From: Utricularia gibba
Taxonomy: Eukaryota > Plantae > Magnoliophyta
Length of the DNA: 64,000 nucleotides
Direction: 5' to 3'
Assembly: GCA_002189035.1 (NCBI GenBank)
Contig: NEEC01000020.1
Location: forward strand, 558,001-622,000
Part shown: positions 1 through 64,000 of the stretch, piece by piece
How positions within the stretch are numbered: position 1 is the first letter of the stretch
How the letters are laid out: each line of letters starts with the position of its first letter
The notes under the pieces: generated by a model
Databases searched by the model: none
What the model saw: only the letters and a program-made list of their open reading frames with translations
Told to the model about the DNA's origin: nothing
Made by a program: the position numbers and the translations under genes

Positions 1-492
1 ACGATAAAACCCTTTTTTTCGATGTTCCATTCTGGCTTGTTTATGATGTTTCTCAAGTGTCAAGTGGCATCTTTTTCTATGGGAAGGCAGGGGGTATTGA
101 ATTGAGGGTAACAGAGATCTGAATACCTTTTCAAGGGAAGCAGGGTTTTTTGTTTTCGCATCCTGGTCAGTCAGTGTTTATGATCGACCTAGTCTTTCAT
201 CTTGGGCTGGTGAAAGTTTTTTGGAAACATTGGCACTGATTGAGTAACTTTTTAGCAAAACTTGTCTTCATATGTTGATTTTATGCGATTATCTTTTATC
301 ATGGTATAATTTTTTCACAGCCCTGTTATCACTCCTTGCATTGAACATTTCTGATTTCAGGTTTGGGTGCCACACCTGTCGTGCTTGTATGCCATATTCT
401 CTGAGTTCAACGGTCTGTGGTTATTATATGTAATGCCCTGAAAGGAGAATCTTGTTTCTGCCATTGAGTAGGAAAGATCAGGAGGCTGAACA

Positions 493-2474
493 ATGGGAAA
501 CAGTGGGGAAGAAGGAAAGAATGCCAAGAAGAATGATAAAACACCTCCACCTCCTGCTGTGAGCATATCTCCTACTTGTTATGTTTTATGATCTATGAAT
601 ATTAGCTACTTGTCTTTGTGATCAAGATGACTTTGCTCTGCTGACTCTTTGTTTCAGACCGTGATGAATAACTGCCACGCTTATCCTGATTGGTCAACTG
701 TTCAGGTGATCATCTTGCTACTCTGCCTCTGAAAAACTAGAGATGTCTTTGTGAATCATGCTTCGATATTCCTATCACTTTTAGGCGTTTTATGGTCCGT
801 GCCTTGCAATGCCACCGTACTCAAACTCACCTGTAACCTCATCTCCTGCAACACCCCCTTATATGTGGGGTCCCTCACAGGTTTCGACGACATTTACGCA
901 CTGTGAAATTCATGTAAACTGTGATAATGTATCATTGCTTAATTTGACAACATGGATCCCTTGTTTTTTCAGTCTATGATCGCTCATTATGGAGCTCCTT
1001 ACACTGCATTCTATGCTCCATTTGCACACCCTGGAGTTCCAGTGGTAACTTCCTCCAAGACATCAGCATCTTGAAAAAGGAATGCATTTTCCTCAATAGC
1101 TTATCATACAATTGTGTGTTTGTTTGCAGGCTGGGGGTGCTGCTCCTACCATGGAATCACCAGCCAAGTCAGCTGGGAATTCAGGTGAAAGAGTTCTGAA
1201 GAAGCATAAAGAGATCGACGGCCTTGCGATTTCGATAGGAAATGGAAGTGTTGATGACAATGATCCTCCAACTGAGCATCAATCATCTGACAGGTTTATC
1301 TCCTTTAATCCTTGCTTGGGGTGGCTTCTGTGTAGCCACTTCCTCTTTGCTCTGCTGCTGATTCACACTCCGGCATCCACAGTGAAGCAACTGATGGTTC
1401 TAGCCATGGAAGCAATGGCGGTTTAGCCAGAGTAAGCGTCTCTTCTGTAGCATAATGTTCGTTTTCATAGAATTGTTGCATTACTGTACTTGCATTCTAC
1501 ACAGACCGCCAAAGGTCACAGGAAGAGGAGCCATCAAACTTCTCCCACTAAAGGTATGAAGCCATAGACTGTAAATTCTCCATTTCCATGGTTTCTTATT
1601 CTTCGAAACACCGATAGAACCGCCAGTTTGATCTTGTCCTATTTATGTTTCAGAGCATGCGAAAGCTCAGAAGGAAAATGTGTTTCCCTCTACTGAAGCC
1701 GGCCGAGCATTCGACGCGGTTCCTTCGAATGCAACTGGAGAAAAATCAGGGAATGTATCTACTCCTTTGGACTTCAAGAGTATGAAGCCAACTCCAGTTG
1801 ATGCTTTGCAGCCAAGTCCTTCTGAGACATGGCTACAGGTTTGTTCTTAAGTGATCTATCAGTTTGATTTCACAACTTCTGTGCCTGATGTTTGCATCAA
1901 ACTGTAGAATGAGCAAGAACTGAAGCGGGAGAGACGAAAGCAATCGAACCGAGAATCGGCACGCAGATCACGATTGCGGAAGCAGGTAATGGATCCCATT
2001 TTAGACATTCCTGCTCTGGCTTCCTCCACAGAATAACTCTTTTCGATCCAGGCTGAGGCCGAGGAACTAGCTGGCAAGGTCCAAGCCCTGCTCTCTGACA
2101 ACATGAGCATGAAGTCCGAGATAAAGAGGATGATGGAACAGTGCAAAAAGCTGAAGCATGAAAATGGGGTCCTAATGGTAGCATTTCACTTGAATGATGC
2201 AACTACTCTCTGCCTGCTAACGTAGTGGCCTCTGCAGGGGAAGCTCAACGACACCCAGCTTCGACGAATCGACGACGATCATCGGTTAAAGCCAGGGGAA
2301 CCAGCGATCACCCGGCTCAAAACTGACCCCCCTTTAGCCACCGTGAACCTTCTAGCAAGGGTGAACAACTCCGATGGAGGCGGAGGCGGTCACTCGGAGA
2401 ACGACGGCCGGGAGGTATACGAGAGCCGGAGCGCTCCGGTGAAGCTTCATCAGCTCCTGGATGCTGGCCACTGA
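493..2474 (+). CDS. GBF: G-box-binding factor bZIP (GBF3/CPRF1-like), multi-exon
   Basis: Exon 1 MGNSGEEGKNAKKNDKTPPPPA (493-558). Pro-rich MFMR-type exons (HAYPDWSTVQ, PPYMWGP, APFAHPGVP). Basic region NEQELKRERRKQSNRESARRSRLRKQ (1908-1985) is followed by leucine-zipper exon 2052-2178. Last exon ends KLHQLLDAGH*. GT-AG introns. Confidence 0.92.
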
Positions 2475-3079
2475 AAACAAGTAGCGCCATGACTGACATG
2501 GGATTGCACTTCAGTTATCATATTTGTAGTCCATGAGAGACTCTGCTGATTTTGGCGTAATGATAAGTCCAAAATTGCTGGTCATCCAAATCCAAATCCA
2601 AATTCACATTCAAATGTGGAAAAATTAGACTCAACCCTAAATTTTGAAAATTTCATATTTAATTCATATTAAACATTTTTTACTTCATATCAATTCACAA
2701 ACTTAAATGTTAATAAATTAATTTCTTATTATTATTAATATTATTATAAATGGTTACACATATTTAAATTTATTGAAATACGTTCTAAAATTCTTACAAT
2801 ATTGTTTCACTTCAAGTTAATAAATAGTTTAATCTCTAATTTTTTAAATTGTATTATAATTTTTTCAAATTGTTTTTTTGTAAACAATTTATTTCTAAAT
2901 TTATGAAATTATATATTTAAAACTTCATGTTATCAAAATTAATTGATTTGATCCTAGGTACATTATAACAATAATAAGATTTTTTTAATGAATAATAAGG
3001 TTTTTTTTCAAACTTGAATAATCTTATTAGGTTTCATCTGAGAAACTGGTTTATTCAGTGTAGATCACAAGCGCCGTGT

Positions 3080-4096
<1,017 letters not shown>

Positions 4097-7000
4097 TCAG
4101 TTTTGACGAATACTTTAATTAATAATTAATGTATTTGAATTATATAAATATTTGATTGATATTGATGAAATAAAAAGAATTTAATACTTATATATTATTT
4201 TTTTGATAATATTTAATTAGTATGATGAGAATTGGAATTAATTAATATTAAGTAAAGTAAGAAAGTATTATAGTTTTAAATAAAACCATGTATATAATAA
4301 TAAAAATAACTCGCGTAATCTCGTATTTATTTAAATCTATGAAGTAAACAATTTAGAGGTTTTTGATAGGTTGGTTTAACTGTTTAAATATTCATGTATT
4401 AATAATAACGTATATTTGATGTAATAGTTTAAATATATACGAATGATTTACAAAATTAATGTCAAATTAAATATTCCAAAACTCGACTTCTAGATGGGTT
4501 TTGTTAACAATTATTATTTATTTCAAACATATCTACCAAATATAATATTATTTTAAAACATTATTACTCAAAACTTATGTTTCAAACAAATTTTAATCTT
4601 AATCACATAATACTGTTTATTTAAATATAAATAAATCAAAAAAATTATTAATTATACTATCCTACTAAACACATCCTTATATATGTCTAATTAAACACAT
4701 CATATATTATCAAAATAGAAAATTTACTCAACGCATAGATATTTCACACGTGTTTAAAATGATATGATATTTATGAAACACGTTTAGAATAGATTTTTTT
4801 ATAATAATACTATAAAAAAACCCTAGACCTATTGGAGTGAAGGAACTCTTGGTTTAAAAAACATGTGAATATTCAATCTTTTTGATTTATAATTGACTAT
4901 AACGAGTATTATTTTTTATTTACAGTAAAATAAAATTATTATTATTGTTTACGGTAAAATAATAATATTATTATTATTTGGTTATTATTTATGTTGACGA
5001 AGCATTTTAGGGGAGATAGGATGGCGTCAGTCGTGTCCTAGGGACTCCGTCAAATAATTCTAAAAATAGGTTTTTCTTTGACTTCGTCAACTTATTTTTT
5101 TAAAAATGTATTTAAATAAATCTATTTGAATATAGTATATTATTGAAAGTATATTACTTTTTTGTTACAATCATGAAAATCAATTTTTTGTAAATATATA
5201 TCAATAAATACAACTTTATTCTTATTCCAAAAACAAGATAACTGAATACATGTCTTTTTTTCAAATTTTTAATAAAAGTAATTATTACGAAATTTTTATA
5301 AATATAATGTTATAAAATTTATTCAGTATTAATGACTGTTATGGGATAATAAAGATTCAAAGTCAATTTATCCAAGAGATAAAAACATCTGATATTGAAG
5401 AATTAGAAAGTTACTTTGTAATTATCATGCAGTTAACCTCTCGAGTTTGTTTAGCATGCATATTTTACATATATGTGTTTAAATTGATATTATGTTTGAT
5501 GCATGTATTTAAAATAATAAATAAATAATGAAAAATCATTTATTTAGGATAATTAAAAAAATTATTTACAAATCATGCATATATAAATACCCCTACCAAA
5601 TATGTTATTAATCAATTGAATTCATCTAAACATTAGAATGGTTTGTCGCATTTTCAACGTTTTCTAATTACTATTAACACCAGAATAGAGATCAAATAAC
5701 AACATAATTTCTTAGCAAATTAATTCTTCACCTACTTATTCCAGATTTGGATAATCTTTCATTCTCACTCTAACAATGTAAGTCTTTAAAATAATTAGAC
5801 CAAAAATTTCCATGCCACATTTATTGGGTTCCCCATTCTTCCACCAAATTAATATGAGCATCAGCCTCCAAGTTAGATATTAATTTATTGTTAACCCCTT
5901 AGAGAAGGAAAGTGCACAAAACTATTAAATCTTATTTACTAATGAATAGTATGCAACAATTTTACTTCATTTATTTTTTAAAAAATTGTAGGTATTCGAT
6001 AAAATTTAAGTTATATCTATTTAAAGTAAAAATTCGATAAATCAGAAAAATACATATATTGACTAAGTATATAAAAAATATACATCATATTAAAAGAGAT
6101 TATATTCGAATGATTACTAATGATATATAATATCTTAGTTCACTTTAATTTCTCAATATGAAATTATTTATTTTAATAATATCAATTCAAAAGTTAGGTA
6201 AATTGTTTGTATAATTTGTTTTTACGAAAGAAAACATAACTAAAACTAAAAATTTCATAAATATCTGAAAAAATATACTTTCACCACTGATTATATTAAT
6301 TTTGTATCAGTAAAATTACGATAAAATATGTGCTATTTACTAAGTATATCACAGTCGTTAATCATACAATAATTGACTAGTGTTTAATGGTTTTTACGAG
6401 ATTGATTTTTATGATGTGATCCAGTTAACATGTTAATCGGTTTTTATGCCTAAATCTCATAGTCGATAACTATCGATTATTCGGTTTCGAAATCCAAATG
6501 TATTCGATTTTTTTGGTATGTAGAAGAGGAGGAAATTTAATGGGCTTTTTCAGATAGCCATCGGCCCAATTGTGGACCGAGTCAACTCAAGTCCAAAGCT
6601 TTCAACATCGCTGCTTCTTGGAATTTTAATTCCGAAGACCGCGTCAAGTCGAGTCAAGTCTTTTTGTGGGAGTCTTTGTCAGGAAGTAAAAGAAAAAAAA
6701 TTATTTCTTTTTTTATTAATTTTACTATCATTTTGATATGCATTTCAATATTTTCGATAAAAATGAGAATTAATGATATAATCCACGCAACTGAGCTAAA
6801 TATCAAAATAATTTGCAAGTTATTTTTATTTTTTTAATGTAAAAATATTTTTTTTACAAAAATAGAAATAAAATTGCACCTAATTAATTCTATGTGTGAA
6901 AAGACAAAATTATCATTCCAATGAATTCATTTTTTTTATGTATAACATTTAATAAATATTTTCTAAAAATTTTGAAAAAAAATACAAAAAAAATATGTAA

Positions 7001-7213
7001 ATTAGTCTTATTTATACTTCTAATATTTTTTTATGTGAAATAAATTTTAATTATATAAAAAGTAGAAATTAGTATAAAAATAATAACGGAAAAACGCGAT
7101 ACGAAGGAAATGCTGCAGAAATTGCAAAACGCGTCGCTTAGAGCAAGCCGCCGGAGTTTCTCTATAAAGAGTCCTCACCGGCAAGCCTCTGTGCCGCAGA
7201 CACCGCTCGGAAA

Positions 7214-8650
<1,437 letters not shown>

Positions 8651-9589
8651 CACGTGGAGCTCGTAATAAAACTAATTTGAATTTTCGTGTATAAGAGATA
8701 TATTGTAAAACTGTTTTGTATAATAGTATATTATAAAATATGTATTAAAATTTTTAATATATTAAATTATTATAGAATTTTATTTTATGATATAAATATA
8801 ATTTTAGAATAAATAAAAAAATAGTATAGTTTTTTAAGTAACCTTTTATTTAACCAATAAAACAGAGATTTAAGAAATTTAATAATTTCTAAAATTAATA
8901 ATATAATCTAAATTTTTTTATTTTACTATAAAATGATAAAAAATTAAAAATTACGTCAGAAAATTATTGAAACAGATAAAGCCCTAACCTTGATAAACTA
9001 TTATTGAATAGATTTTTGCCATCTCTAAATACATTCAATCCAAAACATATTTGATGCAGATTGATATGTATATGTTATAATGTATATAAGATAATATATC
9101 AAATATTAATATTACATCTGAATAATATTCTGTATATTATATATCTTAGAGATTTATGAAAACTTCTTTATTTACAGAAGAGTCTTCTATGATTTGAAAC
9201 ATGATTGATAGATATTCACTAGGGTGTGCACATGGGGACATTACTAAGATACTATTGACGGTTTTTTGGAAAAAACATTGGAAGAAACTCTTTGAAATAT
9301 GAAAGTAAACTTTATCTTTCTATTCATACAAGATCTATGTGTAACATCATATTTAGTTATATGATGTTGTGTTGATGGTTTGTCATTTGTTACATTTATT
9401 CATTCAATAATAGTGAAATCAGTTTTTATTTTGTAGTTATAAAAGTGCTCATCTTTATTTTTCTATTTCTTTCGATCACAACCACCAACTATGGATGCAC
9501 GTAGATCATAGCATAATCCTTATTATCAAGCAGAAATGAACATTTAATTATATTTGATATAATTGATTTTTATTTTTATATATTATTTA

Positions 9590-9913
9590 ATTATAATAAT
9601 TTTTGTTACTTGGGGTTATAAAAGTGACTTAAAAATGGGTTAATTGATTTTTCGATTTATTTATAAATCTGAATTAATTTTTTTATAATAGATTGATGCT
9701 TTAAAATAATTCTTATTAAAATATTTAGAAGAATATAAATTATCTTTTAATCATAATCACATCATTTTTAGATTCTAATAATTAAATATATTTTTTATAT
9801 TTCTTTTATTTTATTTTAAACATTTTGAAAAACAAAAAAAACTATATTAGTATATTGAACAACAATAGCACAAATCTTCGAGTATAACATTTTTGACCTT
9901 GGCTAATCCCTAA
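9590..9913 (+). pseudogene. Ghost YSL locus: upstream flank joined directly to the last ~10 codons
   Basis: 9590-9880 matches 17040-17350, which is upstream of the intact YSL. It is followed directly by tataacatttttgaccttggctaatccctaa, matching the YSL CDS end tatgacatttttgccctcaactaattcctaa. Confidence 0.65.
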
Positions 9914-12075
9914 GGAAATCGAATCGATTAAACGATAATTAAATGTACTTACAAACTAATAATAGTTAATAAATATTACTCGAATATTCATATAATTTTC
10001 TATATATATATATATATATATTTGTTTATTATTAATATTTAGATTTGATTAAAATTACTCAATTAATATATAAATTAAATGATTAAATGTTTTATTAGAA
10101 AATATAAATACTTGTATTTTAGATGATCAAATGTGCATAATTGTGTTTTGATATATTTGTTATATTAAAGGGAATAAAGTATTTATAAAATCAATCGAAA
10201 GACTATTATTATAACTATTTCATTAAATACAAAATAAATGAAAGTAATCCAAAGGATCCGTGATGATATATCAAATGGGGGAATGAAAGTGTTTAAATAA
10301 AACTCTCATAATTTTATATGAGATATTTTTCTTAAACATCGTAAGTAGATCATATAATATCATATAAGACATGAGTAGATCTTTACATTTGATATCATAA
10401 TGGAATCTATGATTATCCTATTGGTGGGATGAGAGGGCAATCAATGAAGACGCTGAATATCTAATAAGAGTACAATGTAAGGATATAGGTCTAATAATGA
10501 AATTTCATATTAGTTACAGATGATAGAAGAGACGTGCTAAAATAAATAAATTTTTTTAATTTTGTATTAGATTTTTTTCTCAAAAGAGAATAATGTAAAA
10601 CCATAAATATTAGATGTCCGTAACGGACAATATCGTATAAAAGGAAGGTAGGTCGTGACATTTCGACACACCTATGCACCGGAAACATTGGAATCATCAA
10701 TTCCAACGAATTTCCAATTTCTAATATCTTTTATCTACATAATCGTAATAATTTATGATATGTTAAAATCACATTTCTCTGGAATAAACACTTCATAAGA
10801 TTACGTATTTAACAAATATACGAAACTCAATATCAAACTATGTCACATATAAATGCCCTTTAGGCGATTATTTACATAAACATGCACTATTAGTATTTCT
10901 CAAATCAAATCATCACTAATTGCAAAAGTTGAACACTTCTAGAAGGATCAATGTTTTATGAATTTAACCCTCCTCTTGTCCCCCGCCTGATCTCTTTATA
11001 CACCAAGTCCCAATTACATAACTTAGGAAGCCAATAAAAAGACCACCTAAAACAATAAAGAATGACAAAAATATTATATTGTCCATGATGACCAATCTGC
11101 AAAACAAATATAATAATTAATAAATAATTCAAATAATATTATCAAAAAATCAAAATATGAATAACATAGTTTGTCTATTGTAATGATTTTTTTATGCTAA
11201 TATTCGTATTTTGTTAATTATATTCAGTTATTTGATTAATTCAAATCCGAATTTCATATTTTTGCTAATATAAAATCTCAAATCAATTAAATACAAAATA
11301 CGATTGTGTTGAATATTCAATTTATATTTAAAAAAACTGATAAAATAAATTAAATCAATGATTTATATTTTAAAAATATGCAATAAATCGAACATTTGAA
11401 TAACTATAAGTCGAAAAATTGATTAAACTGATTATAATTTTTAGTATATTTTAAAAAACAAAATACAATAAAACATTAGTTACGTATTAACGGTGTCTTG
11501 AATGTTGAGTGACCCATTGCATTTGCATTGATAATATATTTATAGGGAAATAAATGAATTTTGTGAATTAAAATATAATTTTGATAATTTATTTTTAAGG
11601 GAAAATCATTATTATCTTGACAGAAAAGGTTTTTATTTTTCAAATAATATTTTTCTTTATTATTAACAACACAAGAAATGTGATATTGGATTATTTTGAT
11701 TTTGAAAATTTTTAAATTGATTTTGTTGTGTAAATTGAGAATCTATAATATGTAAAATTAAATTTGAAGAAAATGAATTGGATTCCACTTATATTATTTT
11801 TTAAAGCAATTGAATATTAAAAAAATTAGTTATAATTTTATTAAACTTATTTTGCTTTTAAAAATAAAAAATAAAAATCTATTTGAAAGATATTTTTCAA
11901 TTTAACATCAATAAATCTTATTTTAAAGACTACCAGAAATGAAAAATTATTCCTTCTATTATATAAACTATAATTATTTGATTATGGTGTTTGACTATTA
12001 AGAAATTATTTTAATAAAATATAAATTAGAGTTTACAATTTTAAGAAAAGTAAAAATGACTATATATTTATGTTA
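9900..12075. repeat. Repeat unit A of the micropeptide array
   Basis: Colinear with 14410-16620, 21141-23620 and 24480-26100. Anchors: ttagatgat.aaatg.gcata, atgaatttaaccct, gacccattgcatttgcattgat. Confidence 0.85.
10964..11086 (-). CDS. Micropeptide copy A, 40 aa, intact: MDNIIFLSFFIVLGGLFIGFLSYVIGTWCIKRSGGGQEEG
   Basis: ATG lies 10 nt after the acceptor ttttgcag. Intron 11097-11483 has a GTAACT donor. TATAAATA at 11537-11544. Hydrophobic stretch followed by C and KR. Confidence 0.7.
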   Translation of the reverse strand: MDNIIFLSFFIVLGGLFIGFLSYVIGTWCIKRSGGGQEEG

Positions 12076-12094
12076 GAAAAGAAAGAAGAGCAAT

Positions 12095-12262
12095 ATATTT
12101 ATGTTAGAAAAGAAAGAAGAGCAGGAGAGACGTTGAGGTTTGGAACAATCCCCGTTGTAAGATTCATCTTCATCACTATTTTGTTATCTGTTTGCTGCAC
12201 CTCTTAAACCTATCCCACTGCTTCCCTCTACATTTCCATTTGTGTGGTCATCTTCAGATACC
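12095..12262 (-). pseudogene. Inverted relic of YSL exon 1 with internal deletions
   Basis: The reverse strand reads gggtatctgaagATGACCACACAAATGG..AGAGGTGCAGCAA..ACAGATAACAA..AATAGTGATGAAG.TGAATCTTACAACGGGATTGTTCCAAACCTCAACGTCTCT, matching three separate pieces of 18250-18480. Confidence 0.85.
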
Positions 12263-12263
12263 C

Positions 12264-12375
12264 AGTTAGGGTCCAAATTGAAAATAATTTTTCTGTAGTA
12301 CCTAAATTGCAAATATCAGTAAGATCATCCCTGAATTCAAATTTGTCAAGAGTTCAGACCTCCACAAAATAATTA
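12264..12375 (-). repeat. Element X, terminal part (inverted relative to the chitinase intron copy)
   Basis: Matches the reverse complement of 8005-8100. Confidence 0.75.
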
Positions 12376-14045
12376 TATGTTCGACTAATATTTAATCAAT
12401 TATTAGTTTGTAATTATATTTAATCAGCGTTTAATCGATTTGATTTCTTTGTGGATTAGTCAAGGGAAAAATTACTACATTGTTTAATAAACAAAAATTT
12501 AGTATATTAAATTATAAAAATTGAAATATAAGATAATAATCTCTATTGATGGAATTATAGACATAGTATTTATTTTAAGTAATTTATTATAAAAATATTT
12601 TAAAATTAGTTAAAAAATAAATAAATTCTTCTCTAAAATAACATAAATATATAGTTATTTGTTATTTTTTCAAAATCACAAACTCTAATTTATATTTTAT
12701 TAAAATAATTTCTTAATAATCAAAGACCGTAATGAAATAAACTAATAGTTTTTATAAAGAACGAATATTTTTTTTATTTCTTTTATTCTTTAAAATAAGA
12801 TTTATTTATATTCAATTGAAAAATATCTCTCAAGTAGATTTTTATTTATTATAATATAATATTTTTTATTTTTTAAAAACAAAATAAATTTAACAAAATT
12901 TGAATAAATGTTTTTAATGTTCGATTGTGTTAACAAATTATGCAAGCGGAATCCAATTCACTTTCTTAGAATTCAATTTTTCAGATTATTGATTCTGAAT
13001 TTATACAATAAAATAAATTTAAAAATTTTTAAAATCAAAATCATCCACATATCACATTTCTTGTGTTTAATAATAAAGAAAAATATTATTTGAGAAATAA
13101 AATTTTTTCTATCAAAATAATAATGATTTTCCTTTGAAAATATATTAATAAAATTATATTTGTAATTCATAAAATTCATTTATTTCCCTATAAATATATC
13201 ATTAATACAAATGCTATGTATCACCGAACATCCAAGTCACCTTTGATAGGTAACTAATGATTTATTATCTTTTATTTTTAAAATATAATAAAAATTATAT
13301 TGCATTTAATTGATTTTTCCACATATAGTTATTAAAATGTTCAATTTTTAAAATATAAATTATCAATTCAGTCTATTTTATCATTTTTTAAGTATAAATC
13401 GAACATTCATTATAACTGTATTTTATATTAGTAAAAATATGAAATTCATATACTCAGTTAATCAATTAACTCAATATAACTAACAGAATACGGATATTAG
13501 AATCGAAAATCATTAAGCTACATAAATTATGTTATTCATATTTCGATTTTTTGATAACATTTTTGAATTATTTATTAATTATAATATTTGTTTTGCAAGT
13601 TGGATAGCATGTACATATTTTTTTATGTTCTTTTCTTATTGCCATCATAGGTGATGTAATTCGGGATTGTTGGAAAAAGATAGTGAACATGGGACAAGCG
13701 GAGGGTAAATTTCGTAAAATATCGATTTTTCTAGAAGTATTCTGTTTTTGTGATTGGTGATGATTTAATATGGGAAATACTACTCATACATGTTTATGTA
13801 AATAATTAGCTGAGAAACATTTATATATGAGATAGTTAGATGCTAAGGTTCATGTGTTTAATAAATATGTAATAATATAAGATTATAATCTTATGAAGTG
13901 GTTATTCTAGAGAAATGTGATGTTAATACATTATAAATTATTAAAATTATGTAGATGAAAGATGTTGAAAACTCACAATTCATTGGAATTGGTGATTCTA
14001 CCACATTCAACATACGGGTGCGGTGAAATGTCGCGATATACACTT
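12375..14045. repeat. Repeat unit B, inverted copy
   Basis: Its reverse complement is colinear with ~10640-12075 and ~21850-23475. Confidence 0.85.
13609..13760 (+). pseudogene. Micropeptide copy B, frameshifted with stop codon lost
   Basis: TATAAATA at 13189-13196 and donor AG|GTAACT at 13250 are retained. The ATG frame ends MYIFFYVLFLLPS* because of a deletion. The homologous frame reads FLIAIIGDVIRDCWKK..GQAEGKFRKISIFLEVFCFCDW*. Confidence 0.65.
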
Positions 14046-14054
14046 GTATTGCAT

Positions 14055-14310
14055 TCAGACCCCTAATAATTATTAAATTTGTTAATCCATTTATTTTTGG
14101 ATTGTATTTTCAGTCTCCAATAAAAAATATCAAAAAAATTGTATCCAAGATATTTAGAAATTTAGGATAGATAAAAGATAAGAGTAACTATAAAATCAAT
14201 AAAATTACATGTTTAAAATAAATAATATCATGAGTATACAAGATATTTCATTTTTATATTCGTTTTTATTTAAAAAATAAATTTATATTTTATACAATAA
14301 CATTTAAAAT
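14055..14310 (-). repeat. Element X, inner part
   Basis: Matches the reverse complement of 7790-8030. Confidence 0.75.
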
Positions 14311-14409
14311 ATCTATTTTTTAACGAATAGATAAATCAATTGGATGAATAGATTCATTTGAAATCATTGCAAAAATGTCCAGATGATGCATTCGAGTTGA
14401 AAGCAAAGG

Positions 14410-16620
14410 TTTATTATTAGTATGTAGGTTTGATTAGAGTTACTCAATTAAGATGTAAATTAAATTATTAAAGGTTTTATTTGAAAATATCAATGTTTGT
14501 ATTTTAGATGATGAAATGCACATAACGTTGTGTTGATAAATTTGGGAAATTATACAGAATAAAGTATTTATAAAATTTATCAGAAGAGTTTAATTACAAT
14601 TGTTTTATTCAATATAAAATAAAAGAAATTAAGTCGAGGAGTCTAGTGATAATATTCTACATTAATTATTAATGGAAGAAGAGACATGTTTAAATAATAT
14701 CTTTCTAATTTTATATTCAAAACATATAATATAATGAAATACAAGTCTAAGTTGTGACATTTCAACATACCTATATGCGGGATGCACTGGAATCAACAAT
14801 TTCAATGAATTCTCAGTTTCTAACATCTTTCATTTACAAAATTATAATGTGTTAACATCGCATAAATCTAGAATAACCACTTCATAAAACTATCAATATT
14901 TATTACATATTTATCGATAAAATTATAATGTCATAAGCATGTACTAGTAGTATTTCCCAAATCCAAACATCACCAATCGCAAAAATCGAACACCTCTAAA
15001 AGTATCGGTATTACATATTACCAATCTTATATATAAATGCTCCTTGTCAATTAATTACATAAGCATGTAATAGTAGTATTTCTCAAATCAAATCATCACC
15101 AATCGTAAAAACTGAACACCTCTAAAAGTATGGGTATTTTATGAATTTAACCCTCTGCTTGTCCCACGGGTGATCTCTTTCTGCAACAACAACAAATTAC
15201 ATAACATATGAAGGCAGTAAGAAGAAGTCAACTGAAAAAACTGCAGAATATGAAAAATATCATAATGTCCATGATACCCAATCTGCAAAACAAATATTAT
15301 AATTAATAAATAATTCAAAAATATTATCAAAATATCGAAATATGAATAACATAATTTATCTATTTTAATAATTTTTCGGTTTTAATATTTATATTTTATT
15401 AGTTATATTCAATTATTTCATTAATCAAGTATCCTAATTTGATATTTTTACTAATATAAAACCTCAAATCAATTTAACAAAAAATACAATTATGTTGGAA
15501 GTTTTATTTATATTTACAAAAATTGACAAATAAATTAAATCTATTATTTATATTTAAAATATACAATAAAATCGAACTATATGTTGAAAAATCGATTAAA
15601 CAGAATATAATTTTTTATTATATTTGAAAAACGAAATACTACAAAACATTAGTTACCTATCAAAACTTCGTTGGACGTTGAGTGACCCATTGCATTTGCA
15701 TTGATGATATATTTAAAGAGAAATAAATGAATTTTGTGAATTAAAAATATAACTTTCATAATTTATTTTTAAAGATTTTTATTTTTTAAATAATATTTTT
15801 CTTTATTATTAAAAACTCAATAAGTGTGATATATAGATGATTTTTTATTTTGAAAATTTTTTAAATTAATTTTTTTTGTGTAAATTCAGAATCAATAAAC
15901 CGAAAAATCAATTTGAAGAAAATAAATTTGATTATGCTTATATAATTTGTTAATGCAATTGAACATTAAAAACATTCGTTCAAATTTTATGAAACTTATT
16001 TTTCTTTTAAAATAAAAAATATTATATTATAAAAATTAAAAATCAATTTGAGAGATATTTTTCAATTAAACATGAATAAATCTTATTTTAAAGAATAATA
16101 GAAATAATTATTATTCCTTCCTTTATGTAAAGTCTTAGTTTATTTGATTATTAAGACATTATTTTAAAACATTATAAATTACAGTTTACGATTTAAAAAA
16201 AAATAAAACATGACTCGATATTTATGTTATTTTAGAGAAGAATTCATTTATTTTTTTAACTAATTTTTTAATATTTTTTTACATAATGAATTATTTAAAA
16301 TTAATATAATGTACCTATAACTTTTATTCTATCAATAGATATTATTAGCGTATATTTCAATTTTTTAAAATTTAATAAAGTAATTTTTTGTTTATTAAAA
16401 AATTTAATATTTTTTTCCTCTTGGGTATTTCCCTAGGAAATTGAATGGGTTAAATTGATTAATAAATATTACTTGAACATATGACAGTTATTTATTCGTC
16501 AATAAATTTAAATTGTAATATATTATATTGGTATTCGTATAATTTTATATATATTTCTTGTATTTTAATTTGGTTAGAATTGCACAATTAAGATTTAGAT
16601 TAAGAAATTAAGCATTTTAT
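14410..16620. repeat. Repeat unit C
   Basis: Colinear with unit D. Contains an internal ~125-bp duplication (14935-15010 / 15061-15135). Confidence 0.85.
15147..15272 (-). pseudogene. Micropeptide copy C with one nonsense codon: MDIMIFFIFCSFFS*LLLTAFICYVICCCCRKRSPVGQAEG
   Basis: Same acceptor/ATG context and terminal QAEG*. One in-frame 3-nt insertion. TGA at codon 15. The TATA is the variant TTTAAATA. Confidence 0.65.
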
Positions 16621-18261
16621 TAGATACTATGCATCGCTATGGGGCATTCGGACGGATGGTCCCTAGACCAAAAGGTGCCCTCGCATACTATTAGCTTCAA
16701 ATGAGATATCAGTTTGTAATTTGTAATCCCCAAAATTAACAGTTTGTAATGTATCTTCACATTTTCCTTTAATATTGACTACCTCTAAATTTATTAAACA
16801 AACTAAATTCAACATTGTTGCCGTTAAACATCGGTCTTGTGAAGCGTGCTGATTTCGGGAATAAATGCAGGTTAGATACTAGTTTGTATTGATCTAAAGC
16901 CGGCCGATTTATGCTAAATATGGAAAAGGAGTTAGATATTTTTTACGTGGAAATATAGGTGGAAAAACTACGAAGTTGATGATAATTTCATTAATCATAT
17001 AATAATTAATGAGATTTTCCGCAAAATTTCATTAACCATATAATTTTATGTTAATAATAGTTTTTGTTACTCGGGTTAAGAGAAGTGACTTAAAAACCCT
17101 AAAAACGGGTTGATTAATTTTATTTATTTATTTATACATTTGAATTAATTTTTTATAATAGATGCTTTAAAATAATTTTTAAATATATTTTAAATATTTA
17201 GAAGAATATAAATTATTTTTAATTATCCTCACATCATTTTTAAATTCTATTAATTATAATTTATTTTTGACGTATTTATTTTATTTTATTAAAAACATTT
17301 TTAAAAACCAAAAAAATGCTATTTTAGTAAATTGAACAACAGTACAAATCTTCTTCAAATATGCAGTCAAAATCATCAAAAGGAATTCAAACTTGGGTAA
17401 AGTGCCGTTTTGATCACGAAAGTCGGAATCTTTGTCCACTGTGAATCACGGGAGGAGAAGGGGTTGACGAGAAAGGCAAGTGATGACGACGGCAAGCTTC
17501 AGACTTCCATAAGCTTTTATTTTTTATTTTTTCGTATCGCCATGATCTATCGTTCCTTACTCATCTCAGTGTAAAGGGGGATCTTGAGCATTTTTGCCGG
17601 AAGGCTGTTAATGGGTCAATTGTTGACGTTATCTGATGCTGAGCGAATTTCCAGAAACTAACTATGCTAGCTGATCGCATCTCGAAAACACAAGATTTCG
17701 TCTCCCCATTTTCTCCAACGTTGTTGCAAACGCAGGGATTGTTGGGATCAGTTACGAGTCGTCTCCTGCTATATGCATCATGGTTGTTACTGAAGCCATA
17801 TTTAAAGCCCCAGAGTAGCGATCTGTTTCCTTAGCTTTTTTTCCGGAAGGCTGTTAATGGGTCAACGACGAAAAAGGTAGCGATTGTTTTGTTTTCTTCC
17901 CTCAGCACCCCATCTCTTACGCAAACGCTAGAATATGATTGGGTAGTACGAATTCTAAACTTGTACTGCTGCAGTACATCAAAAATTCTAAACATTCTTT
18001 AAGCAGTTGTCATCGTCTTCCAATTTGGAGGGCCGTCTGGCGTTGTTGGCTGATTTGGGTCTTTTTCCCTTTTTATACCTGGCTGATTATCGCCACCCGG
18101 GCGAAGTTGTGAAAGGACATCGAACTGGGGGTGGCGTTTTTTTCTTTCTCCAATTCGGTTTTGTTTGGTTTCCTCATCGAGAGGGAATTTGTCTTTATTA
18201 ATAACCAGTTCCTCATCCGGGTGCGTTGGGTTTTGCTAGACATCCAGGTGGGTATCTAAAG

Positions 18262-21140
18262 ATGGCCACAGAAATGGAGATTGAGAGGGAAGCAATGGGA
18301 GAGATTTCAGAGGTGCAGCAAGCAGCTATGAGTATTCCTCCGTGGAAACAGCAGATAACAATCAGAGGGATACTTGCCAGTATAGTTATCGGGATTATTT
18401 ACAGTATAATAGTGATGAAGCTGAATCTTACAACGGGGATTGTTCCAAACCTCAACGTCTCTGCTGCTCTTCTTGCTTTTGTTCTCATTGGAACATGGAC
18501 ACAGATTCTTGAAAAGGCCAATATTGTGACCACACCATTTACTAGACAAGAGAACACAGTTATTCAAACTTGTGCTGTTGCTTGCTATGCCTTAGCTTTG
18601 GGAGGTGATTCATTTTGAGCTCTGGATGCTTTTGTTTTGTGTTGCTTGGTTACCGAATAATCCAAATGTTAAGTTGTGTAACCAGGTGGCTTCGGTTCAT
18701 ATCTTCTGGGATTGAACAAGAGAACTTATGAGCAAGCAGGGGTTGATACAAAAGGGAATCCACCTGGGAGTTACAAAAATCCAGGGCTTAATTGGATGAT
18801 CCCCTTCCTTTTGGTTGTCAGCTTTGTTGGATTATTAGCCATGGTTCCCCTGAGAAAGGTGAAAGCACAGCCAAGAAGTTGAAATTGTATTCTACATGCG
18901 TGTTTTGTTTGGTTTCCTCATCCTCATTTTTTTTTTTTATTTGCAGATAATGATAATAGATTACAAGCTAGCATATCCAAGTGGAACAGCAACAGGTGTT
19001 CTTATCAATGGATTCCATACAAAGAAAGGAGACAAAGCAGCAAAGTATGGTCATCCTCTTTTAGCTGTTGAGATTAGAAAAGGAAATCAGTTACTAATGG
19101 CAATTAACCTGGCTTTCTAAATGAATCTTCAGGAAACAGGTGAATGGATTTCTAAGGTTCTTCTCCCTCAGTTTCATCTGGAGTTTCTTCCAATGGTTCT
19201 ATTCCGGTGGTGAGCAGTGTGGCTTCATACAGTTCCCAACATTCGGCTTGAAAGCATGGAGACAAACGTGCAGTCCATTATTCTCATTTTCTAACTATTG
19301 CTACTCTTTTCAATTGCAACCATTAACTAAAACAAAGTTGATTTCTGCAGATTTTATTTCGACTTCAGCATGACATATGTAGGAGCCGGCATGATCTGCT
19401 CCCATCTGGTGAATTTTTCTCTAGTTTTTGGAGCTGTACTTTCTTGGGGAATCATGTGGCCCCTAATACATGCTAACAAGGGGAGCTGGTTTCCAGCAGA
19501 TATTAGTGAGGGTAGCATGAAGAGTTTAAATGGCTACAAGGTTGGTCTAAGAACCTTCATCCTCCATGTGGAATTTCAAATTGGTGTTGTGCCTAAGCTT
19601 CATTCTTGATCATTATTTCCCTTATGTACACAGGTATTCATTTCAATCGCCCTTATTCTTGGTGATGGGCTCTACAATTTTGTCAAGACTCTCATCATCA
19701 CTATCAGAAACATGCATGCTACGTTCAGAAAGCATCATTTTGGAATAGGTGATCCCTAGTGCCATTTGACCTTAAATTTTCTTCTCAGATTACATAGAAG
19801 TTGATCTTGTGTGAAGTTTAAACAGTTATAATCACATCGTTTTAGCTTATTCGTACACATGCTTTCTCCTCTCCTCCATCTGTATGTGTTATGTTTCTGT
19901 ACAATTGTGTCAAGAGTCCCATCTTCACTATCAGAAACTTGCATGCTACATTCAGAAAGCATCATCTCGGAATAGGTGACCCATAGTGCCATTTTACCTT
20001 AAACTTTCTTCCCAGATTGCATAGCAGTTGATCTTGTGTGAAGTTTCAATGGTTACAGAAGAATTGTCTTCTTAGTTTATTGATGCACATGCTTACTCTT
20101 CTTCTCCCTGTGTGGAATATGTCTGCTGTGGTTTATTCTTTTGCACTTCCAACTGCATTCCATGGGAGACTTTTCTTATCTTGCTAACATGTATATCAAC
20201 AGTGAGACCAGAAGAAAAGGGGGAGAACTTGGATGACATCCAACAAAATGAAGCCTTCATGAGTGAAAGCATTCCTCTGTGGGTGGCTTGTGCAGGATAC
20301 ACATTCTTTGCCGTGATCTCCGTTGTCGTCATCCCGATTATGTTTCCTCAGCTCAAGTGGTACTACGTGCTCGTCGCATATATCATCGCCCCCACTCTGA
20401 GCTTCTGCAACGCCTATGGAGCTGGTCTCACTGATATAAACATGGCCTTCAACTACGGCAAAGTGGCTCTCTTCATCTTGGCTGCTCTTTCCGGGCAAGA
20501 AAATGGAGTCGTCGCCGGACTTGTTGGATGCGGTTTAGTCAAGTCCATGGTTTCCATCTCCTCAGACTTGATGCATGACTTCAAAACAGGGCATCTCACA
20601 CTCACATCTCCTAGAGCCATGCTCATCAGTCAGGCAATCGGCACTGCCCTCGGCTGCCTGATCGCCCCTCTCACATTCTTCCTCTTCTACAAGGCCTTCG
20701 ACGTCGGAAACCCGGAGGGCATCTACAAGGCGCCATACGCATTAATCTACCGGAACATGGCGATTTTGGGAGTTGAGGGCTTCTCAGCCTTGCCACTCCA
20801 CTGCCTGCAGCTGTGCTATGGCTTCTTTGCACTAGCAGTCCTGATAAACTTGGTTAGAGATGTGATCCCACAGAAGTTGGGCTTCTGGATCCCCCTTCCG
20901 ATGGCAATGGCCGTGCCATTTCTCGTCGGAGCCAACTTCGCCGTCGACATGGGGGTGGGGAGCTTGGTGGTTTATCTGTGGCATAAGATTGATAGCAAGC
21001 AGGCTGGTTTGATGGTTCCTGCGGTTGCTTCAGGGCTGATATGTGGAGATGGGCTCTGGATATTGCCTTCCTCCATTCTTGCCTTGGCGAAGATCAATCC
21101 CCCCATTTGTATGACATTTTTGCCCTCAACTAATTCCTAA
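18262..21140 (+). CDS. YSL: YELLOW STRIPE-LIKE metal-nicotianamine transporter (OPT family), 7 exons
   Basis: Exons 18262-18604, 18686-18858, 18947-19044, 19133-19267, 19351-19540, 19634-19748, 20203-21140. Motifs [88 protein letters not shown]. Confidence 0.95.
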
Positions 21141-23620
21141 TGAAAATTGAATTGATTAAACGATAATTGAATATAGTTACAAACTAATATTAATTAAAAA
21201 TTATTAATCGAATACTTGTATAATTTTCTATATATTTTTGTTTATTATTAGTATTTAGGTTTGTTTAGAATTATTGAATTAAGATATAAATTAAATGATT
21301 AAAGGTTTTATTAGAAAATATAAATGTTTGTATTTTAGATGATGAAATGTGCATAATATTGTGTTGATATATTGAGAAATCAGACGGAATAAAGTATTTA
21401 TAAAATTCATCGAAAGAGTCTAATTATAATTGTTTCATCAAATACAAAATAAACGAAAGTAAATCTAGGAATCTAATGATGGTATACTACATTGATTATT
21501 GATAGAGAAGGGAGCGTGTTTAAATATGATCACCTTAATCTTATATGAGGTTTTTTATTAAGAAAATAATAACGTAAAATCGTGAGAATTGAATACATAA
21601 AATATATAATATCATGTAAGGCGAGCATGAATAGTAATGAGATGGTAAACAATCAACAGGGATGTTGAGTGTCTAAAAAGAAAAGAATATAAAGACACGG
21701 ATCTAGTGGCCATATCTCAAATTAGTTATGTATGGTGAGTAGACTTTTTGAAATAGATAAACTCTTTTAATTTTACATGAAATTGAGGATAACATAAAAC
21801 ATTGAAGATTGAATGTGTGAAACAGATAATATTGTGCCATATGAGCATAAGTCATGACATTTAACTACATCCATGTGCCGAATGCACTGGAATCATCAAT
21901 TCCAATGATTATCAGATTGTAACATCTTTCATCTACACAACTATAACAATTTATAATGTGTTAATATCACATTTCTCTATAATAACCATTTTATAAGATT
22001 ATCAATCTCATATTATTACATATTTATCGAACACACGAAACTTAACATCAAACTATGTCATATATAAACGTTACTTTGGCAATTATTTACATAAACATCT
22101 ATTAATAATATTTCTCAAATCAAATCATCACCAATCACAAAAACTGAACATTACTAGAAGCATCAGTATTTTATGAATTTAACCCTCCTCCTGTCCCCCA
22201 TGTGATCTATTTCTCCAACAACCGCAAATTAAATAACCTATGAGGGTAATAAGAAAGGTACATAAAAAAATGGAGATTACAAAAAGTATCAGAATGTATA
22301 TGATGTCCATCTTGCAAAAAAAATATTATAATTAATAAATAATTAAAAAAATACTTTCAAAAAATAGAAATATAAATAACATAATTTATCTAGTCTAATG
22401 ATTTTTCGATTCTAATATCCGTATTTTGTTAGTTATATTCGGTTATTTGATTAATTGAGTCTCCAAATTTCATATTTTTACTAATATAAAACCTCAAATC
22501 AATTCAATGAAAAATACAGTTATATTACATGTTTGATTTATATTTAACTGATAAAATACATTAAATCAATTATTTATATTTTTAAAAATATGCAATAAAA
22601 AACGAACATTTCAATAACTATATATCGAAAAATCGATTAAATGGAATACAATTTTTTCTTATATTTCAAAAACGAAATAGAACAAAAGTTACCTATCAAA
22701 TATGCTTTGGACTTTGAATGACCCATTACATTTGCATTGATAATATATTTAAAGGGAAATAAATGAATTTTGTGAATTCAAAATATAATTTTAATAATTT
22801 AATTTCAAGGGAATATTATTATTATTTTGACATAAAAAAATTATTTTTGAAATAATATTTTTTTTATTATTAACAACATACGAAATGTGATGTGTGGATG
22901 ATTTTGATTTCGAAAATTTTTAAAATTCGTTCAAATTTTACTTTTAAAAAATAAAAATATTATATTATAAAAAATAAAAATCTATTTGGGAGATATTTTT
23001 CTATTAAACATGAATAAATCTTATTTTAAAGAATAACAGAAATAAAAAATTGCTCCTTCTTTTATATAAACTATTATTTTATTTGATTACGGTCTTTGAT
23101 TATTAAGAAATTATTTTAATAAAATATAAATTAGAGTTTATGATTTTAAAAAAAATTGAAAATGACTTTATATTTATGTTATTTTTAGAGAATAATTCAT
23201 TTATTTTTTTAACTAATTTTATAATATTTTTTAATAATGAATTATTTAAAATAAATACGATGTATCTCCAACTATTATTATATCAGTAAAGATTATTATC
23301 TTATATTTCAATTTTTTAAAACCAATTATACTAAATTTTTGTTTATTAAAAAATGTAATAATGTTTTTTCCATTGGCTAATTCCCAAGGAAATCGAATCA
23401 GTTAAACGATGATTAAATATAATTACACACTAATAATTGATTAATAAATATTACTCGAACATACAACAATTATTTGCTCGTCAATAAATTTAAATAATAA
23501 TATATTATATTGGTATTCGTATAATTTTTATACATATATCTAGTATCTAAATTTGATTAGAATTTCATAATTAAGATTCAGATTAAGCAATTAAGCATTT
23601 TATTAGAAAATACAAGTATT
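21141..23620. repeat. Repeat unit D, starting at the YSL stop codon
   Basis: Colinear with units A, C and E. Confidence 0.85.
22179..22310 (-). CDS. Micropeptide copy D, 43 aa, intact: MDIIYILILFVISIFLCTFLITLIGYLICGCWRNRSHGGQEEG
   Basis: The ancestral ATG position reads ATA, but an in-frame ATG sits 3 codons upstream, right after caag. Intron 22311-22692 has an AG|GTAACT donor. The TATA is the variant TTTAAATA. Confidence 0.65.
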   Translation of the reverse strand: MDIIYILILFVISIFLCTFLITLIGYLICGCWRNRSHGGQEEG

Positions 23621-24007
23621 TCTAGGTGAATTTTCGGGAAGCATTGTGGAAATAATTTTTTTGACCACAATAGTCTTACATTCTTGATTGTCGAATAGTA
23701 AACAACATTAGAAAATTATAATGATTTCTTAGATGAGTGTTATGAATTCTACCAGTTATTATTTTTATAATAGTTTATAGAGAAATAAGTAGTAATTTAT
23801 ATAATGATAAATATGTAATAAAATAAATTTCATTTTTATAAACATATTATTTCTTTAAAATGGATCGTGTAAGTTCTTTTTTTGTTTATTTATATTTCAA
23901 ATTTTTTTAATAATGCTATAAAAAAATTTTATTAAACACTTTATTGCAAATTTTAATGTGAATATCACCACTTTCGAATTCTAGAATATGTAAAAAATGA
24001 TGGAATA

Positions 24008-24475
24008 GGCATTGCCCTCGCCTGCCTAATTGCCCCTCTCATTCTTCCTCTTCTACAAGGCCTTCGACGTCGGAAACCTGGAGGGCATCTACAAGGCGCC
24101 ATATGCATTAATCTACCGGAACACGGCGGTTCTCGGAGTTGAAGTCTTCTCAACCTTGCCACTCCACTGCCTGTAGTTCTGATGAACATGATCAGAGATG
24201 TAATCTCACAAAAGTTGGGCTTCTGGATCCCTCTTCCGATGGTGATGGCCGTGCGGTTTCTCATCAGAGCAAACTTCGCCGTCGACATGGGGGTGGGGAG
24301 CTTGGTGGTTTACCTATGGCATAAGATTGATAGCAAGCAAGCTGGTTTGATAGTTCCTGTGGTTACTTCTGGGTTGATCTGTAGAGATGGACTTTAGATC
24401 CTACCTTCCTCTTATCTTGCTTTGGCGAAGATCAACCCCCAATTTGTATGATATTTTTTCCCTCATTTAATCCTT
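24008..24475 (+). pseudogene. YSL 3' fragment
   Basis: Close match to 20640-21140 with frameshifts, a deletion after LPLHCL and premature stops. No 5' part. Confidence 0.92.
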
Positions 24476-24479
24476 ACTC

Positions 24480-26100
24480 GAACACATGACAATTATTTGT
24501 TAATCAATGAATTTAAATGATAATATATTATACGAATACTCGTATAATTATATGTCTTTTTATGTGTATTTTTTTTATTTAGATTTGATTAGAATTAACA
24601 AGGATGCTCTAAGAGGAGAGAATGTAAGGATAGAGGTCTACTAATGATCTTATATTGGCTATGTACAATAGATAGGATGTGTTTAAATATGGAGAATCTT
24701 CTAATCTTGTATAATACAATTTCTTTATAATTGGATAACGTAAAATCGTGAGAATTAGTTATATGAAATGGACAGTATCGTATAAGATGAAGATGAATCA
24801 TCACATTTCGTCAAACTGATTCGTTGGATGCACTGGAATCATCGATTCCAACGAATTCCCAGTTTCTACATCTTTCATCTACAGTAATAATTTATAATGT
24901 GTTAACATCACATTCTTTGGAATAATCAGTTCATAAGATTACCAATCTCGTATTATTACATATTTATCGAACAAATGGAACTCAACATCAAACTATGTCA
25001 TACATAAATGCTCCTTAGGCAATTATTTATATAAACATAGTAGTATTTTCCAAATCAATCGTAAAAACCGAACACTTCCAGAAGAATCGGTATTTTACGA
25101 GCTTAACCCTCCGCTTGTCCCCCAGACGATCTATTTCTCAAACAACCCCAAATTACATAACCTAGGAAGGCAATAAGAAGGCAACAGAAAAAAATGAAGA
25201 GTACGAAAAGTATCAGAATGTCCATGATGCCCGACCTGCAAAACAAATATTATAATTAATTGATAATTCAAAAATATTGTCAAAAAATCGAAATAGAAAT
25301 AACATACTTTACCTAGTTTAATGATATTTCGGTTCTAATATCCATATTTTGTTAGTTATATTCACTTATTTGATTGATTGAATATACTAATTTCATATTT
25401 TTGCTAATATAAATACTCAAATCAATTAAATAAAAAAATATATTAAATTGATAATTTATATTTTTAAAAATATGCAATAAAACCAAACATTTTAATAACT
25501 ATAAGTTGAAAAATCGATTAGACGAAATATAATTTTTTATAATATTTCAAAAACGAAATAGAACAAAACATTAGTTACCTATCAAATGACTTCAACGTTG
25601 AGTGATCCATTGCATTTGGATTGATGATATATTTATAGAGAAATAAATGAATTATGTGAATAAAAAATATAATTTTAATAATTTAGTTTCAAGAGAAAAT
25701 TATTATTATTTTGAAAGAAAAGATTTTTACTTTTTAAATAATACTTTTCTTTATTATCAACGACACAAGAAATGTGATGTATGGATAATTTTGATTTTGA
25801 AAACTTTTAAATTACTGTTGTGTAAATTAAGAATCGATAAACCAAAAAATTGAATTTAAAGACAGTGAATTTGATTCCACTTATATAATTTTTTAATGCA
25901 ATTGAACATTAAAAACATTACTTCAAATTTTTTTAAATTGATTTTGTTTTTAAAAATTAAAAATATTATATTATAAAAATTAAAAGTATACTTAAGAGAT
26001 AATTTTCAATTAAACATGAATAAATATTATTTTAAAGAATAACAGAAATAAAAAGTTATTCTCTCTTTTATATAAAAAATTAATTTATTTGATTACGGTC
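24480..26100. repeat. Repeat unit E, downstream of the YSL fragment
   Basis: Colinear with unit D, with internal deletions. Confidence 0.85.
25103..25225 (-). CDS. Micropeptide copy E, 40 aa, intact: MDILILFVLFIFFCCLLIAFLGYVIWGCLRNRSSGGQAEG
   Basis: TATAAATA at 25630-25637, donor AG|GTAACT, intron 25236-25578, acceptor ttttgcag, ATG 10 nt into exon 2. Confidence 0.72.
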   Translation of the reverse strand: MDILILFVLFIFFCCLLIAFLGYVIWGCLRNRSSGGQAEG

Positions 26101-26109
26101 TTTCTTTTA

Positions 26110-27015
26110 TATTAGAAGGATTGATATTTTACAAATTTAACCCTCAGCATGTCCCTCGTGCAATCTATTTCTCCAACAACCTCAAATTGCATAAATTAGG
26201 AAGGAAATAAGAAGGCCACCGAAAAAAATAAGGAGTATGAAAAATATCGTAGCGTCCATGATGTGCAAAATGCAAAACAAAATTTTAGTTAATAAATAAT
26301 TCAAAAAATACTGACAAAAAATCGAAATACAAATAACATAATTTATCTTGTTTAATGATTTTTGATTCTAATGTATGTCGTTTGTTAACTATATTTAGTT
26401 ATTTGATTAATCGAGATTCTAATTTCATATTTTTACTAATATAAAACATCAAACTAATTAAACAAAAAATACAGTTATGTTGAATGTTCGATTTATATTT
26501 GAAATATTAATAAAATAAATTAAATCAATGATTTATATTTTTAAAAATATGCAATAAATCGTACATTTCAATAAATATAAGTCAAAAAATCGATCAAATT
26601 GACTATAAATATTAATAAAATAAATTAAATCAATGATTTATATTTTTAAAAATATGCAATAAATCGTACATTTCAATAAATATAAGTCAAAAAATCGATC
26701 AAATTGACTATAAATTTTTATTATATTTTTAAAAATGAAATAGAAAAAAATATTACTTACATGTAAAAGGTAACTTGGATATTAATTGACCCATTTCATT
26801 TGTAATGATGATATATTTATGGGGAAGTAAAAAAATTTTGTGATTTATTTTCATTTCTGTAAATTTGAAATATAATTTCAATAATATATTTTCAAGGGAA
26901 TAAAAACATTATGCTGACAGAAAATATTTTTATTTTTCAAATAATATTTTTCTTGATTATTAACAACACAAGAAATATGATATGAAGATAATTTTGATTT
27001 TAAAATTTTAAATTG
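26110..27015. repeat. Repeat unit F (partial)
   Basis: Homologous to the ORF, intron and promoter part of the other units. Confidence 0.8.
26137..26259 (-). pseudogene. Micropeptide copy F with one nonsense codon: MDATIFFILLIFFGGLLISFLIYAI*GCWRNRLHEGHAEG
   Basis: 40 codons with TGA at codon 26, where copy E has TGG. Acceptor AG lost (ttttgcat). TATA mutated to CATAAATA. Confidence 0.65.
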
Positions 27016-27649
27016 ATTTTGAAAATAAAAAATGATTCTACATTTATATTATTTTCAGATAAGAATTTATTTTTTATAATAAAATTAGTTTTATAGTATT
27101 GTTATATAATAAATTGTTTAAAATACATATTATGTTGTTATTCTAACCTAATAACAAATTATAACATAAGTATGAAATATAATAAATTGATATGATGTTG
27201 TTGAAAATAAATTGTAAAATTGATAGTTTAATTTCTATTTTTCGTTTCTATTATCTTTCAAAAAAAAATTATAAAATTATAAAAAAAATATTAAACACTT
27301 TAATGCAAATTTTTTAGTTGACTAGGGCATTGGGGATGATGCAATTCTAAACTCGAATTTTAACGTGTAAGTCATTTTCGGTTTCTGGAACATTTAAATA
27401 TGATGAAATAATGTAAAATTTCTTGTTTGTAGTGCAATCCTATGCATTACTGCGGGGCATTTGGACTCGTGGATGATCCCTAGACCAAAGGTGACTTCGC
27501 TCACTGTTCGCTTCGAATGTGATATCAGTTTGTAATTTGTGCGGAATTGCATTATTCCCAACCTTAACAGTTTGTAATGTGTCTTCACATTTTCCTTTAA
27601 TATCAACTACATCTAAATTTATTAAACAAACGAAATTCAACGTCAAACT

Positions 27650-28320
27650 ATATCATATATCAACGTTCATTCGAATTTTTTACATGACCATATACTAGTA
27701 GTATTTCATAAATCAAACCATCATCCATCATAAACCCAGTTCGATGGATCGGTATTTTACGAATTTATCCCTCAGCCTGGTCATTGCCTGACTTCCTACA
27801 CTCCCAAACTTCATAACCTATGAAGGTAACAAGAATGAAGGCAAAGATGCCCATAACTATATAAAATACAGTTAGTATCTCGATCATGTCTAATCTGCAA
27901 AACAAACATTATAATCACAAGTTTAATAACTATAAAATCAAAAAGCCGATCAAAATGAATATAGCTTTTATTGAATTTGGGATTTATATTTTCAAAAAAC
28001 AATCGATAAAATTGAAAATTAACAATAAGATTAAAAAATTGAAGCAGAACAATACATTAATTACCTTTCAAATGATATGAGCTGGACTTAGGATATTGAG
28101 TACCCATTGTATTTGCATTCATGATATATTTATAGGAGAGTGAATGGATTTTGGTGATTTATTTTGCATTTTGTGAATTTACATACAATTTTAATAATAT
28201 TTTCAAATGCACCGAAATTATAAAGGCATTTCATTTTCCAATAATTTTAATAGAAAAAATTGCTAATTTTTTCAAATAAGATTTTCTTTATTATTAATGA
28301 TACAAGAAATGTTATAATTG
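27650..28320. repeat. Repeat unit G, the most diverged
   Basis: Keeps the promoter, exon 1, a shortened intron and the ORF. Confidence 0.75.
27765..27887 (-). CDS. Micropeptide copy G, 40 aa, intact: MIEILTVFYIVMGIFAFILVTFIGYEVWECRKSGNDQAEG
   Basis: TATAAATA at 28127-28134, donor AG|GTAATT, intron 27895-28064, acceptor ttttgcag. Indels relative to the other copies preserve the frame. Ends QAEG-TAA with a synonymous Gly codon. Confidence 0.7.
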   Translation of the reverse strand: MIEILTVFYIVMGIFAFILVTFIGYEVWECRKSGNDQAEG

Positions 28321-28838
28321 ATTTTATTAATTAAATTGATAATTGATTAATAGAAAAACCGAATTGAAAGAAAATGAATTTGCTTTTGTTTTTTTTTAAT
28401 TTTTGAAGAAAATGAAAAAATAGATATCCTATTGTTCAAATTTCATTTAACTCATTTTTAAATTAAACAAATTAAAATAATTTATTGGAAAAAAACAATT
28501 TGAAATCTCTTTGGGAGAGGTTTTTCTTCCAAAATAATATTCTTGGATTTTATTTTTAAATACAAACAATTTCTATTCTAAAAAATATCAGTAATTAAAA
28601 TTAAAAAATGATTAATTTTCATTTTTTGATATATTTTGAATTTCTCATTTTTTAAAATAAAAAAGAATATTAGTATGTACAAAATATAACATTAATTTTT
28701 AAAATTATGTGGAGGTGGTGGTATTTGGGCTTGGGCTTGTGCATGGTGACCAGAAAATGGGATGATAATTGGGCCGAGTAAATGAGCCTATCTGAAGACG
28801 ATACGAGGCCCTTATTTATTTGTGAGGATGTTTTGCTG

Positions 28839-28847
28839 AAACCCTAA
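28839..28847 (+). promoter_or_regulatory. Telo-box (AAACCCTAA) upstream of RPP1, with nearby site II-like TGGGCY motifs
   Basis: Exact match ~50 nt before the ATG. Typical of plant ribosomal protein promoters. Confidence 0.7.
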
Positions 28848-28898
28848 TTTCAATTGAAGCCGCGGTGGCAGCATTCACGTTTCTGGTTTCTATCGGAG

Positions 28899-29467
28899 AT
28901 GTCGATCGGAGAGACGGCTTGCACCTACGCTGCCCTGATTCTTCACGACGATGGGATCTCAGTGACCGTGAGCTACTTGTCTTATTTTCCGCTCCGTTTC
29001 ATACATTTATCGTTTTGGCATTCAGATTTCGGATCCTCTGTTTTGTAGGCCGAGAAAATTGCTACGCTCGTGAAGGCTGCGAATTTGACAGTGGAGTCGT
29101 ACTGGCCGAGCCTCTTCGCGAAGCTTTGCGAGAAGAAAAACATTGAGGATCTTATCTTGAACGTTGGTGCTGGTGGCGGCGGTGCTGCGCTGGCTGTTTC
29201 TGCTCCGGTGGGCGGCGCTGCCTCGGGCGGTGCTGCACCGGCGGCTGCTGCTACGGTGGAGGAGAAAAAGGTACTAGCTTTGCCCTTAAATGGCCTCTTC
29301 ATTACCTGAAGTGCTTGAAATGAAACCCTGTCAATGATGACCTGTCTTGTAGAAAGTAAAATTGGTTTCATGATTATTTATTTATGATCTGTGCTTTGCA
29401 ATATTTCTTCCAGGAGGAACCGAAAGAAGAGAGTGATGACGACATGGGTTTCAGCTTGTTTGATTAA
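28899..29467 (+). CDS. RPP1: 60S acidic ribosomal protein P1
   Basis: Exons 28899-28967, 29049-29270 and 29414-29467 give [43 protein letters not shown]. Confidence 0.96.
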
Positions 29468-30151
29468 AAGGTGCAATCTTGTTCTGGCGCAATTCGTTCA
29501 TCTCGAGTTTTTGAAGTTCATTAGACATTTTTCAAGTAGTTATTTTCCCTTGTAAGTTTCTCGGATCGTTTATATTTGATTTGTGTTAATCTGTTCGAAG
29601 AGCAACATTCGACCCTCTCTTCTGCCGAGATCAAAACCTCTCCTTTTCTACATCTGATGTGAAAATAGAACACCATTCCTGTTTCCCATAGTCCTCTTCC
29701 CTCTACACTACATTCAAGTGTTTCATCTCTCCTAATCAAGAATCAGCAGTAGCACAAGAAAAGAAGCCCGATTCAGTTTCCGGTATTGGAGTTTCTCCAA
29801 GAAGTGGAATTCCTGAAAGGGGAACCAGAGAATGTGGATTCCAGGCCAAGTCCCAGAGAAGAAAGATATGGGGTCCCTCCGTTCCCCATCAAGATCGTGC
29901 ATTTCCTCCCCCATCGGCGCCTGGCCGAGTGCCACCGGAGGAAATTGTCGGACAAGATGAAGAAAATCGTTAACACCCCCCCCCCCCCCCCCCCACCCCT
30001 GCCGGAACATGGAGGGGGAAGGGTACTGATAAAAATGCCCAGGTTGAAAATTCGAGGTTTTTTCTTGCTTCTGAAGAAATGAATCTGCACTATGAATTCT
30101 CTAAAGAGATGGTTCTGTTTACAATCCAAGGAGATGAAATCAATCAATCAC

Positions 30152-30457
30152 TCAGTTGTTTCCAACTGTAAGAAGCTGCTGCGCCTGAGACAGGCGTTGG
30201 GTGAGCTCCACGATCCGGCCGTGGTAGTGACGAGCCTGGTCGACGGCGTCGGCCTCCAGCTCGCCGAGCTGGCTGCAGAGGCGCTCCTCCGCCTCCTCCG
30301 CCACCATCAGTCGTCTCCACAGCTTCTGCATCTCCTCCTTCATCCTCTCCTCCCTCACCAGACTATCCCTCAGCTCCTTCTCGAGCTCCTCGTTCTTTCG
30401 CCGGAGCTCCTCCGCCTCGTCCTGACGCAGCTCCGCCCTCCCAATTCTCTTCGCCAT
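30152..30457 (-). CDS. LSU: RESPONSE TO LOW SULFUR (LSU/UP9)-like coiled-coil protein, 101 aa
   Basis: Family motif VAEEAEERLCSQLGELEADAVDQAR. Intronless. TATAAATA at 30525-30532. Confidence 0.9.
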   Translation of the reverse strand: MAKRIGRAELRQDEAEELRRKNEELEKELRDSLVREERMKEEMQKLWRRLMVAEEAEERLCSQLGELEADAVDQARHYHGRIVELTQRLSQAQQLLTVGNN

Positions 30458-32684
30458 CGGAAAAAAATCAAACTTGAAAGAAGCTTCTTGGTGTTCGATG
30501 CTGCAAACGTAGTCGTGGGGGGTTTATTTATAGCGATGCGGAAAGCGTGTAGTCTCTCTTTTGTTGTTTAGGATGAGAAACGTGTCATCTTGGACGACGT
30601 TTTTCGTTGACGGTGGGGTCCACTTTTGGCTTACACGAATCTGGACGCCTTCCGCGGCCACATTCTTGGAGGTCTGGAACTTGCGTGTCATCTCGGAAGT
30701 CGGTATGACGTTGAGGTGGGGTCCACTTCTCTTGGTAGGTTTGTTTGTGGCTGGGACGAATGTGGACGCCTTCCGTGGCAACGTTCCTGAAGTTCTGGAA
30801 TGTACGCGGCCTACTCTCCTCGCGTCGTCCATGACGCCATCCTCAGGGCCCGTAGAAAAAATATCGTTTTTCAAATATATATTTTTCTTTTATTAAAAAA
30901 ATAACAATATTTAGTGTGGGATAGCTGATTTTATGCTTATATGTGTGGTTTTTAATAATTTCATAATTTAGACTATGTGTTTTGATATCCAGTACTGCAT
31001 AGTTCTAATCAATGTTTTAAATTTTACTAAAATTTTGTCGAAATTTTTTGGAACAAAATATTTTTGAAAATTATCATTTCCTTTGAAATTTGATAATAAT
31101 TATGGTTTTGGACTCAATTTGAATTTTTATTAAGAATTTGATTTTTTTTCTAAAGCTCTTAATTTAATTTTTTTTCTATTTATAATTATTATATTTCATT
31201 AATACATTAAACAATTCAAACAAAAAGTGAACATAAAAAGAGGCATTGTCAAGCGTTCCCATCTCATGAACTTATTTTTGGGTTTCAAGTCAAATATTGA
31301 AATAATCTTCCGGCGCGTGGGCCGGTCAACGAATCCGGTCCAGGTGCGCGTTTCTGAGGAATAGAATCATCTACTTTCTAGAACCTTCCATTAAGTACAC
31401 TTTATTTTTGGGTATTCAATTGAACTTTAGACTAAGATTGAAAAACAACTTTCAAAAAGTATTTCTTATAAAATTGAAGTTGGGTGTGCAGATATGTTTT
31501 CAAATTAGGGTTCAAAATCGGACTAGCTTTGCTCCGATTCGATTCATAACACAAGTTTATATGAGTTTTAAGATAAATTATATTTTTGAGTAAATTATAC
31601 TAAATATGAAATCTAACTTTTCAATTTTTTATGTATTCCTTTTTATTTTATTTTTTAAAACATTGAATTTTGAGTTTACAATATCAAATATAACAATTCA
31701 TTTTTTTCTTATATGATGTTATCCAATTCGAACATCAAATTTTTAAAATATTATGTTTTCTAGGAAAAGACCTCATATAAAATTAAGTAAATCACTCTAT
31801 TTTAACAAATTCTTACTCTCATTTATAATCAATGTGAGATACATTTATAAAGTTTCTGGTATTATATTATTTCCTTTAGATACATTATTCTTATTGAGTT
31901 TTCTCTTATCTTATCAATGCAAAATTTATGTGATCATTCTACTTAATTTCATTACTTCTCTTGTTCATAACAGATGTGGGAGATTGTTGCCAATCCCCAA
32001 AACTTTTAAATTCAAAACCAATAATCGAATACTCAATAATATAGTAATTACAACCAATTAACCGATTCGACTACCATTTAATCATGGATGAATTTGAGAA
32101 AAGATATAAAATGTATAAATCTTGCTATCATTCCTTTACACATGACATAAAATTTATATTGAAAATGATGAGTTTTTTCATGTGTAGAATACCATATGAT
32201 TTAGATTTCTAAATAATCGATATGGTAATACGGGATACATCATAGGTTATTCAACTTTTGGTTAGATGGGCTACTTTATATTAAACATATAAAAATTTAA
32301 TTGCATTAATTGAAGTTATTGTCATTGAAAAGTTTTTAAATTATTAAATTGTAAAAAGGCGAATATTGTTTTAGTCTGTATAAACAAAAAAAAATGAATC
32401 TGTAAAAAGTGGACCGAAACGGTGTCATTTTCCGTCTGATGTGGACGTATTGTACTTTATTCGGTACGGATGAATGGAAAGCAGAACCGCCATCCGCGAT
32501 TTAAATTCTGCTGTGCCTGAGTAGGAGTAGCAGTTCACCTTTCGACGCTTTCTTCTTCTTCTTGGTTATCTTGAGAAACGCAGGTGAGTAAAATGGTGTG
32601 ATTCATTCGCAATTTTTAGTTGAGTCGGTGCTGCGTGCGGATTTTGGATGTCGATTATTGCGTGGGCAGGTGAGGATCACCACA

Positions 32685-34878
32685 ATGGCGGCGGATGGAT
32701 GCTACCTGCCGTCGTCAAACCTTCCACAGGCGCAGGGTTCTGTTCATCGTAGGAAATACAATGCTCTTGCACCCGGCGGAAAGTTTCTAAGGTAATTCTG
32801 TAGTGAATGGCCGGAGTTTTTCCACTGTAGTGTTGAATTCGACCGGACTTGCATGTATGTCGTCTTCTTGATGGCGTACTTCGTTTCCTTTGCTTGATGC
32901 TTGGGAAAGATACGAGAGTTTTGGGGAGTTTCGATTTGCATTTCAGCAGAGTCATGTCTGTGTTTCGCGAACGGATTTGTTGCCAAGGCGAACTCCTATA
33001 AGTTACGTCAGGAGATGAACGGAGGTTCAGTAGCGAATTGCATGAGTTCGTTGTGCTCTTATCTGCTTTTGATCTTTGAAAACATTACCAGCATTCTGAT
33101 GCACATGATCCGGATTAACAATCTCACACTTGTTCCTGAATGTGTTGGAGAGGCTGCTTTTTGGGTACTTCACTCGTATGAGAGGCAATTTTTTTAAAAA
33201 AAGCTCTTGCAGGGTTAGGGAAACATTTTATACTCAGCAGTTTTACAAGCTGAAGAACATCAAACTTTGCCGCGGACATGATGCAAAGATCAGCATCAAC
33301 CAAATAATGCCTGAGTTATCCTTCGACCGGCTGCAGCCCACAGTTGAACAGTACGCTGGACAGCAGAGTAGGATGTTCGGTGCTTTTGTTGCTCGTTCGG
33401 CTATTGTGGATGAGGAATATTGGGTTAGTTTGATTTTCCTCCAAGTCTCTGCCATTGGTTATTCATTTCACCTGGTGCACATGCATGAGCGCAAGGCATA
33501 TGATCCTTGGTTATATTTCTCTGAAGGGGCTGCTTATTTCTATGACAAGGTTTTACTGTAACTATGGCAGGCTGCAGCATGGCTTCGAGCAGAAGCCCTT
33601 TGGGAATCTGAATCTCATACCAGGTACCTTTCTCTCCAACCTGCATTTTCTTGTTTAATGGCACGGATGCGTTACTATTGTTACATCTATGGTCGGTGTT
33701 GCGTCAGTCATGTTGATCTGTACAAGCTGAAGTATGCACAAGAGGTGAGTTTATGCTCCAAGCCATGCTTTCAGCCCCATTTTCACATTAACTTCTTCGT
33801 TGGTGGTCCGCGATTCTTCTACTCTAAACTCACCAATTCTTGACAGGAGTTCTACGCTTTGAAGCGGAGGTGCTCTGGGCAGGACGGGAACTCCCTGAAG
33901 TACTGTTGCATAGTTGCAGTAAGTGGATACGCCTTAAATTCTGCTCAATCAATCCCCATGTTACTCCAAGCCCGGGCTTATATTCTGTATCTCCTCCAGT
34001 ATCCAGTAACTGAAATCGCAGTTAGGCTTTTACCTTCTTGCAAGTCAATGGCTATAGGGTTTACTGATTATTTTAACACAACTCTTGCAGGTTAAAAAAG
34101 AAGATCCACGCTTCAGAAGAACAGTCATCAACAGCACAGTGGGTACTCTGGACCTGAGCATCAGGCAGTTCGTACCAGGGGAAGCTTATCCCGAGGTACA
34201 AGCAAGCAGACAGATGCTTATTGCGCTGTGCCCCCCAGTTCTTCAGACATCTCGTTTCCATCAATCACCCGCACACTGAATCCTAAATATTTGCCCACTT
34301 CCATATTCTTTCATCATTTTCTTAGGCCTCGCTCATTAACTTGTTCTTTATTGTTTTCCATTTGCCCCGCTGTGCAGCAGATCAGGAGGAGTTATTCTGT
34401 TCTTGCTAGCCAGGAGCCTTTTGACACACAAGAGCACGGTTACATTGCAAACGTCTCTGTAGCCAAGTTCGCTCGACGTCGAGGCATTGCTTCCAACATG
34501 CTACTCCTGGCAGCGGATGTTGCAACCAAAGCAGGTGTTGTTTTTCATCCAAATGATCACATCATTCTGGTTCATTTGCACCCCTCTTGGATCTGATAAT
34601 GCTCTCTTTTCATCTACTTCTATAGGGCTGAAGACCATATTTGTGCATGTAAATGCAGGCAACCATGGCGCCCGACATCTCTTTGAAAAAACCGGTTTCA
34701 AGGTTTCTGTACTAAACTTAACTTGCTTGAGTTCTGTGCCTGCAATATTTCTGGGGTTCATTTGAAAAAGTTGAGGTGGTTCTTCTTTTCTCTGACTGAA
34801 AAACCACAGGTCGTTGCTGGTGCAGCTTCACCACCTCCATCAAGGGATCGAAGAACACTCATGTCCATGGGCATATGA
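32685..34878 (+). CDS. GNAT-family N-acetyltransferase, probably plastid type, multi-exon
   Basis: Exons encode FVARSAIVDEEYW, AAAWLRAE, EFYALKRRC, VGTLDLSIRQ, the acetyl-CoA motif GYIANVSVAKFARRRGIASNML, and FVHVNAGNHGARHLFEKTGF. Internal exon borders are approximate. Confidence 0.88.
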
Positions 34879-36579
34879 CAGCAGATGTCCCTTCCCCACC
34901 CACTCATTTTCAAACAGAGAACTTGCAGAGTTCCTCAAGAAGACACGCCTTTAGACCTCAACTGCATCACAGAAGGGCTGACAGGTACACAGGAACAAGC
35001 AAAAGGTACACAACAAGCATACCCCTCACTCTGTGTTCAGTGCAGCTTTCAGCCTCGTTGTTTTCTTGCACAGAAAACCAGATGTAACCACGAATTCACC
35101 CTATGAACACTGGTTTACAACATAAGCTGCTAAGCCAGCCCCCAAAGTTTACCCCTCCCCGTAGTGAATGAACCTCATGGTCACCAAAGTTTCCACGCAT
35201 CACATCCTGGTGTCTCCTTCTAAACCAACGGCTTCCAAATAGATGGGCACAAGTAAGTAGTAGTGAATTCAGGGCATTTGCATAGAGGTTTCAAAAACCA
35301 CACCAGTCGAGAATGACGACATGAAACTGGTTCATATGAGGGAGTGGGAATCCAGTGTTACTATTGCAGGTGCATCGACACTGTGGGAACAAGTAAGTTT
35401 CAGGTTCTAGCAAGGGGCTTATGCAACCACAACATCATCCACCGCAGATCGGCATAAGGATCAAGAAAATGCTTCCCAAATTTCAGCTATCGGAGGATTA
35501 AGTCAACAATGCAGGCGAGCATCAAGAGGTAAGCAGCCCCAAGACTACCACGGCATGCTCTCTACCATTCATTTCCCAGAACAGTAGAAACAACTGCAAC
35601 ACAGCTATTCCAAAAACAAAACACCATGATGCTTGTTAGTTTATAACCATCCCCGTGGCCTTGCACACCGAAAAAATCTTCCCTCACCGAAGGCCATTGT
35701 GGGAATGGCAAGTGCGAAAAAAAAAGGATTGTCATTATAAAACATCTGTTTTCCCAGAAAAAAAGCAAGAGGCTACATTTCAAGTTCCTCCATGTAATGA
35801 AAAGAAAAGGGTTGAGAAATTTAAAAAATCTAATGACAGCAACGTATTTAACCAAACTTTCCCAATGCTTTTAAGTCACTACTGAACGAAAAAAAAGACT
35901 TTCAGAAAATGCTGAGCATTAGTAGTAAGCGAAAAGCTGATACATGATTTTGTTTTTGTTAAAATGAAAGAAAGAGTGACTTTTTGCTACAAGGGAAAGG
36001 CTTCGTTTGCATGAATGCTGGACTCCGGAATCACCAGTGCCCAAAGGTAAAAGTTCGATGTGTTTTGAAGAATCTGCATGATGAATACGTAAAATATAAA
36101 ATGAAAATTTATTTAAAAAAAAAACTCAGAGAATCTGATAAACTGGGTTTGTGCCATTGGGCACAATCACCTGCATTTTTCATCAGCATCAAAACTTAGT
36201 TAGGTGACCTGCTCAACAATAAAAGCATGAAATGCAAAGAAGAGACTGCAGAAGCAGTGAAATTTATGGATCAGCAACACAAAAATATGTTTTCTAGCAG
36301 TACTTCATTATGGTTCATGCTCATTTCTCACTGGCTTCAAACAATCAAATTTGACAGCGTTGATATTCAGATTATGTGGAAAAATTTTCAACAAACTCAT
36401 AGGCATTCATCTCAAGGACATCAAACATAAAACTTGGGCGTTTTGGCTACTCTGCAAGGATGGAATCCAAGCACATATTAGAGCTATTCCAATTAAACTC
36501 ATACATGGACAGCCTCATGCGTTAGTTAGTCACTTGAAATGCAAAATGTTTGAGGAAACACCAATATACCTTCGGTCAC

Positions 36580-38040
36580 CTATTGACCATGACCCATGTA
36601 GGGTGGACCTCCGTGATGTGGCCTTGCAACCCCTGGGCCGATCTGTGGCTGGCTACTGAAGCCTCCTTGCATCCCCGTTTGCCCTGCATAGCCCCCAATG
36701 CCAACTTGACCACCATAACCAGGATTATTAATCATTGGTGGCATCCCCTGTGGAGCAACACCAGGTGGCATCCCTCCAAGCACATTTCCAATACCCAATC
36801 CAGCCCCTTGGGAAGCCAATAAAGCAGCCACAGCCTGCCCTATGGCCACAGGTGCAGCAGCAGGATTGAAACCCATGGGTGGAACTGCTGGCCCAGCACC
36901 TGGTGCCATCAAGTGGCCAACGTTGTGCCCTACGCCACTGCCTCCCGAGTATCTCCCCTTCTTTGCAGGATGATGATACCCTTGATGTCCCTGGTGTTGA
37001 AGTTGGTGATTGAAGTTCTCCCTGTTGTATTTCGGCCCATCTATGGCCCTTTGGCAATGAAGCATCTGACCCTCAAAATTTTTGTGTGGTTCCTCTAATG
37101 CTCTCTTGGCACTTTCAAATGTCTTGTACACAAATAAACAAAACCCTTTAGGTTTCCCAGTCTGTTTGTCTAAACCAAGAGGCCCCTCCTCAATCTCACC
37201 AAATCTTGAGAAGAACTCATATAGCTTGCTAGGATCCAGCTCCGCACACACATTGCTCACATAAATCTTCCTCTGAGTGTATTCGGAAACATTAGGTGAT
37301 GGAAATGCCGGCATCGGAGGCGGTGCCGAAGACTGAACAGGCCCAGCTGAGGCCAGCTGACATGAAGTCATTCGGCCTTCGATAAGCTTCTGCGGCTGCT
37401 TCAATGCACGCCTAGCACCATCCCGGTGTTTATAAAGGATGAAACCATACCCCTTAGACTTACCAGTACTTTTATCTCTTACCACCTTGCAATCTTCAAT
37501 CTCCCCATACTTCCCGAACACAGCGGTTATAGCCTCGGTGCTTGCATCCCAGCCAAGGCCATGGACAAAAACCTTGCAGTGCGCAGGATCGCTCCCAGCC
37601 AATTCAAGCAACTTCTCGGTTATGCCAGGATATTTCGCAGCAGCTTCCTTGAATAAAAGCACCAACTGGTCCTTAGAAAATGGCTCAAGCAGCTTCTCCA
37701 GCGGCTCTTCCTCCAATTCATCCTCGAATTCCACCTTCTGTACGCCATTTACCACCGGAGGATTCTCATCATTCCTTTCCTCCTCCTTCGAAATAGCATC
37801 ACCCCCTTCGCTATAACCCTCAGCACTCTCCGGAACAGCCTCTTCAGGCTCTTCTACATCTTCTTCCAACACTTGCTCCTCGGCCGCTGTGTCCTCTTCC
37901 ACAATCTCGCTATCTATGGCCGCTCCGGAAGCTGGCTCCAACAAGTCCCCATGCGCAAGTTCGGACTCATCGGGCTGTGCCGGTGAATGTTCGGGCTCGC
38001 CGGCAGCTTCGCCCGCCCTAGCTTTCCGCTTCCTCGGCAT
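36580..38040 (-). CDS. UBA2: UBP1-associated protein 2-like RNA-binding protein (2 RRMs)
   Basis: Acidic N-terminus, KLLEPFSKDQL, RRM1 (KVFVHGLGWD..KGYGFI), RRM2 (KIYVSNV..KGFCLF) and a Gly-rich tail. Probable start MPRKRK at 38040. Confidence 0.92.
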   Translation of the reverse strand: MPRKRKARAGEAAGEPEHSPAQPDESELAHGDLLEPASGAAIDSEIVEEDTAAEEQVLEEDVEEPEEAVPESAEGYSEGGDAISKEEERNDENPPVVNGVQKVEFEDELEEEPLEKLLEPFSKDQLVLLFKEAAAKYPGITEKLLELAGSDPAHCKVFVHGLGWDASTEAITAVFGKYGEIEDCKVVRDKSTGKSKGYGFILYKHRDGARRALKQPQKLIEGRMTSCQLASAGPVQSSAPPPMPAFPSPNVSEYTQRKIYVSNVCAELDPSKLYEFFSRFGEIEEGPLGLDKQTGKPKGFCLFVYKTFESAKRALEEPHKNFEGQMLHCQRAIDGPKYNRENFNHQLQHQGHQGYHHPAKKGRYSGGSGVGHNVGHLMAPGAGPAVPPMGFNPAAAPVAIGQAVAALLASQGAGLGIGNVLGGMPPGVAPQGMPPMINNPGYGGQVGIGGYAGQTGMQGGFSSQPQIGPGVARPHHGGPPYMGHGQ

Positions 38041-38288
38041 GGGAATTGCTGAAGATGAGAAATTAGGGTTTTTTTTCTTTTGATCGGGGATTGGGGAGAG
38101 CGCTGCACACTCCATGACACACCTCCTGTAATTTCTTAAAATTCTATTTTTTTAAAAAATAAAAATAATAATATTATGATAAAATTAATAGATTAATTTT
38201 AATTTTTTAAACGGATCGCCCATGGCACAGGAAACCTTCCTTTTGTCCACATCATGCTTATTCCAGGCAGGCTATGGCAAGCCATCTC

Positions 38289-40148
38289 TTACAAGGAAGG
38301 AAATGAAACAAACTGTCTGGGAAAGCTCAAGGCATTGTCCTCCAAGGGGGAGGCTCGCTGCTCCATCGAGCCAACCGGAATCTTGCCGGACGCTCCATGC
38401 TCCGGAAACGGCAAGAACGGCGTCGTTGGAACTGGTTTCATGGCGGATTTCATACCCACACCATAAGCAAATGTCTCCCCATTGCGGTTATTGCTCTGAG
38501 AAGAGTAGCTCGCGCCTGTCCACAATCCATTGCTCCTTGGTGCCAACAATCTCAGGTCCAGAGTCCAGTCGATGTTGGAGTAGTCAAACTGTGGAATGGA
38601 GCTGCCTGTGTTCCAGTCTACCAGAGAAGACGACCCTGATGCAGCACCATTGGCACCTTGCCTGGAATAAAGCCCCAGGGATGAAGACAATGCCGGTGAG
38701 GCACCCTCCCAGGCAGAGAAGGTATTGGACCGGCCGGAGACGTTGTTCGGAGTATTGTTGGAGAAGTGCTTCTGGTAGTGTTGATTGTAGGAAGGGGATG
38801 GATTACCATTACCCTGGCGAAGGCTTGCTGGGACGGTGGCAGGTGAAATCATCCCACTGAACTTCATCAAGTCCACGCTACTAGGATGCCGAGTCTCTGG
38901 AGGGGATGATCCTGCACTTGCGCTAGGAGACTGCTTTGCAGGGATAGATAGGGGTCGCTGCATAAGAAAGACTGGTTCTCCCAAAGACCCAAGCTGTAAG
39001 TTTTTCATATCATCTCCTAGTGTCAGGTGATGAGCTTGGATGCTGGATGGCGCAGGTGAAGAATGTAAAGAAGATGATACTGAAAAGGAAACAGGAGAAG
39101 ACCCTGAGCATGGCCATGTTCTGTCTGTGGAGACAGCGTTTGGATGCATCTTGCCAGAATCCATTTTAGGAAGTGGTTTTCTCAATGCCTTCAAACCACT
39201 CTTTGTACTATCATTAGTATAGTTGAAATCCTTTTCATCCCTTTTCTGTTGGACGCTGGTAGATGGTGCAACTTTTGGCTGTGCCTTTACCGCAGTCTGA
39301 TTTATTGAGGTCATCGACTTGGTATCAGCCACAGGTGGATGATGACCAGTTTCCTGGGATTTCGGAAGAGCAGCATTGTGCTCCTGCTTAGCTGCCTTCA
39401 ACATTTCTTCTGCCTTTCCGATATCACCCTCAGAAGCAACTACAGCTCTTTCAACTTCCTGCTTGCGAACTTTGTATCTTATTTCCAAATCTGTAATTTT
39501 TGCCAGCTCTTCTGATATATCTATTTTCAAATTCCCTGCATAATCTAGGTTATGTTCCAGGTGCTTGTCCTCTTCAGCACCTTCGAAAAGCCATGCTACT
39601 GATTCCTCTACCCTGCCCTCATTCATAATCAGCGCCATTGTTGCTCGTTCTAGAGGGAAGCCCATGGCCACAAGTTGTTGAGCTAATCCTTCAAGCTTCC
39701 TCGACATGAGATAGCCACTGCATCTCTCATGTAGTTCCTGAGCTCGTCGCTCCTTTTGCCTCTGATGCTTTCTCTCATTCTTAAGGCGTGTTTTCACTCT
39801 TTTGTCATTGTCAGCTCCTGGGATAGGCACCAGACGTGATGGTGGAGATGCTTTCTCTTTATTGTCTTTAGTGTCATCTGATTCTCCAGACCAACTGCCA
39901 GTGTTGGAAAGAGTATCATATTCAACCCCAGCTCCCAAGGGGTTCAAATTTTGATCTTCTGTATCATCTACGATATGGAATTGGCCATTCATATGAAAAG
40001 GTCTTGGAGTAGAGCCTGGTATGCTTTCAAATGTATGGGACGTTTCTGATAGAGGACTGTATCCATTTTCCAAGATCCCAAGAGTAGAATTCACAGAAAC
40101 TTTGGCAAGCTTTCTGTCTTTGGATTTAGAATTGGCTGCTGGAGACAT
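38289..40148 (-). CDS. UBA-domain protein, 619 aa, single coding exon
   Basis: Long ATG-initiated ORF. A coiled-coil (NERKHQRQKERRAQELHERC) is followed by the UBA signature QQLVAMGFPLERATMALIMNEGRVEESVAWL. Confidence 0.88.
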   Translation of the reverse strand: MSPAANSKSKDRKLAKVSVNSTLGILENGYSPLSETSHTFESIPGSTPRPFHMNGQFHIVDDTEDQNLNPLGAGVEYDTLSNTGSWSGESDDTKDNKEKASPPSRLVPIPGADNDKRVKTRLKNERKHQRQKERRAQELHERCSGYLMSRKLEGLAQQLVAMGFPLERATMALIMNEGRVEESVAWLFEGAEEDKHLEHNLDYAGNLKIDISEELAKITDLEIRYKVRKQEVERAVVASEGDIGKAEEMLKAAKQEHNAALPKSQETGHHPPVADTKSMTSINQTAVKAQPKVAPSTSVQQKRDEKDFNYTNDSTKSGLKALRKPLPKMDSGKMHPNAVSTDRTWPCSGSSPVSFSVSSSLHSSPAPSSIQAHHLTLGDDMKNLQLGSLGEPVFLMQRPLSIPAKQSPSASAGSSPPETRHPSSVDLMKFSGMISPATVPASLRQGNGNPSPSYNQHYQKHFSNNTPNNVSGRSNTFSAWEGASPALSSSLGLYSRQGANGAASGSSSLVDWNTGSSIPQFDYSNIDWTLDLRLLAPRSNGLWTGASYSSQSNNRNGETFAYGVGMKSAMKPVPTTPFLPFPEHGASGKIPVGSMEQRASPLEDNALSFPRQFVSFPSL

Positions 40149-40862
40149 GATGCCTGACCCAAGTCACGATTCACACTACAAAAAGAAAAGCGTGACTAGA
40201 AATGTTAGAATGAGTTCATAGGGACAATAAACCACTCATAGTTGAAAATGCATCAACTGTTCGAAAAATTGAGGTATCCAGGATTGAATCCTTGGCATCT
40301 CATCACACAAAATACCCATCTAACAAAAGACAATCTACATATAAAACGAGAACATGTTACTCTCGAAGCATCTATCCAAGATCAGCATTTCCAGCTGATC
40401 CTGCAACCCCGTGACATCAAATACCCAGTCCATCCCCCTATGTCTACCAAAAAATCATCAACCAGAGACCACGGGAAGAATACAGGCGTTGCTTTTTCAA
40501 ACGAAAATTTAACATGAATTACAAACCAGCGACCTTACAATACAAAAACCGCTCGAGGGATGCGCATCAGAAGATCAAAATAAATAGAAATCCCAAAAAT
40601 CCCCATCCAACTCTTTCCAATCCAAAACACCCACACAAACAATAATTCTTCGGTGCCCAGACAGTAATAGCCCTAGCTTCGATTGCACAAAAAAAAAAAA
40701 CAGAAATACACCACGGCTCACCTACAACAGATCGACCGGCAGGAGATGAGCGTTTCCGATTAGGAATCGGTATGAGGTCGGATGGGGAGATCGCGCAAGA
40801 GAGAAAAACGTGGACAGGACACTAAAGCAATGGAAGTTCGTCAATGCCAACACGACATATAT

Positions 40863-40866
<4 letters not shown>

Positions 40867-40926
<60 letters not shown>
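40867..40926. repeat. (AG)30 microsatellite / GAGA tract upstream of the UBA-domain gene
   Basis: Perfect dinucleotide run. Confidence 0.97.
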
Positions 40927-40927
<1 letters not shown>

Positions 40928-42721
40928 CTTCTTCCCCTTGGACCGGATTACAAATTACGTAAATAATATAAATAAACACAAAAATAAATTATTCTATTTT
41001 ATTAAATTTAAAATAATATATCATTTTTAAAAAAATTAATTACACTCAAGTTTGAAACTTAATTTTTGTGTACAAAGATATTATCAACATACATCATTAT
41101 TTAATTATTTTAAAATTTACAACGTTATAATACATATTATTATTTTTAAAAAAAGTTTTCAGTTTTCATTATTATCTCTCATATATGTCGGGTCCAAAGG
41201 TCACCAGAACACTGCACAAGCATATCGAAAACCCGAATCAAAGATCATCCTAACCACTTTTTATATGTTTTAAATTTATTTAAAATTTTAATAATATTTT
41301 CAGATATATTTTAATGACATCATAAATATTTATATTATATAATACATATATTAAAAAAGTTATAGAATTTAATATTAGAACTCGTTTGATAAGATGGCTT
41401 ATCTTAATAATATTGAATATAAATAAAATTAATTTACATATTAATATAAAACTTAAAAAAATTGGATATTTTATAGAGAATGTTATTTAAAATACCCATG
41501 TGTATATAAATTTTTCAAATAATTAAAAATAAATAATATTATATATACCAAAAATAAAAAAATAATTTGACGCATATAAAATAATTGAAGTCATATATAC
41601 ATTTAGTAATAAATAAAAAATATTTATATTTTTTTATATGGCTGCATTACTGTGGGAACGAATGATACGACCCATCCATATCAAACTACCTTTGATCGCA
41701 TAATGTTGAATCACACCTTGTACGATAAAATCCAATTTCTGAATTTATTAAAATATAGATGCTATATTTACGTGTTATATAATAATATCTCTAAATTTTT
41801 GTTTAATTATTTTTAAAATATTTTAGATTATTTTAATTGAAATTTGTACATGTCTATTTTTTTTCTTATCTAAAATCCATTTCTATATCAGAAAAAGGAA
41901 GTTGAAATTTATTATTCCTTGTGTCAAGGTGAAATCATGAGGCTAGTGTTTTGGAGTAGGTGAAAAAAATTATTTTTTAAAATTAAAATAAAAGAATTTT
42001 TTTGATTAATTAGTACAATTTTATAGGAAAAACGCTAAAAACTTATTTGAGAGGATATTAAATATTATTTTAATTTTTATATATAATAAAATAAAAATTC
42101 ATATAATAGATAGGCTTTGTTAATTTTATTATAGTAAAATATGATATTTTCTTTTTTAAAAAATATATATGATAAATAATTATATATAAATATTTTTAAA
42201 ATAATACACAAATTCAATTATAAATTTTTTCTTAAAAAAACTTGATAATTATAAAACAAATTTATATTTTTTAAAATAATTCATTATTGGCAAAAATTAA
42301 TTTTATCTATATTTAATACCTCATAAATTAAAACATATTATCGAACGAGTAAAGAAATTATATACTAACTACATTTTAAAGAATTAAGGATAGTATTTGA
42401 TTTTAATTAAATTGTATTTTAATATTCTCATATCGTATTATAACTATCAAATGCCCATTAATTTCTCATATAGTTCTTTTGACAATGTCCATCTACCGAT
42501 TTTGATTCCAATTTATTCCTTTTTTTATTTTTAGTGAATAAAAATAGTTTTTAAAGTATTTTTTTCAACAGCATTTATACCAAACAAATTTACGCAATCC
42601 TAGCATTATTCAAAAAATAAAAATACACATGAGAAAAAACAAAAATAGCCTGAAGGACGTGTGCGGTGATGGTGCACCGTATCAATGGTATAGACGCGCT
42701 AGGAATGGAGACAAACACAGC

Positions 42722-43513
42722 CTACCAAAACCACCACTTGACTCTGTAGCCGCAGTCATTGGCAAGAACCCGTGCACCGCTGCTCAGCGAATCCACCGCC
42801 ACGGTGCAGTCAACTTTAACTACGATTCTCCAAGTATTAGCAGATCCGACCCGAATCTTAACCGGAGCCCTAACCCGGACCTCGAAGGCGACTATCCCCA
42901 CCCTCTGTGAGCTGGCCAATAGGCTCCAAAGTCCGCTCCCCAAAACGACGTCGGTTCCGGTCAAGTTCGTCTGGATTAGGGTAACGTTGCGCGGTGGCTG
43001 GTAGAAGACCGGGAGAGCGCCGCTGCTGAGCAACTCGTCCTCGAAGTAAACGTTGGCGGTGCCGTCGTCCAAGTAATAGATTCCGACTTTTCCGTTCGGG
43101 TTATCGGCTCTGACGGTGACGTTGAACACGGGAGAAATTGGAGCGGTCGAGTTACCGTTGAGGTTGATTCCGCTGATCGCGACGTCGGTCACGCTGTAAT
43201 TGGGGGATTTGAAGCGGAACACGAGGTAGAGCACTCCGGCGGCGATTCCGAGCGCGATGATGAAGGAGATGATTAGGCAGAGGAAACAGCAGCAGCAGCG
43301 GCGGCAGCATCCACCGCCGCCGGATCCCCTGTGGCTGAGCGCTTCGAACCTCCTGACGTTCTCCGGCGGAGGTCGTCGGAGGATCTGATCCCTAGGAATC
43401 TGGACGACGTATGCCTCCCCGGTCACCGGCTGTGACTGCTTGGACGAGGAATCGAAGGATGGAGGCTGAGATGATGAGTCAACGGCGGAGGGATGGACTC
43501 TCGGAGTCGCCAT
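42722..43513 (-). CDS. NDR1/HIN1-like (NHL, LEA_2 domain) protein, 263 aa
   Basis: YVVQIPRDQI, a Cys-rich CCRRCCCC before a TM helix, then FKSPNYSV, VRADNPNGKVGIYY and LPVFYQPPRN. Confidence 0.92.
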   Translation of the reverse strand: MATPRVHPSAVDSSSQPPSFDSSSKQSQPVTGEAYVVQIPRDQILRRPPPENVRRFEALSHRGSGGGGCCRRCCCCFLCLIISFIIALGIAAGVLYLVFRFKSPNYSVTDVAISGINLNGNSTAPISPVFNVTVRADNPNGKVGIYYLDDGTANVYFEDELLSSGALPVFYQPPRNVTLIQTNLTGTDVVLGSGLWSLLASSQRVGIVAFEVRVRAPVKIRVGSANTWRIVVKVDCTVAVDSLSSGARVLANDCGYRVKWWFW

Positions 43514-44329
43514 TTTCCCAGCACAAAAGAAGCTTAGCTCTGAGGGCGTCGTACGTCACACAATTTAAACGGAAACTAAAGCGCGTCGCGGGCTGGGGAA
43601 AACGCGTACCTCAGGTGCTACGCCTAAGAGGCGCGTCAGTTTAGTAGAGTAGACATTTTCTACGAAAAAAAGATACATATTAAATTTTGGTTGAAAAATT
43701 CCAGATGTTACTTCTTTACCATCTCAAACATTTATTTATGATAAAATTATAATAACATTTTAAACATTTTAAAGAGTATATGATGTACGATTGTAATCAG
43801 AACAATGTCATGATTTAAGGGACAAATTGTTATAAAATAAAAAATTGAGAAATATATAATTTAATTTTGAAACCTGAAAATTAAATTGTTTATACTGATT
43901 ATAATTTAGAAAATTTTCCTCAAACTCTACCCATTTATTTATATAAAATATTATTTCAATTCATTAAAAATAGAATAAAATAATAAAAAAACTAAAAAAG
44001 CCTCAATTCAATGCGAGATTCTTTTGAATCTTGCTCCAATTTTGACATACTTTTTCAACTTGTAGGCATAAATCTGACTGTTTTTTCACACTGTTTATTA
44101 AAAATATATATTTTTTAAATATTCGATATATGAATATATTATAAAAATAAAATTTGAAATAAATTCAACAGAAAATAACCATAATAAAATAAAATGATAA
44201 AAAATAGTGAGGTACAAACTCTTTCACAATCCACTACCTAAGAGTTGGCATCGTGTATCAGGGATTATGCTACTGGAAGCAAAATGCGTTATGCGATGTA
44301 GGTTGGGGGAGGAGCTTGCAGCCGTTATT

Positions 44330-44610
44330 CTTGCTCAGGCAACTTTCTCCCTCTGCTTTGAAAATCCTTGCTTCAGCTCTTCCAGTATTGAACCGCGAAA
44401 AATTCTCTGGTTTCAGATCCCGATGAATCACGCCCATGGAACGGCGCGATCTGAAGGATCGTGCGCAGCCGCGATGCGGCGGCGTGTTCCGCGTAACGTC
44501 TGAGGGCGATTATCCGATCGCAAGATTCGCCGCCGGCGCAGAGGTCCACATGTTCGGCGGCTTGTCAGATTATGCGTGATGGGAGCCTCTATGCGAAAGT
44601 CTTCGGTATC
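44330..44610 (-). pseudogene. Collapsed calcium-dependent protein kinase (CDPK) relic
   Basis: With frame changes the minus strand gives DTEDFRIEAPITHNLT, DLCAGGESCDRIIALRRYAEHAAASRLRTILQI, SMGVIHRDLKPENF, and then directly ILEELKQGFSKQ (EF-hand region). Confidence 0.85.
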
Positions 44611-44922
44611 TTATTTTTGGAGCAATTTTATTCATGTCAAATTCTGAATAATTAAATTATTAAATACTATACGACATAATTAAAAATTTAAAAAATAGAA
44701 GGTATTTGCATCAACACAATAAAATCACGTGGATCGAAACGAGTGGGGGCGGGAAAGCAGGGGGCGGTTACGGGATCAGGTTTTCTCACTGGAGAAGAAG
44801 ACCATCTCTCATCAACAAGAACGAGAACCAGAAGCAGAGGAAGCGGAGGAAGACACGAAAAAGAACCCATTGAATCTGACCGGAAAACCGATCGGGATGA
44901 GCAGGCGGCATCGACGGAGAGA

Positions 44923-46923
44923 ATGAAACCCAGAATCCCGAATTCGATCAACTCTGGTGCGATCTGGGGCCATTGCAGAGCTCCACTGATATTCGCCTTA
45001 ACCCTCTACTTCCTCTTCACCGTCTCCGATTTCTTCTCCTTCTCCGCCAGCGAGAACCCACAATTCGATTCCCCGACGAATCTCAACCATCTGCTCTTCG
45101 GCCTCCTTGGAACCGACCAGGCCTGGCAATTCCGCCGGAACTACATCGAGTCGTGGTGGCGCCCGAAGGTAACTCGGGGATTCCTCTTCCTCGACAAGTC
45201 TCCTAACCCGTCGCTCCTCCCATGGTCGGAATCCTCTCCCCCGTACCGAATTTCTTCGGATCTACGGGAGTTTCTCAACAGATCAGATGTCAAGGCACAG
45301 AGGATGGTGAATGGGATCATGGAGGTAGTGCGGGAGGTTGAAAATTCGAATTCGTTTTCCAATCTGAGATGGCTGGTGATGGGCGACGACGATTCGATTT
45401 TCTTCGTGGATAACCTTGTGGATGTGCTCTCGAAATACGATCACCGGAAGTATCAGTACCTGGGGGCGCAGTCGGAGTTCATCTTCTCCAACTACTGGTT
45501 CTCCTTCAATCAGGCGTTCGGCGGCGGAGGGATTATCCTCAGCTTCCCGTTGGCCAGAGCTCTGGCCAGAGACATGAGGAACTGCTTGAAACGATACGTC
45601 TATCTCAACTCCGCCGACAACACCACCAGGGCTTGCATTTCCGATATCGGATCGGAGCTCTCTCCTCACCGGGGAACCCATCAGGTACTCGGAAGCTTAA
45701 AATAGAAACCTTTCTATTTCTGAATTTCTGAAATAAAATGTTATTTTTAAAAATGGGTGTAGTTTGTTAGTATAACTATAAATTATCATAAGTATAAATA
45801 GTTTAATTCTTCAATTTTCAAAATTGTATTATCTGCCCTTCAGTTTAACTTTTGTGTAAATAGTTTATTTTTAAACTTATAAAATTATATATTTAACCTT
45901 TTATATTTAAAGTTTGTTGTACGATTTTAATAATTGTTTGGATCTTTATTGTATATTTAATCATTTCATGTTTAATTTTTAATATTTTGGTCTTAGTTGT
46001 TTGATTTATTTTTTAAAAAATTATTGAAATCTTCATTGTATAATTTTGATAAATTAAAGTATTTTTATATAATTTTAAAAATTACGAAATTAAAACATTT
46101 ATATTGATCTTAATTTGAAATATTATTATTGTAATTTTATTACTAAAAAATGTAAAATAGAATAATAGGAGTGATCGAATCTACTGTCCCCATGCAGCTC
46201 GACTTTCGCGGGGACATTTCCGGCCTGCTGTCAGCCCATCCGCTGTCCCCCGTGCTCTCCCTTCACCATTTCGAGTTCGTGGAGCCAATATTTCCGGCGA
46301 TGGACCGGTACAGTGGCGCGCGCCACCTGATGAAGGCGGCGGCCGCCGACCAGTCACGGATGCTGCAGCAGACCATCTGCCACCACCGGGGAACCGGTGG
46401 TCGGTGTCGATCTCGTGGGGGTACGCGGCGTACATCTACGAGAGCATTCTGCCGCGGAGCCATCTGCAGGCTCCGATAGAGACGTTCCAGAAATGGATCG
46501 ACACGCCGGGGCCGCCGCACTACATGTTCAACACGCGCCTCCCGCCCACGGAGCCCTGCCTGACCCCCCACACCTTCCATCTCGAGTCGGTGCGGAAGGC
46601 TCCCATGGGCCACGAAGTACGGACCACGTACTCCCGCTCCGCCGCGCGCGGGAGGTCGCCGTGCGATCCCAGAAACGGGCGATCGGCGGACTTCGTCCGT
46701 GTGATTCAGGTCCTTTCTCCGGCGACGAAGAGGACCGAGGTCAGTGCCTCCTCCTTCCTCCTCCTACCTCCCAACTCTGTACGCCTTACAGATAATGCAT
46801 TTCTCTTTCTCTTTCTCTTTGGTGCAGACCGATCGGTGCGAGTGCTGCGATGTGATCAGAGTGGGAGCTGAGAATTTGCAGGTGAGGATCAGAAGGTGCG
46901 TTACAGGCGAAGTCATAGCTTAG
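44923..46923 (+). CDS. DUF604 fringe-like glycosyltransferase; apparent -1 frameshift in a G run at ~46390
   Basis: Exons 44923-45684, 46198-46739 and 46828-46923. Motifs RWLVMGDDDSIFF, AFGGGGIILS, QLDFRGDISGLLSAHP, SISWGY. One G is missing in cac cac cgg gg aac cgg tgg. Confidence 0.85.
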
Positions 46924-47791
46924 GTTTGCGGCCAAAGGAAATTTTGTTGGATCCCACGGTGGGACCCACTTCTATAGTGGGCCCATTCTGTTTTTTTTTT
47001 TTTTTAATTTTATAATTAACAAATTTCATTTTGCTTTACATTATATAATATAAAATTTAAATTTAAATATGTTTTGATAAAACATGAAAATTTATTTTAT
47101 ATTAAATAATATATATTATATATATATGATTAATTAATAATATATATTAATATAATATGTCATTTATGTCGTACTCGATATAAGATATCTTTTGAAAATC
47201 AACATAATATCATTTTTCAAATCTCAAGATTTCATTGTACGACTTGGCTCTCATGGGTCAATACGATCGATTCGGAATAAGCTTCTAAAAAGTATGTTGT
47301 GTGTATCTTAAACTATCATGATTTATAAAATATAGTAAGATTTCTATCATATGTTTCATGGAAAAAAAAGCATAGACTTAAAATTAACATAATACCATAT
47401 TTCAAGTTCCAGCCTTCATCGGCCGATCACTCTGTTATGGTTCAATGCGACCATTTTGAATTGTGCTTAGAAATGGTATATTGTGTGTAGTAAAAATCAT
47501 CAGGTTTGTAATCATAAAGTAGTCTAATTTATATTTAATAACGAATTAAAGCATTTTAAATTCATTAAGACGGGTCGGTACTCTGGATTCAACCCGCATA
47601 TCCAACGAATCGGATTCGGATCATCGGATTCGGGTGATCCGAATCCACGAACTAGCTCTAGCATGATGGGCCTTGTAGCCCAATTACATGTACGCCGGCC
47701 CAACCCGAAAAAACAAGTAATTAAAAAAGAAAATAGTTTTCTTCATTCCCCCGTTTGCGTTTTGAACGATTACGGTTTGTCTGTGTGCCCG

Positions 47792-49713
47792 ATGGAGGAT
47801 TTACAGGCAGCTTGCGGGGACGTTGCCGGCAACAATGGAGAGGGAGGATCCAACTCTACTCTGCCGCAGGATGCCAGCGTTTCCTGTGGAGTGGAACCGC
47901 ATCAGCTGACTTCAGTGACGGCGGAAGTGGAAAACGAACTTGGGCTGTCGGAGAGGCGAGCAGGAGGTGTTGAGGAAGAGGGGAATAATGATGACCTTGG
48001 AGGTGCCGTGATGGAAGAAGTTTCAAATCTTGGATCATCTGATGGCCGAGAGAGGGAAAAAATTGATAGTGATGGCGGCGACGATTCTCGAAATGAAGTG
48101 GTGGGAGAGGAAGAGGAAGCAGTGGAGGAGCCTTTGTTGAAGAAGCAAAAGCGGGTATTGGATTTACCGAATTCGGATGGATTCGAGCCGGAGAAGAGTG
48201 TTGTAGGTATTGAAGAAGAGGACAATAACGGTACTACTAGGGATTTTCTGATGGAAGGAGTTTCAAATCCTGGCCAGAAAACGCTTAAAATTGGACATGA
48301 TAGCGAGGAAGATTCTCGAAATGAAGTATTGAAAGAGGAAGGAGAAGCAGAGGAGGAACCTGACTTGAAGAAACCAAAGCAGCTCCCGGATTTACCGCGT
48401 TCCGTTGAATTCGAACAGGACGTAACAGAAACGCCGCCGCCGGGGGCAGCGGCTGAGATAATTCCGGAGCAAACGGGAAGAGGAAAACAACCAAGCGGAA
48501 AAACATGGAAGAAATCGAAGAAAAGTAAGGATGTGTGGACAACAACAACTCGGAAGGGAAAGAAAAAGCTGAAGAACTTTACAAAGGCTAATCAAACCTC
48601 GCAGAATCCCTCTATTGACGATGCTGCAGCAGAAGAGAAGCTGTTCATTACCCCAATCCCTAGATTTCCTGATCGAAGCGATGATGGCCCAGAAATGAAA
48701 ATCAGCCTTTCTAAGGTTTACAAGGCAGAAAAAGTTGAACTGAGTGATGATAGGCTATCTGCAAGCAGCACAAAGGGGTATAGAATGGTGAGAGCAACTC
48801 GTGGGGTGAGTGAAGGTGCTTGGTACTTTGAGATTACAGTTACACATTTGGGGGAATCCGGACATACGAGGTTAGGTTGGTCGACTGAGAAGGCGGATTT
48901 GCAGGCACCGGTAGGATATGATGAGAATAGTTATGGTTATAGAGATGTTGATGGGAGTAAAGTCCATAAGGCATTGAGAGAGAAGTATGGAGCTGAAGGC
49001 TACAAAGAAGGTGATGTACTAGGATTTTACATAAATTTGCCTGATGGTGAGTCCTATGCTCCGGCACCTCGACGACTCGTTTGGCACAAGGGCAACGTTA
49101 TGTTTGTGCTACTGAAGACAAGGAAGATGCCCCCAAAAAGGTTCCAGGTAATTTCTTTGAGCTTGTGATGATGATATCGTATTCTGTTTTGAGGTGTTAG
49201 ATTACTTCATACGGTATTTGCCATTTCTTTTCAGCTGAGGTGAATTTTCTGTTAGCCTTTTACAAGAAAATGAATATCATTAATACTTGTACATTAAGTT
49301 CGGTACTTGGCATATGCATACAATGGTCTAGCAATTTTGGAGTGTTCCATAATCAGTAGTAGTTATTTATTTGATTCTCTATTCTAACTCTTGGAAAATT
49401 TTCTATTCTAATGATTTTATATATATATATATATATCAGGAAGTGAGATATCCTACTTCAAAAACGGACTTTTCCAGGGTGCTGCATTCACAGAAATTTA
49501 TGGTGGTCGGTACTACCCGCAGCTTCAATGTACACGCTTCCAAATCAGCCAGCTTGTGTCGTTAAGTTTAACTTTGGTCCTGACTTTGAAAGCTTCCCTG
49601 AAGACTTTGGTGGATCACCTGCACCAAGGCCAATGAGTGAAGTCCCATACCAAAGTTATGATGACAGAGTTGTTGAAAACGGTGTGTCCAGTTACCAACA
49701 CAGTAATAGTTAA
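47792..49713 (+). CDS. TRO: TRAUCO/ASH2R (COMPASS subunit, SPRY domain); two apparent -1 frameshifts
   Basis: [55 protein letters not shown]. Intron 49147-49439. C-terminus [15 protein letters not shown]. Single bases are missing at ~49091 and ~49517. Confidence 0.88.
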
Positions 49714-50500
49714 CCAGTTTCCATAGTACCAAGTAATCTGACTTGAGGCATTGTTTCCTTTCGTTGCGTTCTAATATTGTCATAATTTCTACATGGTAAT
49801 CCACTGGTGGCTGATGCAGAATTTCTACAGTAACAATATAGAATTCTTGATACGTTTTGAATATGATACAGGCTATTCTCTCTATATATGCCGCTATTGG
49901 AGATGCTCCTTGAATTTTTTATTTGGAGAGCAATTTCTATCTTTTCATTCCTTGCCTTTTTTGATATATTGTGATTGCTGCGAAGGTTCAATGCTTTTCG
50001 TGCTTTTTGTTGGTTGGAAAGTGGGAAGTGGGAGTTTCAGAATGCTGAACTCTGAAATATTGTATCTGATGACAGGGAATTCATGGAATAGTTCCAAAAT
50101 GTGCCATATGGTCAACGAGGGAAACACTGAGATCGTGAAAGCTGGTTAAGAATAGCCAGGCGGGCCGTGTTCTGTAAGTAGAATGAGCTGTTTGACTGTG
50201 TACATGCGGATCATGCTCTTGTCTCTCGCATGCTACCAGCTAGTGGAAACATGCTGAATCTATGCTTGTAGTATCAATGAAAGCCTTGTTTTTTTTTTTT
50301 TTCCATAGCCCCTCTTTAGCTATAAACTTTTTTATTTTTCTTATATTTGGGGACATCGGATAAATAGGAGCATTGCAGAAAAGATTACTATTCAATACCT
50401 AAACATTTCCCTTGTAACAAAGGCACCATGACAAGTGATGTGTACAGAAAAATGGCAGAGTTCTTGACATTCTGGACAGTGACAGCCATGGAAGAGGTAT

Positions 50501-53500
50501 CTAGGGGATGGGAGAGTTCAGCCCTTCTTGAGAAGATAAAGGGTGGAGGTTGTGGTACCTTCTGGAGGAAACTGATGGCCGTCTCCTGAATGAAGGTTGC
50601 TGCTTGAATCGGTGCAGCACTTGTTTGGCGTATAGCGACTGGAAAACAGGGCCGGCCTTCTCCCGGAGCTTGAGAGTGATGAAGAACACAAGGCGGTAGC
50701 ATATGATCAGTGCATACAACGCAGACAGATCCCACCATTTGGAATGATCAATGGGTAGCTTGAACGTCTTTGTGACCACATCCTCGCCAGTTATTTTCGG
50801 ATTCCCAGGCACCAAAGGATCGAAAACCAGTCCAAGCATGTCATTTTTGAATCCTCCCTATGGAAACCAGATTGAAAGCAATCAGGATGGACCATGGCGA
50901 CAACAAGGGCGGCCATAAACTTACCTGCAGTGCCCATGAACCGAAGCCGATATACGACATGGGGTAGCGCCAGAACAGCTTTGGGAGGTCGGAGAGGAAC
51001 CGGTAGTAACCGGCTGTCAGCATCATGATCCCCTTGTGTTGCATCATGCAATAAGATGAGGTAAGGGACTCTGCTGATTCTCAGTTTATTAACAGATGGT
51101 GCATTGAAATTTACTTACAAGAACTCCAGCCCCAGCTATGATTCCCATCAGGAAGTTAGGGACAAGTGAAGCCACGATCATCATCACACTCTCCACCATA
51201 GCAATGCATCCGAACAGATTCAGGCAAAAGAAGATGTAGTGTGAGAACTCAGTTCGGAATTTCACCATGTAGAATGTTATGGTTCCAGCCAGCATCGCCA
51301 CGGCAACCAAAAATGGAAAAGAAGAGAGGAAGTTTGAGATGATAAAGGTGGAAACACCATAGTATCCATTGTGTCTCTCCCGGTAAAACACCTGCTTTCC
51401 ACAAAATGAAGGTTAGTCTTCCATCATCATAACACAAGTCACTTGTTCCTTTGCAGTGTCCTTGTTACCTTCATCTCTTCGATGAAAGATGGAAACCCTC
51501 CAATCGACATGAAGGTCATGAAGCCTGTAACAAAACCAGCACAAGCTCCCCTAGCCAGAATTGAGGAGTAACTGGTTCCAACATCATAGAACAGTGTTCC
51601 AACGCATATGGCTACCATGATGTATATGACTACTCTGGACCAGTAGTATCCAACATCCCTATTCATATTTATGAATGATCTTTGTGTTAATGTCACTAGC
51701 TGCTGCGGCCAACTTGCTCGGCTCCCCTTGATCCAATCTAGGTCCAGCATCCGCTGCACAATTCGCTTATACTTCAGAGAGAAGTTGAATTGATCCGAAC
51801 AAATTGTTTGATTTGACTTACAACTTCAGATGCTTCTTTCATCTTCAATCTTCTGTTTCTAGCATAATCTGAGTGCCTGTAGCTATCAACAAGAATAGAC
51901 TTGATATTTGTTGTGTTTAAACTCATTACAGGATCAACAGTTTCTTCTTTGTCCTGTCATGAATCACATGTCAAAGCCCATGGAGACTTACTTCTTCATG
52001 CCCTGGTGAAGAAAACACAAACATTGCAAGTATTCGTTCATACATGGAGCCTTAGGGAGCCTTTCAATGTGGCCGTCACGATATCGAAGTCCAAGTTGAT
52101 GCAGCGGAGGAAATGATCTGACGGGTTTCTTCTACTTGAGCATGGAAACCCTGCTTCTGCAAAAAACTAAAGATTTTGCATAGTCAGTGGATTTTCGTTA
52201 GAACAAGGTCTCCAAGGTAACTAAGTTCAGACATTGCCTTTGTTGCTTGTTTGGCTTCACCAAAGTATACTGTTTCACCCCCAGACAGCAAACACAGGTC
52301 ATCAAACAAAGCAAAAACTTCACTACTCGGCTGATGGATGGAGGAGATGACAGTTCTTCCATCTCGTGCAAGATTCTTAATAGACTGGACAACAAAGAAT
52401 GCTGATGCACTATCAAGTCCGCTGGTAGGCTCATCCAGAAACATCAGGTGAGGCCGTGTTAGAATCTCAAGAGCAATGCTCAATCTCTTCTTTTCTCCAC
52501 CACTGATACCTCTACGCTGCCAGTTTCCCACCAGGCGATCGGCGCAATCAAGAAGCCCCATCTCCATGATGGATCCCTCGACAATGCTATTTATCCCCAT
52601 TTTGGTCATGGAACGAGGAAGCCTCAGATGAGCAGAGTATGTCAAGGTTTCTCTGATGGTAAGAGTTCCCAATAGTACATCCTCTTGTGTCACATATGCC
52701 TGAACACATCATTCACATTGCCCATGTCAACCAATAGATGAAATGAAACACTCTGATCCAACAACGGTCTGAAGTGATTCAGGTTTGAAGCGAATGAACT
52801 TGTGACATATCTTGGAACATCATCACAAGGAGCATAACTGAAATGTAGTGAGTTACTTACAACAACACCGTAGTCCAAACTCTGCTTCCTCCCATTGAGA
52901 AGAACATTCCCAGTCATGACAGTGTTTCTTGATAATCTACCTGCAGAAATCAATGAGAAATAATCGACAATGATCTTCCTAAGAACATCATGTTTACACT
53001 TTCTCTTTTAACCTTGGTTTGGTTGTTCATACACTCCCCACACATCATACCTCCATATTTCAACCATTTGATTAGACTGTGATCCATTGGGTTCCCAGTA
53101 AATGCATAGTATCAACTTCAGTGGCGACCAATTTAGAGCACTTCCACTGAGAACCAGAAACCTCACAAATTTTGGTAGCTATTCTACCACCTTACACGGA
53201 TTAGAAAAGAGCAGAGTGAGGTCACCAAGCCCTACATGCAATTCAATAACCCCAGTATTATGGGCATCTCCATGTTCGGTATCACTATCCCCACTAGCCA
53301 CTAGCCTTGATAACAAGGCACTGAAATCCATTAATCTTTTGAATGAAATAACCACCACCCCAAATAACCCCACAGCAACTAGAATATCAATCTGTGTACG
53401 TAGAGCTTTTGTACTTAAAAGAATGAATAATCATACAGCCGTAAAAGTTGCATTCTGGTAGTTCTTTTTAATAGACTCGAGGATGACATTAAAAACAGTG

Positions 53501-53870
53501 AAGCCAAGCCAACATATTTCATCAAGTGTTAGGGAGGCGACATTAAAGGGTGAGGTTCAAAACGAGTTCAAGTGGCCGAGACACTAGGAAAGGAAGAAAA
53601 ACCTGCCAAAGCATCAAGAAGGGTTGATTTCCCTGACCCGGATGGACCCATCACAGCCATGATCCGACCCGGTTCGGCATACCCGTTTAGCCCATTCAGC
53701 AGCTTCCTTGCCGGCCCATGCCCGAAATTGGGCAGCACCACCGTCAATTCCTCCCACACCAGATACGCCTCCCCGCTTCTTCTATCCTCAAACCCCACCG
53801 CCGCCCCATCCCGACTTCCTGTAGCCGCCGCCAACACCGAGCTACTCCCTCCTGCAACCTCGATTTCCAT
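50501..53870 (-). CDS. ABCG: ABCG half-size transporter (WBC; ABCG11/12/15 clade), multi-exon
   Basis: [15 protein letters not shown], Walker A GPSGSGKS, signature ISGGEKKR, Walker [15 protein letters not shown] exons ([23 protein letters not shown]) and C-terminus [12 protein letters not shown]. Confidence 0.95.
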
Positions 53871-55204
53871 TCGATTCAAAAAAAAAACTCGACTCGAAGT
53901 GAAGAAGGCAATGGAGAAGAAATCGAGTAAAGATGAGGAAGAACTAAATGAAGGCGACTTGGGGGGTCCAGGAAATGGTTTGCCGTAGCACTCATGCTGT
54001 AACTGATTCTCTTAGATTTCAGGGAAGCTCCTAAAATGGAGAAAGGGACAGAACTTACCGTCGGCATCAAAGCGGAGAAAGCATCAATCGACGTCCAGCC
54101 TCCATATCCACGACTGTACACAATTAATTGGCGATTGCGCCATTTTCTTTTCTTCACGCAGAAACTGCCGGTGAAGCCGACACATCCGCCGTCCTGTTAA
54201 CCGCCGCCTCGATAAACTGCCATTTCATACCTTTTGTTGCTTCTGATACGTCCGTGAGCAGCCTCTGCAATTGCCCCATTACCCTTTTTTATTTTATTTT
54301 AGACTTTATACCAGAACAAAACAATATTATAGAACGAATAAAAATATATTTAAATAAAAGAATCATTTTAATTTTTTAAATATCTATTTTTTTGAAAGAG
54401 AAAGAATTAAATGATTGAAAATGCAATGCACCCGTAACAAATCGCAACCTTTGTGTCTCGATAATGACAAAATGTCATTTTATGGAACGATTGTCTTTTC
54501 ATGATTCAACATGTTAGACTTGTAATGAGTTTTTAAAAAATATTCGATACATAACATATATCAAAACTGTTTGAAAATTATGCTTCTTGAATATAAAAAT
54601 ATTGAGTATATATCATGAATTACACTCTATTTATACCATATTGTAAAGTAATCATCATAATGATATTATTTTACTATTAAAAAAGAATTGTTTTTCTATG
54701 TACAAAAAACTATTCTAAATTTCTGTTTTTTATTCAAAAATTTAGATTTAATTTTGCATAAAAAGAAATTATTCCAAACAAACCCACAGAAAATATGATA
54801 TTTTTCATATTTTATCATTTAAATAGAACGATGAACGCTCCTAGATTAGAAATTCGTAACAACCATTTGGGTTAGGAAAATCAAGCCCTCTAACGAAAGA
54901 AGTCAAATCATTTAAGTGTGAAGGGAGCGCTTGATTTTTTTAGATTGTTTTTGTACCTTTTAAAGATTTTTTACATTGTTTTTGTACATTTCAAAGAAAA
55001 AAATTTCGATTTGGAATAATTTTGAATTTAAATTTTTTTTTACAACGATCATGAAATTTCCATTTATCAAATTGACACCATTTCGATGATGATATTTAAT
55101 TGTTTTGTGTTTTTAAGGTATGTATTTGTGTTCTTATGATGCAAAGATCTCCAATTCACTCATGAGGTCAAGAGAGCTATTAAGAAAAATCGAAGAAAAG
55201 TAAT

Positions 55205-55460
55205 GAAATATACACAACACCTAACATCTACTTCTCACTTGTAGTGTAATTCCTTTGAATACTATCCAATGTTTTGGATGCATATCTTATAGCTGTATCT
55301 TTTCTACAAAGTTTCTAACCCAGCATAGCTTCTACTGCTTAATTGGAAGTATCAATCATAACATGGAATGAAGCATTCCAATTCGGCGCTTGTATGATAG
55401 GAGCTGAAGTGGTGGCCATTTTGAGAGTATCAAAAATGTGTTTACATTCATCTGCAAAAA
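55205..55460 (-). mobile_element. Degraded Ty3/Gypsy RT-connection/RNase H fragment
   Basis: FDTLKMATTSAPIIQAPNWNASFHVMIDTSN*AVEAMLG*K..RYASKTLDSIQRNYTTSEK*MLGVVY matches the Gypsy pattern DAS..A.GA.LGQ..YAS+TL..AQ.NYTT.EKE.LA.V, with three stops. Confidence 0.85.
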
Positions 55461-56169
55461 CTAACTAAAATCATCTAAAACACTGAGTATTTGCTTATGC
55501 TCCTATGCATATTTAAGTGAGCCAACAATATCTTCAGTTAAAACCACTTTTAGGTTTAAAATTAAATTAGTTTAATATAAAACTCTTTACAAAAATAAAG
55601 AAATTAAAATCATCTAAAACTTCATTTATTTAAGTAATCGAACATAAATTTTGTTAGTATTCTCAATTATACTATCTAAGCGAACATAAACGATTTTAAT
55701 TGAATCTAACACAATTTGAACATGAATTATTTGTTTGCTATAACATCCCTATTCTCAACACATTGGACAATAAAAAATTTCGGCATGAACCCTAAAAAAT
55801 TCGTCTTCTACCATTTGCTTTGTGACAATGTTTATTGATAGTAGGTAATTTTTATTTCTATCTCTTTTTTTAAATTGCATTTTTTTATGGAGTGTGCAAG
55901 ATATTTATTCAAATATGTGATACCAGTCCAAAAGATTAGGTAGCCATCCCTTCACTTCATTCTTTGCCCCTAACTTTTCAAATATTATATAGAAATTTTT
56001 CTAAAATTTTTTGACATTTCGTAGTGAATTTTTCAAAAAAAAAAAAGATGCTATAGAAAATCACATATTACAAAATTTTTCAGAATTATTTACACGACAT
56101 AGCAAATTTTGTTAAAGTGAAATTACAAAATACATATTACAATATTTTTCTAGAATTATTCGCACAATA

Positions 56170-56910
56170 TTATGAGTTTTGTAATGTGCCTCGTTAAAGT
56201 ATAATTTTGTTGAAAAAAACATAAACTTTTCATAATATAGATTTTGGTCCTTAACACTATATAAGAAGATGGGGTGATGAAATTAAACCTTGTATCACAA
56301 AATGGCAGAAAGTCAAAGCTATACGGTGCCCGGAGAGTTCTTCAACTGCCCCATATGATGCGAGGGCCCCATGAGGGGCCGGGCCATCTTCTCGGTCAGA
56401 AATTTATATTTTTTTAATATTTTTTTTGAAAGTGTGGTGAGGGTCATATACTGTGTGAGGCCTACTCCACATCTTGTGGTAAGCGGCCCACGGCAAAATG
56501 GGCACGCGTTGATTCTGTGTGAGCAGGCCTCACACAAGAAATATACTCACCCTGTGTGCAATTTTTTGTGCTTGGTGTGTGAGAGATAAATGGACAGTGG
56601 GTATTTTTAAAAATGACTCGATCCTCGTCACACTTTCAAAAAAAAAAATTGATAATTTATAATAATATTAAATAAAAAAATGTAAATTTCTTACTGAGAT
56701 AGTGACCCCCTCATGGGGCCCTCCCAGCAGATAGGACAATTGAATAATTCTGCTGGTACTAGATAATTTTCACGCCATTTTGTGATATATGATTTAATTT
56801 CATCACCCCATTTTTTATATAAAGTTGAGGAGCAAAATATATATTATGAAAAGTTTATGTTTTTTGAACAACATTACACTTTAGTCATGCATATTACAAA
56901 GTGCATAATT
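56170..56910. mobile_element. Foldback / long-TIR non-autonomous element
   Basis: Arms ~56170-56447 and ~56620-56910 are reverse complements (cataaacttttcataatata, atggggtgatgaaattaaa, gagggccccatgagggg, ttttgaaagtgtg). Spacer ~170 bp. No clear TSD seen. Confidence 0.7.
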
Positions 56911-58185
56911 AGTTGACTGCTACAGTGAAATTAGATTAGTAATTTGTATGTGAATTATGTATATATTTTTTATTTTTTAGTAAAATTTATTACTAAATAT
57001 TGCATCCGTTTCCACAATTTAAGGATATGGAAAAAAAATATATACACAACAATAAATACGCATACGACACTCGACACAATCCTAACCATCCATCATTATT
57101 TTTTTGACTAGGAAATATATATTTTATAAATATAAAAGATTATTACAAGTGGTAAAAACATACTATGTGCAGAACACTTAGAATTAATAAATATATATGT
57201 GACGAACAAAATAATAAATATGAAAAAAATTAAGTAATTGCTAACAGTCAAATTGTAATAATCAGAATGCAATAATTTGGGAAATGTACATCTATCTCCA
57301 CTCAAATTTGAGAGATTCCTGTCTCCTAAAAACACTTTGTCATTTGGTCATCTCAAAAATATCCAATTAAAAAAATCATTATTCATTTAATTACTTTGAC
57401 ATGTCACCATATTTAGGACATTTCCAGAAATGCAGTTATCTAGGAGAGTCAAGCAGTTTCTACATAGAAACTAACTCAATAAACTAAGGGTTTGTATGTT
57501 GCTTACTTACCTAAGTAGCACCCAAAAAATAAAAAGGATACCTATTATTATTTTCATTTTTGCATTCTTTAAGAACTACTATAATTTCAAAGAGTGATAC
57601 AATTTCAAGATAAAAGAAAATATTTACTAATCAAGTATTAATTCGATTGAAATCATAGATAATACAAGAATATCTACACTCAACATATCGTGCATAATTT
57701 CACACATCATTTCAACCAAACTAAGGTAAAGAAGATGTGCTACTGAACTTATCCATACATTGTCCAACGACACAATGAGATTATATTAGCTATGAGACCA
57801 ATTTCTCTACCGTACTAATTGAACGAGGTAAATAATCTAGCGTATAAAGTTTTCTCAAAACATTTAAAATGAGCATCCTTGTGTGTAAACTTATATGCGC
57901 GATAATCATTACATGCTCGAGCCCTATATTTTCAAATGGGATATTGAATGTTAAAGCATAGCCACCATTGAGTGGTAAATATAAAATATTATTATAATTT
58001 ATAATAGCATGCAGCATACATTATGAAATTCGTAACAACCAGTTGGGCCGGGGAAATCAAGCCCTGTAACGAAAGAAAATTATTCTAATAACATATCCTG
58101 CCCATTATTTACCCACCAGACATTTAGGCAATCGTCTCTGGCGGAGTGGATAAATCGGCGGCCGGTGAGATCCTCTTACCGGAAA

Positions 58186-59083
58186 ATGCGTCTCCATGAG
58201 GCCATGTTGCTGCTCGGATTCCCCGGAGAATGCGTTCCCACTCGATCGGAGGTGTTCCTTTTTTTCTTCGCCCTGTTCTCCCCTTTTCTCCGTTCGTGGC
58301 CGATTCACCGAACTAGATTGGGCAATTGTTGCAGCTGAAAGCTGCGTACCGGAGGCTGGCTGGCGAAACGCATCCCGATAGGTTTCCTGCTCACCAGAAG
58401 GCGGCGGCGGAACGCAAATTCAAATTGGTAAGCCCTAGCGGAAGCTGCTAGAAGTTCCTTTATTATGAAATGCGAGAATTCATTGTGTCGGCTGAGCTTT
58501 CTCTGTGCTTTCTCGTGTAGATTTCTGAAGCTTACACTTTGTTGTGCTCTGGTGAGTGATCAATTGATGTGTTTCTTCTTCTGTAATCATCAATCCCTAG
58601 AATTGATTCATCGTCCTCTTGGGGTGCATCAATATGGTAGAGTTCTAAGCCAAAACCAGGGAGCAGTCCTTAAAACTGGTGTTCCTGCTCTAGTCATTAG
58701 CTTTCAGTTCGTATCTGCAGTACTCAGGGTGTGTGTCCATTGCAGGAGCAAGGGTGAGAGTTGTCCCACATATGGGTAAGTGTTTCTTCAACCGGGCTGC
58801 CAAATAAAGGCAATCATCTGAATCCACATGAAACCTGGACTTGCAGTTCCGGGGAGACGAAGACTCTTCGTGATGAGTGGGAGTATGGTCAAAGCCTCAG
58901 TTCCTTTTATTTTCCTGGTCATGGGCGCAGTTACACTGGGTGGGTCGACTGCAGCTAGGTCCGTATGCTCCAATCCAAGTGTGCTTTATGTTATGGGTCA
59001 TCTCTCATTGCTTCACTTCATGGAACAGGGCTTATGCGAAGCAGAAGGAAGCAAACTCTTCTTACAATCCCTTTCTTCCTTGA
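58186..59083 (+). CDS. Small J-domain (DnaJ) protein, multi-exon
   Basis: MRLHEAMLLLGFP..|LKAAYRRLAGETHPDRFP..AERKFKL|ISEAYTLL, then a hydrophobic exon (VPFIFLVMGAVTLGG) and last exon AYAKQKEANSSYNPFLP*. Confidence 0.85.
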
Positions 59084-59501
59084 CTTCATGGAAGCCAGAA
59101 AAGGCATGCCAGGTATCATATGTACTGACTGATACACAAACAAAAGATGCCTCTTGACCCTCGTGGTGCTTCTGAACACACGAGCGTTGGATGTGCATCC
59201 TTTGACAACAAACACTTGTTACCTGTTCTTGAGAGTGCATTTATTTAACAATGCTTATAATGTTGGTGCTTTCTGTTGGTAGTGGCATTGCCTTCACTTA
59301 CTTTAGGGATCCCTTTGATGAACAACGCGAACTCGCCATTGAATATTTAGACTTCCAGTACCTGAAAGTTTAAAAGAGTAAAAAAAATATGGAAATATTC
59401 CCGGTGCTTGATCTTCCAGTGTCCCCCTGAAGGACGCAAGGAACGACAGTGATACGCCATTTACGTGTATAATCAAGGAAAGTGGCGAATTAAAAGAAAG
59501 G

Positions 59502-59645
59502 TGATATGAGCCACATGAGGATCGCCGTTCCTCTTAGTATCAAGAGAAACGGACTTGGAAGACTAAGCGGCTGGGTTCTCTGTAGCTTATGAATTTAGTT
59601 AAGTGCAGCGCATAGGAAACAACAGCACTGGACCGTCCATAAGCA
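59502..59645 (-). ncRNA. Candidate box H/ACA snoRNA
   Basis: Hairpin 1 GCUUAUGGA/UUCAUAAGC with a pocket. H box AGAGAA. Hairpin 2 AGCCGC/GUGGCU with upper stem CCGUUUCUCUU/AAGAGGAACGG. Terminal AUA plus 3 nt. Target not assigned. Confidence 0.65.
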
Positions 59646-59673
59646 CAAAAATGAAGCTAAAACAAAAAGAAAA

Positions 59674-59755
59674 GCCTCAGAATTGCAGAATTATCATCAC
59701 TGGGATTCAGTCCCGAAAGATGGTGTAATTTATACAGATTTCCTCATCGGCCGGC
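59674..59755 (-). ncRNA. Box C/D snoRNA, snoR39BY/SNORD96-like
   Basis: GAUGA box C core, D' CUGA, C' UGAUGA, D CUGA and a GCC/GGC stem. Guide ACACCAUCUUUCGGG is antisense to 25S CCCGAAAGAUGGUG. Guide AUUCUGCAAUU is antisense to 5.8S AAUUGCAGAAU. The D+5 rule selects a G in each target. Confidence 0.88.
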
Positions 59756-59866
59756 AGAAACGAAGAATCGAAAAGAAAATTACTGCGAGAAGACAACCCT
59801 AACCTCGGCGACGACGATCGGAGTGAAACTGAAAAACGAGTCGCCATCGACCTTTCAGTATTTTTC

Positions 59867-60567
<701 letters not shown>

Positions 60568-60817
60568 GGTCTGCAACTGGTTTCCCTTCTGAGAATTTCC
60601 AATGACTTTAAGCTTATTGTCAGTTTGCACATCTGGATTTTGATTGCTGTATGGTTCTTATGCATCTATATTTCGGATTTCCGGTTATTGATTCAGTCTG
60701 ATTACAATAACAGCGTAAGAGTGCATCATCTGTCTTCAAATGGTTAGAGGGGTTAAGTTATCAGTAGGAATTCATCTACTAGCTCTGTTTATTGAGCAAC
60801 TCCTGCAACACTTTCTG

Positions 60818-62470
60818 TTACTCCACTTTGCCTCTGCACAAATTCACAAGCGTAAGCTTCATTAAATGTCATGAACCATCCTGGGGAAGATGGCTGGTTC
60901 TTACCTCACAACTGCGATTGGAAACATCCTGGGGAAGGCTTTGTACTTAGCTCTGGTGAGACATACATAAGCCCCATAGCATGGGAAATGAATCAAAACC
61001 ATTGCCAGGTACCTGATAATCCCCACAAAGTTGCTTTTTTTAAAGTGATATTCGATTCATCCGTGTTTAAAAATGGTGTACTCGAAGCTTACCATAGGGG
61101 TGCCCATGGGGTAGAAAGTTTGAGAAAAGGATATGGCCACCTGCAGTATGGGCAAATTCTGTATATGAGCACTCTAGCTTGTTTGAAGTTCAATTTGCAG
61201 GTGGTAAGCCATGAACCAACCATGTCATGCAACAAGCATGAAGAATCCATTGGAAGATGACGTAGGTAAAGCCCCATACAAGGAAGTATGTTACTCCGAA
61301 CCAGTCACAAGGCTGCAAGGTATGCAAGGGCAAGTAGTCACTTGTGCATAGAAGGCAAGAAACTTGATGATATTCAGATGGAAATATGCACCCTACCAGG
61401 CAATTCAGTGCCGAGTCGATTATGAGAACAACAGCGTTGATGGAGTGCATGTATTTCATCATCTGCAAGTGGAAAAATAGAAGATTGTTTGTACTGACTT
61501 GGGAAGTTTTCTCTGAACTGGATGTGAATGTGAGCTAACCGGTGTTAGCTCGTAGGTTTCATCGACCATGAATGGAAGCAAGAGGCCCCAGAACACAATG
61601 TCAGTGAGCATCACAGCTCCTGCGCAGGTCTACACAACAAAGACAATGAAGAAACAGACGGTCCCCAGTTCCTACACACTAGACTTCAACCATTCTGCAC
61701 CAGTAAATGAACTAGTAGCTAACCTGATAAACTGGCAGCATCACATTATCCAGAAACCCTAGCTGCTGAGCTGCGTTGGCGTCGTGGAGAAGATCCAGCT
61801 TGACAAAACCGTTTCGTTTTTCCCCTCCGAGAGCCATAGCTGAGCCATTGTAATGCTCACCGAGGCGCCGATCATGGATCCTGCAGCCTCCTGCTGATGC
61901 AATGGTTGCAAGCTGAACAGCAGGACAGCATTAGCATAAAGAAACACCCCTCCGTTGCGTGCAAATACTGCCACATTTACCAGGAAATAGAATGTGACCA
62001 GCAAGAAAGTCCACCTGGAGTACAGGATGCAGGCAGGCTAAGCATTACAGAACACAAGTGCATCCTGATCTACTGGTTGACTTGTTCGAAGAGCAATCGG
62101 ATCGCAGTAGAATCATCAAGCGATGGTGAAATTGAAGCGCTACTAGGTTTAATCGAACGTACTGCGTGTAGAAGAAGAAGGCGATCAATCCGTAGAAGGC
62201 TGAAATACGGTACATCGAGTAAGCCATCAGGAGGAACGCGGAAGCGCGATAGAACAGAAGCCATCGCGGATGGAGATTTTTCCAACACGTTGCCCAGAGA
62301 TCGGAGGTCCTGCGAGGCCTGTGTCCGCCGCCGCCACTGCTACTCTTCTTGCTGAGAACAGAAACGGCTATCGCCGCCGGGAGTGCGATAATGAGAGCGC
62401 AGAGGAGCACCTGCCACTGCAACCAGTAACCTAATCCCTGCGGCGGCGCGTGAGCTTGGGGATTGGGCAT
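60818..62470 (-). CDS. Uncharacterised conserved plant multi-pass membrane protein, multi-exon
   Basis: Exons encode YWLQWQVLLCAL, LWATCWKNLHPRWLLFYR, FYTQ|WTFLLV, YQ|TCAGAVMLTDIVFW, MHSINAV, WPYPFLKLSTPWAPLW and KAFPRMFP. Confidence 0.85.
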
Positions 62471-63388
62471 TCTGAACCAAGCCCCCACGCTACCAGCCTG
62501 GGTCAATGCCCAACAGACACCTCACGAACGTGACGTTGTGCATGGTGAATAGCTGGCTTTAAATACAATATGAAATCATTACTTTTTTATTTTATTTTTA
62601 TTATTTTAAAAAGGTCAACAAGCATGAAAAGTTTCTTTTTTTAATCAATTGAAAATAATCTTTTCAAGGAAAATGCATGAGTTGTGCCAAAAAAAAAATT
62701 CTATATTTATTAAATATAATATTTTTTTGCAAAAAAAAATAATTATTTTTGACATTAAAAAATAAAAAATACATAATTTTGAATATAAAAATTAAATGAA
62801 ATCTAGATCCAAAAATCTAAGATTCCACAAAACAACTCAAAAATAATGTATCATTAATTTCTTCATGCTCATACAATTAATAATGAATAAAATATTCATT
62901 CATATCAATTTAAATAATAAATGTATAGATATTTTTTATTAATAATGATTGGAATTCATAAATTATATATTTTTTAATAATTCTAGTGATAAACATTTGA
63001 TTTATTTAATTGTTTAGTAGTTACTCAATTGCAAATAATCTATAATGCAGCGTATTAAATACAATAATATTTTATTATAACAACATAATATAAATTTATA
63101 TAAATATAAATAATTAAAATATGTTATTACTGAAACAATTTATTCAGAAACTATTATCACCTCTATAAAACTCAAATAATTTTCAAGGTGGGGGTAAGCT
63201 ATGCAATGCACCCCTATGAACTCAAATTTATATATTATATTTTAAATTAAAAAATTAATACTTAAAATAACCAATTTTCTGACACAAATATCACATGACC
63301 TCAACTTTTCTAAATCATCCCAAGTTTCTACACATGGCTTGGTTATTACAACACCTCAAAAAAGTCGTGTCACCCCCACGCGCCACCG

Positions 63389-63971
63389 TCAAATACTGCT
63401 CCCACCACCAGTCACGCCGGCGCCGGACGTCGAGGGCCCATCGCCTCTCCGTTCACCCAATCTCGGGCTGCCGTACGCCATCTCCGGGAACCGGAGCACG
63501 TCTTTGCTGGGGGTGTTGGAGGAGCTCGTCACCCGAGGACTGGAAAGGTGCTTCACCTCGCCACGGCTTCTGGTGATCATCCCATCCAGCACCTCAGCGT
63601 CGTGCGCGAACCTTTCCATGACTGCAACTCCCATGTCCTGAATCGGATTCAAAATCAAGTCAGTGGAGAGGGAGATGGCGGTTTCTTCCACAGTTTGTCG
63701 TACCATGGCGTTGCTGTAAGCCACTGCTGGTGCTTCTTCGTATTCTGCTGCATCCAGCTCCTGGAGATGGACTCCTTTGAAGAACTTGGGCAGAATGTAT
63801 TGCCTGACCGGAACTAGAAGCATGATGAGAAGAGGGAAGAGGACTCCGGCGATCGGAATCCAGGTTATCCCGAAGCAAAGAAGCAGATACACTGTCTGGA
63901 ACAAGGTGAACAATGCGATTGTCTTGAAGGGCACTGTCTCGATGAAGGTGGCGTGGTACTCTTCCAATACC
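63389..63971 (-). CDS. BOR: Boron transporter (BOR, SLC4-like) 3' end; the gene continues beyond the window
   Basis: [66 protein letters not shown] 66-nt intron at 63638-63703. Confidence 0.93.
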
Positions 63972-64000
63972 CTGCAAGATAAAGGATGAAGGAGATGAGT

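Follow-up and report, generated by a model that had tools for sequence, protein, structure and literature searches.

A candidate family of single-pass membrane micropeptides in a local array around a YSL3-like gene of Utricularia gibba

The locus described here raises the question of whether a small open reading frame (ORF) repeated around a transporter gene of Utricularia gibba (order Lamiales) is a family of membrane micropeptide genes or an accident of composition copied by duplication. The array consists of seven local repeat units of ~1.2 kb that surround a YSL3-like gene. All seven copies claimed in an earlier, sequence-only reading of this DNA are present, at the positions and in the condition it reported, and no further member was detected by an HMM scan of the six-frame translation of the window, that is, the whole stretch of 64 kb that was analysed. 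The features are as follows.

10964-11086, minus strand: copy A, ORF intact from ATG to TAA, 40 codons
11097-11483, minus strand: copy A, putative 5'UTR intron (GT at 11483; AG ends at 11097)
11537-11545, minus strand: copy A, TATA box, CTATAAATA
~12070-12300: YSL fragment, inverted
13188-13196, plus strand: copy B, TATA box
13250-13598, plus strand: copy B, intron-like stretch
13609-13706, plus strand: copy B, frameshifted remnant; 25 nt deleted near the start, and the stop removed by a 1-nt deletion
15147-15272, minus strand: copy C, ORF of 41 codons with a 3-nt insertion; premature TGA at 15228-15230
15283-15656, minus strand: copy C, intron
15710-15718, minus strand: copy C, TATA-like CTTTAAATA
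18226-21140, plus strand: YSL3-like metal-nicotianamine transporter gene (OPT family), the context gene
22179-22310, minus strand: copy D, ORF intact from ATG to TAA, 43 codons
22311-22692, minus strand: copy D, putative intron
22746-22754, minus strand: copy D, TATA-like CTTTAAATA
23965-24400: YSL fragment
25103-25225, minus strand: copy E, ORF intact from ATG to TAA, 40 codons; nearest to the family consensus
25236-25578, minus strand: copy E, putative intron
25630-25638, minus strand: copy E, TATA box
26137-26259, minus strand: copy F, ORF interrupted by a premature TGA at 26182-26184 (TGG>TGA); AG acceptor lost, 3' flank non-homologous
26502-26711: copy F, perfect 105-nt tandem duplication within the intron
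27765-27887, minus strand: copy G, ORF intact from ATG to TAA, 40 codons
27895-28064, minus strand: copy G, putative intron of reduced length (170 nt)
28127-28135, minus strand: copy G, TATA box; the conserved promoter block reaches ~28332

The units are built alike, with a TATA box, a leader exon of ~25-30 nt, a GT..AG intron and an ORF of 40-43 codons, and the TTTTGCAG acceptor directly precedes the ATG. The GC content steps as in an exon, from 13-20% on the intron side to 35-40% in the ORF and 26-30% on the 3' side, and the length from acceptor to stop in the six copies is 133, 136, 133, 133, 133 and 130 nt. The start codon has an A at -3 in all six, with G at +4 in A, C, D, E and F and A at +4 in G. 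In copy D the ancestral ATG has become ATA; its place is taken by a new ATG in the same frame and the same MD context, 9 nt farther upstream, where it immediately follows the AG acceptor. As a correction to the earlier reading, the three extra codons of this copy come from the gain of the upstream ATG and not from an insertion. Each of the four intact ORFs is a small ORF in the usual sense (at most 100 codons, an ATG in usable context and a stop).

The predicted peptide has a short N-terminus, mostly MD, followed by ~25 hydrophobic residues as a helix, a boundary of aromatic residue and Cys, 2-3 basic residues, an invariant Ser and an acidic tail ending in GQ(E/A)EG. Over the 20-residue core, Kyte-Doolittle hydropathy averages 2.3-3.3 in all six copies, and AlphaFold predicts a single helix over residues 2-33 with a pLDDT of 92-97. 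Each of the six readable copies has two or three K/R behind the helix and, at its N-terminus (MD or MI), no positive charge. The type III (N-exo/C-cyto) signal anchor previously suggested is consistent with these positive charges C-terminal of the helix. Its co-translational part would not fit: when translation of so short a chain (40 residues) ends, the helix should not yet have left the ribosome tunnel, and it would have to enter the membrane afterwards. That the juxtamembrane Cys is S-acylated is conjecture.

The layout of the peptide invites the proposal that the ORF is a captured and amplified fragment of a larger gene or transposon. Cytochrome P450 N-terminal anchors are arranged as MD, helix and basic cluster, which the peptide resembles, and the last codons, GAG GGT TAA, which are the best-conserved part of the ORF, can be read as a weak GT donor. 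We nevertheless consider such an origin very doubtful. No conserved in-frame ORF continues downstream, where the open frames vary by copy, so the micropeptide ORF is not an exon of a longer gene; upstream lies an AT-rich intron-like stretch. Longer proteins gave no significant match among 1.84 billion representatives, nothing similar occurs elsewhere in the window, YSL included, the copies are purely local, and neither transposon proteins nor terminal repeats were seen around the units.

The family had not been recognised in the sequence-only reading, and searches at the level of protein, family, structure and synteny likewise found no homologue. The four intact peptides had no exact match among 15 billion proteins, a word-indexed profile search of 5.8 billion proteins returned one noise match (E=3, a 67-residue hypothetical protein), and an exhaustive profile search of the 1.84 billion representatives returned 0 matches. 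Only generic small membrane proteins and viroporins were found in the ESM Atlas (best score 0.78). The Pfam hmmscan of the four intact peptides gave at most 13.5 bits, below threshold and to transmembrane segments of unrelated families, with the gathering score unmet for the sarcolipin, phospholamban, RCI2/PMP3, DVL, CYSTM and SMIM families; matches in the PDB were equally sub-threshold and confined to transmembrane segments. A pattern made from the ORF's conserved 3' end had 0 matches in a scan of metagenome DNA. The synteny set comprised four other Lamiales, represented by YSL3 loci in Handroanthus (2) and Phtheirospermum (1) and by RRM homologues in Erythranthe and Sesamum; the neighbourhoods were unlike and held no member of the family. 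A 74-residue gene convergent to one Handroanthus YSL3 was promising by position but proved unrelated.

Whether the ORF is translated can be approached by comparing it with its flanks. In six copies, B being left out, no frameshifting indel is observed against ~6.2 expected from the flank rate (Poisson P=0.002). The ORF indels number three (+3, +3, -6), every one divisible by 3, whereas just 7 of the 48 flank indels are (P=0.003); ORF and flanks are close in low-complexity content (0.35 and 0.42). The frame is thus preserved above chance when tested against flanking DNA, as had been claimed (P≈0.002-0.003), with an ascertainment bias in these tests, since the ORF was chosen for being open. Stop-free runs of at least 38 codons are common within the repeat units, and in most copies a second sense frame, which has no ATG, is likewise free of stops over the greater part of the ORF; composition thus accounts for some of the openness.

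This last observation is among those that speak for a neutral relic or never-functional proto-gene. According to this explanation, a T-rich, A-poor accident or the remains of a dead gene was copied seven times ~9% divergence ago, and four copies are open for want of time. The substitution rates agree with it. Omega (dN/dS), the ratio proposed as a test in the earlier reading, is 1.35-1.46 and does not differ from 1 (2ΔlnL 1.3-2.0). The ORF has diverged by 14.2%, against 9.25% for intron and promoter, so that it evolves no more slowly than the flanks. Most of this difference is accounted for by AT-biased mutation, which on the GC-richer ORF predicts ~1.29x of the 1.53x observed. Positive selection was considered for this excess and is not claimed, because the excess falls to P=0.055 once AT-biased mutation is taken into account and omega above 1 is not significant. 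Stop codons are depleted marginally, with 2 against 5.9 expected by permutation (P=0.053; P 0.05-0.39 by model). Decay in three of the seven copies (B, C and F) is also as expected of a relic, and it fits the birth-and-death process put forward earlier.

Other features of the same substitutions argue against neutrality. In a permutation test that shuffles the observed substitutions and keeps their types, the 20-codon core holds 1 polar or charged residue against 6.8 expected (P=0.004), and its mean hydropathy is 2.67 against 2.35±0.16 (P=0.018). The claim that the core stays hydrophobic is therefore upheld, with polar residues avoided (P≈0.004). AT-to-GC changes make up 31 of 71 in the ORF, against ~20 expected from the flank mutation spectrum, and A-T transversions are scarce there; the GC content of the ORF is held at its level despite the AT-biased spectrum. 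Copy G is the most diverged of the family, with 43 differences from the consensus and an amino-acid identity of 24-40% to the other copies, yet its ORF is unbroken and its peptide hydrophobic. Together with the lack of frameshifting indels and the rescued ATG of copy D, these observations lead us to regard the relic as possible and rather unlikely. Frame, hydrophobic core, GC content and start rescue set the ORF apart from its flanks in ways that, as read from the sequence, point to translation.

Copies E, F and G had zero depth in each of four RNA runs, taken from three studies, in which the positive control, the ribosomal gene RPP1 ~1 kb away, was deep and spliced; these data are assembled contigs of small runs, so absence of expression cannot be shown from them. 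No RNA run contained unit D. The zero depth is in keeping with a relic, and the earlier statement that the micropeptide family is real is not established.

The same result weighs against a further explanation, namely that what functions is not the peptide but either the gene of a small, spliced non-coding RNA or a module, promoter or otherwise regulatory, that belongs with YSL3, the ORF being incidental. This would account for the better conservation of promoter block and intron (82-89% identity) than of the ORF (70-84%), and for the fact that the unit always travels with YSL3 flanks. We judge it improbable: a non-coding exon has no reason to take only multiple-of-3 indels or to avoid polar codons, Rfam gave no family at E≤1 over 9-30 kb, transcript depth of any kind is zero in the four small runs on E, F and G, and several units, A, B and C included, have no intact YSL gene adjoining.

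The relation to the transporter deserves separate consideration. The 5' and 3' flanks of the YSL3-like gene have been duplicated along with the micropeptide units. An origin of the ORF in a YSL helix was considered and rejected, as the two have no similarity. The link between micropeptide and YSL3 is one of co-duplication only. A bolder proposal would be that the family arose de novo in T-rich DNA and owes its retention solely to its translation into a membrane helix, and that the peptide is a small regulatory or stabilising subunit of YSL3, hence co-amplified with it; we give this proposal very little credence. If true, it would provide a plant counterpart of phospholamban with SERCA or of KdpF with Kdp.

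The reading that we favour, at about even chances, is that of a family of single-pass membrane micropeptides, specific to its lineage and perhaps of de novo origin, that evolves by birth and death. Its members would be small two-exon Pol II genes that grew in number by local tandem and inverted segmental duplication with the flanks of the YSL3-like gene. We propose a gene model in which a TATA box is followed by a non-coding exon 1 of ~25-30 nt, an AT-rich GT..AG intron of 170-490 nt and an exon 2 that would begin ~10 nt upstream of its well-placed ATG (good context) and encode 40-43 residues. The product would enter the membrane post-translationally as a single-pass helix, with its basic and acidic tail in the cytosol. 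Selection would keep frame, start and core hydrophobicity and leave residue identities free, and copies decay over time, as B, C and F have done. The family may stem de novo from T-rich DNA, by the 'TM-first' route. The likeliest roles would be those of a low-abundance, tissue-restricted membrane modulator or of a young gene with a weak fitness effect.

Several known systems offer points of comparison. Sarcolipin, phospholamban and DWORF, which act with SERCA, and the bacterial KdpF, MgtR and AcrZ are single-pass regulatory micropeptides of transporters. They share with this family a size of 30-50 residues, one helix and a short charged tail, and the bacterial genes adjoin that of their transporter, as here. 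They are, however, unrelated to it by sequence or Pfam, and their families are conserved, whereas this one evolves at a roughly neutral rate; phospholamban and sarcolipin are moreover tail-anchored with a cytosolic N-terminus, and the charge pattern here predicts the opposite orientation. Ost4, a 36-residue subunit of the oligosaccharyltransferase, is another very small single-pass eukaryotic membrane protein with the N-out/C-in topology predicted here, and it shows that this topology is feasible at such a size. In contrast to this family, Ost4 is single-copy, ancient and conserved, and no similarity between the two was detected among the 1.84 billion representatives, in Pfam or in the PDB. 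The Arabidopsis 'secreted transmembrane peptides' were rejected as a parallel, since they are PROSCOOP propeptides and not comparable.

Plants possess other small hydrophobic or sORF-encoded peptides, such as RCI2/PMP3, DVL/RTFL and the non-conventional peptides (reviewed in PMC12744755). As in this family, they have fewer than 60 residues and their small genes are often missed by annotation. RCI2, with two helices and a conserved sequence, and DVL, with a conserved RTF motif and no clear helix, are both unlike it. A further comparison is with the emerging ORFs that in yeast follow the 'TM-first' route (Vakirlis et al. 2020, PMC7005711; Houghton et al., PMC11384008). Both these and the present family are short, taxonomically restricted and located in T-rich DNA, with a product that is roughly one transmembrane helix; in both, selection would act on hydrophobicity and not on residue identity, and post-translational insertion is needed. 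Within the databases and the four Lamiales covered, no homologue occurs outside a narrow lineage, as expected of the TM-first route. The family differs from the yeast cases in being a plant two-exon gene with a TATA box, a leader intron and a local array of seven copies, known from sequence alone, and in the position of the helix, which is C-terminal in yeast and starts here at residue 2-3.

If the array is silent, it would serve as a caution that T-rich, A-poor DNA in recent duplicates may mimic a conserved small ORF. If it is expressed, it would be a clean plant case of a young membrane micropeptide family amid birth and death, in which selection is visible on frame and hydrophobicity and not on sequence, a TM-first prediction for which the documented cases so far come chiefly from yeast. 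The genome of U. gibba would then gain a gene family that annotation has missed, and a testable link with metal transport would be suggested.

The window is plant nuclear DNA, with a GC content of 40-47% in coding stretches against about 22% in spacers, and encodes at 36583-38115 (-) a complete RRM protein whose best relatives (66-73% identity) come from Rehmannia, Erythranthe, Sesamum and other Lamiales. From 9.6 to 28.3 kb it is made of nested tandem and inverted segmental duplications, with seven units, A to G, each of about 1.2 kb and bearing a copy of the small ORF. Pieces of the 5' and 3' flanks of the YSL3-like gene at 18226-21140 (+), which encodes a metal-nicotianamine transporter of the OPT family and is the only intact YSL3 gene of the duplicated region, co-travel with the micropeptide units:

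10700-12075 (-), unit A
about 12070-12300, inverted fragment of YSL exon 1, at the centre of the A/B palindrome
12640-14030 (+), unit B, palindromic with A
14900-16250 (-), unit C
21856-23200 (-), unit D
23965-24400, YSL fragment
24828-26103 (-), unit E
26090-27012 (-), unit F
27617-28340 (-), unit G

A and B stand head to head in a large imperfect palindrome (10700-14030, centre near 12350). A further repeated element, found upstream of YSL3 and recurring between micropeptide units (16543-16815, 23526-23612, 27394-27646), contains an ORF of about 46-70 codons that is conserved in part (…HYKLL.LGI…YKLISH.K…). The intron-like part of unit F contains a perfect (100%) 105-nt tandem duplication (26502-26606 and 26607-26711), far younger than the unit duplications. 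Inside the YSL3-like gene, a 215-nt tandem duplication of 82% identity (19670-19883 and 19897-20113) lies over an exon-like ORF and could be a duplicated exon, a mutually exclusive exon pair or a pseudo-exon. Two class III chitinase genes lie in opposite orientation, one an intact ORF of 314 codons (3080-4024 (-)), the other (7214-8613 (+)) in two pieces, 7214-7555 and 8110-8613, parted by an intron or a break and frameshifted at its end.

The small ORFs lie exactly where the sequence-only reading had placed them and in the condition it described: they are 40-43 codons long and intact in A, D, E and G, interrupted by one TGA each in C and F, and damaged in B by a 25-nt and a 1-nt deletion. The three extra codons of copy D are not an insertion but result from a shifted start codon, the ancestral ATG having become ATA and a TTG 9 nt upstream in the same frame having become ATG, with GAC again next. 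An HMM of the four intact peptides found no additional copy in the rest of the window. Each unit carries CTATAAATA or, in C and D, CTTTAAATA; a GT donor follows about 60-70 nt downstream, kept in all seven, then an AT-rich stretch of 170-490 nt, and TTTTGCAG sits about 10 nt upstream of the ATG (GCAAG in D and B; AG lost in F). The ATG has A at -3 in 6/6 copies and G at +4 except in copy G (A), and GC content climbs from 13-20% in the intron-side sequence to 35-40% within the ORF, then drops to 26-30% past the stop. This shared anatomy supports a putative two-exon gene with a non-coding leader exon; the gene-like signals are equally present in the broken copies and thus reflect shared ancestry, not current function. 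Past the stop, the copies share no conserved open frame. The ORF is therefore not the opening exon of a longer gene, which argues against a captured fragment of a larger gene, a highly improbable origin.

Classical tests of coding constraint are negative. Between copies, ORF identity (70-84%) is below that of intron and promoter (82-89%), and in a tree where A-F form a near-star with G as outgroup, the ORF branches sum to 1.6-1.85 times those of the flanks. Most pairwise dN/dS values lie at 0.8-3, and the dN/dS check suggested by the sequence-only reading returned no constraint, with a maximum-likelihood omega of 1.35-1.46, not different from 1 (2ΔlnL 1.3-2.0). The copies depart from the consensus by 14.2% in the ORF, compared with 9.25% for promoter and intron together (Fisher P=4e-4). 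Given the strong AT bias of mutation in the flanks, a segment as GC-rich as the ORF is expected to show 1.29x divergence, and the excess that is left has P=0.055. Because of this residual value and the omega, positive selection on the ORF is not claimed; the identity of individual residues seems to be almost free of constraint.

Tests that target translation directly gave positive results. Among the six non-B copies, the flanks have 48 indel events in 859 columns, 7/48 being multiples of 3, and at this rate about 7 events would fall in the ORF, about 6 of which would shift the frame. The frame preservation noted in the sequence-only reading is borne out: the ORF indels are +3 in C and +3 and -6 in G, three of three in frame (P=0.003) with zero frameshifts (Poisson P=0.002), tests that are partly conditioned on openness, since the ORF was noticed because it was open. 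Homopolymer context is alike (0.35 in the ORF, 0.42 in the flanks), and the acceptor-to-stop distances, which are independent of alignment, are 133, 136, 133, 133, 133 and 130 nt. When each copy's observed substitutions were re-dealt to other sites of the same ancestral base, the 20-codon core proved to be kept hydrophobic, as had been proposed, with 1 polar or charged residue against 6.8 permuted (P=0.004); mean hydropathy was 2.67 against 2.35±0.16 (P=0.018) and stops were 2 against 5.9 (P=0.053). A simulation run forward under the flank spectrum agreed, with less significant P values. By our count, 31/71 compositional changes go from AT to GC, where the flank spectrum would give about 20, and A-T transversions are scarce in the ORF, so that a GC island is being maintained. 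Copy G, the oldest, has 43 differences from consensus, yet is intact and hydrophobic. A non-coding or regulatory unit is improbable. The main rival holds that the copies are neutral relics whose openness is owed largely to composition and youth: stop-free runs of at least 38 codons are common in the units, an alternative sense frame that lacks an ATG is open over most of the ORF (with stops before its end in D, E, F and G), and the ORF is rich in T and poor in A. Such caveats bear least, in our judgement, on the hydrophobicity result and the in-frame indels, and we regard neutral relics as possible, if rather unlikely.

AlphaFold, run on the four-sequence alignment, predicts one helix at residues 2-33 (pLDDT 92-97), with the tail disordered. 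Invariant in the four intact copies are the Met, a Tyr close to where the helix ends, a Ser that follows the basic residues, and the Q, E and G of the terminal GQ(E/A)EG; 6/6 readable copies have a Cys no more than a few residues from the basic cluster; S-acylation of this boundary Cys and phosphorylation of the Ser are plausible candidate modifications. The proposed type III signal anchor agrees with the predicted topology, the charge pattern pointing to N-out/C-in; the chain has only 40 residues, so insertion would have to be post-translational. The small membrane protein Ost4 illustrates that this topology exists at a size of about 40 residues.

Homologue searches matched no known gene or TE, in line with the sequence-only reading, and found no relative outside the window by any route: exact peptide look-up, a word-indexed profile search, an exhaustive profile search of 1.84 billion representatives, ESM Atlas, Pfam and PDB for the peptide, Rfam for the DNA, a metagenome pattern scan, and the flanks of YSL3 and RRM homologues in four other Lamiales. 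Sub-threshold matches were all single-pass transmembrane segments (e.g. integrin β3, LAMP2, mucin-15), as expected of a generic helix followed by basic residues, and the peptide resembles nothing in the rest of the window, YSL helices included. A hypothetical intron-containing gene of 74 residues in Handroanthus (12605-13624 (-) of L004, the DNA with a YSL3 homologue) is annotated convergent to that homologue, about 750 nt from its end; its relative position matches that of the micropeptide gene, but its sequence is unrelated, and it was rejected as a counterpart.

The neighbouring ribosomal P1 gene, RPP1, is present in nine RNA runs of U. gibba, and in four of these, from three studies, it reaches depths in the tens to hundreds and both its introns are spliced out. 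In these four, 23700-28699 (E, F, G and the YSL fragment) has zero depth, showing no expression where the neighbour is abundant, and for unit D every RNA run fell short of one twentieth of its sampled words; the data are assembler contigs from small runs, tissues not known, from which absence of expression cannot be inferred. At 28895-29138, RNA contigs carry the first two RPP1 exons in two forms of comparable depth: one matches the window exactly, while the other shows 12 differences, joins its exons slightly differently and is probably a paralogue or an allele.

We propose as the best fit to the data, giving it about an even chance, a young lineage-specific protein-coding family in which selection acts on the product being made and on its membrane helix, not on sequence, and whose copies would decay over time. 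Yeast de novo 'TM-first' genes, which arise from thymine-rich DNA, have the same signature (PMC7005711) and use conserved post-translational insertion routes (PMC11384008). The earlier picture of a real, fast-evolving family undergoing birth and death is retained as regards the preserved frame and hydrophobicity and the decay of copies, and lacks a transcript in the RNA runs. That the peptide works with the co-amplified YSL3 transporter is an appealing, if speculative, idea, the evidence for it being their co-duplication. The sequence-only interpretation is partly supported, and the family would be an orphan of a kind already known, namely small single-pass membrane micropeptides that are candidate de novo genes.

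Follow-up and report, generated by a model that had tools for sequence, protein, structure and literature searches.

Seven neighbouring copies (A to G) of a 1.2-kb unit, each resembling a tiny two-exon gene, lie within one 64,000-nt stretch of the Utricularia gibba genome (hereafter the window), and the question they raise is whether they are genes or silent repeats that have inherited gene-like signals from a common ancestor. Over the whole unit, intron interior included, the copies are about 71-82% identical to one another and approximately 53% of the alignment columns are invariant throughout; G is the most diverged and oldest copy, at 70-73% identity overall. The window holds exactly seven copies, in a single cluster of nested segmental duplications that also carries YSL fragments, and a transposon reading was dropped on these grounds. 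Copy B is on the plus strand, in the opposite orientation to the remaining six. A, D, E and G are intact and are the candidates for function, while B (a 25-nt deletion and an early stop), C (a TGA) and F (a TGA and no acceptor AG) are decaying pseudogenes; the initial annotation had rightly described F as a nonsense copy, but not as one of three.

The skeleton reported in that annotation, consisting of a TATA box, a short non-coding exon, an intron and an ATG, was recovered at every coordinate (Table 1). The TATA motif is exact in four copies and one base off in three, at the coordinates originally given; a GT donor is present in all seven; the intron lengths of A, D, E and G were reproduced, and those of B, C and F were added; F has GCAT in place of the acceptor AG; and the ATG follows the AG by 0-10 nt. 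The acceptor is TTTTGCAG in A, C, E and G; B and D read GCAAG, with the AG shifted by 1 nt.

Table 1. Coordinates of the predicted features of the seven units, numbered from the first letter of the window
Copy	Feature	Coordinates	Strand	Remarks
A	TATA box, TATAAATA	11537..11544	-	exact; CCC just 5'
A	predicted non-coding exon 1, 27 nt	11484..11510	-	putative start at A of conserved TCA, 34 nt past first TATA T
A	predicted leader intron, 387 nt	11097..11483	-	GTAACT...TTTTGCAG; 84% A+T
A	intact ORF, 40 aa + stop	10964..11086	-	single hydrophobic span, basic juxtamembrane residues, GGQEEG tail
B	TATA box, TATAAATA	13189..13196	+	exact; inverted copy
B	intron equivalent, 350 nt	13250..13599	+	GTAACT...GCAAG
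B	broken ORF	13609..13708	+	13 codons then TAG; 25-nt deletion; tail-codon remnant 13692-13708
C	TATA variant TTTAAATA	15710..15717	-	
C	predicted intron, 374 nt	15283..15656	-	GTAACT...TTTTGCAG
C	ORF, in frame throughout	15147..15272	-	TGA at codon 15 (15228-15230)
D	TATA variant TTTAAATA	22746..22753	-	
D	predicted intron, 382 nt	22311..22692	-	GTAACT...GCAAG; ATG immediately after AG
D	intact ORF, 43 aa	22179..22310	-	ancestral ATG now ATA; 1-nt deletion made in-frame ATG 9 nt upstream
E	TATA box, TATAAATA	25630..25637	-	exact
E	predicted intron, 343 nt	25236..25578	-	GTAACT...TTTTGCAG
E	intact ORF, 40 aa	25103..25225	-	
F	TATA variant CATAAATA	26814..26821	-	
F	intron equivalent, 491 nt	26270..26760	-	donor GTAAGT; acceptor AG now AT (26270-26271); perfect 105-nt tandem duplication at 26502-26711
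F	ORF, in frame	26137..26259	-	TGA at codon 26 (26182-26184)
G	TATA box, TATAAATA	28127..28134	-	exact; most diverged copy
G	predicted intron, 170 nt	27895..28064	-	GTAATT...TTTTGCAG; both ends kept, interior deleted
G	intact ORF, 40 aa	27765..27887	-	57-61% DNA identity to others; indels +3 and -6 nt, length and stop position unchanged

The initial annotation further held that persistence of this skeleton supports the units as genes independently of the ORF. As an argument this is insufficient, because all copies share one ancestor and about half of the columns show no variation, wherever in the unit they lie, because the pseudogene copies B and C also retain the skeleton, and because the TATA octamer is uninformative in AT-rich DNA (42 matches to TATAAATA across the window, roughly one in each kb of its AT-rich part, which is not above chance alone). 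The claim nevertheless stands in that the signals are conserved above background, as measured by a composition-matched block permutation that compares 31 signal columns (TATA, TCA initiator, donor and acceptor) with the non-coding background of the unit. Over all copies these columns hold 11 mismatches against approximately 27 expected (P≤3e-4 under each of three alignment modes), in a test whose cells are not phylogenetically independent; in the intact copies there are 5 mismatches against 15 expected (P≤1e-3), and in the broken copies 6 against 10, which is not significant (P about 0.06). The architecture is real, being kept, after correction for base composition and block structure, approximately 2.5 times better than the remaining non-coding unit and most strongly so in the intact copies, and as its signals are better preserved than the surrounding DNA, the units are probably real genes, four of them intact and three broken. 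Among the seven 15-column blocks that are best preserved are the last five codons, the spacer between TATA and start, the acceptor, the donor and the TATA box. A crude per-region identity comparison, by which the signals appeared no better kept than background, is superseded by this composition-stratified test.

The reading that we favour, with reasonable though far from full confidence, is that of a tandem family of micropeptide genes with leader introns, restricted to one lineage, in which the window would hold seven local duplicates, tandem or inverted, of a small two-exon protein-coding gene. Each would possess a conserved upstream promoter of about 200 nt and a CTATAAATA-type TATA box, with transcription starting at the conserved TCA approximately 34 nt further on; an untranslated first exon of 25-37 nt would be followed by a leader intron of the GT-AG type, U-rich and 170-490 nt long, with 0-10 nt between its end and the start codon, and a single coding exon would specify a peptide of 40-43 aa ahead of a 3' UTR of about 120 nt. 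It is from the DNA sequence that we infer transcription by Pol II and its start site, along with splicing, translation and insertion into the membrane.

At the predicted start, a pyrimidine-purine pair occupies -1/+1 at a proper distance from the TATA box: the A of the TCA lies 34 nt after the first TATA T in six of the seven copies, and G, which has lost 1 nt, has TA at +33. Five copies share a TATA-to-donor spacing of exactly 60 nt. The position of the TATA box relative to this putative start, the C/T-then-A sequence at the start itself and a CC preceding the TATA agree with plant core-promoter rules (PMC1832190). All seven copies have an invariant ATG 27 nt past the first TATA T, and hence only 7 nt short of the predicted start. 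Were it transcribed, it would open an upstream ORF that in A, C, D and G runs across the main ATG in a different reading frame, which counts against a coding gene; exon 1 was rejected as coding, since E is the only copy in which this ATG shares the frame of the main ORF.

The donor reads GTAA[C/G/T]T in every copy and is directly preceded by AG in five, in keeping with a U2-type context, and the acceptor is TTTTGCAG or GCAAG in all copies except F. TTTTGCAG is rare in the window, with six matches, four of them within the family and two outside; the match at 52157, considered as a possible genuine acceptor from nearby DNA, was rejected as coding sequence. The intron body is 79-85% A+T and 44-50% T, against a G+C content of 35-40% in the coding sequence, although its A+T richness discriminates poorly because the flanking intergenic DNA is equally AT-rich. 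In G, most of the intron interior has been deleted, and a 47-column block from TATA to +45 as well as a 24-nt acceptor block are nearly intact. A CGATT-type motif is conserved in the intron, yet significantly enriched in F only, and a role for it as an expression-enhancing motif was set aside for this reason. A splice-junction pattern scan of metagenome contigs found no match.

The predicted peptide features one very hydrophobic membrane span of 25-28 aa (Kyte-Doolittle hydropathy of 2.6-3.5 over 19 aa), a juxtamembrane cluster of Cys/Trp and basic residues, and, within the 10-11 residues that follow the span, an acidic tail G-Q-(E/A)-E-G that is predicted by the positive-inside rule to face the cytosol. 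Variation in these last five codons is mostly synonymous, with a pN/pS of 0.29 and the use of three different Ala, two Gln and two Gly codons. The membrane-spanning part is fast-evolving (pN/pS about 2), most dN/dS values among A-F exceed 1 and the coding sequence is the least conserved part of the unit, values to be read in view of the little power that seven 40-codon sequences afford to selection tests. Coding indels in the six in-frame copies measure 3, 3 and 6 nt, whereas 1-nt indels predominate in the non-coding parts; D has lost its ancestral ATG and gained an in-frame one upstream; and neutral simulation gives a probability of about 0.05 that the ORF stays intact at the divergence of G. 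Besides the fast change of the coding sequence, two observations on the ORF count against a coding gene, namely that three of the seven copies are broken and that the coding strand is T-rich (45-50% T at codon position 2), hydrophobic ORFs being the default product of T-rich sequence (PMC7005711).

Searches for relatives gave no match. A Pfam scan of peptides A, D, E and G found no family near the cut-off (best E-value 0.08), and accordingly no profile match to the known small plant families RCI2/PMP3, DVL/RTFL and CYSTM. An alignment of the four peptides returned nothing from a word-indexed search of 5.8 billion clustered proteins, nor did a HMMER profile search of 1.84 billion representatives, databases in which 40-aa ORFs are rarely annotated and from which the species is absent, the best identity for a neighbouring gene being 72%. 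An ESM Atlas look-alike search, exact-protein look-ups of the four peptides and one neighbouring gene, and a metagenome scan for the 3'-UTR block were similarly blank. Within the window, tblastn of the peptides matched the seven loci only, and there is therefore no visible origin from YSL or other local genes. A secreted cysteine-rich peptide of the NCR or defensin-like kind does not fit a product that has 10-11 residues after its span and no cysteine pattern.

Three other explanations have to be weighed against these data. The units may be silent segmental repeats, either relics of a dead ancestral gene or never a gene at all, whose TATA, GT and AG were inherited from an AT-rich ancestor. The overall identity of the copies and their many invariant columns, the retention of the skeleton in pseudogenes, the frequency of TATAAATA in the window, the blank homologue searches and peptide look-ups, and a dN/dS at or above 1 are what such repeats would yield; we nonetheless consider them improbable, given signals far better kept than matched background blocks, chiefly in intact copies, tail codons that vary synonymously, coding indels in multiples of three, the compensating ATG of D, and an ORF in G that is intact at about 40% divergence. 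Alternatively, the units may be transcribed and spliced with an incidental ORF, what matters being an RNA product or transcription as such (either a spliced long non-coding RNA or a promoter or intron element acting on the neighbouring YSL gene). Frame retention in six of seven copies, the conserved stop position and the constrained tail speak against this, as do an Rfam scan over 9000-30000 that found no match at E≤1 and ordinary folding, with z-scores of -1.8 for exon 2 plus 3' UTR and -1.1 for the intron (z-scores of -1.8, -1.75 and -1.1 in all). MIRNA, snoRNA-host and structured-RNA readings were dropped because Rfam and folding gave nothing, and we regard this alternative as a whole as quite improbable, even though the promoter and intron are better conserved than the coding sequence (A/T sites diverge by 5-6% versus 11%), the membrane-spanning part evolves at a dN/dS of about 2, and the ORF could be kept from translation by the conserved ATG upstream of it.

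The remaining alternative accepts the ORF as a real gene and places the error in the transcript model, with transcription starting either within the proposed intron or far 5' of the TATA box, so that there would be no 27-nt leader exon or no splicing. TATA-like strings are common in window DNA, intron interior included, and those conserved within the proposed intron (AAATATAAATC), a strongly conserved intron block about 50 nt before the acceptor, and the conserved block between TATA and predicted start, whose invariant ATG would suit a transcribed leader, are all compatible with such a model. It is unlikely in our estimation, as the acceptor and donor blocks rank third and sixth in conservation, the TATA-to-donor spacing and the TCA at +34 are held nearly constant, and copy F couples loss of the AG with a nonsense codon.

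The favoured reading, a family of leader-intron micropeptide genes, has partial counterparts among known systems. In plant genes of the polyubiquitin and EF1-alpha type, a leader (5'-UTR) intron ends just before the ATG, and this first intron boosts expression. As modelled, the bladderwort units share with them a predicted TATA-type promoter, a first exon that is short and untranslated, and a U-rich intron of a few hundred nt that lies no more than about 100 nt from the start site, carries CGATT-type motifs and has its acceptor 0-10 nt before the ATG, but differ in a coding sequence of only 40 aa belonging to no known family and in a CGATT enrichment that is not significant in most copies. NCR and defensin-like arrays likewise display local tandem amplification, two exons, many pseudogenes and a dN/dS above 1 in part of the peptide; their families encode a cleavable signal peptide and a cysteine-patterned secreted domain, unlike the bladderwort units with their non-coding intron, 25-28 aa span and short tail. 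In size (30-50 aa), single membrane helix and short polar tail, the predicted peptides resemble membrane micropeptides that regulate transporters, namely sarcolipin, phospholamban and DWORF of animals and KdpF and AcrZ of bacteria, to which they bear no sequence relation. The bladderwort units lie beside, and were co-duplicated with, a membrane transporter gene (YSL), the link to YSL being one of proximity only. Yeast de novo membrane ORFs arising from thymine-rich DNA (PMC7005711) share the T-rich strand, the hydrophobic product, the lack of detected homologues and a fast-evolving span, but not the conserved polar tail and full promoter and intron apparatus of the bladderwort family. A more specific scenario, to which we attach very little confidence, is that a bladderwort-specific family of single-pass membrane micropeptides, with an acidic tail and a helix under diversifying selection, was born from T-rich intergenic DNA and amplified together with a YSL metal/peptide transporter, and that it acts on YSL or on trap membrane physiology.

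The gene architecture is itself ordinary, and the locus is of value to annotation and to research on young genes. The analysis yields four exact predicted junctions (11483/11097, 22692/22311, 25578/25236 and 28064/27895) in addition to predicted start sites at about 11510, 22719, 25603 and 28101, and draws attention to a peptide, encoded beside a duplicated transporter gene, whose tail is conserved and whose helix evolves fast. If the units are expressed, a plant famed for the compactness of its genome would possess a lineage-restricted family of membrane micropeptide genes that has escaped annotation, and this family would provide a clean case in which the comparison of paralogues is enough to tell constrained promoter, splice and tail-codon signals apart from neutral DNA.

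The gene skeleton of the micropeptide units (TATA box, splice donor, acceptor and ATG, recurring in the seven ~1.2-kb copies A-G) is conserved above its surroundings, most clearly in the four copies with an intact ORF. The initial annotation had taken the presence of this skeleton in every copy as support, independent of the ORF, that the units are genes. At face value that argument does not rise above chance, as TATAAATA is common (42 matches in the window, ~1 per kb of its AT-rich part), the copies share one ancestor, ~53% of columns are invariant across all seven anywhere in the non-coding unit, and pseudogene copies retain the skeleton as well. Since divergence over the whole unit is four to five times faster at G/C than at A/T sites, we compared 31 signal columns (TATA octamer, TCA, donor -2 to +6 and acceptor -12 to AG) with random same-size blocks drawn from the non-coding alignment of the unit itself; the score was the number of mismatches seen minus the number expected from base composition. 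With phylogenetically non-independent cells, and signal classes picked on biological grounds but after the sequence was seen, this block test yielded 11 mismatches against ~27 expected in all seven copies (P≤3e-4), 5 against ~15 in the intact A, D, E and G (P≤1e-3), 10 against 20 in A-F only, where alignment is unambiguous (P ~0.003), and 6 against ~10 in the broken B, C and F (P ~0.06). The outcome was unchanged across three MAFFT modes, and the skeleton argument stands in this adjusted form: the signals beat the unit background, best in intact copies.

When 15-column blocks of the whole unit were ranked on the same score, the final codons before the stop came first, followed by the spacer between TATA and the predicted start (CAAATGCAATGGGTC), the acceptor tract, an intron block ~50 nt before the acceptor, an upstream promoter block, the donor and, in seventh place, the TATA box. 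The TATA variants are as first described, with the exact TATAAATA in A, B, E and G, TTTAAATA in C and D, and CATAAATA in F. In plants, transcription favors C/T then A/G at -1/+1 with TATA at -20 to -50 (PMC1832190); the TCA at the predicted start (its A lies 34 nt after the first T of TATA in six copies; in G it is reduced to TA, at 33 nt), its distance from TATA and the CC directly before TATA all agree with this rule (PMC1832190). Given that predicted start, the non-coding first exon would measure 25-37 nt, extending the ~25 nt originally proposed. Within the second-ranked block, all seven copies also share an unchanged ATG, placed 27 nt downstream from the first T of TATA and 7 nt upstream of the predicted start; it may serve as a promoter element or open an upstream ORF. 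If transcribed, this ORF would span the junction and, in A, C, D and G, overlap the main ATG in a different frame, with frames across the predicted junction derived from lengths only.

Both splice sites bear out the earlier description. The donor reads GTAA[C/G/T]T in 7/7 copies, 60 nt from the first T of TATA in five of them, 58 in E and 69 in G. The acceptor is TTTTGCAG in A, C, E and G and GCAAG in B and D, and its AG is indeed gone from F, which reads GCAT. As annotated, the ATG follows within 0-10 nt of the AG (10 nt in A, C and E, 9 in B, 7 in G, 0 in D); because TTTTGCAG is rare (6 matches in 128 kb over both strands, 4 of them in micropeptide units), its placement ≤10 nt from the ATG is improbable by chance. 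Intron lengths of 387 (A), 382 (D), 343 (E) and 170 nt (G) were reproduced, and the others measure 350 (B), 374 (C) and 491 nt (F); the F intron carries a perfect (100%) 105-nt tandem duplication, evidently very recent. The fourth-ranked block, TATTTCGATTTTTTG, may correspond to the branch-point region or to an element of the CGATT type that enhances expression. In G, the oldest copy (overall identity 70-73%), the 47 columns from TATA to +45 hold two mismatches and a 24-nt acceptor block is nearly intact, yet the intron interior is mostly deleted.

The ORFs are open in A, E and G (all 40 aa) and in D (43 aa), each lying entirely within exon 2. Single in-frame TGA codons interrupt C (codon 15) and F (codon 26), both otherwise in frame to the shared stop, and B has a 25-nt deletion. 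In D the ancestral ATG is now ATA; 9 nt upstream, abutting the AG, a 1-nt deletion created another ATG that is in frame. The six in-frame copies carry CDS indels of 3, 3 and 6 nt; those of the non-coding parts are mainly of 1 nt. Variation in the last five codons, G-Q-(E/A)-E-G, is mainly synonymous (CAA/CAG, GCG/GCA/GCT, GGT/GGA; pN/pS 0.29), and to judge from these substitutions the conserved tail shows a coding signature independent of the skeleton. Codons 2-14, within the membrane span, have a pN/pS of ~2.1, and whole-ORF dN/dS is mostly >1 among A-F and 0.4-1.0 versus G. Under neutral substitution, simulated ORFs stay intact with a probability of ~0.2 at A's divergence and ~0.05 at G's.

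The peptides are strongly hydrophobic (Kyte-Doolittle means 2.6-3.5 over 19 aa), although with 45-50% T at second codon positions hydrophobicity alone weakly supports a coding gene (PMC7005711). Their order, a hydrophobic part, a Cys/Trp cluster, two or three basic residues and an acidic tail, suggests a single membrane span and a cytosolic tail. Searching with exon 2 alone, we found no relative in a word-indexed protein search, a full profile search of 1.84 billion representatives or the ESM Atlas, no matching Pfam family, no record in exact-protein look-ups, and no similarity to YSL, the adjoining transporter gene, or to sequence elsewhere in the window. Rfam gave no match, nor did metagenome scans for a 3'-UTR block and for a degenerate 27-nt pattern spanning the predicted junction, and folding of exon 2 plus 3' UTR and of the intron was not unusual.

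A profile search of the window recovered exactly seven copies, all within 10.8-28.4 kb, with B inverted on the + strand and the other six on the - strand; as far as the window shows, they form a local gene cluster rather than a dispersed element. On average, two copies are 82% identical upstream, 78% over the core, 80% over the intron, 71% over the CDS and 73% downstream, and A/T-site divergence in the CDS and 3' flank is ~twice that in the promoter and intron. Nested segmental duplications contain the seven copies plus YSL gene pieces, and units and pieces were duplicated together. The window is plant nuclear DNA, with AT-rich spacers (20-30% G+C) and genes of 40-47% G+C, among them, besides YSL, a class III chitinase and a ribosomal P1-like gene. 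The closest database protein to the chitinase, from Drosera capensis, is only 72% identical, so the species and its close relatives are absent from the protein collection.

Positions of features in and around the micropeptide cluster
Feature	Position	Strand	Remark
Class III (hevamine-type) chitinase ORF	3080-4024		
Truncated chitinase paralogue	8110-8613	opposite to chitinase ORF	~4 kb off
Intron block of copy A	11140-11155		
Invariant ATG of copy A	11515-11517		
YSL first and last coding exon fragments	12099-12200, 23965-24400		scattered among units
Repeat downstream of copies C and G	16620-16815, 27394-27646		~200 nt, 80% identity; 50-70 aa ORFs on - strand
YSL-type transporter gene	18226-21140	+	
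Tandem duplication in YSL gene body	19670-20113		~215 nt, 82% identity
YSL-region duplication	20636-21273, 24004-24597		78% match
Tandem duplication in F intron	26502-26711		
Stretch within ABCG-type transporter gene	52157-52240		TTTTTTGCAG is coding (Phe-Phe-Ala-Glu); preceding intron seems to start GC, not GT

Leader introns, which end just before the ATG, can raise expression in other plant genes, and by analogy the one here may do so. In the proposed scheme, a TATA-driven Pol II promoter would start transcription ~34 nt downstream, the short leader exon would be spliced to the coding exon over a U-rich leader intron, and the first AUG of the resulting ~280-nt mRNA would open the micropeptide ORF, whose product would insert into a membrane post-translationally. 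The co-duplication with a transporter gene is the sole hint to peptide function. With the gene-skeleton interpretation partly supported at the sequence level, the intact units A, D, E and G are candidate expressed genes; their architecture is of an ordinary kind, and no relatives of the peptide family are known.
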